A stretch of 63,867 nucleotides of DNA, the filler included. It is 10 parts of 10 records of this genome, joined end to end, with 100 filler letters (N's around TTAATTAATTAA, not from the genome) between each part and the next. Parts side by side here need not be neighbours in the genome. Positions count along the whole stretch, not along the records: positions 39,115 to 44,905 come from SRR31147125_88061; 9 more parts are not named here. The stretch is one strand, 5' to 3'. Below the pieces are notes generated by a model. It was given only the letters and a program-made list of their open reading frames with translations. It did not search any database and was not told the origin of the DNA. The position numbers and the translations under genes were made by a program. This document shows, in pieces, positions 1 to 63,867 of the stretch; within the stretch, counting starts at the first letter, position 1; every line of letters starts with the position of its first letter.

Positions 1-27
1 TGCAGGAATCTTTGATTTTTTATCACA

Positions 28-53
28 ACATGTACGTACAATGAAGCGTACAA
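28..53. promoter_or_regulatory. AraR-type operator (TGTACGTACA at 31-40, degenerate second half-site at 42-53)
   Basis: Perfect palindrome TGTACGTACA is the core of the Firmicutes AraR box (ATTTGTACGTACAAAT). It lies about 65 bp upstream of an operon containing araA and araD. Confidence 0.75.
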
Positions 54-104
54 GACGAAAAGCCACAATTAAATAGTAAAAAATATGAATTAAATTAAGG
101 AAGG

Positions 105-1451
105 ATGGGCAATGAAATGAACAAAGTTGTTATTATTGGTGCTGGAAGTTCGATGTTTACAAAGAAACTTCTTGGCGATCTGCTCTCATTTGACGATATG
201 CAGCTCGACGAGTTTGCACTGGTGGACATCAACCTAGAGAAATTGTCGGTTATGGAAAAGGTCGCGCATAAGCTGTGCAAGCAGTTTGGCAAAGACGTTA
301 AAATAACCACCACAAACAAAAGAAGAGACGTGATGAAGGACGCCGGTTTTGTGATCAACACAATTGGCGTGGGCGGTGTGGAAGCTTACAGGCAGGATCT
401 TGAGATTCCCGATAAATATGGTCTGGATCAGTGTATTGCCGATATCATCGGCCCGGGCGGTATGTTCAGGGGGCTGCGTGCGTTTCCTGAGCTGCTGAGC
501 ATGTGCAGAGACATGGAGGAGCTTTGTCCAGATGCGTATTTCTTCAACTATACCAATCCGATGGCTGCACTGTGTCTAGCTCTGAACCAGATTACGAGCA
601 TTAAGATTTTTGGTTTCTGCCACAATGTGCAGAGCACCGCGCAGCAGCTGTCCAACTATTTACAGGTGGATGAGTCGCGCATATCCTACTGGGCTGCAGG
701 TATCAACCATATGGATTGGTTCCTACAGTATAAGGTCGACGGCAAGGATGCATATCCAAAGCTTTTTGAGATATCGCAGAACCGAGAGGATATCATTAAG
801 CTGGCCGACTACGAGCAGGATTATAAGAGCATGGGCGTGCGCCTGGTTGACCTTGTTCGGTTCAAGATCATGCACAATTTTGGCCGTTTTCCGTCGGAAT
901 CACCATTCCATATGGGTGAATACGTGCCGTATTTTAGAAAAAACAAAGAATTGATCGAAGAGTACCAGGTCTCCAATCGTTGGTGGTTTGCCCATGAAAT
1001 GGCGGCGGACGAATACTTTGAAATACTCAAAGGCATGCTTGATAAAGACCAAGATATCCCATGTGAGAAAACATTTGAATATGCGCCGGAGATTATCCAT
1101 GCATACATCACCGGCAAGCCATTCAGAGCCAACCTCAATGTTATGAACACTGGCCTGATCACAAATCTGCCCGATAACTGCGTGGTGGAAGTTCCGTGCT
1201 ATACCGACAGCGAAGGGATACATCCATGCTATGTGGGCGAGCTGCCTTATGCGCTGGCCGCACTCAACATGACAAATGTCAATATGCATATCGGCATGGC
1301 AAAAGCGATGGTCGAGAAAAAGACCCAGCTGATCTACGACGCAATCAAGATGGACCCGTTTACGGGCGCACAACTGACGCTGGATCAGATCGACGCGATG
1401 GTTGCCGAATTGGTTGAAGCAAACAAAAAATATCTGACCGACTTTAATTAA
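105..1451 (+). CDS. Family 4 glycoside hydrolase (MelA-like alpha-galactosidase group)
   Basis: Rossmann motif IIGAGS, GPGGMFRGLR, NYTNP, GFCHNVQ, AGINHM, and C-terminal VVEVPC / DAIKMDP. RBS AAGGAAGG. Confidence 0.9.
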   Translation: MGNEMNKVVIIGAGSSMFTKKLLGDLLSFDDMQLDEFALVDINLEKLSVMEKVAHKLCKQFGKDVKITTTNKRRDVMKDAGFVINTIGVGGVEAYRQDLEIPDKYGLDQCIADIIGPGGMFRGLRAFPELLSMCRDMEELCPDAYFFNYTNPMAALCLALNQITSIKIFGFCHNVQSTAQQLSNYLQVDESRISYWAAGINHMDWFLQYKVDGKDAYPKLFEISQNREDIIKLADYEQDYKSMGVRLVDLVRFKIMHNFGRFPSESPFHMGEYVPYFRKNKELIEEYQVSNRWWFAHEMAADEYFEILKGMLDKDQDIPCEKTFEYAPEIIHAYITGKPFRANLNVMNTGLITNLPDNCVVEVPCYTDSEGIHPCYVGELPYALAALNMTNVNMHIGMAKAMVEKKTQLIYDAIKMDPFTGAQLTLDQIDAMVAELVEANKKYLTDFN

Positions 1452-1582
1452 AGGTATCGGGTTAAATGTGAAACGGGTCATTGCCCCAAGGGTTTATCTG
1501 CAAAAGCTTTGCGGGCGTTATTCAATGATTTTAAATAGTTTCAATAAGGCGATAAGCCTTAAAAAAGAAGGAGGAAATACGT

Positions 1583-2800
1583 ATGAAAAAAATTCTGGTG
1601 ATGTTAATGGTTCTGGTACTCGCATTCGGCCTTGTGGCCTGTGGGTCCCAGGCAGATTCAAGTGACGGACAAGCAGGAAAAGACACGTCGGATCAGGACA
1701 CGACGACAGATGATGATGCGACGACAGATGACGACGCGACTGATGACGCCGAAGACGAGGATATTTTGATCGGCGTATCCATATGGAGCTCTACCGATGC
1801 ACTGGGCAGCCAGTGTAAGTGGATCATTGATGCGGCGGCCGATGCGCTGGGCGCTAAAACTATGTATGTTGATCAAAGCCACATTTCCGAACAGGTGACT
1901 GCTTCTGTTGAAACGCTGGCTGCAGCCGGATGCGATGGCATTATCATCTGCAACTCGTCTTCCGCTGAGATGACATCCGTCATCAATACATGCGACGAGT
2001 ACAGCATTTATGTATCGCAGTTCTTCCGCATCATTGACCCGGAAGACAACCCGGATGAGTATGCACTGGCATGTGATTCACCTTATTTCGTTGGCGCTGT
2101 TCATGAAGATGAGGTTGCCAACGGACAGAATCTTGTAAGGATCCTCTGCGAAAAGGGAAGCCGTAAAATTGCGCTTCAAGGATGGACTGCCGGTGACGCA
2201 ACATACCTCCTTAGGGAACAGGGCTACAAGGAAGGCGTTGAAGCATGGAACGAAGAGCACCCGGACGACCAGGTCGTTTTGCTTGATGTCCAGTACGGCG
2301 GCCATGCATCTGATACAGGCAGGGCGACAGCGGAAGCCATTATCTCGGCCAACCCCGACATTGACGCATTGATCGTGGCGGGCGGCGGCGGCGGCGCGCT
2401 TATTGGTGCCATAACGGCGATTGAAAGCCAAGGCCTGACCGACCAGATCAAAGTCGTGTCGACAGACTTCTTAGAAGACCTTGAAGAACGGCTTGAGAAC
2501 GGCTCGATTGCGGCTGAATCCGGCGGCCATTATGCAGACCCGCTGTTTGCGTTCATGATGACGTATCAGGCGATCAAAGGCGACCTTGAGAAACCGGAAG
2601 GCAGTTTCTGTGAAATTCTTTTCCCGTACCTGTACGTGGCTTCGCCTGAAGACTATGCAGCATACGATAAATACTTTGTTCAGGATCTGCCGTATACGTC
2701 CGAAGAGCTGGTAGAAATGGCCGGCTATAGTTTCCAGGAGCTTGCAGACTGCGCGGCGGCTCTGTCCATCGAAGATGTGCAGGAGCGGCACGGTGGCTGA
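1583..2800 (+). CDS. Sugar ABC transporter substrate-binding lipoprotein
   Basis: Lipobox LVAC, acidic linker, periplasmic-binding-protein type I fold motifs; upstream of permease and ATPase genes; RBS GGAGG. Confidence 0.85.
   Translation: MKKILVMLMVLVLAFGLVACGSQADSSDGQAGKDTSDQDTTTDDDATTDDDATDDAEDEDILIGVSIWSSTDALGSQCKWIIDAAADALGAKTMYVDQSHISEQVTASVETLAAAGCDGIIICNSSSAEMTSVINTCDEYSIYVSQFFRIIDPEDNPDEYALACDSPYFVGAVHEDEVANGQNLVRILCEKGSRKIALQGWTAGDATYLLREQGYKEGVEAWNEEHPDDQVVLLDVQYGGHASDTGRATAEAIISANPDIDALIVAGGGGGALIGAITAIESQGLTDQIKVVSTDFLEDLEERLENGSIAAESGGHYADPLFAFMMTYQAIKGDLEKPEGSFCEILFPYLYVASPEDYAAYDKYFVQDLPYTSEELVEMAGYSFQELADCAAALSIEDVQERHGG
1701..1750 (+). repeat. Imperfect 18-bp tandem repeat encoding TTDDDA in the SBP linker
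   Basis: acgacagatgatgatgcg / acgacagatgacgacgcg / actgatgacgcc. Confidence 0.7.
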
Positions 2801-2825
2801 AACTGACGAACTTTATGTGAACATG

Positions 2826-2850
2826 GGGGTTGGCCGTAACGGCCAGCCCC
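2826..2850 (+). other. Intercistronic stem-loop after the SBP gene (probable mRNA stabiliser)
   Basis: GGGGTTGGCCG-TAA-CGGCCAGCCCC with no U-tract; typical position for differential stabilisation of SBP mRNA. Confidence 0.55.
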
Positions 2851-2887
2851 AATCCATAACAAAGACGAAGTAGAGGGAAGATGTTTT

Positions 2888-3856
2888 ATGAATTTAAGTG
2901 ATCGGTTGCATAAACTCAGGACAAATAAAGCCTTTGGCCGGTATTACGGCTTTGCTTTATTGGTTATAATGGCCGTGGCTTTCTGGGGAATATTCAAGAT
3001 ACTTACACCCAGCAATTTCGGCAGCTTTGATAAAATGTATTTTTATTTGCAGTCAAGTATCATTTATTCTGTGGGAGCCTGTGGTTTTTATTTTATCATT
3101 GTCATGGGGCTTTTTGACTTCAGCATTGGAGCCAATGTTGTGCTGTCGGCCATTGTGGGTGTGGTATTATCCCAGCAGTTTGGTTATATCGGTCTGTTGG
3201 TCGGCTGTATTGTCTGCGGCACCATCATTGGTTTTTTGAACGGCTTGCTATATGTCAAGCTGAAGATACCGTCCATGATTGTGACGGTGGGGCTCATGCT
3301 CATCTATGAGAGCATCGCGTCTTTTGTGGCACAGGGTAAGGAACAATCGCTGGATAAAGCGTTGCAAGGGTTCGGCCATGCGCCGGGCAACATTATTTTG
3401 GCACTCGCTGCCTTCCTTGTGGCCAGCCTCGTTTTAAGATATACCCGAATCGGCACCTATTGTTATGCCATCGGAAGCAACGAATACGTGGCAAAAAACA
3501 TGGGTATCAACGTCAACAAATATAAGCTGCTGGGCTTTGTGCTGCTGCATCTTTTGGTCGGCGTTATGGCGATTCTTGTGGTCAGCTACGGGACGTCCAT
3601 GAGGGCGATCACGGGGATGGGCACGATGGAGCTTAACTTTACGCCGCTGATGGGCTGTTTTTTCGGGCTGGCATTCAGGAAATATAATTCGCCGATCATT
3701 GCGATCGTCATCGGTGAGTTTATCATTGCGCTCATTTTCAATGGATTTATCGCGCTTGGTGCGCCAACCACCATTCAGAATGTGATCACAGGTACTGCAT
3801 TGCTTCTGGTTGTGGCCTTAACGATAAAGCCGGTCAAGGGCGCTGTGATTAAGTGA
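2888..3856 (+). CDS. Sugar ABC transporter permease (RbsC/AraH family)
   Basis: Hydrophobic; FDFSIG, KIPSMIVT, YAIGSNE motifs. Confidence 0.9.
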   Translation: MNLSDRLHKLRTNKAFGRYYGFALLVIMAVAFWGIFKILTPSNFGSFDKMYFYLQSSIIYSVGACGFYFIIVMGLFDFSIGANVVLSAIVGVVLSQQFGYIGLLVGCIVCGTIIGFLNGLLYVKLKIPSMIVTVGLMLIYESIASFVAQGKEQSLDKALQGFGHAPGNIILALAAFLVASLVLRYTRIGTYCYAIGSNEYVAKNMGINVNKYKLLGFVLLHLLVGVMAILVVSYGTSMRAITGMGTMELNFTPLMGCFFGLAFRKYNSPIIAIVIGEFIIALIFNGFIALGAPTTIQNVITGTALLLVVALTIKPVKGAVIK

Positions 3857-3869
3857 GGAGGACAAGGAT

Positions 3870-5366
3870 ATGGCAGAAACAATATTACAAGCAGAAAATA
3901 TCAGTAAATCATTTGGCATAACCAGAGCTGTTAAAAATGTTTCGTTGTCATTTGACAAGGGTGAGATAAGAGGCCTTATCGGGGAAAATGGCTCGGGGAA
4001 ATCCACCTTCGTCTCCATGCTGTGCGGCATCCATGCGATCGATAACGGCAGATTCATTTTGGAAGGTGAGGAACTGAAAATAAAGAATCAGGTCGAAGCC
4101 AACAGGAACGGCATATCGATCATTGTGCAGGAAATCGGCACGCTGCCGGCACTGACGGTCGCGGAAAACATTTTTCTCGGAAACGAAGAAAGATTTGTTA
4201 AGTTTGGCATCAAGCATACAGCGGCGATGAACCGCGAAGCGGCAAAGCTGCTGCATGATTATGGATTTAACCGCATCAATGCAGCGAGCATGATCGATCA
4301 TTATAAATTTGAAGACAGAAAACTTATTGAAATCGTCAAAGCCACCTATTTTGCGCCGAAAATCGTTGTTATTGATGAAACGACGACGGCGTTAAGCCAG
4401 CATGGCCGCGAAGAGTTATATAAGCATATGAAGCGCATCAAAGACGAGGGTAATACCGTTATTTTTATCTCACATGATCTGACCGAGGTGATTGATCATA
4501 CAGATACGATATCTGTATTGCGGGACGGTGAATTGATCGACACCGTCAAGAGCTCAGAGGTCAGCGAGGACGACCTCAAACGCTTCATGGTTGGGCGCGA
4601 GCTTGGTAGCCATTATTATCGCACAGATTACGGCAAGTCGGTGTCAGATGAGGTTGTGATGTCGGTCGAGAACGTATCTGTGCCAGACGAGCTTGATGGG
4701 GTCAGTTTTCAGCTGCATAAAGGAGAGATACTGGGCTTTGGGGGCTTGAGCGAATGCGGCATGCATGAACTCGGCAAAGCCGTCTTCGGCGCGTCATACG
4801 ACCGCACCGGCAGCGTGACGTTGGCGGACGGCACCGAAATCGACGCTATTCCGAAGGCCATCAAACACAGTATCGCTTATGCATCCAAAGACCGTGACAA
4901 TGAATCACTCGTCTGCAACGATTCTATACGCGATAATATCAGTCTTCCATCCATCAGTGATCTGGAAAAGCATAAGATACTTTTTGCAAAAGACATGAAG
5001 GTATTTGCCAACAAGTACGCAGAGCTGATGAGCGTGAAGATGACGGGCATCGACCAGTTTGTTTCGGATCTTTCCGGCGGCAACAAACAGAAGGTGGTGC
5101 TGGCGCGCTGGATCGGCAAAGATTCCGACATCATCGTGCTGGATAGCCCCACGCGTGGTATCGACGTTAAGGTTAAGGCCGATATATACAGGCTGATGAG
5201 CGAGCTGAAAGAGAAGGGCAAGTCGATCATTATGATTTCCGAAGAAATACAGGAACTCTTGGGGATGAGTGATCGGATATTGATCATGAAAGACGGCAGG
5301 ATAAACGGCGAGCTGATCCGCGACGAGAAGCTCGGCGAAGAAGATCTTATTGCCAAAATGGTTTAA
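3870..5366 (+). CDS. Sugar ABC transporter ATP-binding protein (two NBDs)
   Basis: Walker A GENGSGKST, LSGGNKQKV signature, LDSPTRGID. Confidence 0.95.
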   Translation: MAETILQAENISKSFGITRAVKNVSLSFDKGEIRGLIGENGSGKSTFVSMLCGIHAIDNGRFILEGEELKIKNQVEANRNGISIIVQEIGTLPALTVAENIFLGNEERFVKFGIKHTAAMNREAAKLLHDYGFNRINAASMIDHYKFEDRKLIEIVKATYFAPKIVVIDETTTALSQHGREELYKHMKRIKDEGNTVIFISHDLTEVIDHTDTISVLRDGELIDTVKSSEVSEDDLKRFMVGRELGSHYYRTDYGKSVSDEVVMSVENVSVPDELDGVSFQLHKGEILGFGGLSECGMHELGKAVFGASYDRTGSVTLADGTEIDAIPKAIKHSIAYASKDRDNESLVCNDSIRDNISLPSISDLEKHKILFAKDMKVFANKYAELMSVKMTGIDQFVSDLSGGNKQKVVLARWIGKDSDIIVLDSPTRGIDVKVKADIYRLMSELKEKGKSIIMISEEIQELLGMSDRILIMKDGRINGELIRDEKLGEEDLIAKMV

Positions 5367-5379
5367 AGGAGTGGAATGA

Positions 5380-6351
5380 ATGTCAGATAAAGCATTAGAA
5401 GAAAAGAACACCAATTTGATGCAAAAGGTGAGAAACTGGCAGGGGTTCCGCACTCTGTTGCCGCTGATTGGGCTGATCGTCATTATTGTGATCTTTGCCT
5501 TCATGACCGATATGAGGATCGTTCAGGGCAGAAGCGTCAGTTTGATTTTGAGCCAGGTTTATGTGCTAATGATTGCGTCAACGGGCGTGTTTATGATCAT
5601 GACGGTGGGCGGGCTGGATCTTTCCCAGGGGTCTATTCTCGGCATTTCGTCGATCGTTGTTAGTTATTTGTCGTTTTACAGCTTACCGCTGGCGGTTCTC
5701 GCCGGTGTTGCTTCAGGCGCATTTGTCGGCGCTTTCAACGGTTTTTTCCATGTGAGATTCAAGATACCGTCGTTTATCGTCACGATTTGTACGATGTATC
5801 TGTTCCGTGGGTTATGTGCATATTTGACAACGAATTCGCCGGTCGCGGCCGTGTCGGGCATCACATCGCTTAACGAGACGTGGTTCAAGATACTCGTGAC
5901 GCTGGCTGTGCTGATCATCGCGGCGCTACTTTTTCGGTTTACGCGGCTTGGGATCACGCTGAAAGCCATCGGCGCCGGTGAAACGGCGGCCCGTTTCTCG
6001 GGGATCCGCACTGGCCGGGCAAAGTTCCTGGTGTTTATGGCTGCGGGTGCGATCACAGGTTTTGCAGCATTTATCAATGTGATCAAGGTCGGCTCGATCA
6101 CCGCCACGTCGGGGAACCAGCTTGAGATACAGATACTCATTGCGCTGGTTGTCGGCGGGTTGCCGATTTCGGGCGGGGCAAAAGTGAATTTTTCATGCAT
6201 TGTGGTTGGTACGCTGATCTATTGTGTGCTGAACAACGGCCTTGTTATGCTGGGGATCGACAGTGCACTGCAACAGCTCATAAAAGGTATCATATTCGTG
6301 ATCGTGGTGGCGCTGACGATCGACCGGAAGTCCAGCCGGGTCATTAAGTAA
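5380..6351 (+). CDS. Sugar ABC transporter permease
   Basis: GGLDLSQG, KIPSFIVT, AIGAGETAARFSG, GGLPISGG motifs. Confidence 0.9.
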   Translation: MSDKALEEKNTNLMQKVRNWQGFRTLLPLIGLIVIIVIFAFMTDMRIVQGRSVSLILSQVYVLMIASTGVFMIMTVGGLDLSQGSILGISSIVVSYLSFYSLPLAVLAGVASGAFVGAFNGFFHVRFKIPSFIVTICTMYLFRGLCAYLTTNSPVAAVSGITSLNETWFKILVTLAVLIIAALLFRFTRLGITLKAIGAGETAARFSGIRTGRAKFLVFMAAGAITGFAAFINVIKVGSITATSGNQLEIQILIALVVGGLPISGGAKVNFSCIVVGTLIYCVLNNGLVMLGIDSALQQLIKGIIFVIVVALTIDRKSSRVIK

Positions 6352-6450
6352 TCATGTTGCTGCTGATATGGGTGTATTATAAACTGGAAGCATATTGAGC
6401 TGGCCAGAGCGCATCAAAGCGCCTGATACAAACAAGGAGGAGCAAAGACG

Positions 6451-8042
6451 ATGCAAAAAGAGAGAAACAAGGTGAATGCAAGCGAAACATATCTTGGTAT
6501 TGAATTAGGGTCGACACGTATAAAAGCGGTGCTGATTGATGCAGACCATCAGCCGCTCGCGTCCGGCAGCCACACTTGGGAGAACCAGCTTGAAAACGGC
6601 TTATGGACATACGCGCTGGATGACATATGGAACGGGGTGCGCGACTGCTACGCAAAGCTGTGCGCCGATGTGCACCGCCAATACGGCATGCAGCTTGAAA
6701 CCGTCGGGGCGATCGGCGTATCCGCCATGATGCACGGCTATATGGCTTTTGACAAGGGCGGCACGCTGCTGGTGCCGTTTCGCATCTGGCGCAACACCAA
6801 CACAGGCGCGGCGTCTGAACAATTAACGACGCTTTTCGGGTTTAATGTCCGCATCGGTGGAGCATTGCGCACTTGTATCAGGCCATAATAGACGGCGAGG
6901 AACACGTCCCGGATATCGATTATCTCACAACGCTTGCAGGGTATATCCACTGGCAGCTGACCGGAGAGAAAGTGCTCGGCATCGGGGATGCATCCGGCAT
7001 GTTCCCGATCGATGACGCGACGCGTAGCTACGACGCGCACATGCAGCGGCAGTTTAACACGTTGGCCGCCGACAGGCAGCTACCGTGGACGATCAATCGC
7101 ATTATGCCCAAAGTTTTATCTGCTGGCGAGCCAGCCGGTGTTCTTTCGGCACAAGGCTCAAAGCGGCTCGATCCGACTGGCAGGCTCAAAGCGGGGATTC
7201 CGATGTGTCCGCCGGAAGGGGATGCAGGCACCGGGATGGTGGCCACCAACAGCGTGCGCCAACGGTCGGGCAACGTCAGTGCCGGCACAAGCGTGTTTGC
7301 AATGGTCGTGCTGGAAAACCCGTTGTCGAAGGTATATCCCGAGATCGACATGGTAACCACGCCGGTCGGCGATCCTGTGGCGATGGTGCACTGCAACAAC
7401 TTTTTGAGCGATATAGACGCGTGGGTCAATCTGCTGGGCGATGCCGCAGCGGCACTGGGGGCGCAGTTTGATATCGACACGCTCTACAGTACACTTTATA
7501 GCCTCGCGCTTGAGGGTGATGCGGATTGTGGCGGGTTAATGACGAGCAACTACATATCCGGCGAACCGATAACGGGCTTTAGCGATGGGTGCCCCCTCTT
7601 TATGCGCAGCGCCGAAGCAAGCCTTAGTCTGCCGAACTTCATGCGGGCGCATCTTTGTTCCGCTTGTGCCACGCTGAAGATCGGCATGGATATATTGTTT
7701 GAAGAACAGGTACAGATCGATGCGATCATTGGGCATGGCGGCTTCTTCAAGGTGCCGGGTGTCGGCCAGAGGATCATGGCGGCAGCGCTTGGCACATCGG
7801 TGAAAGTGATGGCGACCGCCAGTGAAGGCGGGCCGTGGGGCATGGCGATACTTGCGGCATATATGAACCGCGGCGGCGGCGTTTCGCTTGCGGATTATAT
7901 GTCTCAGCATGTGTTTGTCGATGCCGAATGTGCTGTTGTTCAGCCGCAGCCTGAAGAACAAGAGGGGATCGCGGCGTTTATGGCGCGGTATAAAGCCAGC
8001 CTTGCTGTTGAACAGGCAGCCGTTGACGCGCTGCATCATTGA
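6451..8042 (+). CDS. FGGY carbohydrate kinase (L-ribulokinase/xylulokinase type); frameshifted near 6850
   Basis: [40 protein letters not shown]. Adding one C at 6849-6850 restores [15 protein letters not shown] and joins ORFs 6451..6888 and 6873..8042. Confidence 0.88.
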
Positions 8043-8157
8043 TAGGCACCGAATAATGGACAGACGCAGGGAATGAATCGGTAATGTGACAATATTTATT
8101 CTTCACCTGAAAGGCATTAACAACACAACGACGAGTTAAAACGAAAAGGATAAGGGT

Positions 8158-9630
8158 ATGAAAAATTTAAAAGAATATGAATTTTGGTTTATTACTGGAT
8201 CTCAGCACCTATACGGCGAGGAAACATTGAAAAAGGCCGCAGCCCATTCAGAGCAAATGGTGCAAGGCATGGATTCACGCGTTTGCGGCAGGCTGTTGTA
8301 TAAAGGTGTGGTGAAGACACCGGATGAGATAACAGCGGTCATGAAAGATGCGAATTATGACGACAAATGTGCCGGCATCATCACGTGGATGCATACATTT
8401 TCGCCGTCTAAAATGTGGATCAATGGCCTCAAAATACTGAACAAACCACTGCTTCACCTGCATACCCAATATAACCGTGAAATTCCCGTCGATGAGATCG
8501 ATATGGATTTTATGAATCTCAACCAGTCGGCACACGGGGACAGGGAGCATGGGTTTATCGGCACAAGAATGCGTCTGAAAAGAAAAGTCGTTGCCGGGTA
8601 TTGGAAGGACAAAAAAGTGATCGACCAGCTGTCTGATTGGATGAGGAGCGCAGCGGGAATCATGGCAGGTGCTGATTTAAAAGTGGTCCGGTTTGCCGAT
8701 AATATGCGTGAAGTTGCTGTTACGGAAGGCGATAAGGTTGAGACTCAGATAAAATTAGGCTGGGCGATCAATTCTATGGGCGTCGGCGACTTGGTTGAAA
8801 TCGTCAACAAAGTGACAGATGATGAAGTTGAAAAGCTCTATGATAAGTGTAAGAGAAGATATAAAATCGTAACAGACAATATTAAGGCGATAAAATATCA
8901 GATAAAAATCGAAATCGCAATGAGAAAAATATGTGAAGAGCATGGGTTCGGTGCGATCGTTACGTGTTTTGAGGATCTGTGGGGTTTAGATCAGCTCCCG
9001 GGGCTTGCATGTCAGAGGTTGATGGAAGACGGATATGGTTTTGGCGCCGAAGGAGATTGGAAGACGGCGGCGCTGATGCGTGTGATGAAAATGATGGAAA
9101 CGGGGCTTTTGGGAGGCACGTCTTTTATTGAGGATTATACATATCATCTTGAAGAAGGAAACGAGTTGATTTTGGGATCGCATATGCTGGAAGTTGATCC
9201 GAGTATTGCGGAGGGAGATGTGCGGATAGACGTACAGCCGCTTGGCATAGGCAATAAATCTGATCCGGCGCGTATGGTGTTTGAAGGGCGTGCGGGTCAT
9301 GCGATCTTGGCCACATTGGTTGATATGGGTGGGAGAATGCGCTTGATAACAGCGGATATTGAAGCGGTTAGGCCCATACATGAAATGACAAAGCTGCCGG
9401 TGGCACGCGTCATGTGGAGACTGCTGCCGGATATTGAAACCGGAGCGAAGGCATGGATATATGCCGGGGGTGCACACCACAGTGTATTGAGCTATTCGCT
9501 GAATGCCGATATTATGCGAGACTATGCCGAAATGGCAGACATTGAGTTTGTTCATATAGGAAAGAATACGGATATTGAGACATTCAAGAAGGAACTGATG
9601 ATTTCCGATTTCAGGTGGAAGTTCAGATAG
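8158..9630 (+). CDS. araA: L-arabinose isomerase
   Basis: WFITGSQHLYG, WMHTFSPSKMW, MNLNQSAHGDRE, GFGAEGDWK, EDYTY, GSHMLEV, GGAHH. Confidence 0.97.
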   Translation: MKNLKEYEFWFITGSQHLYGEETLKKAAAHSEQMVQGMDSRVCGRLLYKGVVKTPDEITAVMKDANYDDKCAGIITWMHTFSPSKMWINGLKILNKPLLHLHTQYNREIPVDEIDMDFMNLNQSAHGDREHGFIGTRMRLKRKVVAGYWKDKKVIDQLSDWMRSAAGIMAGADLKVVRFADNMREVAVTEGDKVETQIKLGWAINSMGVGDLVEIVNKVTDDEVEKLYDKCKRRYKIVTDNIKAIKYQIKIEIAMRKICEEHGFGAIVTCFEDLWGLDQLPGLACQRLMEDGYGFGAEGDWKTAALMRVMKMMETGLLGGTSFIEDYTYHLEEGNELILGSHMLEVDPSIAEGDVRIDVQPLGIGNKSDPARMVFEGRAGHAILATLVDMGGRMRLITADIEAVRPIHEMTKLPVARVMWRLLPDIETGAKAWIYAGGAHHSVLSYSLNADIMRDYAEMADIEFVHIGKNTDIETFKKELMISDFRWKFR

Positions 9631-9659
9631 TACAACATTTTTAAGGAAAGGAGCCCAAT

Positions 9660-10757
9660 ATGTTAGCGGAGATTCGCATTAAAGAAGAAAGGCTAAAAGG
9701 CGTGATGGATAAGAACGGCCTTGATGCCATTGTCCTCACGAAGAAAGAGTCTTTTTCGTGGATAACAGGCGGCAAAGTGGATTATATTTATATGGCTTCT
9801 GAATTTGGCGTGGTTGATTTGCTGATAACCAAAGATAATAAATATTGCATTACCAGCAAATATGAAAGATATCGCATTATGGAGGAAGAGCTTGATGGCC
9901 TTGGTTATGAGGTTGTTGAGTACGATTGGTGGAATGGGGATCATGTTGATATCGTAAAAAAGGTGGCGGGCGAATTAAAACTCGGCAGCGACTGGGATAT
10001 GCCGGGTGCAGTCAACGTTTTTGAAGATATTAAAGAGATCAGGTATTCACTGCTGCCTGTTGAGATCGAACGATATAAAGAGGTATGCTATCAAAGCGCG
10101 TTGGCGGTTGAAGAAACATGTCGTCAAATTCAGTCTGGTTATACAGAGTATGAGGTTTGTGCAGAACTATTAAAAAATGCAATGGTGTACGGCATTGAAT
10201 CAACGGTGGCGCTGGTTGCGTCGGATGAGCGCATTTTTAAATACAGGCATCCCATTTCTACAGACAAGAAGATTAATAAGTATGTCTTGGTTGTGATATG
10301 TGGTAGAAAATATGGGTTGATCGCAAGCGTATCCCGATTTGTTCATTTTGGCGCGATTCCGCAGGAAATTTTTGATAAGCATAGAAAAGTCATCAAGGTC
10401 GATGCTGAGTACATTACGAATACGGTGCCCGGACGGAAGGTTTCGGATGTATTTAAAGCAGGCATGGCTGCATACAAAGAGGTAGGCTGCGATGGCGAAT
10501 GGCAGCTGCTGCATCAAGGCGGCCCGGCCGGCTACGGTGTCAGAGATTTTCACGGTACGCCTTATGTCAAAGGCATTGTTCAGAACAATCAGGGTTTTGC
10601 ATGGAATCCATCAATTACCGGCACAAAATCCGAAGATACAATTATCGTCAATGAGGCTGGGTTTGAGATCATTTCAAATACAGGAGAATGGCCGCTTGTT
10701 GATGTAAAAGCCAATGACGGAACGGTTATAGCGAGGCCGGATATACTAGTCAGGTGA
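9660..10757 (+). CDS. M24 (pita-bread) fold hydrolase, non-canonical HQGG/WNPS subfamily
   Basis: Creatinase-N-like N-terminus, [25 protein letters not shown]; several canonical metal ligands are replaced. Confidence 0.8.
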
Positions 10758-10768
10758 GTGAGGAAAAA

Positions 10769-10891
10769 ATGTTAGATATACTAAAAAAGCAGGTTTGTGA
10801 TGCAAATTTGAAGCTTGTTGAACTGGGCCTTGTGCTTTTCACATGGGGAAACGTGAGCGCGATTGATAAAAACGAAGGCTTGGTTGTCATT
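10769..10891 (+). CDS. araD: L-ribulose-5-phosphate 4-epimerase (5' partial gene, cut by contig end)
   Basis: [29 protein letters not shown] matches the AraD N-terminus. Confidence 0.9.
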
Positions 10892-10991
10892 NNNNNNNNN
10901 NNNNNNNNNNNNNNNNNNNNNNNNNNNNNNNNNNNTTAATTAATTAANNNNNNNNNNNNNNNNNNNNNNNNNNNNNNNNNNNNNNNNNNNN
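10892..10991. other. Artificial contig spacer (N44-TTAATTAATTAA-N44); identical spacers at 16406, 21550, 27647, 32883, 39015, 44906, 50638 and 55935
   Basis: Identical 100-bp linker with stops in all frames; composition and gene content change abruptly at each one. Confidence 0.99.
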
Positions 10992-11561
10992 GACGGCATC
11001 CTTATCCACCACCTTGATCAGACGGGTAGGACAGAGATTGGCGCAGGTACCGCATCCCAGACATCGGCCCGGTTGAGGCACCACCAACCGATCCTCGCCC
11101 CGTTTTTCCATCTTGAGTGCCTGGGCACCGATCACGTCATTGCAGACACGGATGCAGAGGCGACATCGAATACAGCCGTCGGCCGGTGGAATGACATCCA
11201 CGTTGAACTCTGCGGCAATCTGTCGAATCCGATGGGAATCCGGAGCCATCTGCAGCAGCTTATTGAACGCCTTCCTCCGGGACTGTTGGACCAACTCCGA
11301 TTCGGTTTTCACCGATAGTCCCGGCTTCACTTTCAAAATGCAAGAGAGCATGACCACGGCTTTTCCCGATCGAGAGAGCACTTCAACACCGCACAGTTTG
11401 CACGATCCAGACGGTTTTAATGCCGGATGATAACAAAGATGAGGTATGGGAATGCCGCCTGCTTTAGCCGTCTGAAGAACGGTCTGGCCTTTCTTTGCCG
11501 TTACCGGTTGACCGTTGATAATCACCTCTATCTTTTGACCGGGTTCATTTCCATTTTCCAT
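10992..11561 (-). CDS. 2Fe-2S + 4Fe-4S dicluster protein (NuoG/HoxU-like N-terminal module); 3' truncated
   Basis: IPHLCYHPALKPSGSCKLCGVE...SC, CIRCRLCIRVC, CLGCGTCANLCP. Confidence 0.85.
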
Positions 11562-11571
11562 ATTGCGTTCC

Positions 11572-12021
11572 TCAATCATGGACAGCATCCTGCAGATCGG
11601 TCACATAGTCCTGGAGATAATGAAGTTCCTGGGTCAGGGCCCCCACATGGGATTTAACCAATTCTTCCAAGGCGACCATGCCGAGAATTTCACCCCCTGA
11701 GATGACCGGCAGGTGTCGGATCTTTGCCTTGATCATCATTGCCATGGCATCTTTGATTTCATCTTCCAGTTCAGCGACGATCAACCGACTGGACATCACC
11801 TTTTCAAGGGGAATCTCTTTGACGGTACTCTCCGGGAACATCACATGGCATCGGAGCAGATCCCGCTCCGTAAAGATGCCGGCGATTTTTTCACCATCCA
11901 TGATCAATACGCTGGAGACATGATACGCCGACATAATTTTCAATGCGTCTTCCACCGTCTGATGGCGATCTAAATTATGAACTTGTTGCTTCTCTTTCAG
12001 GAGTAACTCTTGGACGAGCAT
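11572..12021 (-). CDS. CBS-domain pair protein
   Basis: GIFTERDLL and IRHLPV motifs. Confidence 0.9.
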   Translation of the reverse strand: MLVQELLLKEKQQVHNLDRHQTVEDALKIMSAYHVSSVLIMDGEKIAGIFTERDLLRCHVMFPESTVKEIPLEKVMSSRLIVAELEDEIKDAMAMMIKAKIRHLPVISGGEILGMVALEELVKSHVGALTQELHYLQDYVTDLQDAVHD

Positions 12022-12168
12022 TATCCCCCCTTGAATTTTAGGGGTGAGTCTTAATTTCGGCCATTATTGGATGAGCCCCCTGTGGTTTCCAATTGGAATA
12101 CCCACCCGTTCCCCTACAAGTGCCGATGTTAAAACCATCCCCATTTTTTATTTCTTATGGTGTTCCGT

Positions 12169-12378
12169 CTACTCAAGTACCCTCAAGGAATCCTGAGGTA
12201 GGCGATGGGTGCCCAATCCTTGCAGACTCACCTCGATCAGTGCATCGGGATCGTTAATGGCGGTATCGGGATCCGTCACCAGACCGTGGGCCCCCAGAAA
12301 CGTATCCATGTACGGTTCCCATGCCTCGTCATCCGATTTCCGGAACACTTCGATTTTTTGTCCTCTTCGAAACTGCAT
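12169..12378 (-). CDS. Small hypothetical protein (69 aa, possible SH3/KOW-like barrel)
   Basis: RBS AGGAGG, 15 bp downstream of the flavoprotein stop; FRRGQKIEV...G.V...L pattern. Confidence 0.65.
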   Translation of the reverse strand: MQFRRGQKIEVFRKSDDEAWEPYMDTFLGAHGLVTDPDTAINDPDALIEVSLQGLGTHRLPQDSLRVLE

Positions 12379-12393
12379 GGTATTCCTCCTGTT

Positions 12394-14670
12394 TTATCCG
12401 CTGAACGGCTCCACATTGACCCCCACCGTATGCTTTCGGGCACATTGATTACAAAGCCGTTTGTTTTGAGTCACCACTTTTCCAATGCCATCGGTTTTCT
12501 TCTCCACATAATCGAGATATTTGAGTGGGCCCAAGACGGCGCCGCAGCTTTCGCAGTGAACCAATTTTTGTCGATTGAGAATGGTTCCGCACAACTTCAG
12601 CAGACGTTCGCCCTTTTTCTCTTCCATCACCAGGGCACCGTTGGGACAGTTGGCGGCACAGGCACCGCAGGTGATGCAGTTTTCCGCCGTCTTTCTAAAG
12701 TCGGTCTCACCGGGATTGTCGAAATCCATGTATCCGAAATGAAGCGCTCCGATGCCCATCTTGTCCCGGCAGACTTCCACGCACTCACCGCATCGACGAC
12801 AGATATCGCACCGCAGACAACGTCTGGCCTCTTCGCGAACCATGTTTTCCGTATAGCCCAACTCAGCCTGCTGAAACATGACCCGGCGTCTGTCGATGCC
12901 CAGCATGGGCATCTCCGGCCGCTTCAGCACCATTCGGGTACTGGCGGGCATCTCAATGGGGTTTTCCCGTCGGTACCGGGTGGGGACGCTGGGGATTTTA
13001 GGCTGCGGGATGTTGTTGAAATAGCGATCGATGGCTTCTGCGGCCCGCTTCCCTCCACCAATGGCCTCGATCACCGTGGCAGGACCCGTGACGGCATCAC
13101 CGGCGGCAAAAACACCCGCTTCCCCCGTCTCCATACAGGTATGCGTCACTTCGATGGTCCCCCGGCGAGTCCACTGCATCGATTTGAAATCCTTCATATC
13201 GTCGGTATCCACATATTGCCCGATGGCACTGATCACGGCATCGGCTTCCATGATATAATCGCTGCCGCCAATGGGCTCCGGATACATGCGGTCGCTGTCT
13301 TTCTTTTTGATCAGCTCCGCGCGAAGGCAGGAAAGACCGGTGAGATAAGCTCCCTTTTCAGTCATCTTATCTTCTTGTCCATCATGTCGCTCATCTTCTT
13401 TGCCTGGTTGCGGGTGACCCTTTTGAGGGGCGGTTTGTCCGGTTTCATCAGCGGTGCCGACAATTTTTGTGGGAACGGTGAGAAAAGAAAATTTGACGCC
13501 CTCTTCCTCGGCATGCTCCACTTCCTCTACATCCGCAGGCATTTCGGCCCGGGTTCGACGATACGCAATGGTCACGGACTCCGCCCCCAGTCGCAGACTG
13601 GTTCGAGCGGCATCGATGGCCACGTTTCCTCCACCGATCACCACCACCCGGCGTCCCGGTACCGTCCGATCACCAAGGGCGACATTGCGAAGAAACGCCA
13701 CGGCATCCACAACGCCCTTATCTGCGTATTTTTCTTCGCCGTCAATGCCGAGGGTCCAGGCTTTATGAGCACCGATGCCGATGAAAAACGCCTCATACCC
13801 GTCTGCTTTCAAAGCATCGAGGGTCACATCTTTTCCCAATCGGGTGTTATACCGGAACTCCACCCCCAACCGAGCAATCATGTCCACTTCCCGATCGATC
13901 ACCTCCCTGGGAAGTCGATACCGGGGAATCCCCACCATGAGCATCCCGCCCGGCACCGGAAGCGCCTCAAGAACCAACACCTTGTATCCTTCCAAGGCCA
14001 GATAGTAGGCGGCAGAGAGTCCGGCAGGCCCGGCCCCCACCACGCACACCTTCTTTCCATTGGAGGGCTTTTGCGGAGGATTGACGTATTTCCCATGGGA
14101 CATGGCCCTTTCGGCGGCAAACGCCTTGAGAAACTTGATGGAGACCGGCGTGTCGATTCGACCGCGAACGCACATCATTTCGCAAGGACGGGTGCAGACA
14201 AGGCCGCACACCCACGGCAGCGGGTTGTCCCGACGAATCACTTCAATGGCTTCGTCGTCCCGCCCCTCTCCGATGAGACTCAGATAGGTGGGCACATCGA
14301 TACCGGCCGGACAGGCCATCTGGCAGGGGGACGGAGAGAGCCGGAGACAATCCATGGTGGCGCAGTTACCGGTTTCCACATGACTCCGAAAGGTTTCCCG
14401 ATCCTTTGCCAAGGCATCCTTTAGCGACCGGCCAACGGCCTTTCCCGCTTCTGAAACCGTTTTGCCACTCCCATTGGATTGAAAGCACTCCTCAATCAGG
14501 GTGTCGATGGCACTCAGATGATCTTTTCCGGCGTGCCCGTTGGAGATCTCCTCCAATAACTTCAGAATCTGCTCTGAAATACGTCGAATTCTGGGTTCCT
14601 GTATGCTTCCGGAATTGATTTTGTCCGAAAGATTTAGAATCATCCCATGGACAGGGCATATATCGGCCAT
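12394..14670 (-). CDS. GltD/SudA/NfnB-like FAD- and NAD(P)H-dependent oxidoreductase with C-terminal 4Fe-4S dicluster
   Basis: PCQMACPAGID, CGLVCTRPCE, VGAGPAGL, VIGGGNVAIDAAR, YRRT, GVFAAGD, EARRCLRC, CITCGACAANCP. Confidence 0.9.
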   Translation of the reverse strand: MADICPVHGMILNLSDKINSGSIQEPRIRRISEQILKLLEEISNGHAGKDHLSAIDTLIEECFQSNGSGKTVSEAGKAVGRSLKDALAKDRETFRSHVETGNCATMDCLRLSPSPCQMACPAGIDVPTYLSLIGEGRDDEAIEVIRRDNPLPWVCGLVCTRPCEMMCVRGRIDTPVSIKFLKAFAAERAMSHGKYVNPPQKPSNGKKVCVVGAGPAGLSAAYYLALEGYKVLVLEALPVPGGMLMVGIPRYRLPREVIDREVDMIARLGVEFRYNTRLGKDVTLDALKADGYEAFFIGIGAHKAWTLGIDGEEKYADKGVVDAVAFLRNVALGDRTVPGRRVVVIGGGNVAIDAARTSLRLGAESVTIAYRRTRAEMPADVEEVEHAEEEGVKFSFLTVPTKIVGTADETGQTAPQKGHPQPGKEDERHDGQEDKMTEKGAYLTGLSCLRAELIKKKDSDRMYPEPIGGSDYIMEADAVISAIGQYVDTDDMKDFKSMQWTRRGTIEVTHTCMETGEAGVFAAGDAVTGPATVIEAIGGGKRAAEAIDRYFNNIPQPKIPSVPTRYRRENPIEMPASTRMVLKRPEMPMLGIDRRRVMFQQAELGYTENMVREEARRCLRCDICRRCGECVEVCRDKMGIGALHFGYMDFDNPGETDFRKTAENCITCGACAANCPNGALVMEEKKGERLLKLCGTILNRQKLVHCESCGAVLGPLKYLDYVEKKTDGIGKVVTQNKRLCNQCARKHTVGVNVEPFSG

Positions 14671-14818
14671 CTCAACCGTTCCTTTCTCTTATCTTTCAAT
14701 TACGAATAACCATCATATGCAGGAGACAACGGGAGGAAACGCTTATCTTTGCATCCCCTCCAAAGTGTTGTGATCCAATGGGAAACCGATGCAATCCACC
14801 ACCGATCGTCCCCCTTCA

Positions 14819-15333
14819 TTAAAATGCCGAATTTTCTAAAGATGCAATGGTGTTGGCGTGGCGCTCCCGTCGAATCTGGGTCATCTCTTCCACCTTACCG
14901 AACTTCAGACAGTTGGTGGTACACGTGGTGACACATGCCGGATCCAACCCTTGGTCGATGCGATCCATACAGTAATCGCACTTCACCACCTTGCCGGTAT
15001 TGACGTTCCATTGGGGCGCCCCCAGGGACAGGCGGAAATACAGGTTTTACATCCCACGCAAAGATCCTGGTCGATAAAGACGATGCCGTCTTTGCTTCGC
15101 TGCTGCATGGCCCCGGTCGGGCAGGCCGCCACACACCAGGGATTTTCGCAGTGAAAGCAGGACATGAAGATATAGGATGCCCGGGGAACCTCCCCGATCA
15201 TCCTGGGTCCCACCTGGATGATCTGACAGAGTCGAGGTCCCAACGGCAGATCTTTATTGGTTTTGCATTGAACTTCGCAAGTGGAGCAACCAATGCATTT
15301 TTTTACATCCTGAAACAGGTAATATTTACTCAT
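14819..15333 (-). CDS. 4Fe-4S dicluster electron-transfer subunit (PsrB/PhsB/DmsB family); frameshift near 15020
   Basis: CIGCSTCEVQC, SCFHCENPWCVAACP, CVGCKTCISACP. One extra G in the G-run gives CPWGAPQWN...KCDYCMDRIDQGLDPACVTTC, ending at TAA 14819. Confidence 0.9.
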
Positions 15334-15481
15334 TCAAGAGCCTCCAGAGATTTCATTTTTTCAATATCAGCCATGGCAAACGCTTGTATTAAGGCAGCTT
15401 GAACAAACGCGGGACAATGGCGACTGCGTTTGCTCACCCTAAAAGAAGATAAATCAAACAACGGATCAACAGGCTAACGGA

Positions 15482-16405
15482 CTAACCGATCTTGGATACG
15501 GAGACAAAATGTTCCTGATACGCAACGGCACCGCCGGCCTTGTCCCACACGTCCATTCCTCTTTTCATGAAACGATTGTCGGCAAGCCCTTTTCCGAACG
15601 CCCGACTCTCGATGGGAAGCCGGTGACCAAAGCCGTGGAGAACAAAAACCGCTTCCGGATGGATGACATCGGTCAATTGCGCCTTGATGGTTTCGGAATA
15701 GCCGTTCTGCCCAACCTGAACGGTTTCTCCGTCGGCGATCTTAAGGGATTCCGCCGCTGTTCGATTGATCCAAAGGGTATTCTCCGGTTTCTGCTCAAAA
15801 AGCATGGGGTTGTTCACGGTATGGCCTTGGGTGTGCTGCGCACAACGACCAAAGGTAAGACGGAAATGCCCCTCCGGTGGTGATTTGGGAGACTCATAGG
15901 GCTTAAGAGAGGGCAGATCACAAGATTCGAGTTTTTGTGAGATCATCTCAACTTTTCCGCTCTCCGTTTTAAACTTGAATTCTCCGAACTGTTTGTAGAT
16001 GGGAGCATCTGCCAGGGAAACCGTTCCATTCTCCTTGAAATCATCAATGGTGAGACCCGTCCCGTCCAGCTGGAAGTTCCATAGATCCTCCACTGTATCA
16101 AAGACCAGCTCCGGCAGATCCATCCGTTTTGCCAGCCCACTGATGATCTCCCAATCGGCTCTTGTATCGTAACGAGGTTCCACCGCCCGTTTTCTGACAA
16201 AAAAGAAGGGCTGGAGGGAGTTTTTCGTGGCAATGATGCTTTCCCGCTCCAGATAGGGGGAAAGAGGCAGCACCACATCCGAATTCCAGGCCGTGTCGGA
16301 CCAACTGAAGGTGACCGATACCAAGAGGTCCAGATTGTCCCACATTCTCTTGAGGCGATCGGGATCGGGATACGCCATGAGGGGATCGTGGCGATAGGCG
16401 ATGTA
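15482..16405 (-). CDS. Molybdopterin oxidoreductase catalytic subunit, PsrA/PhsA-like (C-terminal part only)
   Basis: SDTAWNSDVVLP..YLER, KTESGKVE, FRLTFGRCAQHTQGHT, IHPEAVF..HGFG. Confidence 0.85.
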   Translation of the reverse strand, partial: YIAYRHDPLMAYPDPDRLKRMWDNLDLLVSVTFSWSDTAWNSDVVLPLSPYLERESIIATKNSLQPFFFVRKRAVEPRYDTRADWEIISGLAKRMDLPELVFDTVEDLWNFQLDGTGLTIDDFKENGTVSLADAPIYKQFGEFKFKTESGKVEMISQKLESCDLPSLKPYESPKSPPEGHFRLTFGRCAQHTQGHTVNNPMLFEQKPENTLWINRTAAESLKIADGETVQVGQNGYSETIKAQLTDVIHPEAVFVLHGFGHRLPIESRAFGKGLADNRFMKRGMDVWDKAGGAVAYQEHFVSVSKIG

Positions 16406-16505
16406 NNNNNNNNNNNNNNNNNNNNNNNNNNNNNNNNNNNNNNNNNNNNTTAATTAATTAANNNNNNNNNNNNNNNNNNNNNNNNNNNNNNNNNNNNNNN
16501 NNNNN

Positions 16506-17090
16506 TTATAAAAACGAATTCATTTATAAAGAAGGAGACACCCCTTCTGGTTTTATTTTTCTTGTAGATGGGAAAGTGAAAATTTTCAAAGAAGGCGTTG
16601 GTGGTCGTGAGCAGATTATTCGAATGACTAAGCCAATGGGATACATTAGCTACCGTGCACTTCTCGCTGAAGAAAACCACAATGCTACTGCAGTAACACT
16701 TGAAGATTCGTTAGTATGCCATGTTACCCCTGAATTCTTTTTTGGTAAGCTTTTACGCAATGCAGATTGTTCAGAGCGTATTCTCAGGAAAGTTGCCCGC
16801 GAGCTTGGCTTCTCAAATTCAAGGACTGTTACCCTCACTCAAAAACACATACGCGGTCGTTTGGCTGAATCACTGCTTCTTTTAAAAGAAAAGTATGGGT
16901 ATGAGAATGATGGAGTAACCCTAAAGCCTTTCTTTCACGTGAAGACATTGCGAACCTTTCAAACATGACCACTTCAAATGCAATTCGAACTCTTTCAACC
17001 TTTGCTGGTGAAAAAGTAATTGCCATTGACGGTCGGAAAATTAAGATTCTGGATTTACAGAAACTTGAACGAATAAGTAAATTAGGATAA
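16506..17090 (+). CDS. Crp/Fnr family transcriptional regulator (5' partial; frameshift near 16924)
   Basis: GKVKIFKEG..GREQII, TLTQKHIRGRLAESLL. One added A restores LSREDIANLSNMTTSNAIRTLS (HTH) to TAA 17090. Confidence 0.88.
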
Positions 17091-17106
17091 TTCTAGATAT
17101 CTACTC

Positions 17107-17131
17107 AATCCTGCTTCGGCAGGATTTTTTT
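17107..17131 (+). terminator. Rho-independent terminator
   Basis: AATCCTGC-TTCG-GCAGGATT followed by a T-run, between convergent genes. Confidence 0.85.
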
Positions 17132-17134
17132 GCA

Positions 17135-19621
17135 CTATTCCTGAACATAAACACGCTTTACTCGTTGCGAGATTCCGGTTAATATTTCATACGGAATTGT
17201 ATCTGCCCATTGAGCCAATTGTGAAAGTATAACATGCTCCCCCATCAGTTCTACAGGATCGCCAGCCTTAACGCCCATGCCTGTAACATCAATCATACTC
17301 ATATCCATACAAATATTGCCAATAGTTGGAGCTTCAATTTTCTGATTGCTCATCCAAACATTTGCAACTCCACTACCAAAGCGTCTGCTATAACCATCGG
17401 CATAACCAACAGGAATTACTGCAACTTCACGAACCGATTCAACATCACCCATTCGGCTATAGCCAACTGTTTCTCCGGGAACCACTCTTCGAACCTGAGA
17501 AACAACTGTCATCCAATGTGCTATTGGCTTGCAGGTAATTTCAGAACCTGCAGATACCCCATAAAGTCCAATTCCAAGACGTACCATATCCATCTGAAAA
17601 TCAGGAAAACGCTCAATCCCTGCAGAGTTTAAAATATGCTTGTCAAATTTATATGGAAGTGTATCTTCAAGAACACGACTGAATTTAATAAATTCCTGAT
17701 ACTGCTCTCTGGTAAAAGAGTCATGCTTTTCTTCATCGCTTGCAGCAAGATGAGTAAAAGCCGACTTCACTCTTAAACTCGTTGCGGCTGAAATTAAAGA
17801 AAGGACATTCGTAAATTCATCAGATTCTCCAAATCCCAGACGATGCATTCCCGAATCAATTTTTAAATGAACTGGATAATCACGAACAGCTAATTTACGA
17901 GCAGCTTTTTCAAATCCAACAAATAGCTCTTCAGAATATATATTTGGTTCAAGCCTAAACTCAATCATGGTTTCAAAACTATGAGCTTCAGGATTCATTA
18001 CTACAATTGGTGTCTCAATTCCAGCTTGCCTTAACTCCAGCCCTTCATCTGCAACTGCCACAGCAAGGTAATCCACTTTCTGATACTGTAGCATTTTCGC
18101 AACCTCAGAAGTGCCACTTCCATACGAAAAAGCTTTAACCATAACCATTACTTTCGTAGTAGGCTCAAGTAAAGCCTTAAAAGCATTCAGGTTCTCAACC
18201 ATTTCATGAAGCCTGATTTCCAAACGGGTTTGATGAAATTTTTTCTGAAGCACCGATGAGATCCGCTCAAAATGAAAACTACGGGCACCTTTTATTAATA
18301 TACTCTCGTTCGAAAAATCAACATTCTTGAAATCCGAAAGAAAATCATCAGTCGTTTCATAAAAAACAACTTTCCCTTCAAACAGCTCTCTATTGTTTTT
18401 CAGCCCAATGCCTATGCCAATAAAACGATCAATTTTATTGAATTGAATCAGATGTGAAATCTCTGCTGCAATTTCATTCGAAACCAAACCTGTTTGTTGA
18501 ATATCGGATAGAATCACGGTTTTCTTTTTAGCTCCAGTTGTTTGTTGGTTCAAAAACTGAAAAGCGATAACCAGCGAATTAATATCCGAATTATAATAAT
18601 CATTAATAAGGGTGCAGTTATTAATTCCGTCTTTTAACTCCAGACGCATCGCAACTGGTTGCAGATTATTAAACGCTTCAATAACTTGCACATTCAATTC
18701 ATTATTTACGGCAGCATAAGCCAAACAGTGGGCTGCATTTTCTGCAGAAGCATGATCCGTATATGGAATATTAACACAATATACTTTACCAGAAAATTCA
18801 AAATTGAACGTCGATTTCGATTTATCTTTTTTTAGTTTGAAAAACAAATCAGCCTGCGTATCAACAAAAGACCAACCAATTAATTTAGTCGAAGTGTTTT
18901 CAAACTTATCTTGAACTTTTTCAGCAACACGTGTTTGATCCTGACAATAAATTAGCTTTTCGCAAGAATCAAATAGTTTCAATTTTTGCTCTATCTTCTG
19001 CTCAACACTCTCGAAATTTTCTTGATGAGCATCTCCAATATTTGTGAATATGCCAACATCAGGAGAAATCACCTCGGCTAGTTTCTCCATTTCTCCAACT
19101 TTTGAAATTCCTGCTTCAAAAATGGCTAAGTCAAACTGATCCGTCATATTCAACACCGACAAAGGAACCCCAACCTGCGAATTATAGCTTTTGGGGCTAC
19201 GAATGATCTTCTGGGTTTGAAACAAATCAAAAAGCCACTCTTTTACAATTGTTTTTCCATTACTCCCCGTAATAGCAATAACCGGATAATTATGTCTTTG
19301 CCTCACCCATCTGGCCAAAGCTTGTAGTGATAGGAGTGTGTCAGGTACAATGAGGAAACTGGCTTCAGGAAAGTTATCTATTGAAATATTTGATTCGGAA
19401 ACGACAAAAGAGCGAACTCCTTTTGCATATAATTCAGGCAAATAATTGTGTCCATTATTCCGATCACCTACAATTGCAAGAAATAAAGTGTTTTTCGGCT
19501 CATTTACAGTCCGGCTATCAATAGAAATATTAGAAATTACAACTTCATTATCATTTTGCTGAAAAGTAAGCAACTCTCCGCATAAAATTTCTTCAATTTT
19601 TTTAAGGCTGGTAGCAATCAT
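17135..19621 (-). CDS. alr: Bifunctional MurF-like ligase / alanine racemase (Bacteroidota fusion)
   Basis: AITGSNGKT, RSPKSYNSQVG, INDYYNSD; racemase part MVMVKAFSYG, KIDSGMHRLG, GYADG, GNICMD, TIPYE. Confidence 0.93.
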   Translation of the reverse strand: MIATSLKKIEEILCGELLTFQQNDNEVVISNISIDSRTVNEPKNTLFLAIVGDRNNGHNYLPELYAKGVRSFVVSESNISIDNFPEASFLIVPDTLLSLQALARWVRQRHNYPVIAITGSNGKTIVKEWLFDLFQTQKIIRSPKSYNSQVGVPLSVLNMTDQFDLAIFEAGISKVGEMEKLAEVISPDVGIFTNIGDAHQENFESVEQKIEQKLKLFDSCEKLIYCQDQTRVAEKVQDKFENTSTKLIGWSFVDTQADLFFKLKKDKSKSTFNFEFSGKVYCVNIPYTDHASAENAAHCLAYAAVNNELNVQVIEAFNNLQPVAMRLELKDGINNCTLINDYYNSDINSLVIAFQFLNQQTTGAKKKTVILSDIQQTGLVSNEIAAEISHLIQFNKIDRFIGIGIGLKNNRELFEGKVVFYETTDDFLSDFKNVDFSNESILIKGARSFHFERISSVLQKKFHQTRLEIRLHEMVENLNAFKALLEPTTKVMVMVKAFSYGSGTSEVAKMLQYQKVDYLAVAVADEGLELRQAGIETPIVVMNPEAHSFETMIEFRLEPNIYSEELFVGFEKAARKLAVRDYPVHLKIDSGMHRLGFGESDEFTNVLSLISAATSLRVKSAFTHLAASDEEKHDSFTREQYQEFIKFSRVLEDTLPYKFDKHILNSAGIERFPDFQMDMVRLGIGLYGVSAGSEITCKPIAHWMTVVSQVRRVVPGETVGYSRMGDVESVREVAVIPVGYADGYSRRFGSGVANVWMSNQKIEAPTIGNICMDMSMIDVTGMGVKAGDPVELMGEHVILSQLAQWADTIPYEILTGISQRVKRVYVQE

Positions 19622-19623
19622 AC

Positions 19624-20196
19624 CTACTTATCTTTATTGTAACAATTCCTGCAAAGTGGCTCGTACTCATCCTTTTCTCCCAGCAACACCTGTTTTTCAT
19701 TAGAAATCAATCGGTGAGAAAATTGTGCAATATTCCCACATCTCATACAAATTGCATGCACTTTGGAAACATAATCTGCTATGGCCATTAACTCAGGCAT
19801 AAGACCAAAAGGTTGCCCTTTAAAATCCATATCCAAACCTGCAACAATAACTCGCACTCCCATATTAGCTAACTTTGAGCAAACTTCAACAAGCCCTTTG
19901 TCAAAAAATTGTGCTTCATCAATACCAACAACCTCAACATCGCCAGTTAGTAAAAGAATATTCGAGGAATTTTCAACGGCAGTACTATGGATAGAATTTT
20001 CATCATGCGAAACGACGTGCTCCAAAGAATAACGGGTATCAATAATCGGTTTAAATATTTCAACTTGCTGACGTGCATATTTCGCCCGTCTCATGCGCCT
20101 GATCAACTCTTCAGTCTTCCCTGAAAACATAGACCCTGCAATTACTTCAATACTTCCGCCAGATTTTCGATGGCTGACATCCCTTTCAAGAAACAT
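19624..20196 (-). CDS. tdk: Thymidine kinase
   Basis: [26 protein letters not shown], Zn-binding C..C and YEPLCR.C. Confidence 0.97.
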
Positions 20197-20274
20197 TTAC
20201 CGTTATAGAATTAAGATTTTAGTACTTTTACAAAAGTAACGAATTTGTCGAGTTTAATTGTTTATCGTGGAAAT

Positions 20275-21129
20275 ATGGATCAAAGCAAGTTATTACAAAT
20301 AATCAACAAAGATCTGGAGGAATTGAAGGAACTCACCAATGAGCTGATTCAATCAGAAAGTTTGTCAAAAATTGAAATTGAAATTGCCCTAAGTAAGTCG
20401 AAGCTTATTTTTCAGGAATTTGAATTACTTAAAGAAAAATCACTCACAACAAATATTTCGAATAAAGAGATTGAACTAGAATCAATAAAAACTACTGAAA
20501 AAAATATCACTCAAGCTCATCAAGAACAAGAAGAACCCGCCCCCACTAAAACGACAGACAATGAAGACACAAAAGAATACGAAGCTGTTCTTCAAAATAA
20601 TGAAACTTCTGTGATTGAGCCTGAAGTTGAGATAACTGAAAATGTCACGGATGAACCTTTTGAAAAAGAGCAGAGCAATATTCACGAAGAGAAAGATATA
20701 GTTACTCCTCAAATCGAAAATATTATAGAAAAAACTCAAGAAGTAGATTCTAATATTGAATCCTCTATTGAACAGGATGAATTCGTAGATAAAGAAGAGG
20801 ATGAAGAACCCTCAATAATTGTTGGGGAGACGTTTTCCAAAGGGAAATCGTTGAACGACTCCATGCCAGAAAGTAAAACTCTTGATCAAAAATTTGCTAG
20901 TTCACCTATCAATAAACTTGAACCTGCAATTGGTTTAAATGACCGCTTCTTATTCATCCGTGAGTTATTTGAAGGAGATTCAGATAAATATAGTGATGCA
21001 GTTACCGAACTGGACAATTTGAGTGATCTAAAAGAAGCCGTAAACTTCCTTAGCACCAATTACAAGTGGAAAAAAACAGAAGCTAGCCTCAAATTTGTTG
21101 AACTTGTTAAAAGACGTTTTCAATTATGA
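20275..21129 (+). CDS. Conserved Bacteroidota hypothetical protein with acidic linker
   Basis: C-terminal IGLNDRFLFIRELF motif; stop overlaps the rsmI start. Confidence 0.75.
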   Translation: MDQSKLLQIINKDLEELKELTNELIQSESLSKIEIEIALSKSKLIFQEFELLKEKSLTTNISNKEIELESIKTTEKNITQAHQEQEEPAPTKTTDNEDTKEYEAVLQNNETSVIEPEVEITENVTDEPFEKEQSNIHEEKDIVTPQIENIIEKTQEVDSNIESSIEQDEFVDKEEDEEPSIIVGETFSKGKSLNDSMPESKTLDQKFASSPINKLEPAIGLNDRFLFIRELFEGDSDKYSDAVTELDNLSDLKEAVNFLSTNYKWKKTEASLKFVELVKRRFQL

Positions 21130-21549
21130 GCGGTAAGTTATATATAGTACCTACGCCTATTGGTAATTTGGACGACATGACCTTGCGGGCTATTAAAGTT
21201 TTAAAGGAAGTAGACTTGATTCTTGCTGAAGATACGCGAACCTCTTCGAAATTGCTTCATCACTTTGAGATTCAGAAAAAGCTAACTGCTCATCACAAAT
21301 TCAATGAGCACAAAACCGTTGAAACCATTTCAAATAAAATTGAAAACGGTGAAAATATAGCGCTAATTTCTGATGCAGGAACTCCTGGAATTAGTGATCC
21401 TGGATTTTTACTAGTCAGAAAATGTATTGAAAATAATCTGGAAGTTGAATGTCTTCCGGGAGCTACGGCACTTATCCCTGCTCTAGTTAATTCAGGCTTG
21501 CCTTCTGACCGTTTCTGTTTCGAGGGTTTCTTGCCTCAAAAGAAAGGAC
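21126..21549 (+). CDS. rsmI: 16S rRNA C1402 2'-O-methyltransferase (3' truncated)
   Basis: LYIVPTPIGNL, AEDTR, ISDAGTPGISDPG, FEGFLP. Confidence 0.96.
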
Positions 21550-21649
21550 NNNNNNNNNNNNNNNNNNNNNNNNNNNNNNNNNNNNNNNNNNNNTTAATTA
21601 ATTAANNNNNNNNNNNNNNNNNNNNNNNNNNNNNNNNNNNNNNNNNNNN

Positions 21650-22449
21650 GGACAGCGCGGGGTTTTGAAAATTGAGTCTGAATCCATGCTGTTGGAAAAA
21701 TTCGATTACTCCATGCATTTTTCCAGGGAAAAAACTCTGGTTGCCGAGGAGTATTATCCTTCCGATGAAATTACCGTAAGCGGATGGGTACAGGACGGTA
21801 AACTTACTCTCCTGACTGTTACAGATCGTATTACAGAAGATAATCTGCCCTACATCGGAGTCTGCTACGCGCATCGCTGTCCCTCAATATATCTAGAACA
21901 GTACGCGCATGAAATAGAGGATGTCTCACAAGCAATCAGGAAAGAGTTTAGCGTTGAGAATGGACCTCTCTATATCCAGATGCTGATTGGTTCCAAGGGG
22001 ATTCGGATAAATGAAATTGCCTGCCGCATCGGCGGAGCGTATGAGGATGAGATTATCCCGCACTTGAGCGGTATTGATATTATCGATCTGTTGATTGACG
22101 GATCGCTGGGTATGACTAAAGAGAGTCCACTACTGCGTGATCATAACCTGTCAAAAAATTCCGGTTTCAGCATGGTACTGCTCTTTTTTGCAAAACCAGG
22201 TTTGATAACTGGCGTAGGTGATTTTCAGGATATAATCACTTTGCCGGGAGTTATCGGCGGCGCTTATCATGTAACACAGGGACAGTAATAACAGAACAGG
22301 AAAATGCAATCCAACGGGCCGGCTATGTGATCATTACCGCCGATTCACCTATAGAGCTTGATCGACGTGTAGAATCCGTGTATGACTCGCTCTTTATTGT
22401 GAATGATTCCGGTGAGAACTGTGTAATCAAATCTACTCTTCAGTCCTGA
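21650..22449 (+). CDS. ATP-grasp domain protein (5' partial; frameshift near 22280)
   Basis: LVAEEYY..DEITV, GPLYIQM, NEIACRIGG. One added G continues as QENAIQRAGYVII to TGA 22449. Confidence 0.75.
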
Positions 22450-24117
22450 CCTGGTATATAGTAACCAGCCACTCCTTTTCCTGTTGGTAACGCACAATAC
22501 GCATTGCATATGTTCTGCCGGGAAATTGGTCCACTATAGTACATTTTGTTTCCAGAAACGTCTGCATCTCACTGTAGATAGGTGCAATATTGCCGTAAAT
22601 GCCGTTCCAGAGCGGTCTTCGTTCATAAATAAAATCTATCTCTTCTGGATATATAATATGGGTAATCCCCCGCTCCAGGATATAGTTTTCAAATATCGTT
22701 CCCTGCTGTTCTTCACTCTTTTCCTTACCGGCAGTATCTGCAGATTGCTGTGAAACAACTCCAATATTTCGCCAGTCGTATGCGGAACCTACTGAAAAAA
22801 CTGGTTCTGCGTTGATATTCCCGAGGATAACCGCATCATCGGGCAGTATTGAGTCTAGTGTTTCAAGATATTCGCTGTAGGATGAATTCACAGCAATTTC
22901 GTGCCGTACCTGCAGCTGGGAAATCCAACCATTCAGAATAATTCCCAGCACAATGCAGCCGATAACTATATATTTTCGTTTCGAAAACTTATCTATGACT
23001 ACGGCTGTCAACTGGATAACAAGGAGCACAAAAAGCGGCAGTTGCAGCACAACGGACGGCTGCCCATATCTGCCGATTACTATATATCCTACCTGAAACA
23101 GTATAATCCCCGTCAGCAGCCACCCAAATCCCCACATCCGCGGTTTTTTCAGAAAGCGCTTTCTCACCAAACTGATAATGAATAAGCCAAGCGAAAAAAG
23201 TACGATCACACCATACATAAGGAAATGTCCACGTATATCCGGAAGGTAGTAGGTTCCGCTGATCCGATAGAATATCTTCCGGTAAAAATTTGGTAATTGT
23301 CCTATTTTATCCTGCAGCGGTTCAGTCACACCCAAAGTCGTACCATAACTGAAGTAATCATGAAAAAAATTTCTATTGAATCCGAGACTGATAATGACAA
23401 ACAGCAGCATCACAATTGCCGCACTTACCATATATATTCCCAAACTACGCACGTTTTTTCTGTTGGGATAGCAGCTCCACAATAGATAGAGCATGGAGGG
23501 AATTATGGTAAATACACCATTGGGATGGAACCCAAATGCCAATCCGGACACAATTCCGGACAAAATTATCAATCCTGATTGCTTTTTTTGATTGTCTGGC
23601 TGCAATGCTAATATGGTAAACTGCAGTGCTAGCAGCATAAGTAGTATCAGCCAGATTTCCTGACGGGCAAAATGACAAGCATATATGAAGTTTATATCTG
23701 TTGCCAATAAGAAAAAAGCAGCATATCCGGCAAAACGAAATACCGTTCCAAATAGTTTATCAGCAATAAGAAATGTAAGCAGGAGTGATACTGTTCCAGC
23801 AATTAGTGATAAAAGACGTAGAGCAGCCAGGAGTACCCAAACAGCGCGGTCCATCCAATTTGAATTGCATGGAAAAGAATTTTCAAGGCATGCGGATTTC
23901 TTTCATATGCATCGAAAAAGTACTCTGTTTGGGCCGGATTCATTGCCGCAGCTATAGACCTGGACAATCCGCCCAACCAGGTTTCATCCGAGTGTACAGA
24001 GGGATATTCAGTCAAAAAAGTAAGTTGAGTCACGAAAAAAAGAAGACAGAGCAAGATGAGTACAATCCATGAATTGTATGTTACTTTTATGTTCGTTCTC
24101 GCTCTTTGGTCTCTCAT
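22433..24117 (-). CDS. GT-C fold membrane glycosyltransferase (ArnT/PMT-like); frameshift near 23830
   Basis: N-terminal HSDE motif, many transmembrane helices, HFARQE, HPNG; ORFs 23803..24117 and 22433..23854 join with one added base. Confidence 0.75.
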
Positions 24118-24132
24118 AAAACCACTATACCG

Positions 24133-24165
24133 AAAAATGGGCTATTGCGAAACGCAATAGCCCAT
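24133..24165 (-). terminator. Rho-independent terminator downstream of the rhodanese operon
   Basis: Minus strand ATGGGCTATTGCG-TTT-CGCAATAGCCCAT followed by TTTT (13-bp stem). Confidence 0.8.
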
Positions 24166-24202
24166 ATAAATTTCTACGTAATTAATCCATGAAGGATTAT
24201 GA

Positions 24203-24299
24203 AGTGGGAGTTTTTGTTTTACAAAAACTTCCAAAGACAAAATAATAAATCTCCGATCTAATTACTTAGTGGAGTTTTTGAGTTTCAAAAACTCCCAAA
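24203..24299. repeat. Two direct copies of a palindromic ~32-bp element
   Basis: AGTGGGAGTTTTTGTTTTACAAAAACTTCCAAA (24203-24235) and AGTGGAGTTTTTGAGTTTCAAAAACTCCCAAA (24268-24299). Confidence 0.75.
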
Positions 24300-24333
24300 A
24301 TTAAAAACAAAAATCTATGATTTTAGTTTTTAA

Positions 24334-25251
24334 TTAGTTGCCCACAGTCGGGAATCCTTCGTTTATCCAGCCGCTGGTTCCAGTCATACCGGTTCCCATA
24401 CCACTCTTGATAGATACTGCGTCATATCCAAGCAGTCTGAGAATAGCAACTGTCTGACCAGCTGTCTGACCGCTGTAGCAGTATACGAGAATCTTGTTAT
24501 CTGCGGGAAGATCAGTGAACTGTTCCTGCATGCCTTTGGCCCAGGGAATGTTCATGGCGCCGGCAATGTGAGCTTCAGCAAATGCGTCTGCCTGTCGGAT
24601 TGAAAGAACGGTTACATCGCCTTCAGAAGCATCGATAGTGTCTTTAGCCTTAGCAGCGGAAACGATGTTGCTAGGTGCAAATTCATCAGTTCCAATAGCA
24701 TTGAAGTAGCCTTCTACAGCTGCTTTAACTTCAGCGTCAAACTTAACACCTTCGGAAGCGCCGAACTGTACCGGAGTAGTGTCTACAACTGCTTCGTAAC
24801 CTTCAACTGAAGAAACACCAAGTTTGAATCCGTATCTTACTGATTTAGCGCTGATACCGGCAACGTTAAGAGCCCCAACTGCCTGACCTGCTGTCTGGCC
24901 GCTGTAGCAGATTACATATACAACCTGATCATCGGGAAGATAATCGAGACTGTCAGCAATCGCGGAACCCCAGGGAGCATTGTATGAACCGGTAACATGT
25001 CCGGCTGCATAGTCATCAGCTTTTCTGATGTCAAGGATAAAAAGGTCCTCTCCATTCACAACTTTCTCAACAAAAGCATCTTCTTTGATAATGTTACTGT
25101 CGTCCGCTTTGTCGGCAAAATAAGCAAGTGCAGCATCTGTCACTGCGCTTGATTCAGCAGCTCCTTCTTCATCTCCGCCTGCGAATACAGCAGCGGTTGA
25201 GAAAACGAGCATAAGAGCGATAAGAATAAGTAATGCTTTGTTCTTAATCAT
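24334..25251 (-). CDS. Exported tandem-rhodanese protein with two CYSGQT active-site loops
   Basis: Signal peptide ending VFAGG (spirochaete style); ILDIR...GHV.G and HIAGA.NIP; CYSGQTAGQ twice. Confidence 0.88.
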   Translation of the reverse strand: MIKNKALLILIALMLVFSTAAVFAGGDEEGAAESSAVTDAALAYFADKADDSNIIKEDAFVEKVVNGEDLFILDIRKADDYAAGHVTGSYNAPWGSAIADSLDYLPDDQVVYVICYSGQTAGQAVGALNVAGISAKSVRYGFKLGVSSVEGYEAVVDTTPVQFGASEGVKFDAEVKAAVEGYFNAIGTDEFAPSNIVSAAKAKDTIDASEGDVTVLSIRQADAFAEAHIAGAMNIPWAKGMQEQFTDLPADNKILVYCYSGQTAGQTVAILRLLGYDAVSIKSGMGTGMTGTSGWINEGFPTVGN

Positions 25252-25377
25252 GTAAATCTCCTTTGAGTTTGGTAAATCTGCCTGTGGTTGAAATATTTAC
25301 CACTTGGCTTCTATGATCTTCCGCCGAAATACAACGAATCCAGCGTAAAATCCTTAAATATAAAATTTCAGGACAAA

Positions 25378-26292
25378 TTAGGAATTATCCTGAAAATTTG
25401 CCTGAACCTGCTGTACCACTTCCGGTTTCTGAATCGGACGTTCTGAATCGAGTGTCCATTCCAGCCATGCGCCGTCATAGAGCTTCAGATTGCGGTAACC
25501 GGCATTGTAGAGTGCCAGAAGCGTCTGTGCTCCACGGATTGAGCTCTTGCAATAAGCAATAATGGTCTGTTCCGGCAGGATGTCTGCATCTTTATAACGC
25601 AGCTTAATATTACGGATATTCCGAATTGTGCCATCGTCCCAGTTGTTGCCCTCATAATTCAGATGACAAGATCCCGGGATAGTTCCGTCATTGAATTCAT
25701 CTTCGGAACGTGTATCGATAAGAACCGTATTCTCATCAGGATTGTTTACCTGAGCAAGCATATCATCAAGATCGGCAATCAGGCTTGTATCGGCAGCTTT
25801 TGCAGAAAACACTGCAGGCGTTGCCGTTGCGGCCTGTGTAGTGACTTCCATTCCGTTTCTAACCAATTCCTGAAGACCGCCGCTTACGACTTTTACATTG
25901 GTATGACCATAAACGAGCAGAGTCCACCACAGTCTGGCTGAGTCCATGTTGTTATTGTCATCGTAAATTATTACCTGTGTATCATTACTGATACCCCGAC
26001 TGCCCATTACTTCTTCAATAACAGCGGCAGGAGCCAGCATATTGGATACAGGTTCGGATATTACGATATCGGCACGGCTGATATTTACGGCCCCAGGGAT
26101 GTGTTCCTTGGCGTAAGAAGTTGCCTTCTGCGCGTCTACCAGCACTGTCCCGGATGTGCCTATAAGTTTTATGGCCTCTTTACCGCTGATAATTACCGTT
26201 CCTGTTTCATCATAGTCCGGACCGCATCCGGTGGCTGCAACAATCAGGAAAAGAGCCAGCAGCAGGCTGATAATCAACTTTCCTTTTTTCAT
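25378..26292 (-). CDS. Sulfurtransferase lipoprotein (two-domain rhodanese/MST type)
   Basis: Lipobox ATGC, HIPGAVN, SARLWW, IDTRS..EF, YCKSSIRG, LYDGAWLEW. Confidence 0.88.
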   Translation of the reverse strand: MKKGKLIISLLLALFLIVAATGCGPDYDETGTVIISGKEAIKLIGTSGTVLVDAQKATSYAKEHIPGAVNISRADIVISEPVSNMLAPAAVIEEVMGSRGISNDTQVIIYDDNNNMDSARLWWTLLVYGHTNVKVVSGGLQELVRNGMEVTTQAATATPAVFSAKAADTSLIADLDDMLAQVNNPDENTVLIDTRSEDEFNDGTIPGSCHLNYEGNNWDDGTIRNIRNIKLRYKDADILPEQTIIAYCKSSIRGAQTLLALYNAGYRNLKLYDGAWLEWTLDSERPIQKPEVVQQVQANFQDNS

Positions 26293-26308
26293 GAAATCTC
26301 TCCTTGTC

Positions 26309-27529
26309 CTACAGATATTTTTCCAGTTCTATCTGGGTAAAACTATCAGTCAGGACATCAATGATTTTTCCATAGCGGACTACCGCAATACTTGGGAAAG
26401 CGGTAATGCCCATTCTGTTTGAAAGACCTTTGGATTTGTACACATCAACCTTCGCGAAACTGATACGTCCTTCGGTTTCCACTTCCATTGCCTCGATCTC
26501 ACGCAGCCAATTCTGACAGTTGGGGCAGGATGCATCGTATACATATACAAACTGGTCTTTTGTCAGAATCTGGTTGTTGTACTGTTCAGTTTCCGCAAGA
26601 TATCTTTCAGCGGCATATCCGGCAATAGCTCCATCACCCACAGCTGTTGAAACCTGTTTAAGGAATTTTTCATTCACGTCACCCGCGGAGAAAACACCTT
26701 CAACATTGGTTTCCATTTTCTCATTCACGTACACATAACCGCGATCGGACATATTAACCTGTCCTTTGAAAATTTCTGTATTCGGCAGATACCCGATAAA
26801 TTCAAAACATGTATCAACATCATACGGCTTTTCTTCACCGGTCCTCAGATCTTCCAGAACAACTGTTCTCAGGTGGTCATCACCTTCAAATCGTTTTACA
26901 ACGGTATTCCAGACGAATTCCATTTTCGGATTCTCAAGCGCTTCGGCTTTCGCGATTTCATTACAGTCCATTTTACCATTTTCGTGCATTACCGAAACAT
27001 AGACCTTATTGGCAAATTTCGTAAGAAACATTCCCTCTTCAATTGCCGCGTCACCGCTTCCAATGATAAGAACTTCTTTATCTGTATTGGCAGCCGCATC
27101 ACAGGTGGCACAGAATGAGATACCTTTGTCAAAAAGGAAATCTTCTTCATTTTCCGCTTTGGTAATTCTTGGACGTCCGCCAGAAGCGATAATAACAACT
27201 TTCGCTTTGTATGTTGTTCTGAAAGTCTCTACAATCTTCACCTGTCCTTCAAGCTGTACGGATTTTACGTCAGTACCCTTGAATTTCACATTGAACTTCT
27301 TGGCCTGTTTCTGGAACAGCTCCATAAGTCCGGTTCCCGTAGATCCTTCAGGGAATCCCGGGTAGTTTTCAATCTCGTTGGTATAGGTAGCAAGACCACC
27401 AACCAGCGCTTTTTCAATAAGCAGAGTTTTCAGGCGGGCACGGCCGCTGTAAATTCCTGCTGTTAAACCGGCGGCACCACCACCGATTATAACCACATCA
27501 TATTCTTCAACTTTCTTTTCTCTAGGCAT
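26309..27529 (-). CDS. Thioredoxin reductase-like flavoprotein with C-terminal thioredoxin-like domain
   Basis: IIGGGAAG, IENYPGF, GISFCATCD, GVFSAGD, TAVGDG; C-terminal CPNC and cis-Pro-type FPS motif. Confidence 0.88.
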   Translation of the reverse strand: MPREKKVEEYDVVIIGGGAAGLTAGIYSGRARLKTLLIEKALVGGLATYTNEIENYPGFPEGSTGTGLMELFQKQAKKFNVKFKGTDVKSVQLEGQVKIVETFRTTYKAKVVIIASGGRPRITKAENEEDFLFDKGISFCATCDAAANTDKEVLIIGSGDAAIEEGMFLTKFANKVYVSVMHENGKMDCNEIAKAEALENPKMEFVWNTVVKRFEGDDHLRTVVLEDLRTGEEKPYDVDTCFEFIGYLPNTEIFKGQVNMSDRGYVYVNEKMETNVEGVFSAGDVNEKFLKQVSTAVGDGAIAGYAAERYLAETEQYNNQILTKDQFVYVYDASCPNCQNWLREIEAMEVETEGRISFAKVDVYKSKGLSNRMGITAFPSIAVVRYGKIIDVLTDSFTQIELEKYL

Positions 27530-27852
27530 GCGAGTATTTCTCCTTATGTATCACAATCTACATGAAAAATTTGACAAGTAGCTTACTGCCGACATATGCA
27601 CCGGCAAACAGAAAAATCGCATAAACCCAGCCCGAAAGGGAGAGAGNNNNNNNNNNNNNNNNNNNNNNNNNNNNNNNNNNNNNNNNNNNNTTAATTAATT
27701 AANNNNNNNNNNNNNNNNNNNNNNNNNNNNNNNNNNNNNNNNNNNNGTTTGTTAATTATTTAAAAGCGCTTGAGTAGGGTTAGCTTGGGAGTTTTAACTT
27801 TGCTCAAACTCCTTAAGGGTTGTTTAAGGGATATTGTGAGGGGATATTTGGA

Positions 27853-27935
27853 TAACGTGTTAATATAAAGTTATAATAGATTGTACTTCAAAGGCGGATT
27901 ATTGGTATCCGCCTTTCTTAAAATTAACGTGTTAA
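27853..27935. promoter_or_regulatory. Two copies of a quasi-palindromic TAACGTGTTAA motif (candidate repressor operators)
   Basis: 27853-27863 and 27925-27935, upstream of the 27957 operon and flanking a GC hairpin at about 27890-27917. Confidence 0.5.
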
Positions 27936-27956
27936 CAATACATCTGGAGGCATGCT

Positions 27957-28792
27957 ATGAAGGAACTGTACAGCTACACCGTAGACAAACTTAGGGCTAT
28001 AAGCGGTAAACCAATAGAGGTCGTGGAAAATGATACCGATCTCTACTATCACATGGCTCTGTCCCTTTACGATGAAATCGAATGGAACAACGCAAGAGGA
28101 AAAAACACGGTCTGCATCCTTCCTGTCGGTCCGGTATTTCAGTACCGGCGATTCATTAAACGGCTGATCCAAAAACCGCTTGATCTTGGCGGATTATCAA
28201 TTTTCTTTATGGATGAATATTTGGATGAAAACGGTAGGTGGATAGAAAAAACCAGTCCGCTCTCATTCAGGGGTTTCATAGAAAGAGAGCTTATAAACCC
28301 TATGCCGGACGATATGAATTTCAAGAAGGAACAGATACATTTTCCTCAGCCCGGGAGGAAAAAGAGTATGACCAGAAGATGGAGAACCTCGGCGGGGTGG
28401 ACCTCTGTCATGCTGGTGTCGGAATTGTAGGGCATCTGGCTTTCAACGAACCGATATCGATCCGGGATATCAATACTAATGAATTTGCCGAACTACCCAG
28501 TCGTGTGATACAGCTGACCCGGGAGACGATTACCATAAACTCTAATACCGCGCTAAAGGGAGCGTATGATGAGATTCCCGAAACAGCGATTACGGTAGGA
28601 ATGAAGCAGCTTCTCGGTGCAAAAAAATTGAGACTCTATTTTAATCGGCCCTGGCAAAGTGCCGTGCTGAGAAAAGCTCTGGTACTGGAACCCACACCGG
28701 AATTTCCCGTAACAATTGCACGAAATCATTCCGATATTACCTATATTATCACCGAACAGGTGGCGGGGATTCCCGAATTTGCCTTAAAGTGA
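27957..28792 (+). CDS. NagB/glucosamine-6-phosphate isomerase-like protein; frameshift near 28354
   Basis: ILPVGP, FFMDEY, SFRGF, GGVDL..AGVG..GHLAFNEP, AITVGM; one added G joins the two ORFs. Confidence 0.82.
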
Positions 28793-28819
28793 AGTAGGAA
28801 GCAGACAAGAAGTAAGACC

Positions 28820-29779
28820 ATGATAGACCTGCACATGCATCTGTGCGACAGAGTAAAATACGCTTCGTTCTTATCCGTTTGTGATAAAACAACGATCACA
28901 AAGGCGGGACTTGTCTCCTTACCCGATATCTTTGGGGACAGAGGTACATACAACGACGAGGTACTCTTTGCGCTCAGAGAGAATCCGCAGCGATTTGCTG
29001 GCTTCGGGGCCTTGGATCACAAACAGGGACTTTCATCCGGGAATGGTGAAGGATCATACCGTTCCCAGGTTGTTCATATGAAGGATGCTGGTTTTTCGGG
29101 GATAAAGATCTGGTTGGGAAAGCCACTGGCGGAAACAACGGTTGGGATCGATGTAAAGAACACCAGAATGCAGGAGATGTTCTCAACCGCCGAGGCATTG
29201 GGAATACCCGTACTCTACCATGCGGCCGACCCGCCCGAATTCTGGGATCCCGGCAAGATGTATGCACAAGATACATATAAAAAGATTCCGTTTGAAAAGT
29301 GTATAGAAGATGCAATTTACTGCGCGGAACAGCATTCTGAGCTCAAAATCATTTTCGCCCACCTTATGTTTCTGGCAGATGACCTTTCCCGCTTGGAAAA
29401 TATGTTCGTTAGCCATCCTAACATATATCTTGATACCGCACCGGGGCGCTGGTTCTATGCCGTTCTGCATGAAAACAGGGAAGTAGCACGGCGATTTTTC
29501 GTGGAAAACGCGGACAGGATCCTGTTTGGCTCAGACGCTCTCTTTTTCCCGGATGACTTTTCCACTTTCGGATTATTGCCCACACAAAGTGAGACCGTAA
29601 CAACTATAGAGAGAATAGAGAAGTTTCTGACAACTGACGAAAAGCTGGATAATCCCTATTCAGCTACGCAAGCTAAATATCCGACGGTAACCGGTCTGCA
29701 ACTGCCGGTAGAGACCACCATACAGATAATGCAGAAAAACGCCGAAAAACTATTTCCGTTTTTGGGAGGTGAAGAATGA
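28820..29779 (+). CDS. Amidohydrolase superfamily protein (Amidohydro_2)
   Basis: IDLHMH, GIKI, PVLYH, IFAHL, LFGSD. Confidence 0.85.
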   Translation: MIDLHMHLCDRVKYASFLSVCDKTTITKAGLVSLPDIFGDRGTYNDEVLFALRENPQRFAGFGALDHKQGLSSGNGEGSYRSQVVHMKDAGFSGIKIWLGKPLAETTVGIDVKNTRMQEMFSTAEALGIPVLYHAADPPEFWDPGKMYAQDTYKKIPFEKCIEDAIYCAEQHSELKIIFAHLMFLADDLSRLENMFVSHPNIYLDTAPGRWFYAVLHENREVARRFFVENADRILFGSDALFFPDDFSTFGLLPTQSETVTTIERIEKFLTTDEKLDNPYSATQAKYPTVTGLQLPVETTIQIMQKNAEKLFPFLGGEE

Positions 29780-30885
29780 AGGCAGCCGTTGTTGGTTTGG
29801 GAATTGGTATGGCACACGTTGCCGGGTATCTGGATAGCCCATATGCGGATTTATATGCTGTCTGCGACCTTATGCCGGAAAGGCTTGCAAGAGTCGGCGG
29901 AACATTTACATCAGGAAGTATGCTCTGCCTGAAACCGCTGTTTACCGATGAGGTGCTGGAGAAGCGTTGGGAGGAGATCGGCGTAAAAACCTACTCCAGC
30001 CTCACGGGTCTGCTGGCCGATCCCGAGATTGATATCATCAGCCTCTGCACACCGGACTATCTGCATGCCGAACACGCCAAAGCGGTCCTTGCGGCCGGTA
30101 AGCATCTTCTGCTCGAGAAACCGATGGATGTCAACTTGCATAAAGCCCTGGAACTGAATGATGCCATCCTGAATGCGGATGTTTCCTTCGGGTTGGGTTA
30201 TGAGTTTCGGGTAAATCCGGCCGTTGTAAAGCTTCAGGAGTTAGCTGCATCCGGAAAACTGGGAGACATAAAGGGGTTTTCGCTCTATCACTTCAGGTCA
30301 CCCTTCCGGCAGGATAAATGGCATAACTGGATCCAGCATCAGGAAAAATCTGGTGGATTAATCGTTGAGGAGACCTGCCACTGGCTGGATCTAGCCCGAT
30401 TCGTAACCGGTAAAGAGATTGAGTCGATTCATTGTGTTACCGAAGGCGGCATCTTGAAAACGGTCGATTTTGAGAATATCGCATACATTAACGGAACCTA
30501 TCGTGACGGTGGGGTTTTCCAGATATCCCATATCCTGACCGGGTTTGATTTCAGTCTGCAGCTAACCGTGCATGGAACCGGTGGCACTGCCTGGTGCGGC
30601 TTGAAGGATGCCCCCATATCAGTGCTTGATAATGAACAGACAGATTACCTGGGGATTGTATGTCTTGGTAAACCTGATATGCCCGCGCAAGAGGTAAAAC
30701 GCTGGACCTGGGGTATGGAGGCGACCGAACCGTGGAATATTCGGGAGATGACAAAACTCTTTGCCGAGAAGGCTCTCTATGGACTGCCCCAACTGGCGGA
30801 TGCACAGGATGGTGTTGAATCATTGAGATGGGCCCTGAATGCTTTGGAGTCGGCTCGAAAAGGGAGCGTGGTGAGGCATAGCTGA
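29776..30885 (+). CDS. Gfo/Idh/MocA family oxidoreductase
   Basis: VVGLGIG, CTPDYLH, LLEKPM, GGLIVEETCHWLD. Confidence 0.9.
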   Translation: MKAAVVGLGIGMAHVAGYLDSPYADLYAVCDLMPERLARVGGTFTSGSMLCLKPLFTDEVLEKRWEEIGVKTYSSLTGLLADPEIDIISLCTPDYLHAEHAKAVLAAGKHLLLEKPMDVNLHKALELNDAILNADVSFGLGYEFRVNPAVVKLQELAASGKLGDIKGFSLYHFRSPFRQDKWHNWIQHQEKSGGLIVEETCHWLDLARFVTGKEIESIHCVTEGGILKTVDFENIAYINGTYRDGGVFQISHILTGFDFSLQLTVHGTGGTAWCGLKDAPISVLDNEQTDYLGIVCLGKPDMPAQEVKRWTWGMEATEPWNIREMTKLFAEKALYGLPQLADAQDGVESLRWALNALESARKGSVVRHS

Positions 30886-30932
30886 AACAGCGAAAAATTG
30901 CTTTTTAATGGTGAATAACAGTGTTTTTTCGA

Positions 30933-30977
30933 TTGACAGGAGCTTGATCCCATGATTTACTTACATAGTGTAAGTAA
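30933..30977 (+). promoter_or_regulatory. Sigma70 promoter with overlapping inverted-repeat operator
   Basis: TTGACA (30933-38), 17-bp spacer, TGnTTTACT; perfect inverted repeat TTACTTACA-tag-TGTAAGTAA at 30957-30977. Confidence 0.7.
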
Positions 30978-31007
30978 TATAAATTTTATCAATATTTGGA
31001 TGGTGTT

Positions 31008-32324
31008 ATGAAACAGAAAGTGAGACTTGGTGTTATGTGCCTGGCACGCAAAACATTTGATTATAAAGCAGCGGAAGAACTATATTCCGATATCTTGAAC
31101 GGTTTGGAAAATCTGGAAGAGGTGGAAGTCTGCGCAGTACCCGGACTGGTTATCGAACCCGAGGAGGCGCGTGCCGGAGCACTGCAGTTGGCCGGAATGG
31201 ATATTGATGGTCTGGCGGTCATCAGCGGAACATTTCACCTGGGGCATCTGGTTCTGGAAGCAGACAAAATTCTCCATAAACCGCTGCTGCTGTGGGGGCT
31301 GAATGAGCTTCCCTACAATGGCGGTAAAATCCGACTGAACTCGGTTTGCGGTGTTAACCTGAACGCATCCAACCTCTATAAGAGTGGAGTACGGAACTAC
31401 ACCGCACACATCGGGGAGACGATTGATGAAACATGGCTGGACGCCATCAGAATTGATGCAGCCATTAAACGAGCCCATATCGGCGTGCTCGGATATCGCG
31501 CGAAAGGATTTTTCAATCTTGGTGTATATGACCTGAATGTCTATGAAAAGATGGGAATACTCATCGATCATTTTGAGCTGAATCAGGTGTGGCAGTATCC
31601 CGTAACGGAAGAGGGGATTGCTAAACGAGTTGAGCAGGTTCAGGAAATTTTCGATGTCAGCGAATTGTCGGATTATCAACTGCAGAAGGTTGCCGAGCTG
31701 AGCGAAAAGCTGAATGGGTTCATGAATGAACAGGGGCTGACAGCCATGGCTATCCGGTGCTGGCCTGAGTTCGCGGCCGAATTCGGCACATCACCCTGTG
31801 CCGCTATGTCTATTCTTCAAAGTGAAGGTCTGATAATTGCCTGTGAAGGTGATGTTGAGGGAGCCATATCCATGGTAGCACATCGTGCCGTTGGTGCCGA
31901 GACACCCTATCTGTTCGATTTCTCACAGGTCAACCTGGAAGAGGATTTTGCGCTGCTGTGGCACTGTGGTGTGGCACCCTGCAACCTCTGGGACGGAAAA
32001 TGCAACAGATCGCTTTCAACTTACTTTGCCGGTGGAAAGGGTGTAACGGCTGATTTCGTGCTGAAAGACGGAAATGTTTCGGTTGTCAGATTTGACTCCG
32101 CGGGTACTGAGTATCGCGTTCTTTTGGCCTCCGGTTCAGTTATTCCCATGGAGAAAGAGCTGCGCGGTACTTATATGAAAGCACGCTTCTCAAAACATGT
32201 TTCTGAAGTTCTGCAGGCGGTTGTTGATAACGGTATTGCTCACCACGCATCGGTTGTGTATGGTGACTTTGTTGAACCATTCAAAGTCTTTGCCCGTATA
32301 AAGGGCTGGAGGGTTGTTGAATAA
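31008..32324 (+). CDS. L-fucose/L-arabinose isomerase family protein, SftI/SqvD (sulfoquinovose isomerase)-like
   Basis: RKTFD..AAE, GGKIRLNS..G.N, IRCWPEF, CEGD, WHCG, IAHH; directly upstream of a YihQ-like GH31. Confidence 0.75.
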   Translation: MKQKVRLGVMCLARKTFDYKAAEELYSDILNGLENLEEVEVCAVPGLVIEPEEARAGALQLAGMDIDGLAVISGTFHLGHLVLEADKILHKPLLLWGLNELPYNGGKIRLNSVCGVNLNASNLYKSGVRNYTAHIGETIDETWLDAIRIDAAIKRAHIGVLGYRAKGFFNLGVYDLNVYEKMGILIDHFELNQVWQYPVTEEGIAKRVEQVQEIFDVSELSDYQLQKVAELSEKLNGFMNEQGLTAMAIRCWPEFAAEFGTSPCAAMSILQSEGLIIACEGDVEGAISMVAHRAVGAETPYLFDFSQVNLEEDFALLWHCGVAPCNLWDGKCNRSLSTYFAGGKGVTADFVLKDGNVSVVRFDSAGTEYRVLLASGSVIPMEKELRGTYMKARFSKHVSEVLQAVVDNGIAHHASVVYGDFVEPFKVFARIKGWRVVE

Positions 32325-32882
32325 TGAAAGCTGAGGATGTCTCGAATCACAGCGGCCTGGAGGTTGTCCAGTCCGGGGATGAATTTCATGTTGTCGTAAA
32401 CGGCAAGATTGTAATTGACCATACTCATAAAAAACCCTGTGTGGAGATTGGCAGTGCAGAACCGCTGGTCGAATCTAAATCGGGTTTTTTTAAGATTAAA
32501 GAGGACATCTGGATCTGAAGCCGTTGATAAACTTCACGATAAAACATCAAAAGAACGGTGCATATGAGATATTATTTGATAACGTGTTAACCATAAGTCT
32601 TGCGGTTAAAGATAACGTGTTAACCATATTGCCAAAGGTGACAAAAGAGGGATTCAACAGGTTTCGCATGCATCTGCATGCCGATCCCGATGAACATGTT
32701 TTCGGGGGCGGGGAACAGCTTGGAAAGCTGGATCTGCGGGGAGCGACCCTTCCAGTCTGGCTTTCGGAACCCGGAGTAGGAAGACGGTTCGATCCATTGA
32801 CAATAGGCTTTGCCATGAAAACGGGGCATGTGCCCAGATGGTTCAACACCTACTACAGTATGCCGTGCTGGGTCAGCTCGGG
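32324..32882 (+). CDS. GH31 alpha-glycosidase, YihQ/sulfoquinovosidase-like N-terminus (frameshift near 32503; 3' truncated)
   Basis: DEHVFGGGEQLGKLDLRG..LPVWLSEPGVGR resembles YihQ EDHIYGCGEQ..FDLRG..FPLWTSEQGVGR; one added G joins the 64-aa and 136-aa ORFs. Confidence 0.75.
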
Positions 32883-32982
32883 NNNNNNNNNNNNNNNNNN
32901 NNNNNNNNNNNNNNNNNNNNNNNNNNTTAATTAATTAANNNNNNNNNNNNNNNNNNNNNNNNNNNNNNNNNNNNNNNNNNNN

Positions 32983-34570
32983 GAACCTCATAAATCTGGA
33001 AACATTTTGGATTGGATGGAATCCTCTTCAAGGTCTTCCTGAGAGTTTTGGAAATGCTACTGCGCTTACAGAAGTTCACTTAGGATTTTCTGATCTTGGA
33101 AGCTTACCAGAAAATTTTGGAAATTTAGAGAACTTAGAATGGCTGGCATTGGGGGATGCTGGTTTATTTAGTTTACCAAGTACTTTTGGAAACCTAAGTT
33201 CTCTTTCTTCTTGTTTTATTTGGGGAAATAATCTTACCGAATTACCAGAGAACTTTGGCGATCTGGAGAGCATCTTTTGGTTAACATTAGATCAAAACCA
33301 ACTATCAAGTTTACCTGAAAGCTTCGGAAACATGACCACCCTTTCTCATTTAAATTTAGAGGAAAACCAGTTAACAAGTTTACCAGAAAGCTTTGGTGGA
33401 TTAGTTGAATTAGATAGTTTGTATTTGGCACAAAATCAGTTAACGAGTTTGCCAGAGAGCTTTGGTGATTTAGATGATATGAGCTATGTGAGATTGTCTA
33501 TAAATAGTTTAAGTCAATTCCCTGCCAGTTTTACCAACCTGGCTACTATTCAAGTAATTCAAGCCGACCAAAACCAAATTACCGAACTTCCTGAAAACAT
33601 TGGAAACCTTGGAAATACACTTCTTTTATTAGGTTTAAGTGGCAATCAGATTTCAGAAATACCTTCCTCTATTGGCGAATTGGATGAATTATACGAATTA
33701 TATATGTCCAATAATCAGTTGGAATCTTTACCAGAAGAAATAGGCGATTTAGAAACACTTCAGATTCTTGCTTTGGATAATAATTCCATATTAGAACTAC
33801 CTGCTTCTATTTCCAATATTTCAAATTTAGGATATTTAGGAATCATGGATAATGAATTAGAAATGCTTCCAGAGAATTTTGGCGATTTACCAGCAGATAC
33901 ACTTCTAATGACTGGAAACAATTTGCTTAAACTTCCTGAATCTATGTGGGATCGCTCCTATGATTATTTATGGGTAGATATGAATAACCTTCAATTCGGA
34001 AGTTTAGAAGCATTAAATGGAAATGTGAATTACGAATTCAAATATAACGATCAGGATAAATTTGGCAACGATACCTTGGTAGATGTACCTCAAGGATCTG
34101 TTTTTGAATATTCTTTCGATGTTACAGGCGACTTTAATACCTATCAATGGTATAAAGATGGAACTGCCATTGACGACCAAACTTCAAACACTATTGAAAT
34201 CGAAAATATAGGTGCAGATGATTTGGGAATCTATACCCTTAGAGTAAACAATACAGTCATCAGCGATTTACAAATAAGAAGTAGAGATGTAGAGATTAAT
34301 CTAATCACAGGCTTAAACGATAGAGAAAATTTAAGTATTAGTTTTTATCCAAATCCAGTAACATCCTCTTATGTGGAACTTCAACTGAATTCAGATTTCG
34401 AGCAAGGTGTTTTTGAACTATATACCACCTCAGGACAAAGGGTATTACATCAAACAATCAATCAAAACACCAGCCAAATAGAGGTGGGGCATTTACAAAA
34501 AGGAATGTATTTAGCTGTGATAAATAATCAAGAAGGGCAACAAAAAACCAAAAAACTAGTGATCCAATAA
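32983..34570 (+). CDS. Leucine-rich-repeat protein with Ig-like domain and T9SS C-terminal sorting domain (5' partial)
   Basis: About 14 23-aa LRRs (N.L..LPESFG.L), YQWYKDG Ig motif, FYPNP...KGMY...TKKLVIQ; frame is open to the contig edge. Confidence 0.9.
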
Positions 34571-34598
34571 AACCAACAACATAAAATTTGAATGAACC

Positions 34599-34638
34599 TA
34601 TAGCACCTATCTAAGAGAAATCTTATTTAGGTGCTATA
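34599..34638 (+). terminator. Stem-loop downstream of the LRR gene
   Basis: TATAGCACCTA..TAAGA-GAAA-TCTTA..TAGGTGCTATA. Confidence 0.6.
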
Positions 34639-34780
34639 CACTTAATATCAACCAATTAATAATCTTTGTAAAACATTTGTTACCAATCCTATAGTTCAAA
34701 ATCATAAATACTATACAACTTTGTAGTATCTTTGGATTTCTATAATGCCAATATTAAAACCTAATTTAATTACAACGACT

Positions 34781-36244
34781 ATGAAAAATTTAATGACCTT
34801 TTTATTTTCTATTATTTTACTAAGTTCAACCGCCTTTGCTCAATCCTGGGAAGAACTAAATAGCTCTACCGATTATATCTTATTCGATATGAGTTTTCCA
34901 CCCGGACAAAATCAAGTGGGCTATGCAGCCGGAATGCAATATACCTGGGATGCTGAAGGAGTAATGGTGAAAACCACCGACGGAGGCGACACCTGGACAC
35001 AAATAGTTTCTGGAGCCAGTACTATTGGTTTCGAAGCCATCTGTTTTACATCGCCCGAAGTGGGTTATGTTGCTGGTTGGGATGGCTATTTTGCCAAAAC
35101 CACCGATGGCGGAACTACTTGGCAAACCATGACTGCGGGTTTCGATAATTGGTTTTTTATGGATATCGAATTCTTTGATGCAGAAAATGGCGTTGCTTTG
35201 GCCAACCTCAATTCTGGTTCTTCTGGTATTTATGTAACCAACGATGCTGGCCAAACTTGGAGTTCTGCAACAGGTATTACGCATAATGTACAAGATTTGG
35301 CCTATGCCGATGCCAACACTGTTTATGCAGTTGGAGGAGACGAAAAAATATCTAAATCTACCGATGGAGGAAACTCCTGGAACCAAATCTATTCGGGTAC
35401 TTTCCAACGCTTTTTTATGGGCTGCGATTTTAATGGCGATTTTGGTGTTGTTGGAGGAGAGGATGGAAAAATATTCTCTACTAACGATGGTGGCTTAACT
35501 TGGAATACCTATGCAACTGGCTATCACAACTTCCAGGGCGTTCATGTTTTCGATGCCGACAGCGCCTATATTGGTGGAACCGACGAAGACACCTACAAAA
35601 CAACAGATTGGGGAGCAAACTGGGAATTAGACGAAAACGGTGCCGGCTCCTCACATATTTATAAAGTTAAATTCACCAGCGATGGAACCGGATTCCTTTG
35701 TGGTTCGCAAGGAATGATCAAAAGAAAAGAAGCAGCTGTTATTCCTTTACAGGCAAATTTTAGTGCCGCCGAAACAGATATTTGCGATGGCGAAGAAGTT
35801 GATTTTAGCGATATGTCAACCGGAAATGTTTTAAGCTGGTCCTGGGCATTCGAAGGAGGCTATCCTTCAGATTCACAAGAAGAAAATCCAACGATATATT
35901 ATGCCGATGCAGGTACCTATGATGTTACGCTTACCGTAACTGACGAAAATGGAGAAAGCAGCCTAACCATGGAAGATTATATTGTTGTTCATAATTGCAC
36001 CGGAGTAAATGGGACTTCAGCAAATGCCATAAGTTTCTATCCAAACCCGGCACAAGATATCTTATACATTCAAGGACTTGATAAAGAAAGCCTCATAAAG
36101 ATAGTAGACATCAGCGGTAAACTCGTTTATACAGGAACCTATAATTCTTCCATCAATATCAGTCAATTAGCAGAAGGAAGCTATTTTGTACAAATAGAAA
36201 CCAATGAGGAGCTTATCAAACAAAAGTTTTTAATCCAGAGGTAA
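34781..36244 (+). CDS. YCF48/BNR-repeat beta-propeller protein with PKD domain and T9SS CTD
   Basis: Signal peptide, repeated KTTDGG.TW Asp-boxes, WSWAFEGG.P / YDVTLTV PKD, FYPNPA CTD. Confidence 0.9.
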   Translation: MKNLMTFLFSIILLSSTAFAQSWEELNSSTDYILFDMSFPPGQNQVGYAAGMQYTWDAEGVMVKTTDGGDTWTQIVSGASTIGFEAICFTSPEVGYVAGWDGYFAKTTDGGTTWQTMTAGFDNWFFMDIEFFDAENGVALANLNSGSSGIYVTNDAGQTWSSATGITHNVQDLAYADANTVYAVGGDEKISKSTDGGNSWNQIYSGTFQRFFMGCDFNGDFGVVGGEDGKIFSTNDGGLTWNTYATGYHNFQGVHVFDADSAYIGGTDEDTYKTTDWGANWELDENGAGSSHIYKVKFTSDGTGFLCGSQGMIKRKEAAVIPLQANFSAAETDICDGEEVDFSDMSTGNVLSWSWAFEGGYPSDSQEENPTIYYADAGTYDVTLTVTDENGESSLTMEDYIVVHNCTGVNGTSANAISFYPNPAQDILYIQGLDKESLIKIVDISGKLVYTGTYNSSINISQLAEGSYFVQIETNEELIKQKFLIQR

Positions 36245-36374
36245 AAGGAAGGGGTTTACTGAAGCTTTACTTTTTTATCGTAGGTTCATATATGGTAAAA
36301 TCAGATTTCTCACCTCGCCTACCTACCGGCAAGGCTAGTTTGCCTATATGACAGAAACTTATAAGTTTTGAGAG

Positions 36375-36429
36375 AGCAGAGAGAGTTGGTTTGCGCTTTC
36401 TGCGCAAACCAACTCTCTCTGCTTCTTTT
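36375..36429 (+). terminator. Perfect 22-bp inverted repeat with T-tail
   Basis: AGCAGAGAGAGTTGGTTTGCGC-TTTCT-GCGCAAACCAACTCTCTCTGCT followed by TCTTTT. Confidence 0.7.
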
Positions 36430-36588
36430 GTCAACCCGTATGCCAGTCATTCCGGAGCAAAGCAAGGAATCTCTTTTAATTAACTTGACACAAATAATTC
36501 TAAACATGTAAATATTACCGAGTTTTGCTTGATCCCAACTTGAAAATGAAATTACCCGCCATAAGTTATGGGCTATATTTAGTAATAG

Positions 36589-36618
36589 TTTGGAGTACAA
36601 TTTTTAACCCTATCTTTG
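36589..36618 (+). promoter_or_regulatory. Bacteroidota-type promoter (-33 TTTG / -7 TAnnTTTG)
   Basis: TTTG at about 36589 and TATCTTTG at 36611-36618, immediately before ATG 36623. Confidence 0.55.
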
Positions 36619-36622
36619 TTCC

Positions 36623-36949
36623 ATGTTAAAATCCAAATGGAAAATCATTCTGGGAATTAGCTTCCTAATTATTGGTATTGTCTTGAAACTACATACCGAA
36701 TTCCAAACCCTGGCAATTGTTTTAATGATTGTTGGAGGACTGTTAAAGCTGATCAATTTAATTCAGATTCTCAGAGAAAAAACCTATAAAGCAGGTTGGG
36801 AAATAGCCATACTCATTCTTGGATTGTCTCTTTTCTTCTTTGGCCTATATGTTTGTCAGATTGAGAATTATGCCCGCCTTTTCATCATTTTTGGATTATT
36901 ACTAAAACTCACTTTTGTAGTTTTATTTGTTAGAAAACTCAAGAAATAA
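36623..36949 (+). CDS. Small 4-TM membrane protein
   Basis: 108 aa, four hydrophobic segments, 5 bp upstream of the radical SAM gene. Confidence 0.75.
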   Translation: MLKSKWKIILGISFLIIGIVLKLHTEFQTLAIVLMIVGGLLKLINLIQILREKTYKAGWEIAILILGLSLFFFGLYVCQIENYARLFIIFGLLLKLTFVVLFVRKLKK

Positions 36950-36954
36950 ATTCC

Positions 36955-38778
36955 GTGATACTACTCAATTGCTTGCCCCCAACCGATATTTATAGTCCGT
37001 CTATTTCATTGTCGATTTTAAAATCTATGATGGAAAATCATGGGGTAGAAACACAAATAAAGTATTGGAATTTTAAGGGGTCGGTGATGTCGGAATATAC
37101 CGATAGCGAGGATACAGAAATTAGATTGATCCCTTATCTTTCGCTCATCAACGATGCATACAACAACAAAACAGGAAACCAAAGAATCCTCTCCTTACTT
37201 CAAAAGATAGATCCCTCACATAAAGCTATTAACAAGCATTATTATACCGAGTTTTTAGAGGAGAAAAAGCAGGAAATCAATCAGCTGATGGAGGAGGAAC
37301 TTTCCAAAATAAAGTTCGAAGAAATAGAGCTCATGGGGATTTCGGCCAAATACAACCAATGGATTCCGGGAATGATCCTGGCCGAAAAAGTAAAAATAAG
37401 AGCGCCACAAGTTAAAATAGTTTTGGGTGGTTTTGGCAGTGCCGATAGTGCCGAAGAAGCCATCAAACTCTGCCCCCATTTCGATTTTTGCACTTGGGGA
37501 GAAGGAGAATATCCATTATTGCTTTTGCATGATGAGTTACAAAAAGAAAAGCAGGAATTCGCTGCTCTTCCACGACTATGGTATCGATCAGAGGGAGCAC
37601 TACTTAAATCCAATACCAACAAAAGCGACTATCTCGATTTTCAGAATTATATCTATCCCAATTACGATGATTATGTGGAGCAATTTCCAGAGCATGAAAA
37701 TCAGGAGCTGATCAATATTCCCATCAATACCATCAGGGCTTGCCATTGGGGCAAATGCCAGTTTTGCGATTTCAATAAGGGTTATCAACTCCGAAGCAGA
37801 AGCCCGGAATGCATAGTGAAAGAAATAGCCGAAATCTACCAGAAATACCAATACACCACTTTCTCATTTGTAGATAGCGATACCTTTGGAGGAAAAGAAC
37901 ATTTCGAGGAATTACTCGACCGACTCATCCAACTAAAAATAGAGCAAGCAGAAGATTTTGAATTTTGGGCCGAAATGATTCCCAACTCCCAATTTGATGC
38001 AGCGCTCATGGAAAAAATGGCTGTGGCTGGTTTCAGGAATCTATTTATAGGATACGATGCTTTATGCGATAGCCTCCTCCAAAAAATGCGTAAGAGCAAT
38101 AGTTTTGCCGACAATATCTTCTTTGTAAAAGAATCCATTAAAAACGGAATTTATCCGGTGGTGAATGTAATCAAACATGTTCCCGGCGAAACAGAGGAGG
38201 ATGTTCAGGAAAGTATCAACAACCTACATTATCTCCGGTTTTTCTATAATAATCCTCAAGTAGATTTCTCTCATTTGTATGTGAGTTTGGTTTTATCATC
38301 CATGACCAAATACTATAAAGCTATGCCCGGTGAGGAGCTTCAAAAATACAATGTAGATCTATTAGCCAATATGCTACCAGAGGAATTATGGAAGCACGAA
38401 AACAGATTTAGACTGTTCCGCTTCGAGCGAAATGTTCCTTCTAATCTGCAGCAATGGAAAAACCTTCAGGAAATAGAAGCCTATTATAAATCCCACACAT
38501 TCACCTATAAAATGCTCCAAAACAGAGGCGTCTATTATTATTCAGAATTCTGCAATGGAGAAGAAATAGCCAGTTTGGTTTTCGAAGACCCTTTATATGC
38601 CCAAATCCTCAAATTATCATCTACAAAAGTCCATTCACTTCAAGATTTAATAAGTCAACTTCATACAACTGAACATCAACTAAAACAAATCCTCCAACAT
38701 CTCCAGGAATCTTATTTAATTTATGCCAATCAGGATTTTAGCGAGGTGGTTTCTTTGGTGGTGGTTGGTTCAATTTGA
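36955..38778 (+). CDS. Cobalamin-binding (class B) radical SAM protein, RiPP-maturase-like
   Basis: N-terminal PSISLSILKS, IVLGG, GEGE B12 domain; RACHWGKCQFCDFN cluster motif; FVDSD. Confidence 0.85.
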   Translation: MILLNCLPPTDIYSPSISLSILKSMMENHGVETQIKYWNFKGSVMSEYTDSEDTEIRLIPYLSLINDAYNNKTGNQRILSLLQKIDPSHKAINKHYYTEFLEEKKQEINQLMEEELSKIKFEEIELMGISAKYNQWIPGMILAEKVKIRAPQVKIVLGGFGSADSAEEAIKLCPHFDFCTWGEGEYPLLLLHDELQKEKQEFAALPRLWYRSEGALLKSNTNKSDYLDFQNYIYPNYDDYVEQFPEHENQELINIPINTIRACHWGKCQFCDFNKGYQLRSRSPECIVKEIAEIYQKYQYTTFSFVDSDTFGGKEHFEELLDRLIQLKIEQAEDFEFWAEMIPNSQFDAALMEKMAVAGFRNLFIGYDALCDSLLQKMRKSNSFADNIFFVKESIKNGIYPVVNVIKHVPGETEEDVQESINNLHYLRFFYNNPQVDFSHLYVSLVLSSMTKYYKAMPGEELQKYNVDLLANMLPEELWKHENRFRLFRFERNVPSNLQQWKNLQEIEAYYKSHTFTYKMLQNRGVYYYSEFCNGEEIASLVFEDPLYAQILKLSSTKVHSLQDLISQLHTTEHQLKQILQHLQESYLIYANQDFSEVVSLVVVGSI

Positions 38779-38945
38779 CTCAAAATTGATGTATAACCTA
38801 CTATAATTCCTTTTTCAGGAGATTGATATCCAAGAAAAATAGGTTTTTCTTGAGAAAAATGAGCGCAAATTAACATAATGTAAAAAAAGTAGGCGCAAAT
38901 CCAAAAGATGTTCCTTAGATCAAAAAATTTGAAATCAATAAATCT

Positions 38946-39014
38946 TTAAAAACCAGATATATCAATTGATAGCAAATATGCATCAGAACCAGTGATATAA
39001 ACATCGATGTTTTT
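38946..39014 (-). pseudogene. Truncated AAA_14-type ATPase remnant
   Basis: Minus frame KNIDVYITGSDAYLLSIDISGF* resembles the AAA_14 motif D.YITGSNA.LLS.E...L.GR but stops prematurely. Confidence 0.45.
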
Positions 39015-39114
39015 NNNNNNNNNNNNNNNNNNNNNNNNNNNNNNNNNNNNNNNNNNNNTTAATTAATTAANNNNNNNNNNNNNNNNNNNNNNNNNNNNNN
39101 NNNNNNNNNNNNNN

Positions 39115-39216
39115 GGGGTTCCGGTTAATGGTAAATCCGCCGATGGACAGGTGGCATCCGTCCTTGACATAGGTGGATATGGCATCTGACAATTTCATGA
39201 TTTTATTATTCTGCAT
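39115..39216 (-). CDS. Family I CoA-transferase subunit A, glutaconate CoA-transferase (GctA)-like (N-terminal fragment; absent from ORF track)
   Basis: MQNNKIMKLSDAISTYVKDGCHLSIGGFTINRNP resembles the GctA N-terminus (KVMTLKDAIAKYV..GD.I.LGGFT..R.P); RBS AAGGAGG. Confidence 0.75.
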
Positions 39217-39229
39217 ACATCCCTCCTTC

Positions 39230-40552
39230 CTACATCCCGAAAAAGCCGGGAAGCCAGAGCACGATTTCCGGAAAGGCCATGATAATGGCCAGGCAGAGGG
39301 TCTGGAGCCCGATAAAGGGCCAGACCGACCTGTAGATGTCGCCCATGGAAATATTGGGCGGCACCACCCCTTTCATGTAAAACAGGACAAAGCCGAAGGG
39401 CGGGGTCAGGTAGGCCATCTGCATGTTCACGATAAAAAGGATGCCGAACCAGAGGGGATCGAAGCCCAGAAGGGTGGTCAGGGGGACATAAATGGGCACG
39501 GTGATCATGATGATGGGCAGATCGTCCATGACCATGCCCAGCAGAAAAAAGCTGATCTGCATGGCAATGAGCACGGCCCAGCGGTTCAGGCCGATGGCAT
39601 CGATCAGGTCCTTGAGCAGCATGGGAAGCCCTAAGGTATTGACCACGGCGGAAAAGGCCAGGCATCCGATGATGATCCAGAGGACCATGGAGGTGAGAAA
39701 AGCGCTTTTTTCAGCCGCCTCCCGTATCACGGCCAGGGATCTGTTAAAGGATCTGGCCCGGTATATCACAATGATCATGGCCACCACAGCACCCACGGCC
39801 GCGGCCTCTGTGGGGGTGGCAAGCCCTGAAAATATGGTGCCCATGATGGAGAAAATCAGAATAAAGGGCATGGCCAGGTTCTTGACCGAGGCCATTTTTT
39901 CACCCCAGGTGGCCCGCTCTTCCACGGGGATGGGCGGGGCCAGTTTGGGGTTTTTCAGGCTGCGGATCAGGATATAGCCCATGAACAGCGTTGCCAGGAG
40001 CAGGCCCGGAATGATGCCGGCCAGAAACATCTTGCCGATGGAAAGGTTGGACAGGGAGGCATAGACGATCATGGTCACGCTGGGGGGGATAAGAAAGCCC
40101 AGGGCCCCGCCCCCTGAGATGCAGCCGATGGCAAGGGATGATTTATACCCCCGCTTGAGCATGGCAGGCAAAGCAATCAGCCCCATGGTCACCGTTGCCG
40201 CCCCCACAATCCCCACCATGGCGGCAAATATTACGCAGATGAAGACCGTACCGATGGCAAGCCCTCCGGGAATGGGCCCCAGCCATCTGTAAATCATCTC
40301 GAAAATTTCATCTGCAATACCGGACTTTTCCAGGATGCAGCCGATAAAGATAAAAAGGGGAATGGCCAGCAGAATGATACTGGTCATGTTCTCCATAATG
40401 GAGGGGGGCAGCATCTGCAGGAATCTTGGGCCGTTGATGAGGTAAAGGGAGACAATGCCCACACTGCCCAGGGTAATGGCCACAGGCGTCTTCAGGATAA
40501 AGAGGATGATCACGGCCAGAAACATGAAAACAACGATGAGAGCGGGGTTCAT
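39230..40552 (-). CDS. dctM: TRAP transporter large permease
   Basis: LLAIPLFIF, GGALGFLIPPS, GLATPTEAAA, LTPPFG. Confidence 0.93.
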   Translation of the reverse strand: MNPALIVVFMFLAVIILFILKTPVAITLGSVGIVSLYLINGPRFLQMLPPSIMENMTSIILLAIPLFIFIGCILEKSGIADEIFEMIYRWLGPIPGGLAIGTVFICVIFAAMVGIVGAATVTMGLIALPAMLKRGYKSSLAIGCISGGGALGFLIPPSVTMIVYASLSNLSIGKMFLAGIIPGLLLATLFMGYILIRSLKNPKLAPPIPVEERATWGEKMASVKNLAMPFILIFSIMGTIFSGLATPTEAAAVGAVVAMIIVIYRARSFNRSLAVIREAAEKSAFLTSMVLWIIIGCLAFSAVVNTLGLPMLLKDLIDAIGLNRWAVLIAMQISFFLLGMVMDDLPIIMITVPIYVPLTTLLGFDPLWFGILFIVNMQMAYLTPPFGFVLFYMKGVVPPNISMGDIYRSVWPFIGLQTLCLAIIMAFPEIVLWLPGFFGM

Positions 40553-41049
40553 TGGGCCCTCCTTTGTGAGAATGCCTGGATGGTCCTGAGAATGTCCGCC
40601 AGAATCTGGAGGATAAAGAAAAAAGCGCCTGCCGGGAGCATACTCTTGACCGGCCAGAGGGGCGGACCGAAAAGGGTATGGGAATGCTGGCCCGTGGCAA
40701 AGGCGTGCCAGGCGAATTTATATCCCTGCCAAAATAAAACGCAGAACATGAACAGGGCGATCAGGGAAACCAGAAGGTCGGCCATGCGCTGGAAGGTCTC
40801 CGGAAAAAACTGGTAAATCATGTCCACAGCCACATGGCCCTTTTCCAGCAGAACCCATCCCCCGGTCAGGGCGATATAGGCGGCAAAGACATAGCCGCAG
40901 ATTTCGTGAACCCAGATGGTGGGGCTTTCAAAAAAATACCGGGCAATGACTTCGTATACCATGAGAAACATGAAGGCGAAGATCAGGTAGCAGGAGGCCT
41001 TCCCCACCCTGAGGTTGATCTTTTCGATGATGCGGATAACGGTTTCCAT
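40549..41049 (-). CDS. dctQ: TRAP transporter small permease
   Basis: YEVIARYFF..PTIWVHE, HVAVD, P.WP; four TM helices. Confidence 0.9.
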   Translation of the reverse strand: METVIRIIEKINLRVGKASCYLIFAFMFLMVYEVIARYFFESPTIWVHEICGYVFAAYIALTGGWVLLEKGHVAVDMIYQFFPETFQRMADLLVSLIALFMFCVLFWQGYKFAWHAFATGQHSHTLFGPPLWPVKSMLPAGAFFFILQILADILRTIQAFSQRRAQ

Positions 41050-41160
41050 TATTTCGATCCTATATCAATGGTCCAAAATCTATGGGTGTTTACCTGCTGC
41101 CCGGGCGGCAGCAATGAACAAGGCTCCCCGGCCCCTGGGACCGGGGAGAGAACGCAGCAG

Positions 41161-42201
41161 TTAGAAGCCGTGTCCCAGCCGTTTCAAATGTTTTTTGGCA
41201 AGATCGATATACTGGGCGGAAAGGGGATCCTTGGTGAATTCCTCATCCCACATCTTAACGGCGGTCTGGGTCCATCTGGTCATGACATCTTCCGGGAACT
41301 GTATGAACTGGGCCCCCTTGGACTCCATTTTGGCGAGAACTTCCTGGTTCTCTTTTTTAAACAGGGCGACCACCTCATTGGCACATTTGGCCAGGGCTTT
41401 TTCAAATACCGCCTTAAGGTCGTCAGGCAGTTCATTCCAGCGCTCCTGGTTCATAATGACCTCACAGTTCTGGGCCCCGGAGATATAGGGTGTGGTCTGA
41501 TACTTGGCCACCTCATAGGTTTTGGCCAGAAAACTTTCGGTGTGGTTACCGGAAATTTCCGCATCAATGGTGCCCCTGGACAGGGCCACGTAGATCTCGG
41601 AAAAAGGAATGAATACCGTGGGAACGCCCATTTTCTGGAGGGTCTTGGCAATGGAGCCCGATGCACGGACCTTCATTTTTTTCAGGTCATCCCAGTTTTC
41701 GATGGGTTTTTTGGAAACAATGGTATACCCGTCCATGATCAGGGGAGCGCCGAAAAAAACATTTTTTGTGGCATAGGCATCCCTGAAGAATGCCATGACC
41801 TCATCCTGGTAGATAAAATCGATGATCTCATCCATGCCCCTGGGGTCGCCGGGCAGGGCAAAGGCTGTGGCGGCCACGGGCAGGATGCCGCCGTGGTAGC
41901 AGCTGCAGGTGGTGCCCATGTCTATGGAACCGAGGCTGACAGACTCAAAGATGCTGGGCCCCTTGACCAGGGCGCCGGAAGGCAGAACCTGGATAGCGAT
42001 CCGGCCATTGCTCTCCTTTTTCAACTCCCTGGCCATCTGGTTCACGGCCACAGAGATGGGGTGGTTCAAGGAGAACATATTCTGCATGGTAAATCTGTAG
42101 CTTTTTCCGGCATGGGCCCCTAAAGGCTGAATACCCAAGAGGATCAGTAACGACAGACTTAAAACAAAGACGAACCGCAGTGAAACAATACGTTTTATCA
42201 T
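41161..42201 (-). CDS. dctP: TRAP substrate-binding protein
   Basis: Signal peptide, SNGRIAI, KKPI...DDLK.MKVR (conserved carboxylate-binding Arg), EIYVALSRGTIDA. Confidence 0.9.
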   Translation of the reverse strand: MIKRIVSLRFVFVLSLSLLILLGIQPLGAHAGKSYRFTMQNMFSLNHPISVAVNQMARELKKESNGRIAIQVLPSGALVKGPSIFESVSLGSIDMGTTCSCYHGGILPVAATAFALPGDPRGMDEIIDFIYQDEVMAFFRDAYATKNVFFGAPLIMDGYTIVSKKPIENWDDLKKMKVRASGSIAKTLQKMGVPTVFIPFSEIYVALSRGTIDAEISGNHTESFLAKTYEVAKYQTTPYISGAQNCEVIMNQERWNELPDDLKAVFEKALAKCANEVVALFKKENQEVLAKMESKGAQFIQFPEDVMTRWTQTAVKMWDEEFTKDPLSAQYIDLAKKHLKRLGHGF

Positions 42202-42361
42202 GGTTTTGTGTTCTCCCAATAATTAGTGGTTAGGAATTGATGTCGCTTTTGCCGTATATCTTTATGTATTCACAGATCCACAGACGCCTTGCAGTGCTCT
42301 CCTCCTTTCCCGGCTGGAATTTTCGGGTTAGTTTTATATATATGCAACAAACGCTAATAAA

Positions 42362-42377
42362 TGCAAATGGCATGCCA
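42362..42377 (-). promoter_or_regulatory. Sigma-54 promoter for the dctPQM / CoA-transferase operon
   Basis: Minus strand TGGCATGCCATTTGCA, exact GG-N10-GC spacing. Confidence 0.8.
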
Positions 42378-42475
42378 TTTCCATCCTACCCCTGTCCCTC
42401 CCTGGTAATCCTGAACCCGCCCAAAGATGAACAGGAAATACCCCCATGGACATCCGGTGGGCAGATGGCAATTAA

Positions 42476-42603
42476 TGCAAAACAGCATAGTGCCCCACAG
42501 GAGGCCGCCCAGGAAAAACCGCTGTCATTCCGGCGGGTTAAACAGGCAAAACATATCTATCATAAGGATAAATGCAGACCTGCATATTCATGCAATTTTG
42601 CAT
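42476..42603. promoter_or_regulatory. Candidate enhancer-binding-protein UAS boxes
   Basis: ATGCAAAACAGCAT (42476-42489) and ATGCAATTTTGCAT (42590-42603) between two divergent sigma-54 promoters. Confidence 0.55.
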
Positions 42604-42714
42604 TGAATCGATGCGGGACAGACAGTGATACCAAAAAGGCTGCAGGAAAACATGGCCCTGCCTTGCCCTGTATTATAAAGGGTTGCGGACAAAATGGGCC
42701 AGGTCCCGGGAGAA

Positions 42715-42730
42715 TGGCACAGGCTTTGCT
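42715..42730 (+). promoter_or_regulatory. Sigma-54 promoter for the gabT-AOR operon
   Basis: TGGCACAGGCTTTGCT, near-consensus -24/-12 element. Confidence 0.85.
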
Positions 42731-42868
42731 ATGCTCTATAATACGTATCTTTATGAATTCAAAATCTGCAGACCCCCCTACGACCTATCCAGGTCATTGC
42801 CAACGAACCCTTAAACGACAGGGCACCTCTAATATTGAGATGGCCTGCATTCAATGGAGAAGAGCGCT

Positions 42869-44170
42869 ATGGTTTCATCCGAAAATCTCAGACAGATGCG
42901 TCAGACCCACGTGGCCCAAGGCCCGGCCAATATTACCCAGGCAATCATCCAGAAGGCGGCCGGTGCAATTATGATTGATGTGGAAGGCAAAGAACTCATT
43001 GATTTTGCCGGCGGGATCGGCGTCAACAACGTAGGACATGCCCATCCCAAGGTGGTCCAGGCCATTAAGGACCAGGCAGACCGGTTTGTCCATACCTGCT
43101 TTCACGTAAGTATGTACGATTCATATATCGAGCTTGCAGCCCGGCTCAACGAACTGGCACCGGGAGACTTTGCCAAAAAGACCATGTTTGCCAATTCCGG
43201 GGCGGAAGCCGTGGAAAATGCCGTAAAAGTGGCCAGGTACGCCACCAAACGCCCGGCAATCATCGCCTTTGAAAACGGATTTCACGGCCGGACCCTGCTG
43301 ACCATGTCCCTGACCAGCAAGATCAAGCCATATAAACTGGGGTTCGGCCCCTTTGCCCCGGAAACCTACAGAATCCCCTATCCCTACTGCTACCGCTGTC
43401 CTTTTGGTGCCAAACACCCGGACTGCGGCATTGCCTGCGCCGACTACCTGGAATCCTTTTTCATTTCCTATGTGGACCCCGAATCCACGGCAGCCGTCAT
43501 TGCAGAGCCCATCCAGGGGGAAGGCGGGTTCGTCACCCCGCCGGCGGAATACTTTCCCAAGCTGGCAGAAATCTGTAAGAAATACGGCATCCTCCTCATC
43601 ATTGACGAGGTCCAGTCCGGGGCCGGCCGGACCGGCAAATTCCTGGCCATAGAACATTGGGGCATTGAGCCTGACATCATCACCCAGGCCAAGAGCCTGG
43701 CCGGCGGCATGCCCCTGAGCGCGGTCACGGGCCGGGCGGAACTGATGGACGCCCCCCATGTGGGCGGCCTGGGCGGCACCTACAGCGGCAATCCCGTCTC
43801 CTGCCAGGCCGCACTGGCCGTGCTGGAAATCCTGTTTGAGGACAAACTCCTGGACCGCTCACGACAGCTGGGAAAAATCCTTAAACAACGCTTTGAAGAA
43901 CTCCGGGAAAAATACGAGATCATCGGTGATGTCCGGGGCAAGGGCCCCATGCTGGCCCTGGAACTGGTCAATGACCGGGAAACCAAGGAGCCGGCCACCG
44001 AAGCTGCAGGCAAACTGACCCAGCTATGCTATGAAAAAGGGCTGGTCCTGCTCTCCTGCGGCAACTACGGCAATGTGATCCGGACCCTGATGCCCCTTGT
44101 GATCACGGACGCGCAGCTGGATCGCGGGCTTTCCATCCTGGAAGAAAGCCTGGCCGAACTGAATGCCTAA
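42869..44170 (+). CDS. gabT: 4-aminobutyrate/5-aminovalerate aminotransferase (class III PLP)
   Basis: IDFAGGIGV.N.GH, NSGAEAVENAVK, FHGRT, EPIQGEGGF, DEVQSG, AKSLAGG, GGLGGTYSGNP. Confidence 0.92.
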   Translation: MVSSENLRQMRQTHVAQGPANITQAIIQKAAGAIMIDVEGKELIDFAGGIGVNNVGHAHPKVVQAIKDQADRFVHTCFHVSMYDSYIELAARLNELAPGDFAKKTMFANSGAEAVENAVKVARYATKRPAIIAFENGFHGRTLLTMSLTSKIKPYKLGFGPFAPETYRIPYPYCYRCPFGAKHPDCGIACADYLESFFISYVDPESTAAVIAEPIQGEGGFVTPPAEYFPKLAEICKKYGILLIIDEVQSGAGRTGKFLAIEHWGIEPDIITQAKSLAGGMPLSAVTGRAELMDAPHVGGLGGTYSGNPVSCQAALAVLEILFEDKLLDRSRQLGKILKQRFEELREKYEIIGDVRGKGPMLALELVNDRETKEPATEAAGKLTQLCYEKGLVLLSCGNYGNVIRTLMPLVITDAQLDRGLSILEESLAELNA

Positions 44171-44237
44171 CCCCCCCGATGCCCGGCGCCATGGGGAGCC
44201 GGGCATATCAACTTACGCCCCGGTTCAAGGAACATCT

Positions 44238-44905
44238 ATGAAAGGATTTTTTCACCGCCTGGCCCTCATTGATCTGACCCTTCAAAAGGTGGACGTTGTA
44301 CCGATCGACCCTGCCCTTGCCCTGGCATATCTGGGGGGCAAGGGCCTGGGAACCCATCTGCTTCTGGAACATACCCCTGCCCAGGCCGACCCCTTGTCGC
44401 CGGAAAATTGCATGATCATCGGCACAGGCCCTGTCACGGACAGCCGGATACGGGGAAGCTGCAGGTTTGGGCTCTTTTCCAAATCCCCCTGACCGGATCT
44501 TACGCCGAATCCTATTCCGGGGGGAAGGTGGCCATTGCCATCAGCCGCACCGGATATGATTTCATCCTGCTCAAGGGGGCGTCGACCGGGCCGGTATGGC
44601 TGGAGATCTCTGACCGGGACATCATTTTCCACGATGCCCGGGCCCTATGGGGCAGGGATACCCACGAGACCGAGGAGACGGTCAGGGCAAGGTGCGGGCA
44701 GAAGGGCTGCGGCGCTCTTGTCATCGGGCCGGCCGGCGAGAATCTGGTAAGGTTTGCCGTGGTCGGGCACACCCATTGGCGGACTCCCGGGCAGACCGGC
44801 ATGGGCGCGGTCATGGGGGCCAAAAGGATCAAGGCCCTGGTCTTCCACGGAGAAACCCGACAAAGGTTCCATGCCCCCGAAGCCATGGCCGCCTATGCAA
44901 AAAAA
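44238..44905 (+). CDS. Aldehyde:ferredoxin oxidoreductase (W/Mo AOR family), N-terminal part; frameshift near 44487
   Basis: YLGGKGLG, DPLSPEN, KSP(L)TG.YAESYSGG, IGPAGENLV, GMGAVMGAK.IKA. Confidence 0.88.
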
Positions 44906-45005
44906 NNNNNNNNNNNNNNNNNNNNNNNNNNNNNNNNNNNNNNNNNNNNTTAATTAATTAANNNNNNNNNNNNNNNNNNNNNNNNNNNNNNNNNNNNNNN
45001 NNNNN

Positions 45006-45071
45006 CACACACACACACACACACACATGTACACATGTACACATGTACACATGCACCACACCCACACACAC
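45006..45071. repeat. (CA)n microsatellite with CACATGTA tandem copies
   Basis: Directly visible at the contig start. Confidence 0.9.
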
Positions 45072-45455
45072 CTTCAGAATCGTAAGAGACAGAACAGAAA
45101 AACGAGGTTGTTAGAAAGCGATCCCGCCCACCTTCTCCGTACGAGAGGGCCGGGAGGTAGAAGTGGACCACAAACTTGAGGGGCGGCGTCGTTGTTCGTT
45201 GATCGATCGACCGCACCATCGACGATCGCACCATCGATCGCACCTCTTGCGCGTTCATCGACGTGCGTCGTGGGGTGGAAAGCAATCAAGTACTGAAAGT
45301 TTCAAAGAAACAGCGACCGTTGCAACTTGTTCGTTTCACTTTTTCACGCGTTCATTCGCTCGCGCGCCGCTCCCCCTTTTGCGCCCACCTGCTTGCGGAA
45401 TCACCTACTCGTCTTGATTGTTGGCTCCTGAAGTGCAAGCGAGTGCCCTTCCACC

Positions 45456-48164
45456 ATGCCACTTAAGAAGAGTGAAGCTGCTGCGTTGTCTCCGGATGAC
45501 GACCTCGAGGAATTGCAGAAGAAATTTCACCTTCTCGGTACGGGCGAAGTGCGACGGGAGCGTCGCCGCCACTTGTCTTCATTGGATGTAACGTTGCCAA
45601 CGGTCGGCCCGTACCAGAGGGAGACCGTAAGGCATACTACGAGACGTCACAATGCACGATTCGTGAGAATAAGGATATCTTAGCTTCCGTGAAGGCTCAG
45701 AATCAACAACTCCAACAAGCCCTTGCCTCCATCAAACAGGAAACAGCTACACGTGGGCAGAGTCATGCTGTCCATATCCAAAAGCTCGAAGGACACGTAT
45801 TCGACCTTCGAAAGAGGCTCGACGAAACCCGTAACATCCGACGAGTACGTTCTCTTTGCTTGAATCGACGAATGACCGCTTCCCCCTTTCTCATCCCTCC
45901 CTGTCCCTGTCTCTGTCCCTGTCTCCCTCCGTAGAATCATAAGTCCGAATTCGAGAAACTGGAGGGCACCCTTCGACTGCTCGAAAAGCAACAGATCACT
46001 CCAGCCCTTGACAACTCTCCCCAAGCCAAGGTAGCCACGTCTGTTTTTGGCAATGGATGACGAATGGGGTGCAGTATCTTCGATCGCTTGAGAATCGTTT
46101 TGACAAGGCAACAATCAAGTTCAACGAAGTGCGCCTGTCCCTCTGTGATCCTTCCTTCCTTCACACATGAAATCTCCTAGGCACAAAGCATTCGAAAGAC
46201 CTATGTGCAAATCGTGAAGCGTTTACGAGAGGAACGTGTGACGTATGTGTATCCTCTACTGCGGGCTTTTCGGTGTTCACGGCCTCCCTAGATATGATAA
46301 TCGAATTCGTGCCATCGAACGCACTCTGGAGGCGAAGAACAGGGACTTCGAGGTGCGACGAAATTCTCGCCGGTGTTGTTGCTAATACGGGCATCAGGAA
46401 TTGCAATCGATGTCCTCATCCGCTCGTCAGGCGAACGAACAAGCCAAAGTATGTCGTGACGGTGTTATGTGCCCACTTACGTTGCTTGACATGTTCCAGA
46501 CGGAGTGGCAGCGTCTGGATGCGGCCTTTTCACGTGAACGCGAGTTGAGGGAACGAGAACTCACAGAAAGGAGGCACCAGGTTAGGGTTATGGATGGGAA
46601 TGCATTCTTTCTTATGTTTTTTTCAGGTTCTTGCCAGAGAAAGGGCTCGCACAACCCATACGGTGGTAGGTTTCATGGTTGTGTGTGAACGTTGGTGTCT
46701 GATGGGACACTATGACATACAAGGAACGAGAAATGGAAGGGGGAGAAGAGAGCGGAACCACCGATCGTCGGGCCCTCAAGAGTGCTACCTCAGAACGAAG
46801 TGGTGCGAAAGGATCCTTCCCGTCTGTGCAGCGTCTGCTGACAAGTGCTCGTAAGGACCCGTACCCAATAAGTCGACCATTGAAGAGGAGGAACGCAAGA
46901 TAACAACATATGAAGAGGCATTCCGCAAGATCAAGGTTTGAAATGGAATGGAGAACGGACACACGGGGTATATGTAACATGAGATACGACAGGACGCAAC
47001 GGGTGTGAGTGATGTGAACGAGGTGATCGAGAAGTTCCTTACCCAGGAGAACACGTGCGTGATAGGGGAGGAATGAACGTTATATGACTTCTTATGCAGT
47101 CGATCCAACTTGACTACGATGCTGGATGAGGTCTCCGCACAACTGGATGACGTGAACGAAGAGAAGGTATGAGGGTGGGGGTTGTTGCTCTTGTTCGTTC
47201 CCACCGTTTTCTTTCAGGCGCAAGTCACAACAGAAATCGAGAATGTCAAGTTCGCCGGAGTTGGGGGTGGTGGATCCCGCCGTATTATTGACGAGCTGGA
47301 GGTGAGTTAGGGTTGTCAGTTTCCTTCCCTCGAGAAGAATAGGACTAACCCTGTACAGGCAAAACTGACAGAAGTTTGTGCAAAGACGGAACGTGCCCGG
47401 CAGAAACATGAGCGTTTGTCGAAAATTCTGACCAATGTGAAGGTGCGTCCACTCTATAGGGAGAACCCGGTGTGTGGTTCTGACTTTGTTTGGTTGTTGG
47501 TGAGTAGGCGGGCATCCAACACCTTGCGGATAGATTGGATTCGGTGAAACTCAATGGAACCGAAACAACACTGGGAAAGGTGACCGACCATACAGTCGTC
47601 AATGTGCGGGACAGACAGACGGCGGGTTAGGGCTTCGTAGTGTGGTGAGACCCTTTTCAGATCCTGCACGACTGTGAGCAGCGATTGGGGCGCTGCCTGA
47701 GTGCCATGGGTGAAGAAACGAAATTCAGCGCGCGATCCCAGTCAAAGAAGGTGTGTGGGGGAGTAACAGGACAGGACAGGACAAACAGACAAACACACGT
47801 GGACTATAGGATTTGGGACACGATAAGATTCCCAATAACGTGCGAATTGATCTGAAAGAGAACGCCGATGATCTCTTGTATGGTGCGTGACACCCCCTCG
47901 CCTCGTCCTTCCTCCTCACCCCACCTTGTTAGTGGATACCGACGCAGTTGGTATCGTCGAAGAGGGTGAGGAAGTCGTCCTCGACCGTGATACCCTGAAG
48001 CGACAGGTGGGTGCCGTCCACCGATTCACATGTCGGCTGCTGCTGACATGGAATCTCAGGCAATGGCAATCATGGACAAGGCGAATCGCAAGACCACAAA
48101 GAAGAAGCTACGTCGGGGAAAGCACATGCACACCGTCACACGCACACCTCACTACGCCTCTTGA
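45456..48164 (+). CDS. Eukaryotic outer dynein arm docking complex subunit, CCDC151/ODAD3-like; 20 exons, 19 GT-AG introns
   Basis: Manual splicing (introns approx. 45538-45617, 45845-45934, 46031-46074, 46129-46180, 46243-46291, 46353-46397, 46449-46499, 46581-46626, 46666-46723, 46803-46855, 46936-46992, 47055-47099, 47167-47217, 47302-47358, 47443-47507, 47604-47660, 47751-47809, 47883-47932, 48007-48059) gives one frame with LQKKFHLLEGDRKAYYETSQ, LENRFDKATIKFNEAQSIRKTY, YEEAFRKIKDATGVSDVNEVIEKFLTQE. Confidence 0.85.
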
Positions 48165-48180
48165 TTGTTGTACATGAATC

Positions 48181-50637
48181 TCATATACCAAACGCAACGA
48201 AACCGCTCCACAATTGGGGATGCAGTCGTGTCTCATGTAGAATCTCACGAATTGACTGTGACAAAGCACGAGCAGCCGAGTTCTGGTTGTCGTAGATGGC
48301 ACCCATCAATCGGCCCGTTACCTCCACGTCGCTCGCCCACAGCGATAGGAGGACACTTCGCGCACCCGCACACAACAAGATACGTGCGATTCCTTCCACA
48401 CCCCGGCCGGACAGAATACTGGTTCCGATTGCACAATGTCCCAGGACGACCTCAACACAAGAGGGAAAGTGATGTGTAAGCTCGGCTATGCTCACGCGTG
48501 TATCACCCCCCAAGGGGATATATGATGCGGGAGGATCGCATTCATCGATCCGCACGTGTGCAGCCACATGGAGCGTACAACAACCATCCGATAGCGCCGT
48601 CAGAAGCCCTTCTCGGGTCAGCTCATCCCCCAAGAGCAGACGATGATTGTCTCCAAAGTGCGTCGCCACTCGAAGGGCCTCCTCCTCAATGCCGCTGAGG
48701 GAGGGCATCCCCACAACAGGAAGCGGATTGCACACAACCAAACCGGCGGACGAACGGGTCCCACGCCGTTTGTGGACCATGTCAAGGCAACACACAGAAG
48801 GCATCACAGTAATTGTGTGACGCTCAATCAAGAAGCGGCCGTGTTCATCACACAAGGCAGAAAACGGAACCAAGAAGAGAGGACCCTCAGGTACAAATGT
48901 CACAAGATCCTCCACCTCGTGTGGCAAATACTCCAGAATAGGTTCGATCAGGAGCGCGTGGAGCTTGCGCAGACCCTCACACCAGGGCACCCCGTCGGTG
49001 GGTGCATCCGCGCAAGCATCACACATCAAGTCGAGCGGGGCCATCCGCCGCGTGTCCAGTGTGGAACGCTCCCTTCCCACCTTCTGCACACCCAGACCTC
49101 CGCAGCGAAGAGCAGCAACAAACTCGCCCACAGATCGTGTATCAAGATAAGTACGAGTGGCCCGACGCCGGAACAGACACACACCATCACTGCTACGAAT
49201 TACCCATATGTACACGCTTTCTTCATAGGAGGTTGATTGGGAGAAGCCACTCCCTTGGGGTGGGGGATTGTAGGCGAGCGCATACACAACAAATGTTCTT
49301 GCGTGGTCGCGTGCAATTCGTTGCAACCATTCGATACGCGGAGGTGCTTGTCTTGTGGTGTCCCCCGAACATGCATGCCAGCGAACTCGTTCAATCACTT
49401 CCAATGCCCCATCAACATTCCCCCGTGCCACTTGTACCATCATAAGTGCACGATAAGCAGTGGATTCGGGTCGTTCCCGGATAACCTCCTGGATGTCATT
49501 GTGAAAATCGGGGTGAAGGCCCCGAACACCATCAACATTTTGCCATCCACGCCCCCCACGTCCGCACAGCCCGGCGTGTGCCTTTTTTTGTTCCATAGAT
49601 CCGGATTCCAATGATTCTATGGCTGTCCAAAGTGTTGTCTCAGCGCGTTCCGGACTCTCACACAACGCAAACAGGACATAGCCAAGCTGCCAGAGCGCAA
49701 GGCCATGAAAGAGTCGCTGTGGTTCTGAGAGAGGGAACAGGCCCACGGACTCGACACGAAGCGCAGCAGCCTCCTCGAGGCAGGCAAGAGCTGGTTGCAA
49801 CTTTCCTCCTTTGAGCAGTTGTGCGCTGAGCTTCAGAAGCTCAAGGCCAACTTCCCAGTGGCTGTTATCTTCACGTGCCAGAGCAAGCGACCTTTCCCTC
49901 ACGTGAAGTGCCTCTTGCTCGTTCCCACAGGCTTGCAGCACCCCAACCTCCCATCCTAGTGCCTCCCGCAGAAGGGCACGATCGTCCAAACGAAGGGCTG
50001 CATCTGCGGCTTCCTTGCACACCGAACGCGCCTCATTGTACATACCTTGTGTAGTGAATTCAGACACAACCGTTTCGAACAGTCGACGAAACTCTGTATC
50101 GGCCGTCATGAAGTTGTGAATGGCCTCATCCTCTAGGAACGCTTCTCTTGGCCGGGAGAGCATCCGTGGCAAAGCGAACTTCTCGTGGTGGATTAGAGCA
50201 CGTTCACGAAGGTGTGCCACGTGCTGCCACGTGCTATGCCCTCGTTTCCTCAACTCTTCGTGAACATTGGCCAGTCCCGTGGAGGCACGACACATATACT
50301 CCACGTCACCAGACGCCTTTGCCATGTCCAGGGCCCGTGCAAAATGGTCACTGGCCCCGGCAAACTCCCTTCTCTGAAGCGAACAGGTACCAAGAAGCCC
50401 AAGGATCTGGACTTCTTTCCTTGTCAGCGGAAGAGGAGAACTCTCTGGTCCTCGCAACTGTCTTACAAGTTCAAGCGCATCCTGGAAGGCTTCAATGGCA
50501 CCTAGCAGCTCCCCGCGCTCCTTGTGGATAAGGCCACCATTGAAACGGCATATCAATGAGTTGGTCAAGGCACGATTCACACCCTCTGCATCACGAACAG
50601 CATGCGCCAGAAGAAGTTGTTCCCGACAACACGCTGC
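48181..50637 (-). CDS. TPR + CHAT (caspase-like) domain protein, TTC28-like (5' partial)
   Basis: TPR helices, LHALLIEPI, FVPEGPLFLVPFSAL, LHVAAH, VVLGHC, AGARSVLLSLW, HPQLWSGF; more than 800 codons without a stop. Confidence 0.85.
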   Translation of the reverse strand, partial: AACCREQLLLAHAVRDAEGVNRALTNSLICRFNGGLIHKERGELLGAIEAFQDALELVRQLRGPESSPLPLTRKEVQILGLLGTCSLQRREFAGASDHFARALDMAKASGDVEYMCRASTGLANVHEELRKRGHSTWQHVAHLRERALIHHEKFALPRMLSRPREAFLEDEAIHNFMTADTEFRRLFETVVSEFTTQGMYNEARSVCKEAADAALRLDDRALLREALGWEVGVLQACGNEQEALHVRERSLALAREDNSHWEVGLELLKLSAQLLKGGKLQPALACLEEAAALRVESVGLFPLSEPQRLFHGLALWQLGYVLFALCESPERAETTLWTAIESLESGSMEQKKAHAGLCGRGGRGWQNVDGVRGLHPDFHNDIQEVIRERPESTAYRALMMVQVARGNVDGALEVIERVRWHACSGDTTRQAPPRIEWLQRIARDHARTFVVYALAYNPPPQGSGFSQSTSYEESVYIWVIRSSDGVCLFRRRATRTYLDTRSVGEFVAALRCGGLGVQKVGRERSTLDTRRMAPLDLMCDACADAPTDGVPWCEGLRKLHALLIEPILEYLPHEVEDLVTFVPEGPLFLVPFSALCDEHGRFLIERHTITVMPSVCCLDMVHKRRGTRSSAGLVVCNPLPVVGMPSLSGIEEEALRVATHFGDNHRLLLGDELTREGLLTALSDGCCTLHVAAHVRIDECDPPASYIPLGGDTRVSIAELTHHFPSCVEVVLGHCAIGTSILSGRGVEGIARILLCAGARSVLLSLWASDVEVTGRLMGAIYDNQNSAARALSQSIREILHETRLHPQLWSGFVAFGI

Positions 50638-50863
50638 NNNNNNNNNNNNNNNNNNNNNNNNNNNNNNNNNNNNNNNNNNNNTTAATTAATTAANNNNNNN
50701 NNNNNNNNNNNNNNNNNNNNNNNNNNNNNNNNNNNNNCCCGGGATGACACATTTTCATATATAATGTGAGTTGTACACTATTCTACAGGCTGGAAAATGA
50801 TCCGTATATTACTTTTATTTTTTCCGTATCCCTGTAAGGTTTGATGCAGGAGAAGAAAGACAA

Positions 50864-51766
50864 ATGAGCAAGACAATCAAGATTACCCGTGATCATCTCC
50901 ACTATGTGTTTTCCGGAGAACTGGAACCGGCGGCACATGCCGCCAGCGGCGATACACTCATTTTCGAGTGTGTCGACTGTTACAGCAATCAGATCAAAAA
51001 CGACAAGACCCTGTTCGAAGAGATTCAGGGGGAGCTTAACAATCCCGCAACCGGTCCGGTGTTTATCGAGGAGGCCGAAGCGGGGGATGTTCTCAGGATT
51101 GATATCCTTGAGATAGAAACGGATGACAGAGGAGTCATGACCGTCCGTCCCGGTGCAGGGCTCTACGGGGATCTTCTTGATGAATTCCAAAGCAGGGTCA
51201 TCCCCATAAAGAACAACAAAGGTTTCTTCAAAGAGAATATTGCCATCGAGCTGCAGCCTATGATCGGGGTCATCGGCACGGCCCCGAGGGAGGAGATCCG
51301 GACCACGTGGCCCGGCGAACACGGCGGGAATCTGGATATCAGGGATCTGAAAGCCGGAACCAGTCTCTACCTGCCCGTTGCTGTCAGAGGCGCGCTGCTT
51401 TCAATCGGCGACCTCCACGGCATTCAGGGAGACGGGGAAACGGTCATCTGCGGTCTGGAGATGAATGGAAGAGTCAGAGCAAAGGTGACGGTTCTGAAAA
51501 ACAGGTCCGATATACCCACTCCCTTTATTGTGACTCCGACGGCCTATGTGACGACTTTCGCGGCTCCCACCCTGGATGAAGCATCCCGGGAGGCCGGACA
51601 CAGGATGCACCGATTCCTCCTGGAACATACGGATCTGACTGCCGGAGAGTGTGCCATGCTGCTGTCGCTGGCCGGGAACCTGAGGATCAGCCAGGTGGTC
51701 AATGATCTGAAGGGCTGTCTGATGGATTTTCCACGGAACCTGGCGGGAGAAAAGATGGTGTTGTAG
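50864..51766 (+). CDS. Acetamidase/formamidase family protein
   Basis: NPATGPVFI..AE.GD.L, PMIGVIG, HGGNLD, GDLHG.QGDGE...CGLE. Confidence 0.92.
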   Translation: MSKTIKITRDHLHYVFSGELEPAAHAASGDTLIFECVDCYSNQIKNDKTLFEEIQGELNNPATGPVFIEEAEAGDVLRIDILEIETDDRGVMTVRPGAGLYGDLLDEFQSRVIPIKNNKGFFKENIAIELQPMIGVIGTAPREEIRTTWPGEHGGNLDIRDLKAGTSLYLPVAVRGALLSIGDLHGIQGDGETVICGLEMNGRVRAKVTVLKNRSDIPTPFIVTPTAYVTTFAAPTLDEASREAGHRMHRFLLEHTDLTAGECAMLLSLAGNLRISQVVNDLKGCLMDFPRNLAGEKMVL

Positions 51767-51832
51767 ATCCCGTCCATTCTTCCAGAAAATGACCATGATG
51801 ATCGATAACGATCAGTACCGATCATTTTTTAT

Positions 51833-51862
51833 TTGACAATAATACAAATTCATTCATACCAT
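51833..51862 (+). promoter_or_regulatory. Sigma70-type promoter
   Basis: TTGACA-N18-TACCAT upstream of the EEP gene. Confidence 0.5.
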
Positions 51863-51897
51863 GTTGAACAGAGAAAATATCAGAGAATGAGGTCCCA

Positions 51898-52953
51898 ATG
51901 AAAAAAATCGTAAAAATCCTGGCCGGCCTGATCGGCCTGGCAGCCCTGCTTCTTCTGCTGCTTGTCCTGTGGCTGACACTGACCGACTACCGCCCGGCTC
52001 CGGTAGAACCGGCGGAAATCGTCGATGCCGCGGACACTCCTGCCGGAGATGTGCTGACCCTGTTCAACTGGAACATAGGCTACGGCGGACTGGGAAAGGA
52101 TATGGATTTTTTCATGGACGGGGGCTCCATGATCCGGCCCTCTGAAGAGGTGTACGCCCGGTACCGCGACGGCATCCTGAAAACCGTCAGGGACTATCGG
52201 GCGGACGTCTATTTTTTCCAGGAAATGGACCGCCGGAGCACCCGCTCCTTTAAAGAGGACCAGGCCGCCCTGGCGGGAGAGGCTCTCCCGGGATACAGCA
52301 TGGCCTTCGCCTCCAACTACAAGGTGAAGTACATCCCCTCCCCCCGGATCGTCGGTACCCAGTACGGATCGGTCCATTCCGGCCTGTCGGTCTACTCCCA
52401 GTACGCCATGACCGAAGCTGTCCGCTACGCCCTGCCGGGGAACTACCCCTGGCCCCGCCGGATCTTCTTCCTGGACCGCTGCATGCTGGTGACCCGGATT
52501 CCCGCAAAGGACGGAAGGGAGTGGGTTATGATCAACACCCACAACGCCGCCTACGACAAGGGGGGTTACATCAAGGCGGAACAGCTGGAGTTCATCCGCT
52601 CCTTCGCCTCGGCGGAGTATGAAAAGGGAAACTGCGTCGTCATCGGGGGAGACTGGAACAACTACATGCCCGGCACCGACGGCAGACAGTTCCCCTCGGC
52701 GGTGGAGCCGCCGGAATACTATCAGCCCCTGCCGGAAGACTGGACCCTGCCGGGCTGGTCCTGGGGATTCGATCCCGCGGTTCCCACCAACCGCTCCCTG
52801 ACCACCCCGCTTGTACCGGGGGAAACCTTCACCAGTATCATCGACGGTTTTCTGGTCTCCCCCAATGTGGAGATCCTCCGGACAGAGGGAATCGATCTGG
52901 GATTCGAGTACTCGGACCACAATCCGCTGCTGATTCTGCTGAAAATGAAATGA
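51898..52953 (+). CDS. Membrane-anchored endonuclease/exonuclease/phosphatase (EEP) family protein
   Basis: N-terminal TM helix, WNIGY, FQEMD, NTH, GGDWN, IDGFLVS, YSDHNP. Confidence 0.9.
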   Translation: MKKIVKILAGLIGLAALLLLLLVLWLTLTDYRPAPVEPAEIVDAADTPAGDVLTLFNWNIGYGGLGKDMDFFMDGGSMIRPSEEVYARYRDGILKTVRDYRADVYFFQEMDRRSTRSFKEDQAALAGEALPGYSMAFASNYKVKYIPSPRIVGTQYGSVHSGLSVYSQYAMTEAVRYALPGNYPWPRRIFFLDRCMLVTRIPAKDGREWVMINTHNAAYDKGGYIKAEQLEFIRSFASAEYEKGNCVVIGGDWNNYMPGTDGRQFPSAVEPPEYYQPLPEDWTLPGWSWGFDPAVPTNRSLTTPLVPGETFTSIIDGFLVSPNVEILRTEGIDLGFEYSDHNPLLILLKMK

Positions 52954-52980
52954 TACCCGGTCCGGCCTGGAGCGGAGGAT

Positions 52981-53866
52981 TCAGAAAGGAATCCGCTCCA
53001 GTGTCAGATCCCTCCCGGACACGGACGCGGAGACAGGACGTATCCCCCGAGCCGTATTTCAGGGGCTCCAGATTCAGATACTCCACACCGTTGAATTCCC
53101 GTATGTTCCACTGGTGGTCGTGTCCCATCAGGACCAGATCGACATCGTGCTGCTCGAACAGGCTCATCATCCTGTAGATCTCCTCCTTGTCTGAGAACTG
53201 ATCGGCCGAAGTCAAATTAAGGGGGAACATATTACAGTGGGTGAAGACGATGCAGTGATCCCGCCGGTCCCGTTCCTCCTCCAGACACTCCTCCAGCCAC
53301 CGGATCTGCGTCCTCCCCAGAGTGGAGCCCGCCGAATCTAGGCACAGAAGAAGGAGGCTGCCGGGCGTTCCGGCCCCGCCGACTTCCAGGGTGTAAACCG
53401 ACTTTCCCAGCAGGGCTTTGTAGTGAGACCAGCCGTCATAAAAGGTGTCATGATTCCCGATGGACTGGAAGAAAGGCTTCCCGCCCTCCTCCATGATCCG
53501 GCGATAGGCCGTAAAGTCGCTCTCCTGGCCGGACTGGGTGGAATCCCCGCAGTCCAGGATGAACAGATCCTCCGGCAGGAGCTGCTCAGATATAAACTGA
53601 CTCAGCACATCCGAAACGCCGCCGGACAGATGTATGTCCGAAACGACCGGAAAGGAAAAAACATACTCTCCGTCAATCTGGCCGGGATGTTCCAGAGTGG
53701 CCGTATCCGAATGCATGGGAAGGGTCCGGCTCTCCTCAAACCGGCCGTCCGGTTCGGACCGGCTTTTGAAGAATCCCCGCAGATACAGGGAATCACAGGC
53801 AAAAAACAGCAACGGCAGGACCAGTATCCAGCCGGCGCGTCTCCTTCCGCCGCGCCCCCGGCTCAA
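52981..53866 (-). CDS. Calcineurin-like metallophosphoesterase lipoprotein (3' end uncertain, likely frameshifted)
   Basis: Lipobox FFAC, SDIH, GD, IGNHD, FTH, MGHDH. The ORF-track tail overlaps the EEP gene, suggesting a homopolymer error near 53010. Confidence 0.85.
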
Positions 53867-54569
53867 AACCGCACTCCCAGATTCAGCTGCAGAGCGGCCT
53901 CATTGAAGACGCTGGAGAGGGACCAGCTCCCCGCATCGGTCACGGCCAGATCAATCTCCAGAAATCCGCCCCCCTCGAAGGAGAGGATGCTGTCCAGCTG
54001 CCACCAGAGACGGGAGATGTTCCCGGCCTGGAAATTGTCGTAATTCCCTGTCTGAAAGGAGAGGGTGTAGGCCTCCGGGATATTCACTATCCTGAATCGC
54101 AGCCGGTAAACAGGATGAAGGGTCTGTTCCGGCGGTTCGGACCGGTCCGCCCGGTTCTCCTCCAGCAGATAGAGGTACCGGACGGCGACCCCCAGTTCGG
54201 CCTCGATGAACCGCCAGAACCAGGTGAATGTCCCCGCCAGGGAGACATCCATCCGGTCATATTCACGATACCGGTTGGTGATATAATGAAGCCGGAACCG
54301 GGTGGCGGGAATGAGATTCTGCAGATCCGCGGCGGCATACCAGTTCTCCAGCAGGGAGACATTCCCCGAACGGATCCCCCCGGACAGAAGGAACCGGCCG
54401 GTGACAGGAATCTGTCCCTCCAGGCTCACCGCCCCCTCCAGCCGAAAATACTGTGCCAGGATGTCCCGAATCCGCTCCGGATCATCAGGTCGGGATTCTG
54501 TACAGCCTGGGATGCGATGGGGCCCGACAGGAACAGAGAGAGAAACAGGACCACCGTGATTCTCCTCAT
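53863..54569 (-). CDS. Probable outer-membrane beta-barrel protein; frameshift near 54460
   Basis: ATG 54569 gives signal peptide MRRITVVLFLSLFLSGPIASQA; one added base joins the frame with alternating beta-strand pattern and C-terminal LQLNLGVRF. Confidence 0.6.
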
Positions 54570-54625
54570 ACTTGAATTGTAGGGTATAATTCACGGGATT
54601 GCCCCCTCCGCCGGGGGCCGGAGGA

Positions 54626-55934
54626 TTATTCAGATTCTGCGAAATCCATAAACTGCTTCCAGTTTTCCAGGGTGACATCGTGATATCCGTCCCGCAGATA
54701 GTAGGCCAGATTTCCGGAGAAAACCGGTTCTCCGGCAGAGGGCATCCGGACGGTTCCCAGATCGGGCAGTCCGAACAGGGGCCAGGCCTCTCCCGCCATA
54801 ACCAGGGAAAGGAACTCCCCTTCCGGATCCGCCCAGTAGTCCTTTGTTCCGCTGGAAACGAAGAGCTTCCGGGGCGCGATGCAGGCCAGCAGCATATGCT
54901 GATCCAGGGGCAGAAGATTCTCATGCCGGCTGTATGTTTTGTACAGATCGGTAAACCAGTAGGGAAAGAAGCGGTTGACGGCGCCGACGGTTTCACCCCG
55001 GTTGCTCCGGCTCAGGGCGGCGCCGGTGCTTCCCGAACCGTTGGAGATGACCATAGAGATCCCGGGATCGTTGGCACCTGCCCAGAGGGCGGTTTTTCCC
55101 AACCGGGAATGACCGAAAGCAATGATTCGGTCAGAATCCACCGCCGGTGAGGCCGCAAGATAATCCACGCCCCGCATAAGCCCGAATGCCCAGGCGCCGA
55201 CGGCCCCCATCTCCGTTTCCGGAAAGAGCCGGATCAGACGGGAAGTATACTCCTCACTGCTGTCGGGGGCAAAATCTTCATGGTGAATGGTGGCCAGGCC
55301 GAATCCCCGGTCAACTATCTCCCGGACAGGCCAGCGGTACTGCCTGATTCCCCGCTGAACCTGCTTGCCGGCAGGCAGGGAACCGTTATAGAACGAGTGT
55401 ATTATCTCTGGAGACGGGTCGATCGAATGATTGCCTTTGAAATTGAGACCGATAAAAACGGGGACCGGCTGATCTGTCCGGGGAAGATACAGCAGGAGCA
55501 GAGCCCTGGTTTCCCCTTCCGGGGTCCGGATTATCATCTCCACCTGCTTCCGGACCGCCCGTCCCTCCAGAGCATCCGGGGTTTCTTCCAGAACATTGTA
55601 ATCCACGTTCCAGCTTCCTGCTTCCGGAAGCGGTCCGTATACATTCTCCTCAAACAACCGGAGGATCTCCTCCCGTCTGAGTTCAAACTGTCCGGCGGTT
55701 GCGACGGCTTTACCGTTCCTCATCTCCAGCAGCGGCGGGAGGGTCGAGTAATCCCGTTCGGGAGTCTGCTCCTCAACCCAACGATCCACGGCATCAGGGA
55801 GGTCCCATTTCAGATCCCCCTTGAGGACAGCCGCAATACTGGATACCGGCATTATCCGGGTAACTGTAAAAACCGTTCCTCCTGCTATCAGAAGAATCAC
55901 AATCATCAGGGGTATCAGAATGTACCGTAAACGG
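54626..55934 (-). CDS. CE15 glucuronoyl-esterase-like alpha/beta hydrolase with N-terminal anchor (5' partial)
   Basis: LPPLL..RNG, LFEENVYG, GLNF.GNH, AWAFG, GHSRLGK, SGSTGAALSR...GE, DQHMLLA.IAPR, D.WADP.GE, G.HDV. Confidence 0.88.
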
Positions 55935-56034
55935 NNNNNNNNNNNNNNNNNNNNNNNNNNNNNNNNNNNNNNNNNNNNTTAATTAATTAANNNNNNNNNN
56001 NNNNNNNNNNNNNNNNNNNNNNNNNNNNNNNNNN

Positions 56035-59000
56035 GGAGATGGCACCCCTCCAAAAACGCAGTTGAGCCCCGTGGTCCTGGGGAATAATCTTCCCACAATT
56101 CGTACAGGTGTCCCGCCCCGAAGAGGTCCAAAGAGTGGATCGAGACCCGTCGGATTCGGTGCGTGATATTCGAATTGCACCTGGTCGTCGGTATAGTTTC
56201 GATTGTTGATTGTAACTTCCACAGGAACGACACGAGGAGCAAAGTGTTTGGGGGCTACACAGTGCAATTCCGTTGAGCTCACATAAACGGCCGGCACGAC
56301 AGTCGTGTTGAAGCGACAGTAAATGTAATCGAGCCACGCCGATCGAACACGGAATCCTTGGCCGGTGACTGTGATGGTCGTGAACCCACTGACGGCTGTG
56401 TTGTTCGGGAAAACCCCAGTAACGTTGACAAGGGGTTGATATTCGTGTACCGACGAGGTCAAGGACATATCCTGATAGTTGGGTCCCACCCGCACCGTCA
56501 CATTGGCAGCCGTGTGGGCCGGGGCACGACACAGAATTTGAGTACTGTTCACACGTTCCCCGCGCACAAGAAGCTTATCGAATGTGCAATACGGACCCTC
56601 CACACTACTGGGAAACAATGTCCCCAGAAACATTGTGGGAATGAGTGAACCATAGTCCGGTCCCGTCACGGGATAGATCTCCGAAAGAATATGAGAAGGA
56701 TAGAACTCATACACAACATTTGCGGGTGTGTAGTCGGCCCGGCTAAGATTCTGCCCTTGCCATGTGTTGGAATATACAATCGAAACGATGCCGGCTGGCA
56801 TCTCGGGAGTTAGACACACAGCTTCACGAGAACCCATGACGGTGGCCGCTTGTGTTGTTTCACTGGATCCGAACCAACACTGCGGCATTCCGCGTCCACC
56901 TCCCACAAAGTGTCTTCCTACAAGGGTAACAGGGCGACCACCCCACGAAGGTCCTCCGCGAGGAATCACATCGGTAACATTGGGTGGATGCTGATACTCG
57001 AAGATGGTGTTGTTGTGGGAAAAGAGAATACCATTATTCGTCACTTCTGCAGAATAGAATCCGGGAGCATGCCCCGGGGTTACACAGTGAAGCACTCCGT
57101 TGGAAAGGAACTCGGCTGGAGTCTCCACCTTTCCAAAGCGACATTGGGTGTATCCCAAGGCCGCAGAGTGTTCAGAGAAGTTCTCACCAAAAACCGTGAC
57201 GAGGGTTCCACCCAACGACGAGCCGGAAGTGGGAAAGATGCCAAGAACCACAACAGGTGCTTCCGATAGATAGAAGAAGGGTTCTGAGAAATCCCGACGA
57301 TTGTTCGTCACCGAGAGTGTGTAGTTTCCAGGCACGAGAGCGGGGCTTGACACACAATCTGGAAGGGGATGTTCCATTGTGCCTTCACATATGCTGTGTC
57401 TCCGTAGCGACAGTATAGGTTGTCAACGTCCCAGAAGTCGATGCCCTGTGCACCGCGCAGCGATAAATCGAAACCAGAAAGAGTGATCTGTGATCCTCCC
57501 CACTCCTCTCCGGTTTGTGGTGCCACACGCGTAATTCGTGCCAGATCATCGAACGTGAAAGACACAGGCTGAGGAGTGTAGTCCAGAAGCTCGGAACCCT
57601 GGTCTTGATTGTTCGTCGTTACAGATATCTCCACAACTCCTGCGGGAAGAGAAGGCGTCCAACAGCGAACCTCTGCAGATGACACATACTGTGCCGGTAC
57701 GGGTTCTGCACTGCCGAAACGACACGATACATTGGTTTCCACAAAGTGCGATCCTGTAAGCGTCACCAATGTGGGAGTCAAATACCCATTCGCGTTGCCC
57801 GATGTGGGAAAAACGAAATCAAGCACAGCCGGTTCCTGGAACTGATACAAGGCACCACTGTGTGTGAAGGAACCTCCTCTGGTTCGTGTGATGCTCGATG
57901 TGATAGTTTCCAGGAGCGTCACATTCTGACCACTCCCCGAATATTCCACCGCAACAAATCCGGCCGCTCGGCTCGGAGTTCGGCACAACACACTCGCCGT
58001 ATCCACAAACATGGCAGAAACAAGCGTATCTTGGAAAAGGCAGAATCCGAATCCCAGTTCAGCTACACGAGCCGAGAACTGGGAACCGGAGACCGTTACG
58101 AGCGTCCCACCTCCAATAGGTCCTCGATCCGGAAGCAAGGACGTGATATTTCCGGTTTCATGTGTTTCAAAGGTTAAGCCGAACATTTGGAAATCCGCTC
58201 GATTCACAGACAACGCCACCGACACGATCGCCACCGTGTTGGACGGTGTGGTGCAACGTAATTCCCTCGAACTGATGTACGTGGCAGCGACGACGGTGGT
58301 CCCAAACTTGCACGAAAGGAAATTCACGTCACTGAACCCGTCCCCTGTTACAAGCACCTCGCTTCCTCCTTCAACAGGTCCCAGAATCATGTCAACTGTG
58401 TCAACACTGAAGGAGGGCAGAAGCTCAAGCAAGATTTCCTCCCTCGTGAAGTCTGTGTCCCGTATGCTTTGCCCGTCGTAGTTGTTCGAGACGGATACAA
58501 CAATTGCTCCCGCGGGAAGGTCTGTCGGAATTTGGCACCATATGTGCGTCGACGAGAGGAACGTAGCCTCGGAAAGGGATGAAGTGCCAAAACGACACCA
58601 CAGGTTGGTGGAATTCTTGAAATGTGTTCCAACAACGGTAAGCACGGTGCCCTCAGAAACCGAAGCAAGAATGGGATTAACCAGCTCAACCGTTGCCATG
58701 TCGTGGTACTGAAACGGTAAACGACTCAACGTCGTATCCACACCACCATTGGCACTCACAGAAACAGACACAAAGCCACTCGGAGCAGCGGGTGCAAGGC
58801 ATACAATCGCATCATTCGAAATCGAGACAGCCGGTCCCGACAGGGTGTCAAAGAAGCACAGAGCATGGGACAAGGCAACATCCCGACCTCGCATGGATGT
58901 ACCGAACACGGTCACATGTGTACCGCCTGAAACAAAGCCACCAGGAGGACTAATGGAGGTAAGATTGGCATCTGTGTTGGGATAGAACGTTGCTATCGCT

Positions 59001-62000
59001 ACATAGTCTCGCTGGTTGGATGCCACGGCCAGTTGAAGGCCACCCGATGCAGGGGGGGCGTTGGCAGGAGCCTGACAGATTAAACGTGCAGAGGTATCCC
59101 AGATGGCCGCAACCTCCGATGTGCCAAATCGACAGAAGAGACCTACCAATGGCGGAAAATTCAATCCTTGAATCGCCACCGGAGTCCCTCCCGAGGCAAG
59201 CCCGTGTGTAGGATACACTTCGTCAAAGCGGAGATTGTCCTTGTAGAGGAACTGTTGTCCACTTCTCGAGTAATCCCCCGAATGGAATACCTGACCCTGG
59301 GCACTGATACTGACTTCTACGCTCACAACACCGGCCGGAACAGGGGGAGTTGCACACCACACCTCACTCGTCGATACGAACGTTGCGGTTACAGGGTCGC
59401 TGGAGCCAAACTGACACGATACATCACCCGAAGAGAAGTTCCTGCCACTCACAGTCACCAGAGTCGTACGATCAGCCTGTCCAAATGCAGGGAACAGGTG
59501 ATCCACGTAGATGGACTCGTGGTACAAGAATTGCATGGGCTCGAGGGTGAAGCCCCTCCCACCGTCAACGGAGATACCAAATTCTACGAATCCAACATAA
59601 CTAAATGGTGTAGTACACAACAGTTCGGATGCGGAGACATAGGTTGCCGGAACAACTCCGTCGACACCAAAGCGACAAAAGATGGTACTGAGTGCGGCCG
59701 CACGAGAATCGAATCCAGAACCCATAACCGTCACAACGGATCCACCCCTGCTCGGACCTGCCGAGGGCAAGAGGCTCGTCACATTAGGTGACGTGAAGTA
59801 GGTAAGGAAGTGAAGATTGGGCGTATCCGCGGGAACCGGCAGGACATGGTCCACTGCTTCTAACGTAACGATACCGTCCCGTTGGGCAGGTAATACACAG
59901 GAGCGGATGAATCCCGACACCCGTTGCGATTCAACAACGGTTCGATTGTGAACACGACAGAAAACCGTTAGGGCTTCTGCAGAATTCAAGGTAATCCGAA
60001 CTTCAGTACCTCCAAGGGAAGGGGCTCCATAAATATCCACGTCCAGCACTTCCCGTCGTGTTTGTACAAGAAACAGTGCGTTGTCGTTCGTGAAATCAGC
60101 ATCGGCGACCAACTGCTGCTCGTAGTTTGTGGACACTTCGACGGACACAAATCCCACCTCCAGTTCCGGGACACGACACCACAGCTCCGTCGAGGAAATA
60201 AGCGTGGCCTTCACAGGAGGAGCTGTACCAAACAGACAAAAGACGTTTGAAGAGCGGAAATGCTTCCCGTACACAGTTACCAGTGTCCCGCTTGACACAC
60301 TATCGGTCAGTGGAAATATGGCCTCCACGGACGGATTCTCCAGGAACCAGAATTTGTTGCCAGACATAGAGGGATTCATCTTGTTGTTCGAGACTTCAAC
60401 CGTAGCACAACCGCCTCTCCCGTCGGGGTACCACACACAGAACAGCCATGGAGGGCGGCGGCGGGTCCTCGAGATCGGGATCCACCTCTTCAATTGTGAG
60501 GATGCCCGGAACACTCTCCTCGTAGTCAAAGTGACAGAAGATGTACCCAAGAGCTGCAGAGTGCGAAGAGTATCCCGTTCCTTCAAGTGTGATAACCGTA
60601 TTGCCATGGGTTCCACCCGATGTGGGGAAGAGGGAGGTGACGTTCACATCTCCTGTACACACACACATTCAGTAACAGGAAACGGGGCCGACTACACCGC
60701 ACCTTGGTATTCAAATTCAAGGTATGGTTCTTGCGCTAACTTGTTGGACGAAACTTCTGTAATCGAAATCGATCCCGTATGCGCTACCCCAGAGGCAACC
60801 GTCTTGCAAAGCAGACGCGAGTCGCCTGTTACATCGGCGGGTACATAGGTCGGATGCTCCACGTCAAACACACACAACAGCGGGTTAGGTGTGTTGAGCA
60901 AATGGCTTCCGGTCATTTCTACCATCGTTCCACCCAGAGCAGGTCCCATAGCCGGCACGAGGGACACCACAGACGACGTATTACTGAGGAAGGTATAGCG
61001 AATGCCACTGCTCGTGAAGTCGCTGGGCATCCTGGGCTGACCATCTTGATTCAGAGATACATCCACCACCACGCTTCCCACAGGTAACACAGGCGTCTGA
61101 CACCACAGCTCTGTGCTGGAGACCCATTTTGCAAGAACGATTCCCTCTGTATAGCCACCAAAGGAAACCCAGGTCCCCGAACCCTCAATGAAGTTGGTAC
61201 CCTCCACAAGGACATCCTCATTGGCCAGTGCAAGGACGCGCGTCAAGGTTGGACGTGTCAGATACGTGTAAACGGTTCCGTTGATACTGAAATCCAGCAA
61301 ATTGTTGGTGACTTCCACCGTCTGGAAGCCAGCATCGTGTGCGGGAGCTGTACACAGGACACGAGTTGTGTCCAGGAATGTCGCACGCGTAAGACGGCCC
61401 TGATCGAATGCGCAGAACAGTAGACCCAGGGCGTTTGAATGTGAAGAGAAATTAACACCTGTGACGGTCACAATCGTATCCCCGCTGTCGTGTCCGCGTG
61501 AGGGGAAAATACTGTGGACTTCAACGCTCGGAGAGTAGTTGTAGAGAACGGGAAACATCTCCCAGGTGTCCAAGTTGTTCGTTACTTCTACAGTTGCCGT
61601 CGCAAGAGGGAACATGGGGGTGCGGCACTCAAGGAATTCATGGACAACGAAGCGGGCCTGAACCTCAATGTGGCCCCCAAAACGACAAAACAGCCGATCG
61701 GAGTCCGCGAAATTCCGTCCCATAAGAAGAAGATCCGTTCCACCTCTCGCATCCCCGAGGACAGGCTCGACGTCTAGGATTTCAACGGGTTGTGTGTACG
61801 TGAATTGAACATAGTCCATGGTGAAGTCCTCCGAGCTAACGGGTTGGCCCTCGTCCGTAATGGATACTTCCACAACAACAATGCCCCTGGGAAGCAGGGG
61901 CGCATCACACAGAATCTCGGTACTCGAAACGTACACAGCCGGTACGGGAGGGGCAGTACCAAATCGACACGAGAGAGAGGAACTGCTTACAAAGTTGCGA

Positions 62001-63867
62001 CCTGTCACGGTCACCGTTGTCACAGAGCCCACAGGGCCCGTAGACGGATAGAGAGTACCAACACTCCATTCCTCCACATATGAAAACTGGACACCACTAT
62101 GCGAGTACTCAAATAGGTTGTTGCTGACTTCAACCGCCACAAAGGACGGCACGTGTGCCGGAACCGTACACGTGATGCGACTGGAGGTAATCAGTTGCGC
62201 GGGGACCGACAGACTGTCGAAGCGACAGAGGAGAGTTCCCAGTCCCGCAGAACGTTCCGAAAAAGCACTTCCTTCCAGTGTAACAAGCGTGCCACCACCA
62301 GACTTGCCATGACTGGGAAAGACGGATGTGACGTTCACCACGTCCTCATACACAAAGGTGACATCGGTGGAAGCAAAGTTACTCGTGCTCGACACAGACA
62401 CCCCCACCGTTCCTGTTGTATGGGTCGCCGCTTCGCACAACATTTGAGTAGAATCAACCCAATCACACTCAACCACTGTAGTCGTGCCGAGTTTCACGTA
62501 CACATTGTTGTTGAGGAAATTCTCGCCGCGGACTGTGATCAAGGAGCCCCCTAGAAAAGGTCCGTTCGTGGGGACAATTCCGTGGCGTGGATTGGTACCC
62601 TCAAGTGCGTACGGAGAAATAAACGTGAACTCAACACCGTTTGACGTGAAGTGGGTATCTTGTTGGCCCTCCAGGCTGACTTCAACACGCACAGACCCCG
62701 TTTGAAGGTTTGTCGGAGTCGCACAGCGCAATTCACTTGTTGACACAACATCAGCGGGCGTTGCAGCGTCAAGAGTACCGAACATACACCACGTGCTCCC
62801 CGGAACAAAGTGTGTGCCTTCAACGGTGATAAGTGTGGCCTCACCCACAGGACCCGCAAACGGAAATAGGCCTCGGACATTTGGTTTCTCATAATACTCA
62901 AACTGTAGACCATTCATCGTGAAATCAACAAGATTCTGTGTGAACTCGACGGCCACAAAGGAGGGGGCATGAGCCGGAGCCGTACATGTAATAAGTCCAG
63001 AATCATGTGGTTCGGCCGCTGTGAGCTGATCACCAAAGCGACAGTATTGTAGGGACAGATCGATGGAACGCTCAACAAAACCAATGCCAGACAATTCGAC
63101 ATGTGTTCCTCCCGGCGCAGGTCCTCGGAGGGGTGCCAGGGCGGTCAGGTTGACCTGGGCGTCATACGTGAACATATCAACCGGAACGAAGGTATCAAGG
63201 ATGTTCGATACCGAAACGAGGGTACCCGTCGGGATGTGTGCCGGGGAGCGGCACTCAATTTGTTCGGAAGAGGTAAAGATTCCTGCAACGACCGTACTTC
63301 CAATACGGCAGAATAAACGATCACTGGAAAGGAAATTGGCGCCGAGAACAACCAGAGACGAATCGCCATATTCAGGACCGGATCCTAGCTGAAGTTCAAG
63401 GATCACATTGGCCAACGATGCATAGTAGACAAAATCAAGTGTGTGGCCTGTGAAGTCGTACTTGTTCAACGTTACGTCTACATCAACATGACCGGGTGCT
63501 TGCACAGGCGGGTTGCACAGAAGTTCTGTCGAAGAAACCCAGCTGGCACTGACGGCTTGGGTCCCGAAAATACACAGAAAATCACCCCCGCTGTATTGTC
63601 GGAAGTTTGTACCGACCACAGTCACGAGAGGTGGAGTGGCAGCATCCCCGGACGTGGGCTGGAGGTAGAGAAGATTCACTACGTCAAGGTACTCAAACTG
63701 TACTTTGTCACGGGTATAGTCATAGCCTCCATTCACGGAGAGAGAAACTGACACAAACGAAACCGGAAGGGGAACAGCCGGAGACGTACAACGAACCATC
63801 TCGGGAGAAATTGAGGAAGCTGATACAACGCGTGGCCCAAAGGAACACATTACATCCGTAATGGTTA
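56035..63867 (-). CDS. Giant eukaryotic IPT/TIG-repeat protein (internal segment; one intron; frameshifts near 57343 and 60420)
   Basis: About 28 domains of the form P..GP..GGT.VTV.G.NF...CRFG...A..VS.TE..C..P; in-phase GT-AG intron at 60653-60702 (YQG|DVNV); open at both ends. Confidence 0.85.

Follow-up and report, generated by a model that had tools for sequence, protein, structure and literature searches.

A candidate sigma-54-controlled route of omega-amino acid oxidation, pairing an AOR-family oxidoreductase with a GctAB-type CoA-transferase, in a Desulfobacterales-type anaerobe

Which omega-amino acid would be degraded, and by what chemistry, at a locus where a gabT-type aminotransferase gene and an aldehyde:ferredoxin oxidoreductase (AOR)-family gene diverge from genes for a TRAP transporter and a CoA-transferase? 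The question is raised by positions 39115-44905 of the window, that is, of the whole 63.9-kb stretch of DNA analysed, which is composed of ten unrelated contigs. The locus is one complete 5,791-bp metagenome contig, assigned to a Desulfobacterales-type bacterium (an anaerobe), which exactly fills the interval between N/TTAATTAATTAA spacers and bears no relation to the DNA on either side of it in the window. The dctP, dctQ and dctM genes and the start of a gctA-like gene run one way, gabT and the 5' third of the AOR-family gene run the other, and both terminal genes are truncated by the contig ends. In our judgement the contig is probably the core of an omega-amino acid catabolic island, most likely one for 5-aminovalerate. 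Its features are as follows.

39198..39115, minus strand: gctA-like gene (glutaconate/glutarate CoA-transferase subunit A), first 28 codons, starting 31 nt downstream of dctM and running off the contig end
40552..39230, minus strand: dctM, TRAP large permease, 440 aa (Pfam DctM 292.4 bits; TIGR00786 337 against a cut-off of 268)
41049..40549, minus strand: dctQ, TRAP small permease, 166 aa (Pfam DctQ 99.8 bits)
42219..41161, minus strand: dctP, TRAP solute-binding protein, 352 aa from TTG (Pfam DctP 141.9 bits)
42363-42377, minus strand: sigma-54 -24/-12 element TGGCATGCCATTTGC (TGGCAT-N5-TTGC) of the dctPQM-gctA arm, 144 nt upstream of dctP
42572..42603, no strand: two neighbouring 14-bp palindromes, ATGCAGACCTGCAT and ATGCAATTTTGCAT (ATGCA-N4-TGCAT), between both promoters
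42715-42729, plus strand: sigma-54 -24/-12 element TGGCACAGGCTTTGC (TGGCAC-N5-TTGC) of the gabT-AOR arm, 125 nt upstream of gabT
42854..44170, plus strand: gabT/davT-type class III omega-aminotransferase, 438 aa (Aminotran_3 448 bits; TIGR00700 568 against a cut-off of 507)
44238..44905, plus strand: AOR-family tungsten-type aldehyde:ferredoxin oxidoreductase, N-terminal domain (5' third), in two frames, running off the contig end

The original prediction had described this gene arrangement, with a sigma-54 promoter on each arm, and profile matches, alignment and motif matches place all the genes and both promoter elements on the contig. For dctP, an alternative ATG lies six codons inside the gene, ahead of a signal-peptide-like stretch. 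The two AOR frames match AFOR_N profile positions 2-79 (69 bits) and 79-198 (135 bits), with a -1 frameshift in the C-run at 44485-44489; it is probably an assembly error, since an 8,082-nt contig, assembled independently from a run that may be the source sample, shows one more C behind 44484, which repairs the frame. The gctA-like fragment scores 17.1 bits with Pfam CoA_trans (E 0.0037), under the 23-bit cut-off, and it has 19 of 28 residues in common with positions 9-36 of a complete GctA that occupies the same place in a related locus, L001. The label 'GctA-like' is correct, in that L001 GctA and GctB match the CoA-transferase of PDB 1POI (E 1.6e-64 to 1POI_A and 4.6e-68, respectively), with the catalytic Glu retained in GctB. 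Of gctA and the AOR gene, the window itself contains just 28 codons and one third, respectively.

Much of the argument is comparative. The comparison set comprised 56 related loci, 34 with the window's DctP type and 22 with a second type about 40% identical to it. GabT is found in 45 of these loci, an AOR in 38, a molybdenum aldehyde oxidoreductase (Mop) in two, GctA in 37 and a PAS-AAA+-HTH sigma-54 activator (EBP) in 36, and the linkage of the set persists despite changed gene order. Carriers available in culture include Desulfocicer vacuolatum DSM 3385 (L014) and Desulfopila sp. IMCC35006 (L028). Synteny, which had been put forward as a check on the prediction, is conserved: the window's DctP type is found in 23 loci that span 15 kb or more, of which 20 carry GabT and GctAB together with an AOR or Mop, and in two of the other three the EBP-gabT-AOR unit is on the same contig at a distance of about 16-20 kb. 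A gabD or davD gene in the operon, which would have told against the route, did not materialise; an NAD(P) aldehyde dehydrogenase (Aldedh) is absent from 55 of the 56 loci, the single case lying beside a paralogous, 33%-identical aminotransferase.

The AOR itself looks intact in the relatives, all 36 full-length orthologues keeping the Fe-S cysteines and second-shell residues (C288, C291, C295, C494, Y312, E313, H448 and T243); ferredoxin is assumed to be its acceptor. Given the broad substrate ranges in the AOR family (according to the available text of PMC12096430), it could have a general role in aldehyde detoxification or acid reduction and neighbour gabT while standing outside its pathway. 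We regard this as very improbable, as the gabT-AOR adjacency outlasts extensive gene reshuffling, with the AOR kept in the majority of loci, and one sigma-54 promoter is common to both genes. Moreover, L023 has a different enzyme beside gabT in place of the AOR, namely a molybdopterin aldehyde oxidoreductase that scores 1523 bits with NF045668 (cut-off 1100). Fragments of such an oxidoreductase also adjoin gabT in L020 and L053, the former retaining an AOR too.

As to the amino acid, a GabT-type sequence would not discriminate GABA from 5-aminovalerate as substrate, and either or both may be used. The genes that favour the C5 compound are those beyond glutaryl-CoA: genes for a non-decarboxylating glutaryl-CoA dehydrogenase, a glutaconyl-CoA decarboxylase or both (any of Acd, GcdA or GcdB) are linked in 11 of the 34 loci with the window's DctP type. 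Five of nine acyl-CoA dehydrogenases tested exceed the NF045552 glutaryl-CoA dehydrogenase cut-off, and two more fall just under it with NF045552 as their top family; GcdA matches PDB 3GF3 (E 4e-215), and GcdB, with 503 bits, is well over the TIGR01109 cut-off of 191. EtfAB, crotonase and thiolase genes are likewise linked in several loci. The glutaryl-CoA dehydrogenase gene that the original prediction proposed to look for downstream is linked in several loci, and five of five genomes lacking linked copies have one Acd and one GcdA elsewhere. Within 10 kb of the loci nearest the window (L001, L032, L007 and L008) there are no glutaryl-CoA genes. Beside the Desulfotignum clusters lies an acyl-CoA dehydrogenase of another kind, scoring 224-231 bits where the glutaryl-CoA type requires 470.

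The same architecture could instead handle GABA, with succinate semialdehyde oxidised to succinate and reduced ferredoxin, GctAB giving succinyl-CoA, and 5-aminovalerate being at most a side substrate. The gabT product passes the equivalog cut-off of a family that NCBIfam names GABA transaminase; C5 markers are missing from all 22 loci that have the second DctP type; in L032 the genes adjoining the activator gene encode fumarate reductase and fumarase, which would suit a succinate route; and the closest characterised regulation is by a GABA/succinic-semialdehyde-responsive PAS sigma-54 activator, GabR of Bacillus thuringiensis (as described in the available text of PMC4279683). Against this, the recurrent linkage of glutaryl-CoA dehydrogenase, GcdA/GcdB and Etf would be purposeless in a C4 route, and the CoA-transferase belongs with the glutaconate/glutarate enzymes. 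The place that GctAB holds in other loci is occupied in L051 by a family III CoA-transferase, which comes closest to the succinate--glutarate CoA-transferase family (416 bits, short of the cut-off of 750). We know of no use of C4 dicarboxylates by a CoA-transferase of the 1POI type. GABA as the principal substrate is, on balance, unlikely.

The two arms would be bound together by their regulation. In the window, sigma-54 motifs with up to two mismatches are not above chance (59 found, 60.4 expected), such that the support for the two elements is their position and conservation rather than motif count; TGGCACAGGCTTTGC is the sole perfect TGGCAC-N5-TTGC in the 63.9 kb, and such elements stand upstream of dctP in 25 related loci and of gabT likewise in 25. 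The palindromes may be the enhancer (UAS) on which the PAS-AAA+-HTH activator acts; the activator gene adjoins the AOR in related loci and is cut off the contig here. TGCA-N4-TGCA is present in 26 of 30 gabT-dctP intergenic regions, with 37 occurrences in 19.9 kb of such DNA versus 58 in the 846 kb of all loci. The activator's best NCBIfam family is PrdR, at 439 bits and below the cut-off of 795.

It is in this regard that a separate role for the minus-strand arm has to be weighed, namely that DctPQM-GctAB is an uptake and activation unit for glutarate (a C5 dicarboxylate), with gabT-AOR merely adjoining and 5-aminovalerate entering by another carrier. Loci of the Desulfobulbales type would fit such a division, their dctPQM lying with gctAB, etf and gcd behind an IclR-type regulator, separate from EBP-gabT-AOR and with no sigma-54 element (up to one mismatch) found before dctP; in Desulforhopalus singaporensis the dctPQM-gctAB and EBP-gabT-AOR units are about 16 kb apart. 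In 25 loci including the window's own, on the other hand, the dctP element faces that of gabT across shared palindromes, and no transporter gene besides the TRAP genes was seen in the clusters inspected. Moreover, the TRAP genes are co-operonic with AOR-gabT-GDH in Desulfovermiculus-type loci and with gabT in Syntrophales loci, in both cases in the same direction and without Gct, which points to amino acid uptake. DctP orthologues share 57-88% identity, the next matches lying at 43%, and the solved folds nearest to the predicted DctP model (pLDDT 83.9) are binders of lactate, pyruvate and alpha-keto acids (alpha-ketovalerate), with a C4-dicarboxylate binder ranking 22nd at 17% identity, a weak argument against glutarate. 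An omega-amino acid is the ligand that we would infer from these sequences, and a dedicated glutarate importer seems quite unlikely.

The preferred route, in which substrates, enzyme activities, TRAP ligand, electron acceptor and activator effector are all proposals, would run as follows. The activator, bound at the ATGCA-N4-TGCAT palindromes, would drive transcription from both divergent sigma-54 promoters. The omega-amino acid would be imported by DctPQM, and GabT would pass its amino group to 2-oxoglutarate, giving glutarate semialdehyde; the acceptor would be restored by a glutamate dehydrogenase, whose gene is part of the linked set in many relatives. The AOR-family enzyme would then oxidise the semialdehyde to glutarate and reduced ferredoxin with no NAD(P)-dependent DavD/GabD (in L030, Rnf genes come after gabT), and CoA transfer by GctAB would yield glutaryl-CoA. 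Non-decarboxylating glutaryl-CoA dehydrogenase with EtfAB, Na+-pumping glutaconyl-CoA decarboxylase, crotonase and thiolase would complete the path to acetyl-CoA; some relatives have the genes for these enzymes near the cluster, others at a distant site in the genome. The predicted omega-amino acid oxidation through an AOR and a GctA-like enzyme finds support, largely from locus comparison, while the cross-feeding of a sulfate reducer on clostridial waste, which that prediction also envisaged, is hypothetical.

Aerobic routes for 5-aminovalerate and GABA proceed by DavT/DavD in Pseudomonas putida and GabT/GabD in Escherichia coli, with glutarate activation and GcdH as the subsequent steps. The route proposed here would share their omega-aminotransferase, semialdehyde-to-dicarboxylate, CoA-activation and glutaryl-CoA dehydrogenation steps, but an AOR-family or molybdenum aldehyde oxidoreductase replaces the NAD(P) aldehyde dehydrogenase, uptake would be by a TRAP system and activation by GctAB, and a non-decarboxylating glutaryl-CoA dehydrogenase is paired with a Na+-pumping decarboxylase. 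GctAB of Acidaminococcus fermentans (PDB 1POI) is likewise of two subunits, its beta-subunit catalytic Glu aligning with that of L001 GctB, but it serves glutamate fermentation via 2-hydroxyglutarate, whereas here the enzyme would act downstream of a module that deaminates an amino acid. Anaerobic use of 5-aminovalerate has precedents: the syntrophic coculture of Roeder and Schink (2009) reportedly converts cadaverine through 5-aminovalerate, glutarate and glutaryl-CoA, the same intermediates as here. Clostridium viride ferments 5-aminovalerate via 5-hydroxyvalerate, the semialdehyde being reduced to the hydroxy acid (available text of PMC8473912). Neither work is known to assign these genes or an AOR-family enzyme.

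No published description of this gene set was found in the literature searched, which agrees with the original view of the combination as uncharacterised; an archaeal member of the AOR family has, however, already been proposed to oxidise glutaric semialdehyde. Pyrococcus furiosus formaldehyde ferredoxin oxidoreductase (FOR; PDB 1B25/1B4N) was crystallised with glutarate, and glutaric semialdehyde is suggested as its natural substrate (available text of PMC12096430). It shares the AOR family and conserved cofactor ligands and second-shell residues with the enzymes here, but the L001 AOR is nearer AOR proper (369/364 bits, against 307 for FOR), and FOR is without an assigned gabT, TRAP or Gct gene context. 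The gab cluster of B. thuringiensis, as far as the available text of PMC4279683 describes it, resembles the present locus in the domain order of its activator (that of the L001 EBP), in a sigma-54 promoter before gabT and in an upstream repeat as binding site; it has GabD and a single promoter, whereas here two divergent sigma-54 promoters share the palindromes.

The 63,867-base window joins ten unrelated contigs, which range in GC content from 0.37 to 0.57 and are separated by N44-TTAATTAATTAA-N44 spacers, and positions 39115-44905 correspond to exactly one of these, of 5,791 bp and GC content 0.547. The contigs adjoining it in the window (GC 0.369 and 0.533) are unrelated DNA; the one after 44905 opens with a CA/CATGTA microsatellite and its ORF pattern appears unlike that of its bacterial neighbours. 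The original prediction described dctPQM and a gctA fragment, divergent from gabT and a gene of the aldehyde:ferredoxin oxidoreductase (AOR) family, with a sigma-54 promoter on each arm, and both the gene content and the arrangement are confirmed by the features of the contig:

42219..41161, minus strand: dctP (Pfam DctP, 141.9 bits, over the cut-off)
41049..40549, minus strand: dctQ (Pfam DctQ, 99.8 bits, over the cut-off)
40552..39230, minus strand: dctM (Pfam DctM, 292.4 bits, over the cut-off)
ATG at 39198, minus strand: gctA-like fragment, 28 codons to the contig end, 31 nt after dctM (similarity to GctA of the related locus L001)
42854..44170, plus strand: gabT (TIGR00700, 568.2 bits against a cut-off of 506.65)
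from 44238, plus strand: AOR N-terminal domain in two frames (AFOR_N, 69.2 and 134.6 bits, cut-off 29.8)
42715-42729, plus strand: sigma-54 element TGGCACAGGCTTTGC, a perfect TGGCAC-N5-TTGC, 125 nt before gabT
42363-42377, minus strand: sigma-54 element TGGCATGCCATTTGC, with one mismatch, 144 nt before dctP
42572-42603, between the two promoters: two perfect 14-bp palindromes, ATGCAGACCTGCAT and ATGCAATTTTGCAT

By Pfam, all three TRAP components (binding protein, small permease and large permease) are thus on the contig, and GabT passes the curated GABA-transaminase model. The 28 residues of the gctA-like fragment score 17.1 bits against Pfam CoA_trans, below the cut-off of 23, and are identical at 19 of 28 positions (68%) to residues 9-36 of the L001 GctA, the gene of which holds the equivalent position. 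Two further plus-strand ORFs, at 42237-42974 and 40834-42123, are treated as spurious, being without a family match or antisense to the TRAP genes.

The AFOR_N match of the AOR passes from one frame to another at profile position 79, where one base is missing from a C-run (44485-44489) within the family-conserved 'SKSPLTG' stretch. An independently assembled contig of 8,082 nt (depth 90), from a sequencing run that contains the contig and may be its source, spans the whole stretch and extends 2,289 nt beyond 44905; it shows a single substitution and two extra C's, including one behind 44484. Because this independent contig has the missing C, the frameshift is most likely an assembly error in a gene that would be intact, and the reading as a pseudogene is rejected. 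Between gabT and the AOR start, at 44179-44206, there is a perfect 9-bp inverted repeat (ATGCCCGGC / GCCGGGCAT, 10-nt loop) that is not followed by a T-run and could form a hairpin in the mRNA instead of a terminator; the remaining differences between the assemblies, an extra C behind 44170 and A>G at 44211, are on either side of it.

The genomic context was read entirely from related loci, which were gathered through DctP, up to 10 kb on each side of the gene, giving 4 from metagenomes and 52 from genomes, the latter found with an alignment of 23 DctP sequences, where a genome scan with a single DctP gave none. The orthologues of the window's DctP are sharply bounded, with identities of 57-88% and the next step down at 43%, and named carriers include Desulfobacula toluolica, Desulfocicer vacuolatum, Desulforhopalus singaporensis, Desulfopila, Desulfocastanea and Syntrophales. 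The full arrangement is seen in L001, with a DctP 74% identical to that of the window, in which a PAS-AAA+-HTH sigma-54 activator gene is convergent with AOR-gabT and, divergent from these, dctPQM is followed by a small MoaD-like ORF, gctA, gctB and an MBL-fold gene. Between genera, gene order and orientation vary widely, yet the gene set remains linked. Over the 56 loci counted, many of which are truncated, GabT occurs in 45, AOR in 38, a molybdopterin aldehyde oxidoreductase in two, GctA in 37 and the activator in 36.

The synteny on which the original prediction depended is indeed conserved, since, among loci that carry the window's DctP type and span 15 kb or more, 20 of 23 hold GabT, an aldehyde oxidoreductase and Gct together. 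Of the three exceptions, D. singaporensis and a Desulforhopalus MAG have activator-gabT-AOR ~16-20 kb off on the same contig; the third, the Syntrophales locus L030, has gabT and two distant AOR paralogues, then Rnf genes. Another DctP type, with about 40% identity, goes together in Desulfotignum with close orthologues of the same enzymes; in Desulfovermiculus-type loci it belongs to a series of activator, dctPQM, AOR, gabT and glutamate dehydrogenase, all codirectional and with no Gct.

Several smaller features accompany these loci. In some loci the gap between dctM and gctA holds a small ORF with the ending ...ITGG (L001:13040-13336, L002:6160-6522 and L007:12994-13305); it is MoaD/SAMP-like at 28-32 bits, below the cut-off, is absent from the window, and may relate to pterin-cofactor supply for the AOR. 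A conserved, cysteine-containing TIGR04076-family protein of ~95-106 residues (43-46 bits, cut-off 33) occupies the activator/gabT or the dctM/gabT gap (L010:7823-8140, L012:16304-16621, L028:15010-15309, L030:13204-13488 and L017:7543-7821). Downstream of the cluster in two 'Desulfobacterium' MAGs (L013:16010-20014 and L024:13796-20014) are MTTB and Dimeth_PyL methyltransferase-family genes of the trimethylamine/dimethylamine type and a BCCT transporter, one MTTB frame being split in two, as by a pyrrolysine codon or a frameshift. The proline racemase and adenine-deaminase-like genes downstream in L041 were rejected as pathway genes, the link not being recurrent.

Both operons of the contig are preceded by GG-N10-GC promoter elements, and the element before gabT is the only TGGCAC-N5-TTGC without mismatch in the 63.9-kb window. 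Loose matches in the window are at chance level (59 observed, 60.4 expected), such that the sigma-54 argument rests on position and conservation. In this regard, 812,744 bp of related loci and the contig contain 105 elements with at most one mismatch, of which 25 stand shortly before gabT, 25 before dctP and 4 before gctA; a further 44 are without a called gene downstream, in some cases due to the ORF caller picking the wrong strand. The palindromes recur also: TGCA-N4-TGCA is present in 26 of 30 gabT-dctP intergenic regions, with 37 occurrences in these 19.9 kb as against 58, the 37 included, in all 846 kb of loci. Palindromes between divergent promoters form the layout expected were one enhancer-binding protein to serve two sigma-54 promoters. 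The contig itself carries no gene for such a protein; the 36 activator genes are those of the related loci.

Turning to the oxidoreductase, the L001 AOR matches solved AORs with E values of 1e-107 to 3e-109. The AFOR_C domains, the cysteines and the second-shell Glu, Tyr, His and Thr were judged on related-locus orthologues, this region lying beyond the contig end, and all 36 full-length AORs keep the four [4Fe-4S] cysteines, Y312, E313, H448 and T243 (1AOR numbering). The roles assigned to these cluster cysteines and second-shell residues draw in part on a review of the family (PMC12096430). By bit score, P. furiosus FOR is not the nearest to the L001 AOR, 1B25 giving 307 bits, 9MQX 369 and 1AOR 364.

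The position of the AOR in the cluster is informative about its function. In the related locus L023, the very slot that the AOR otherwise fills, between the activator and gabT, is taken by a molybdopterin aldehyde oxidoreductase (NF045668, 1523 bits), and fragments of such enzymes adjoin gabT in L053 and in L020, where the AOR is also kept. The predicted route dispenses with a gabD or davD gene in the operon, and an NAD(P) aldehyde dehydrogenase was found only in L019, beside a paralogous, 33% identical aminotransferase, by a Pfam scan of 73 representative neighbouring ORFs (of at least 130 residues and no more than 2.5 kb outside the cluster span) and by tblastn with the Aldedh so found. This replacement in L023, together with the restriction of Aldedh to L019, argues for the AOR being the semialdehyde oxidase. 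Ferredoxin would be its acceptor, judging by the family and, as a weak pointer, by the Rnf genes of L030. Near the first aminotransferase-AOR pair, Desulforhopalus genomes have another that is distant from it (33% and 29-30% identical; L057:13964-16875, in genome G001, and L019:13630-18554, with the Aldedh beside it) and that may be a module for another amine.

GabT-type enzymes commonly accept both GABA and 5-aminovalerate, and evidence on a C4 or a C5 substrate comes from the neighbouring genes. A linked glutaryl-CoA dehydrogenase, as foreseen, was found: five of nine acyl-CoA dehydrogenases tested from the loci pass NF045552 (non-decarboxylating glutaryl-CoA dehydrogenase, cut-off 470 bits), two more, at 439-442 bits, have NF045552 as their highest-scoring family and 3MPI as their best match in the PDB, and two from Desulfotignum do not fit. 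The glutaconyl-CoA decarboxylase subunit GcdA of the related loci matches PDB 3GF3 (E 4e-215), the Na+-pumping beta subunit GcdB matches TIGR01109 (503 bits), and EtfAB, crotonase and thiolase genes are also among the loci with the window's DctP type, with nearly the entire path within 20 kb in L012. The recurrence of these genes with this DctP type argues for 5-aminovalerate rather than GABA; indeed, the acyl-CoA dehydrogenase, GcdA or GcdB occurs in 11 of its 34 loci as against none of the 22 with the second type. Within 10 kb, the loci nearest to the window have none of the C5 genes. Five genomes without cluster-linked copies each have one acyl-CoA dehydrogenase over the cut-off and one GcdA elsewhere, mutually close. 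One GcdA match (G007:C1:2540184-2541926, a genomic copy) contains a single in-frame TAG. Glutamate dehydrogenase genes also occur, the large form in 10 loci and the small form in 5.

As to the CoA-transferase, GctA and GctB of L001 match 1POI, the glutaconate CoA-transferase of A. fermentans (E 1.6e-64 and 4.6e-68). In the E-S/T-G motif, the Glu, which we take to be catalytic, aligns between L001 GctB and 1POI_B; gctB itself is not on the window contig. In L051 the place of GctAB is taken by a family III CoA-transferase, for which succinate--glutarate CoA-transferase is the best family (416 bits, below the cut-off of 750). Other substrates fit less well: with 2-aminoadipate, neither the AOR nor GctAB would have anything to do, and the corresponding transaminase model gives 400 bits against a cut-off of 650, while beta-alanine/malonate is unlikely, the carboxyltransferase being a close GcdA and the dehydrogenase of the glutaryl-CoA type. 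Genes for 2-oxoacid:ferredoxin oxidoreductase (e.g. L016:213-2640; alpha 388 bits against a cut-off of 411, PRK08659) adjoin gctAB as alpha and beta/gamma in L016 and L017, and L011 has beta/gamma only, beside the activator; through these enzymes 2-oxoglutarate may be recycled into succinyl-CoA, which could serve as CoA donor.

The modelled DctP (pLDDT 83.9) has the TRAP binding-protein fold (TM 0.82 to 2ZZV), with relatives that are distant (17-26% identity among those listed, 26% at best). R127, R185 and R215 are conserved in both DctP types, and one of them may be the arginine that would hold the carboxylate of the ligand. Proteins that bind lactate, pyruvate or alpha-ketovalerate are nearest to the model (21-26% identity), which weakly suggests a monocarboxylate as ligand. 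The Desulfobulbales layout, in which IclR, gctAB and dctPQM stand with etf and gcd genes, would equally suit an importer of glutarate.

Comparative genomics supports the reading of the cluster as an AOR/GctAB route, most likely for 5-aminovalerate. A TRAP system of new specificity would import 5-aminovalerate, a Stickland waste product; a dedicated glutarate-semialdehyde:ferredoxin oxidoreductase of the AOR family would catch low-potential electrons otherwise lost to NAD(P) through DavD/GabD; the decarboxylation of glutaconyl-CoA would subsequently pump Na+; and one PAS sigma-54 activator, acting on the shared palindrome, would switch the whole system. That Desulfobacterota share such an undescribed, energy-saving respiratory route, with all of TRAP import, AOR, Na+ pumping and a single activator, is a proposal to which we give slightly less than even weight. 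If this is true, sulfate reducers in sediments and guts would be connected directly with the clostridia that ferment amino acids.

The fermentation and decarboxylation of amino acids commonly yield 5-aminovalerate and GABA, and the oxidation of these two by strict anaerobes is poorly mapped to genes. The cluster offers a concrete prediction for culture. One bacterial AOR clade would gain a physiological substrate, in a family most members of which are without one, and TRAP binding proteins a new ligand class; the proposed ferredoxin-yielding step would also alter how much energy the pathway yields. The carriers include cultured strains (Desulfocicer vacuolatum DSM 3385, Desulforhopalus singaporensis DSM 12130, Desulfopila sp. 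IMCC35006 and, by DctP orthology, Desulfobacula toluolica), and the prediction is therefore testable without new isolation work.

A literature search covering journals outside subscription, and the name of AOR written without its colon, turned up no work that connects gabT with an AOR or describes bacteria oxidising 5-aminovalerate or GABA by means of an AOR, and none assigning this gene set. The chemistry proposed here is that of the DavT/DavD and GabT/GabD routes, and is reportedly shared by the coculture with which Roeder and Schink studied cadaverine degradation in 2009. What the locus family adds, in a gene set conserved across Desulfobacterota, is the link of TRAP to GctAB and the C5 markers. 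For the activator, the regulatory model is B. thuringiensis GabR (PMC4279683). According to a review, archaeal FOR has its lowest Km for glutaric dialdehyde, was crystallised with glutarate, and has glutaric semialdehyde as a proposed substrate (PMC12096430), so the enzymatic idea has precedent; FOR differs in that the AORs of these loci are nearer to AOR proper. The known anaerobic 5-aminovalerate route of C. viride (PMC8473912) passes through 5-hydroxyvalerate instead of the route proposed here.
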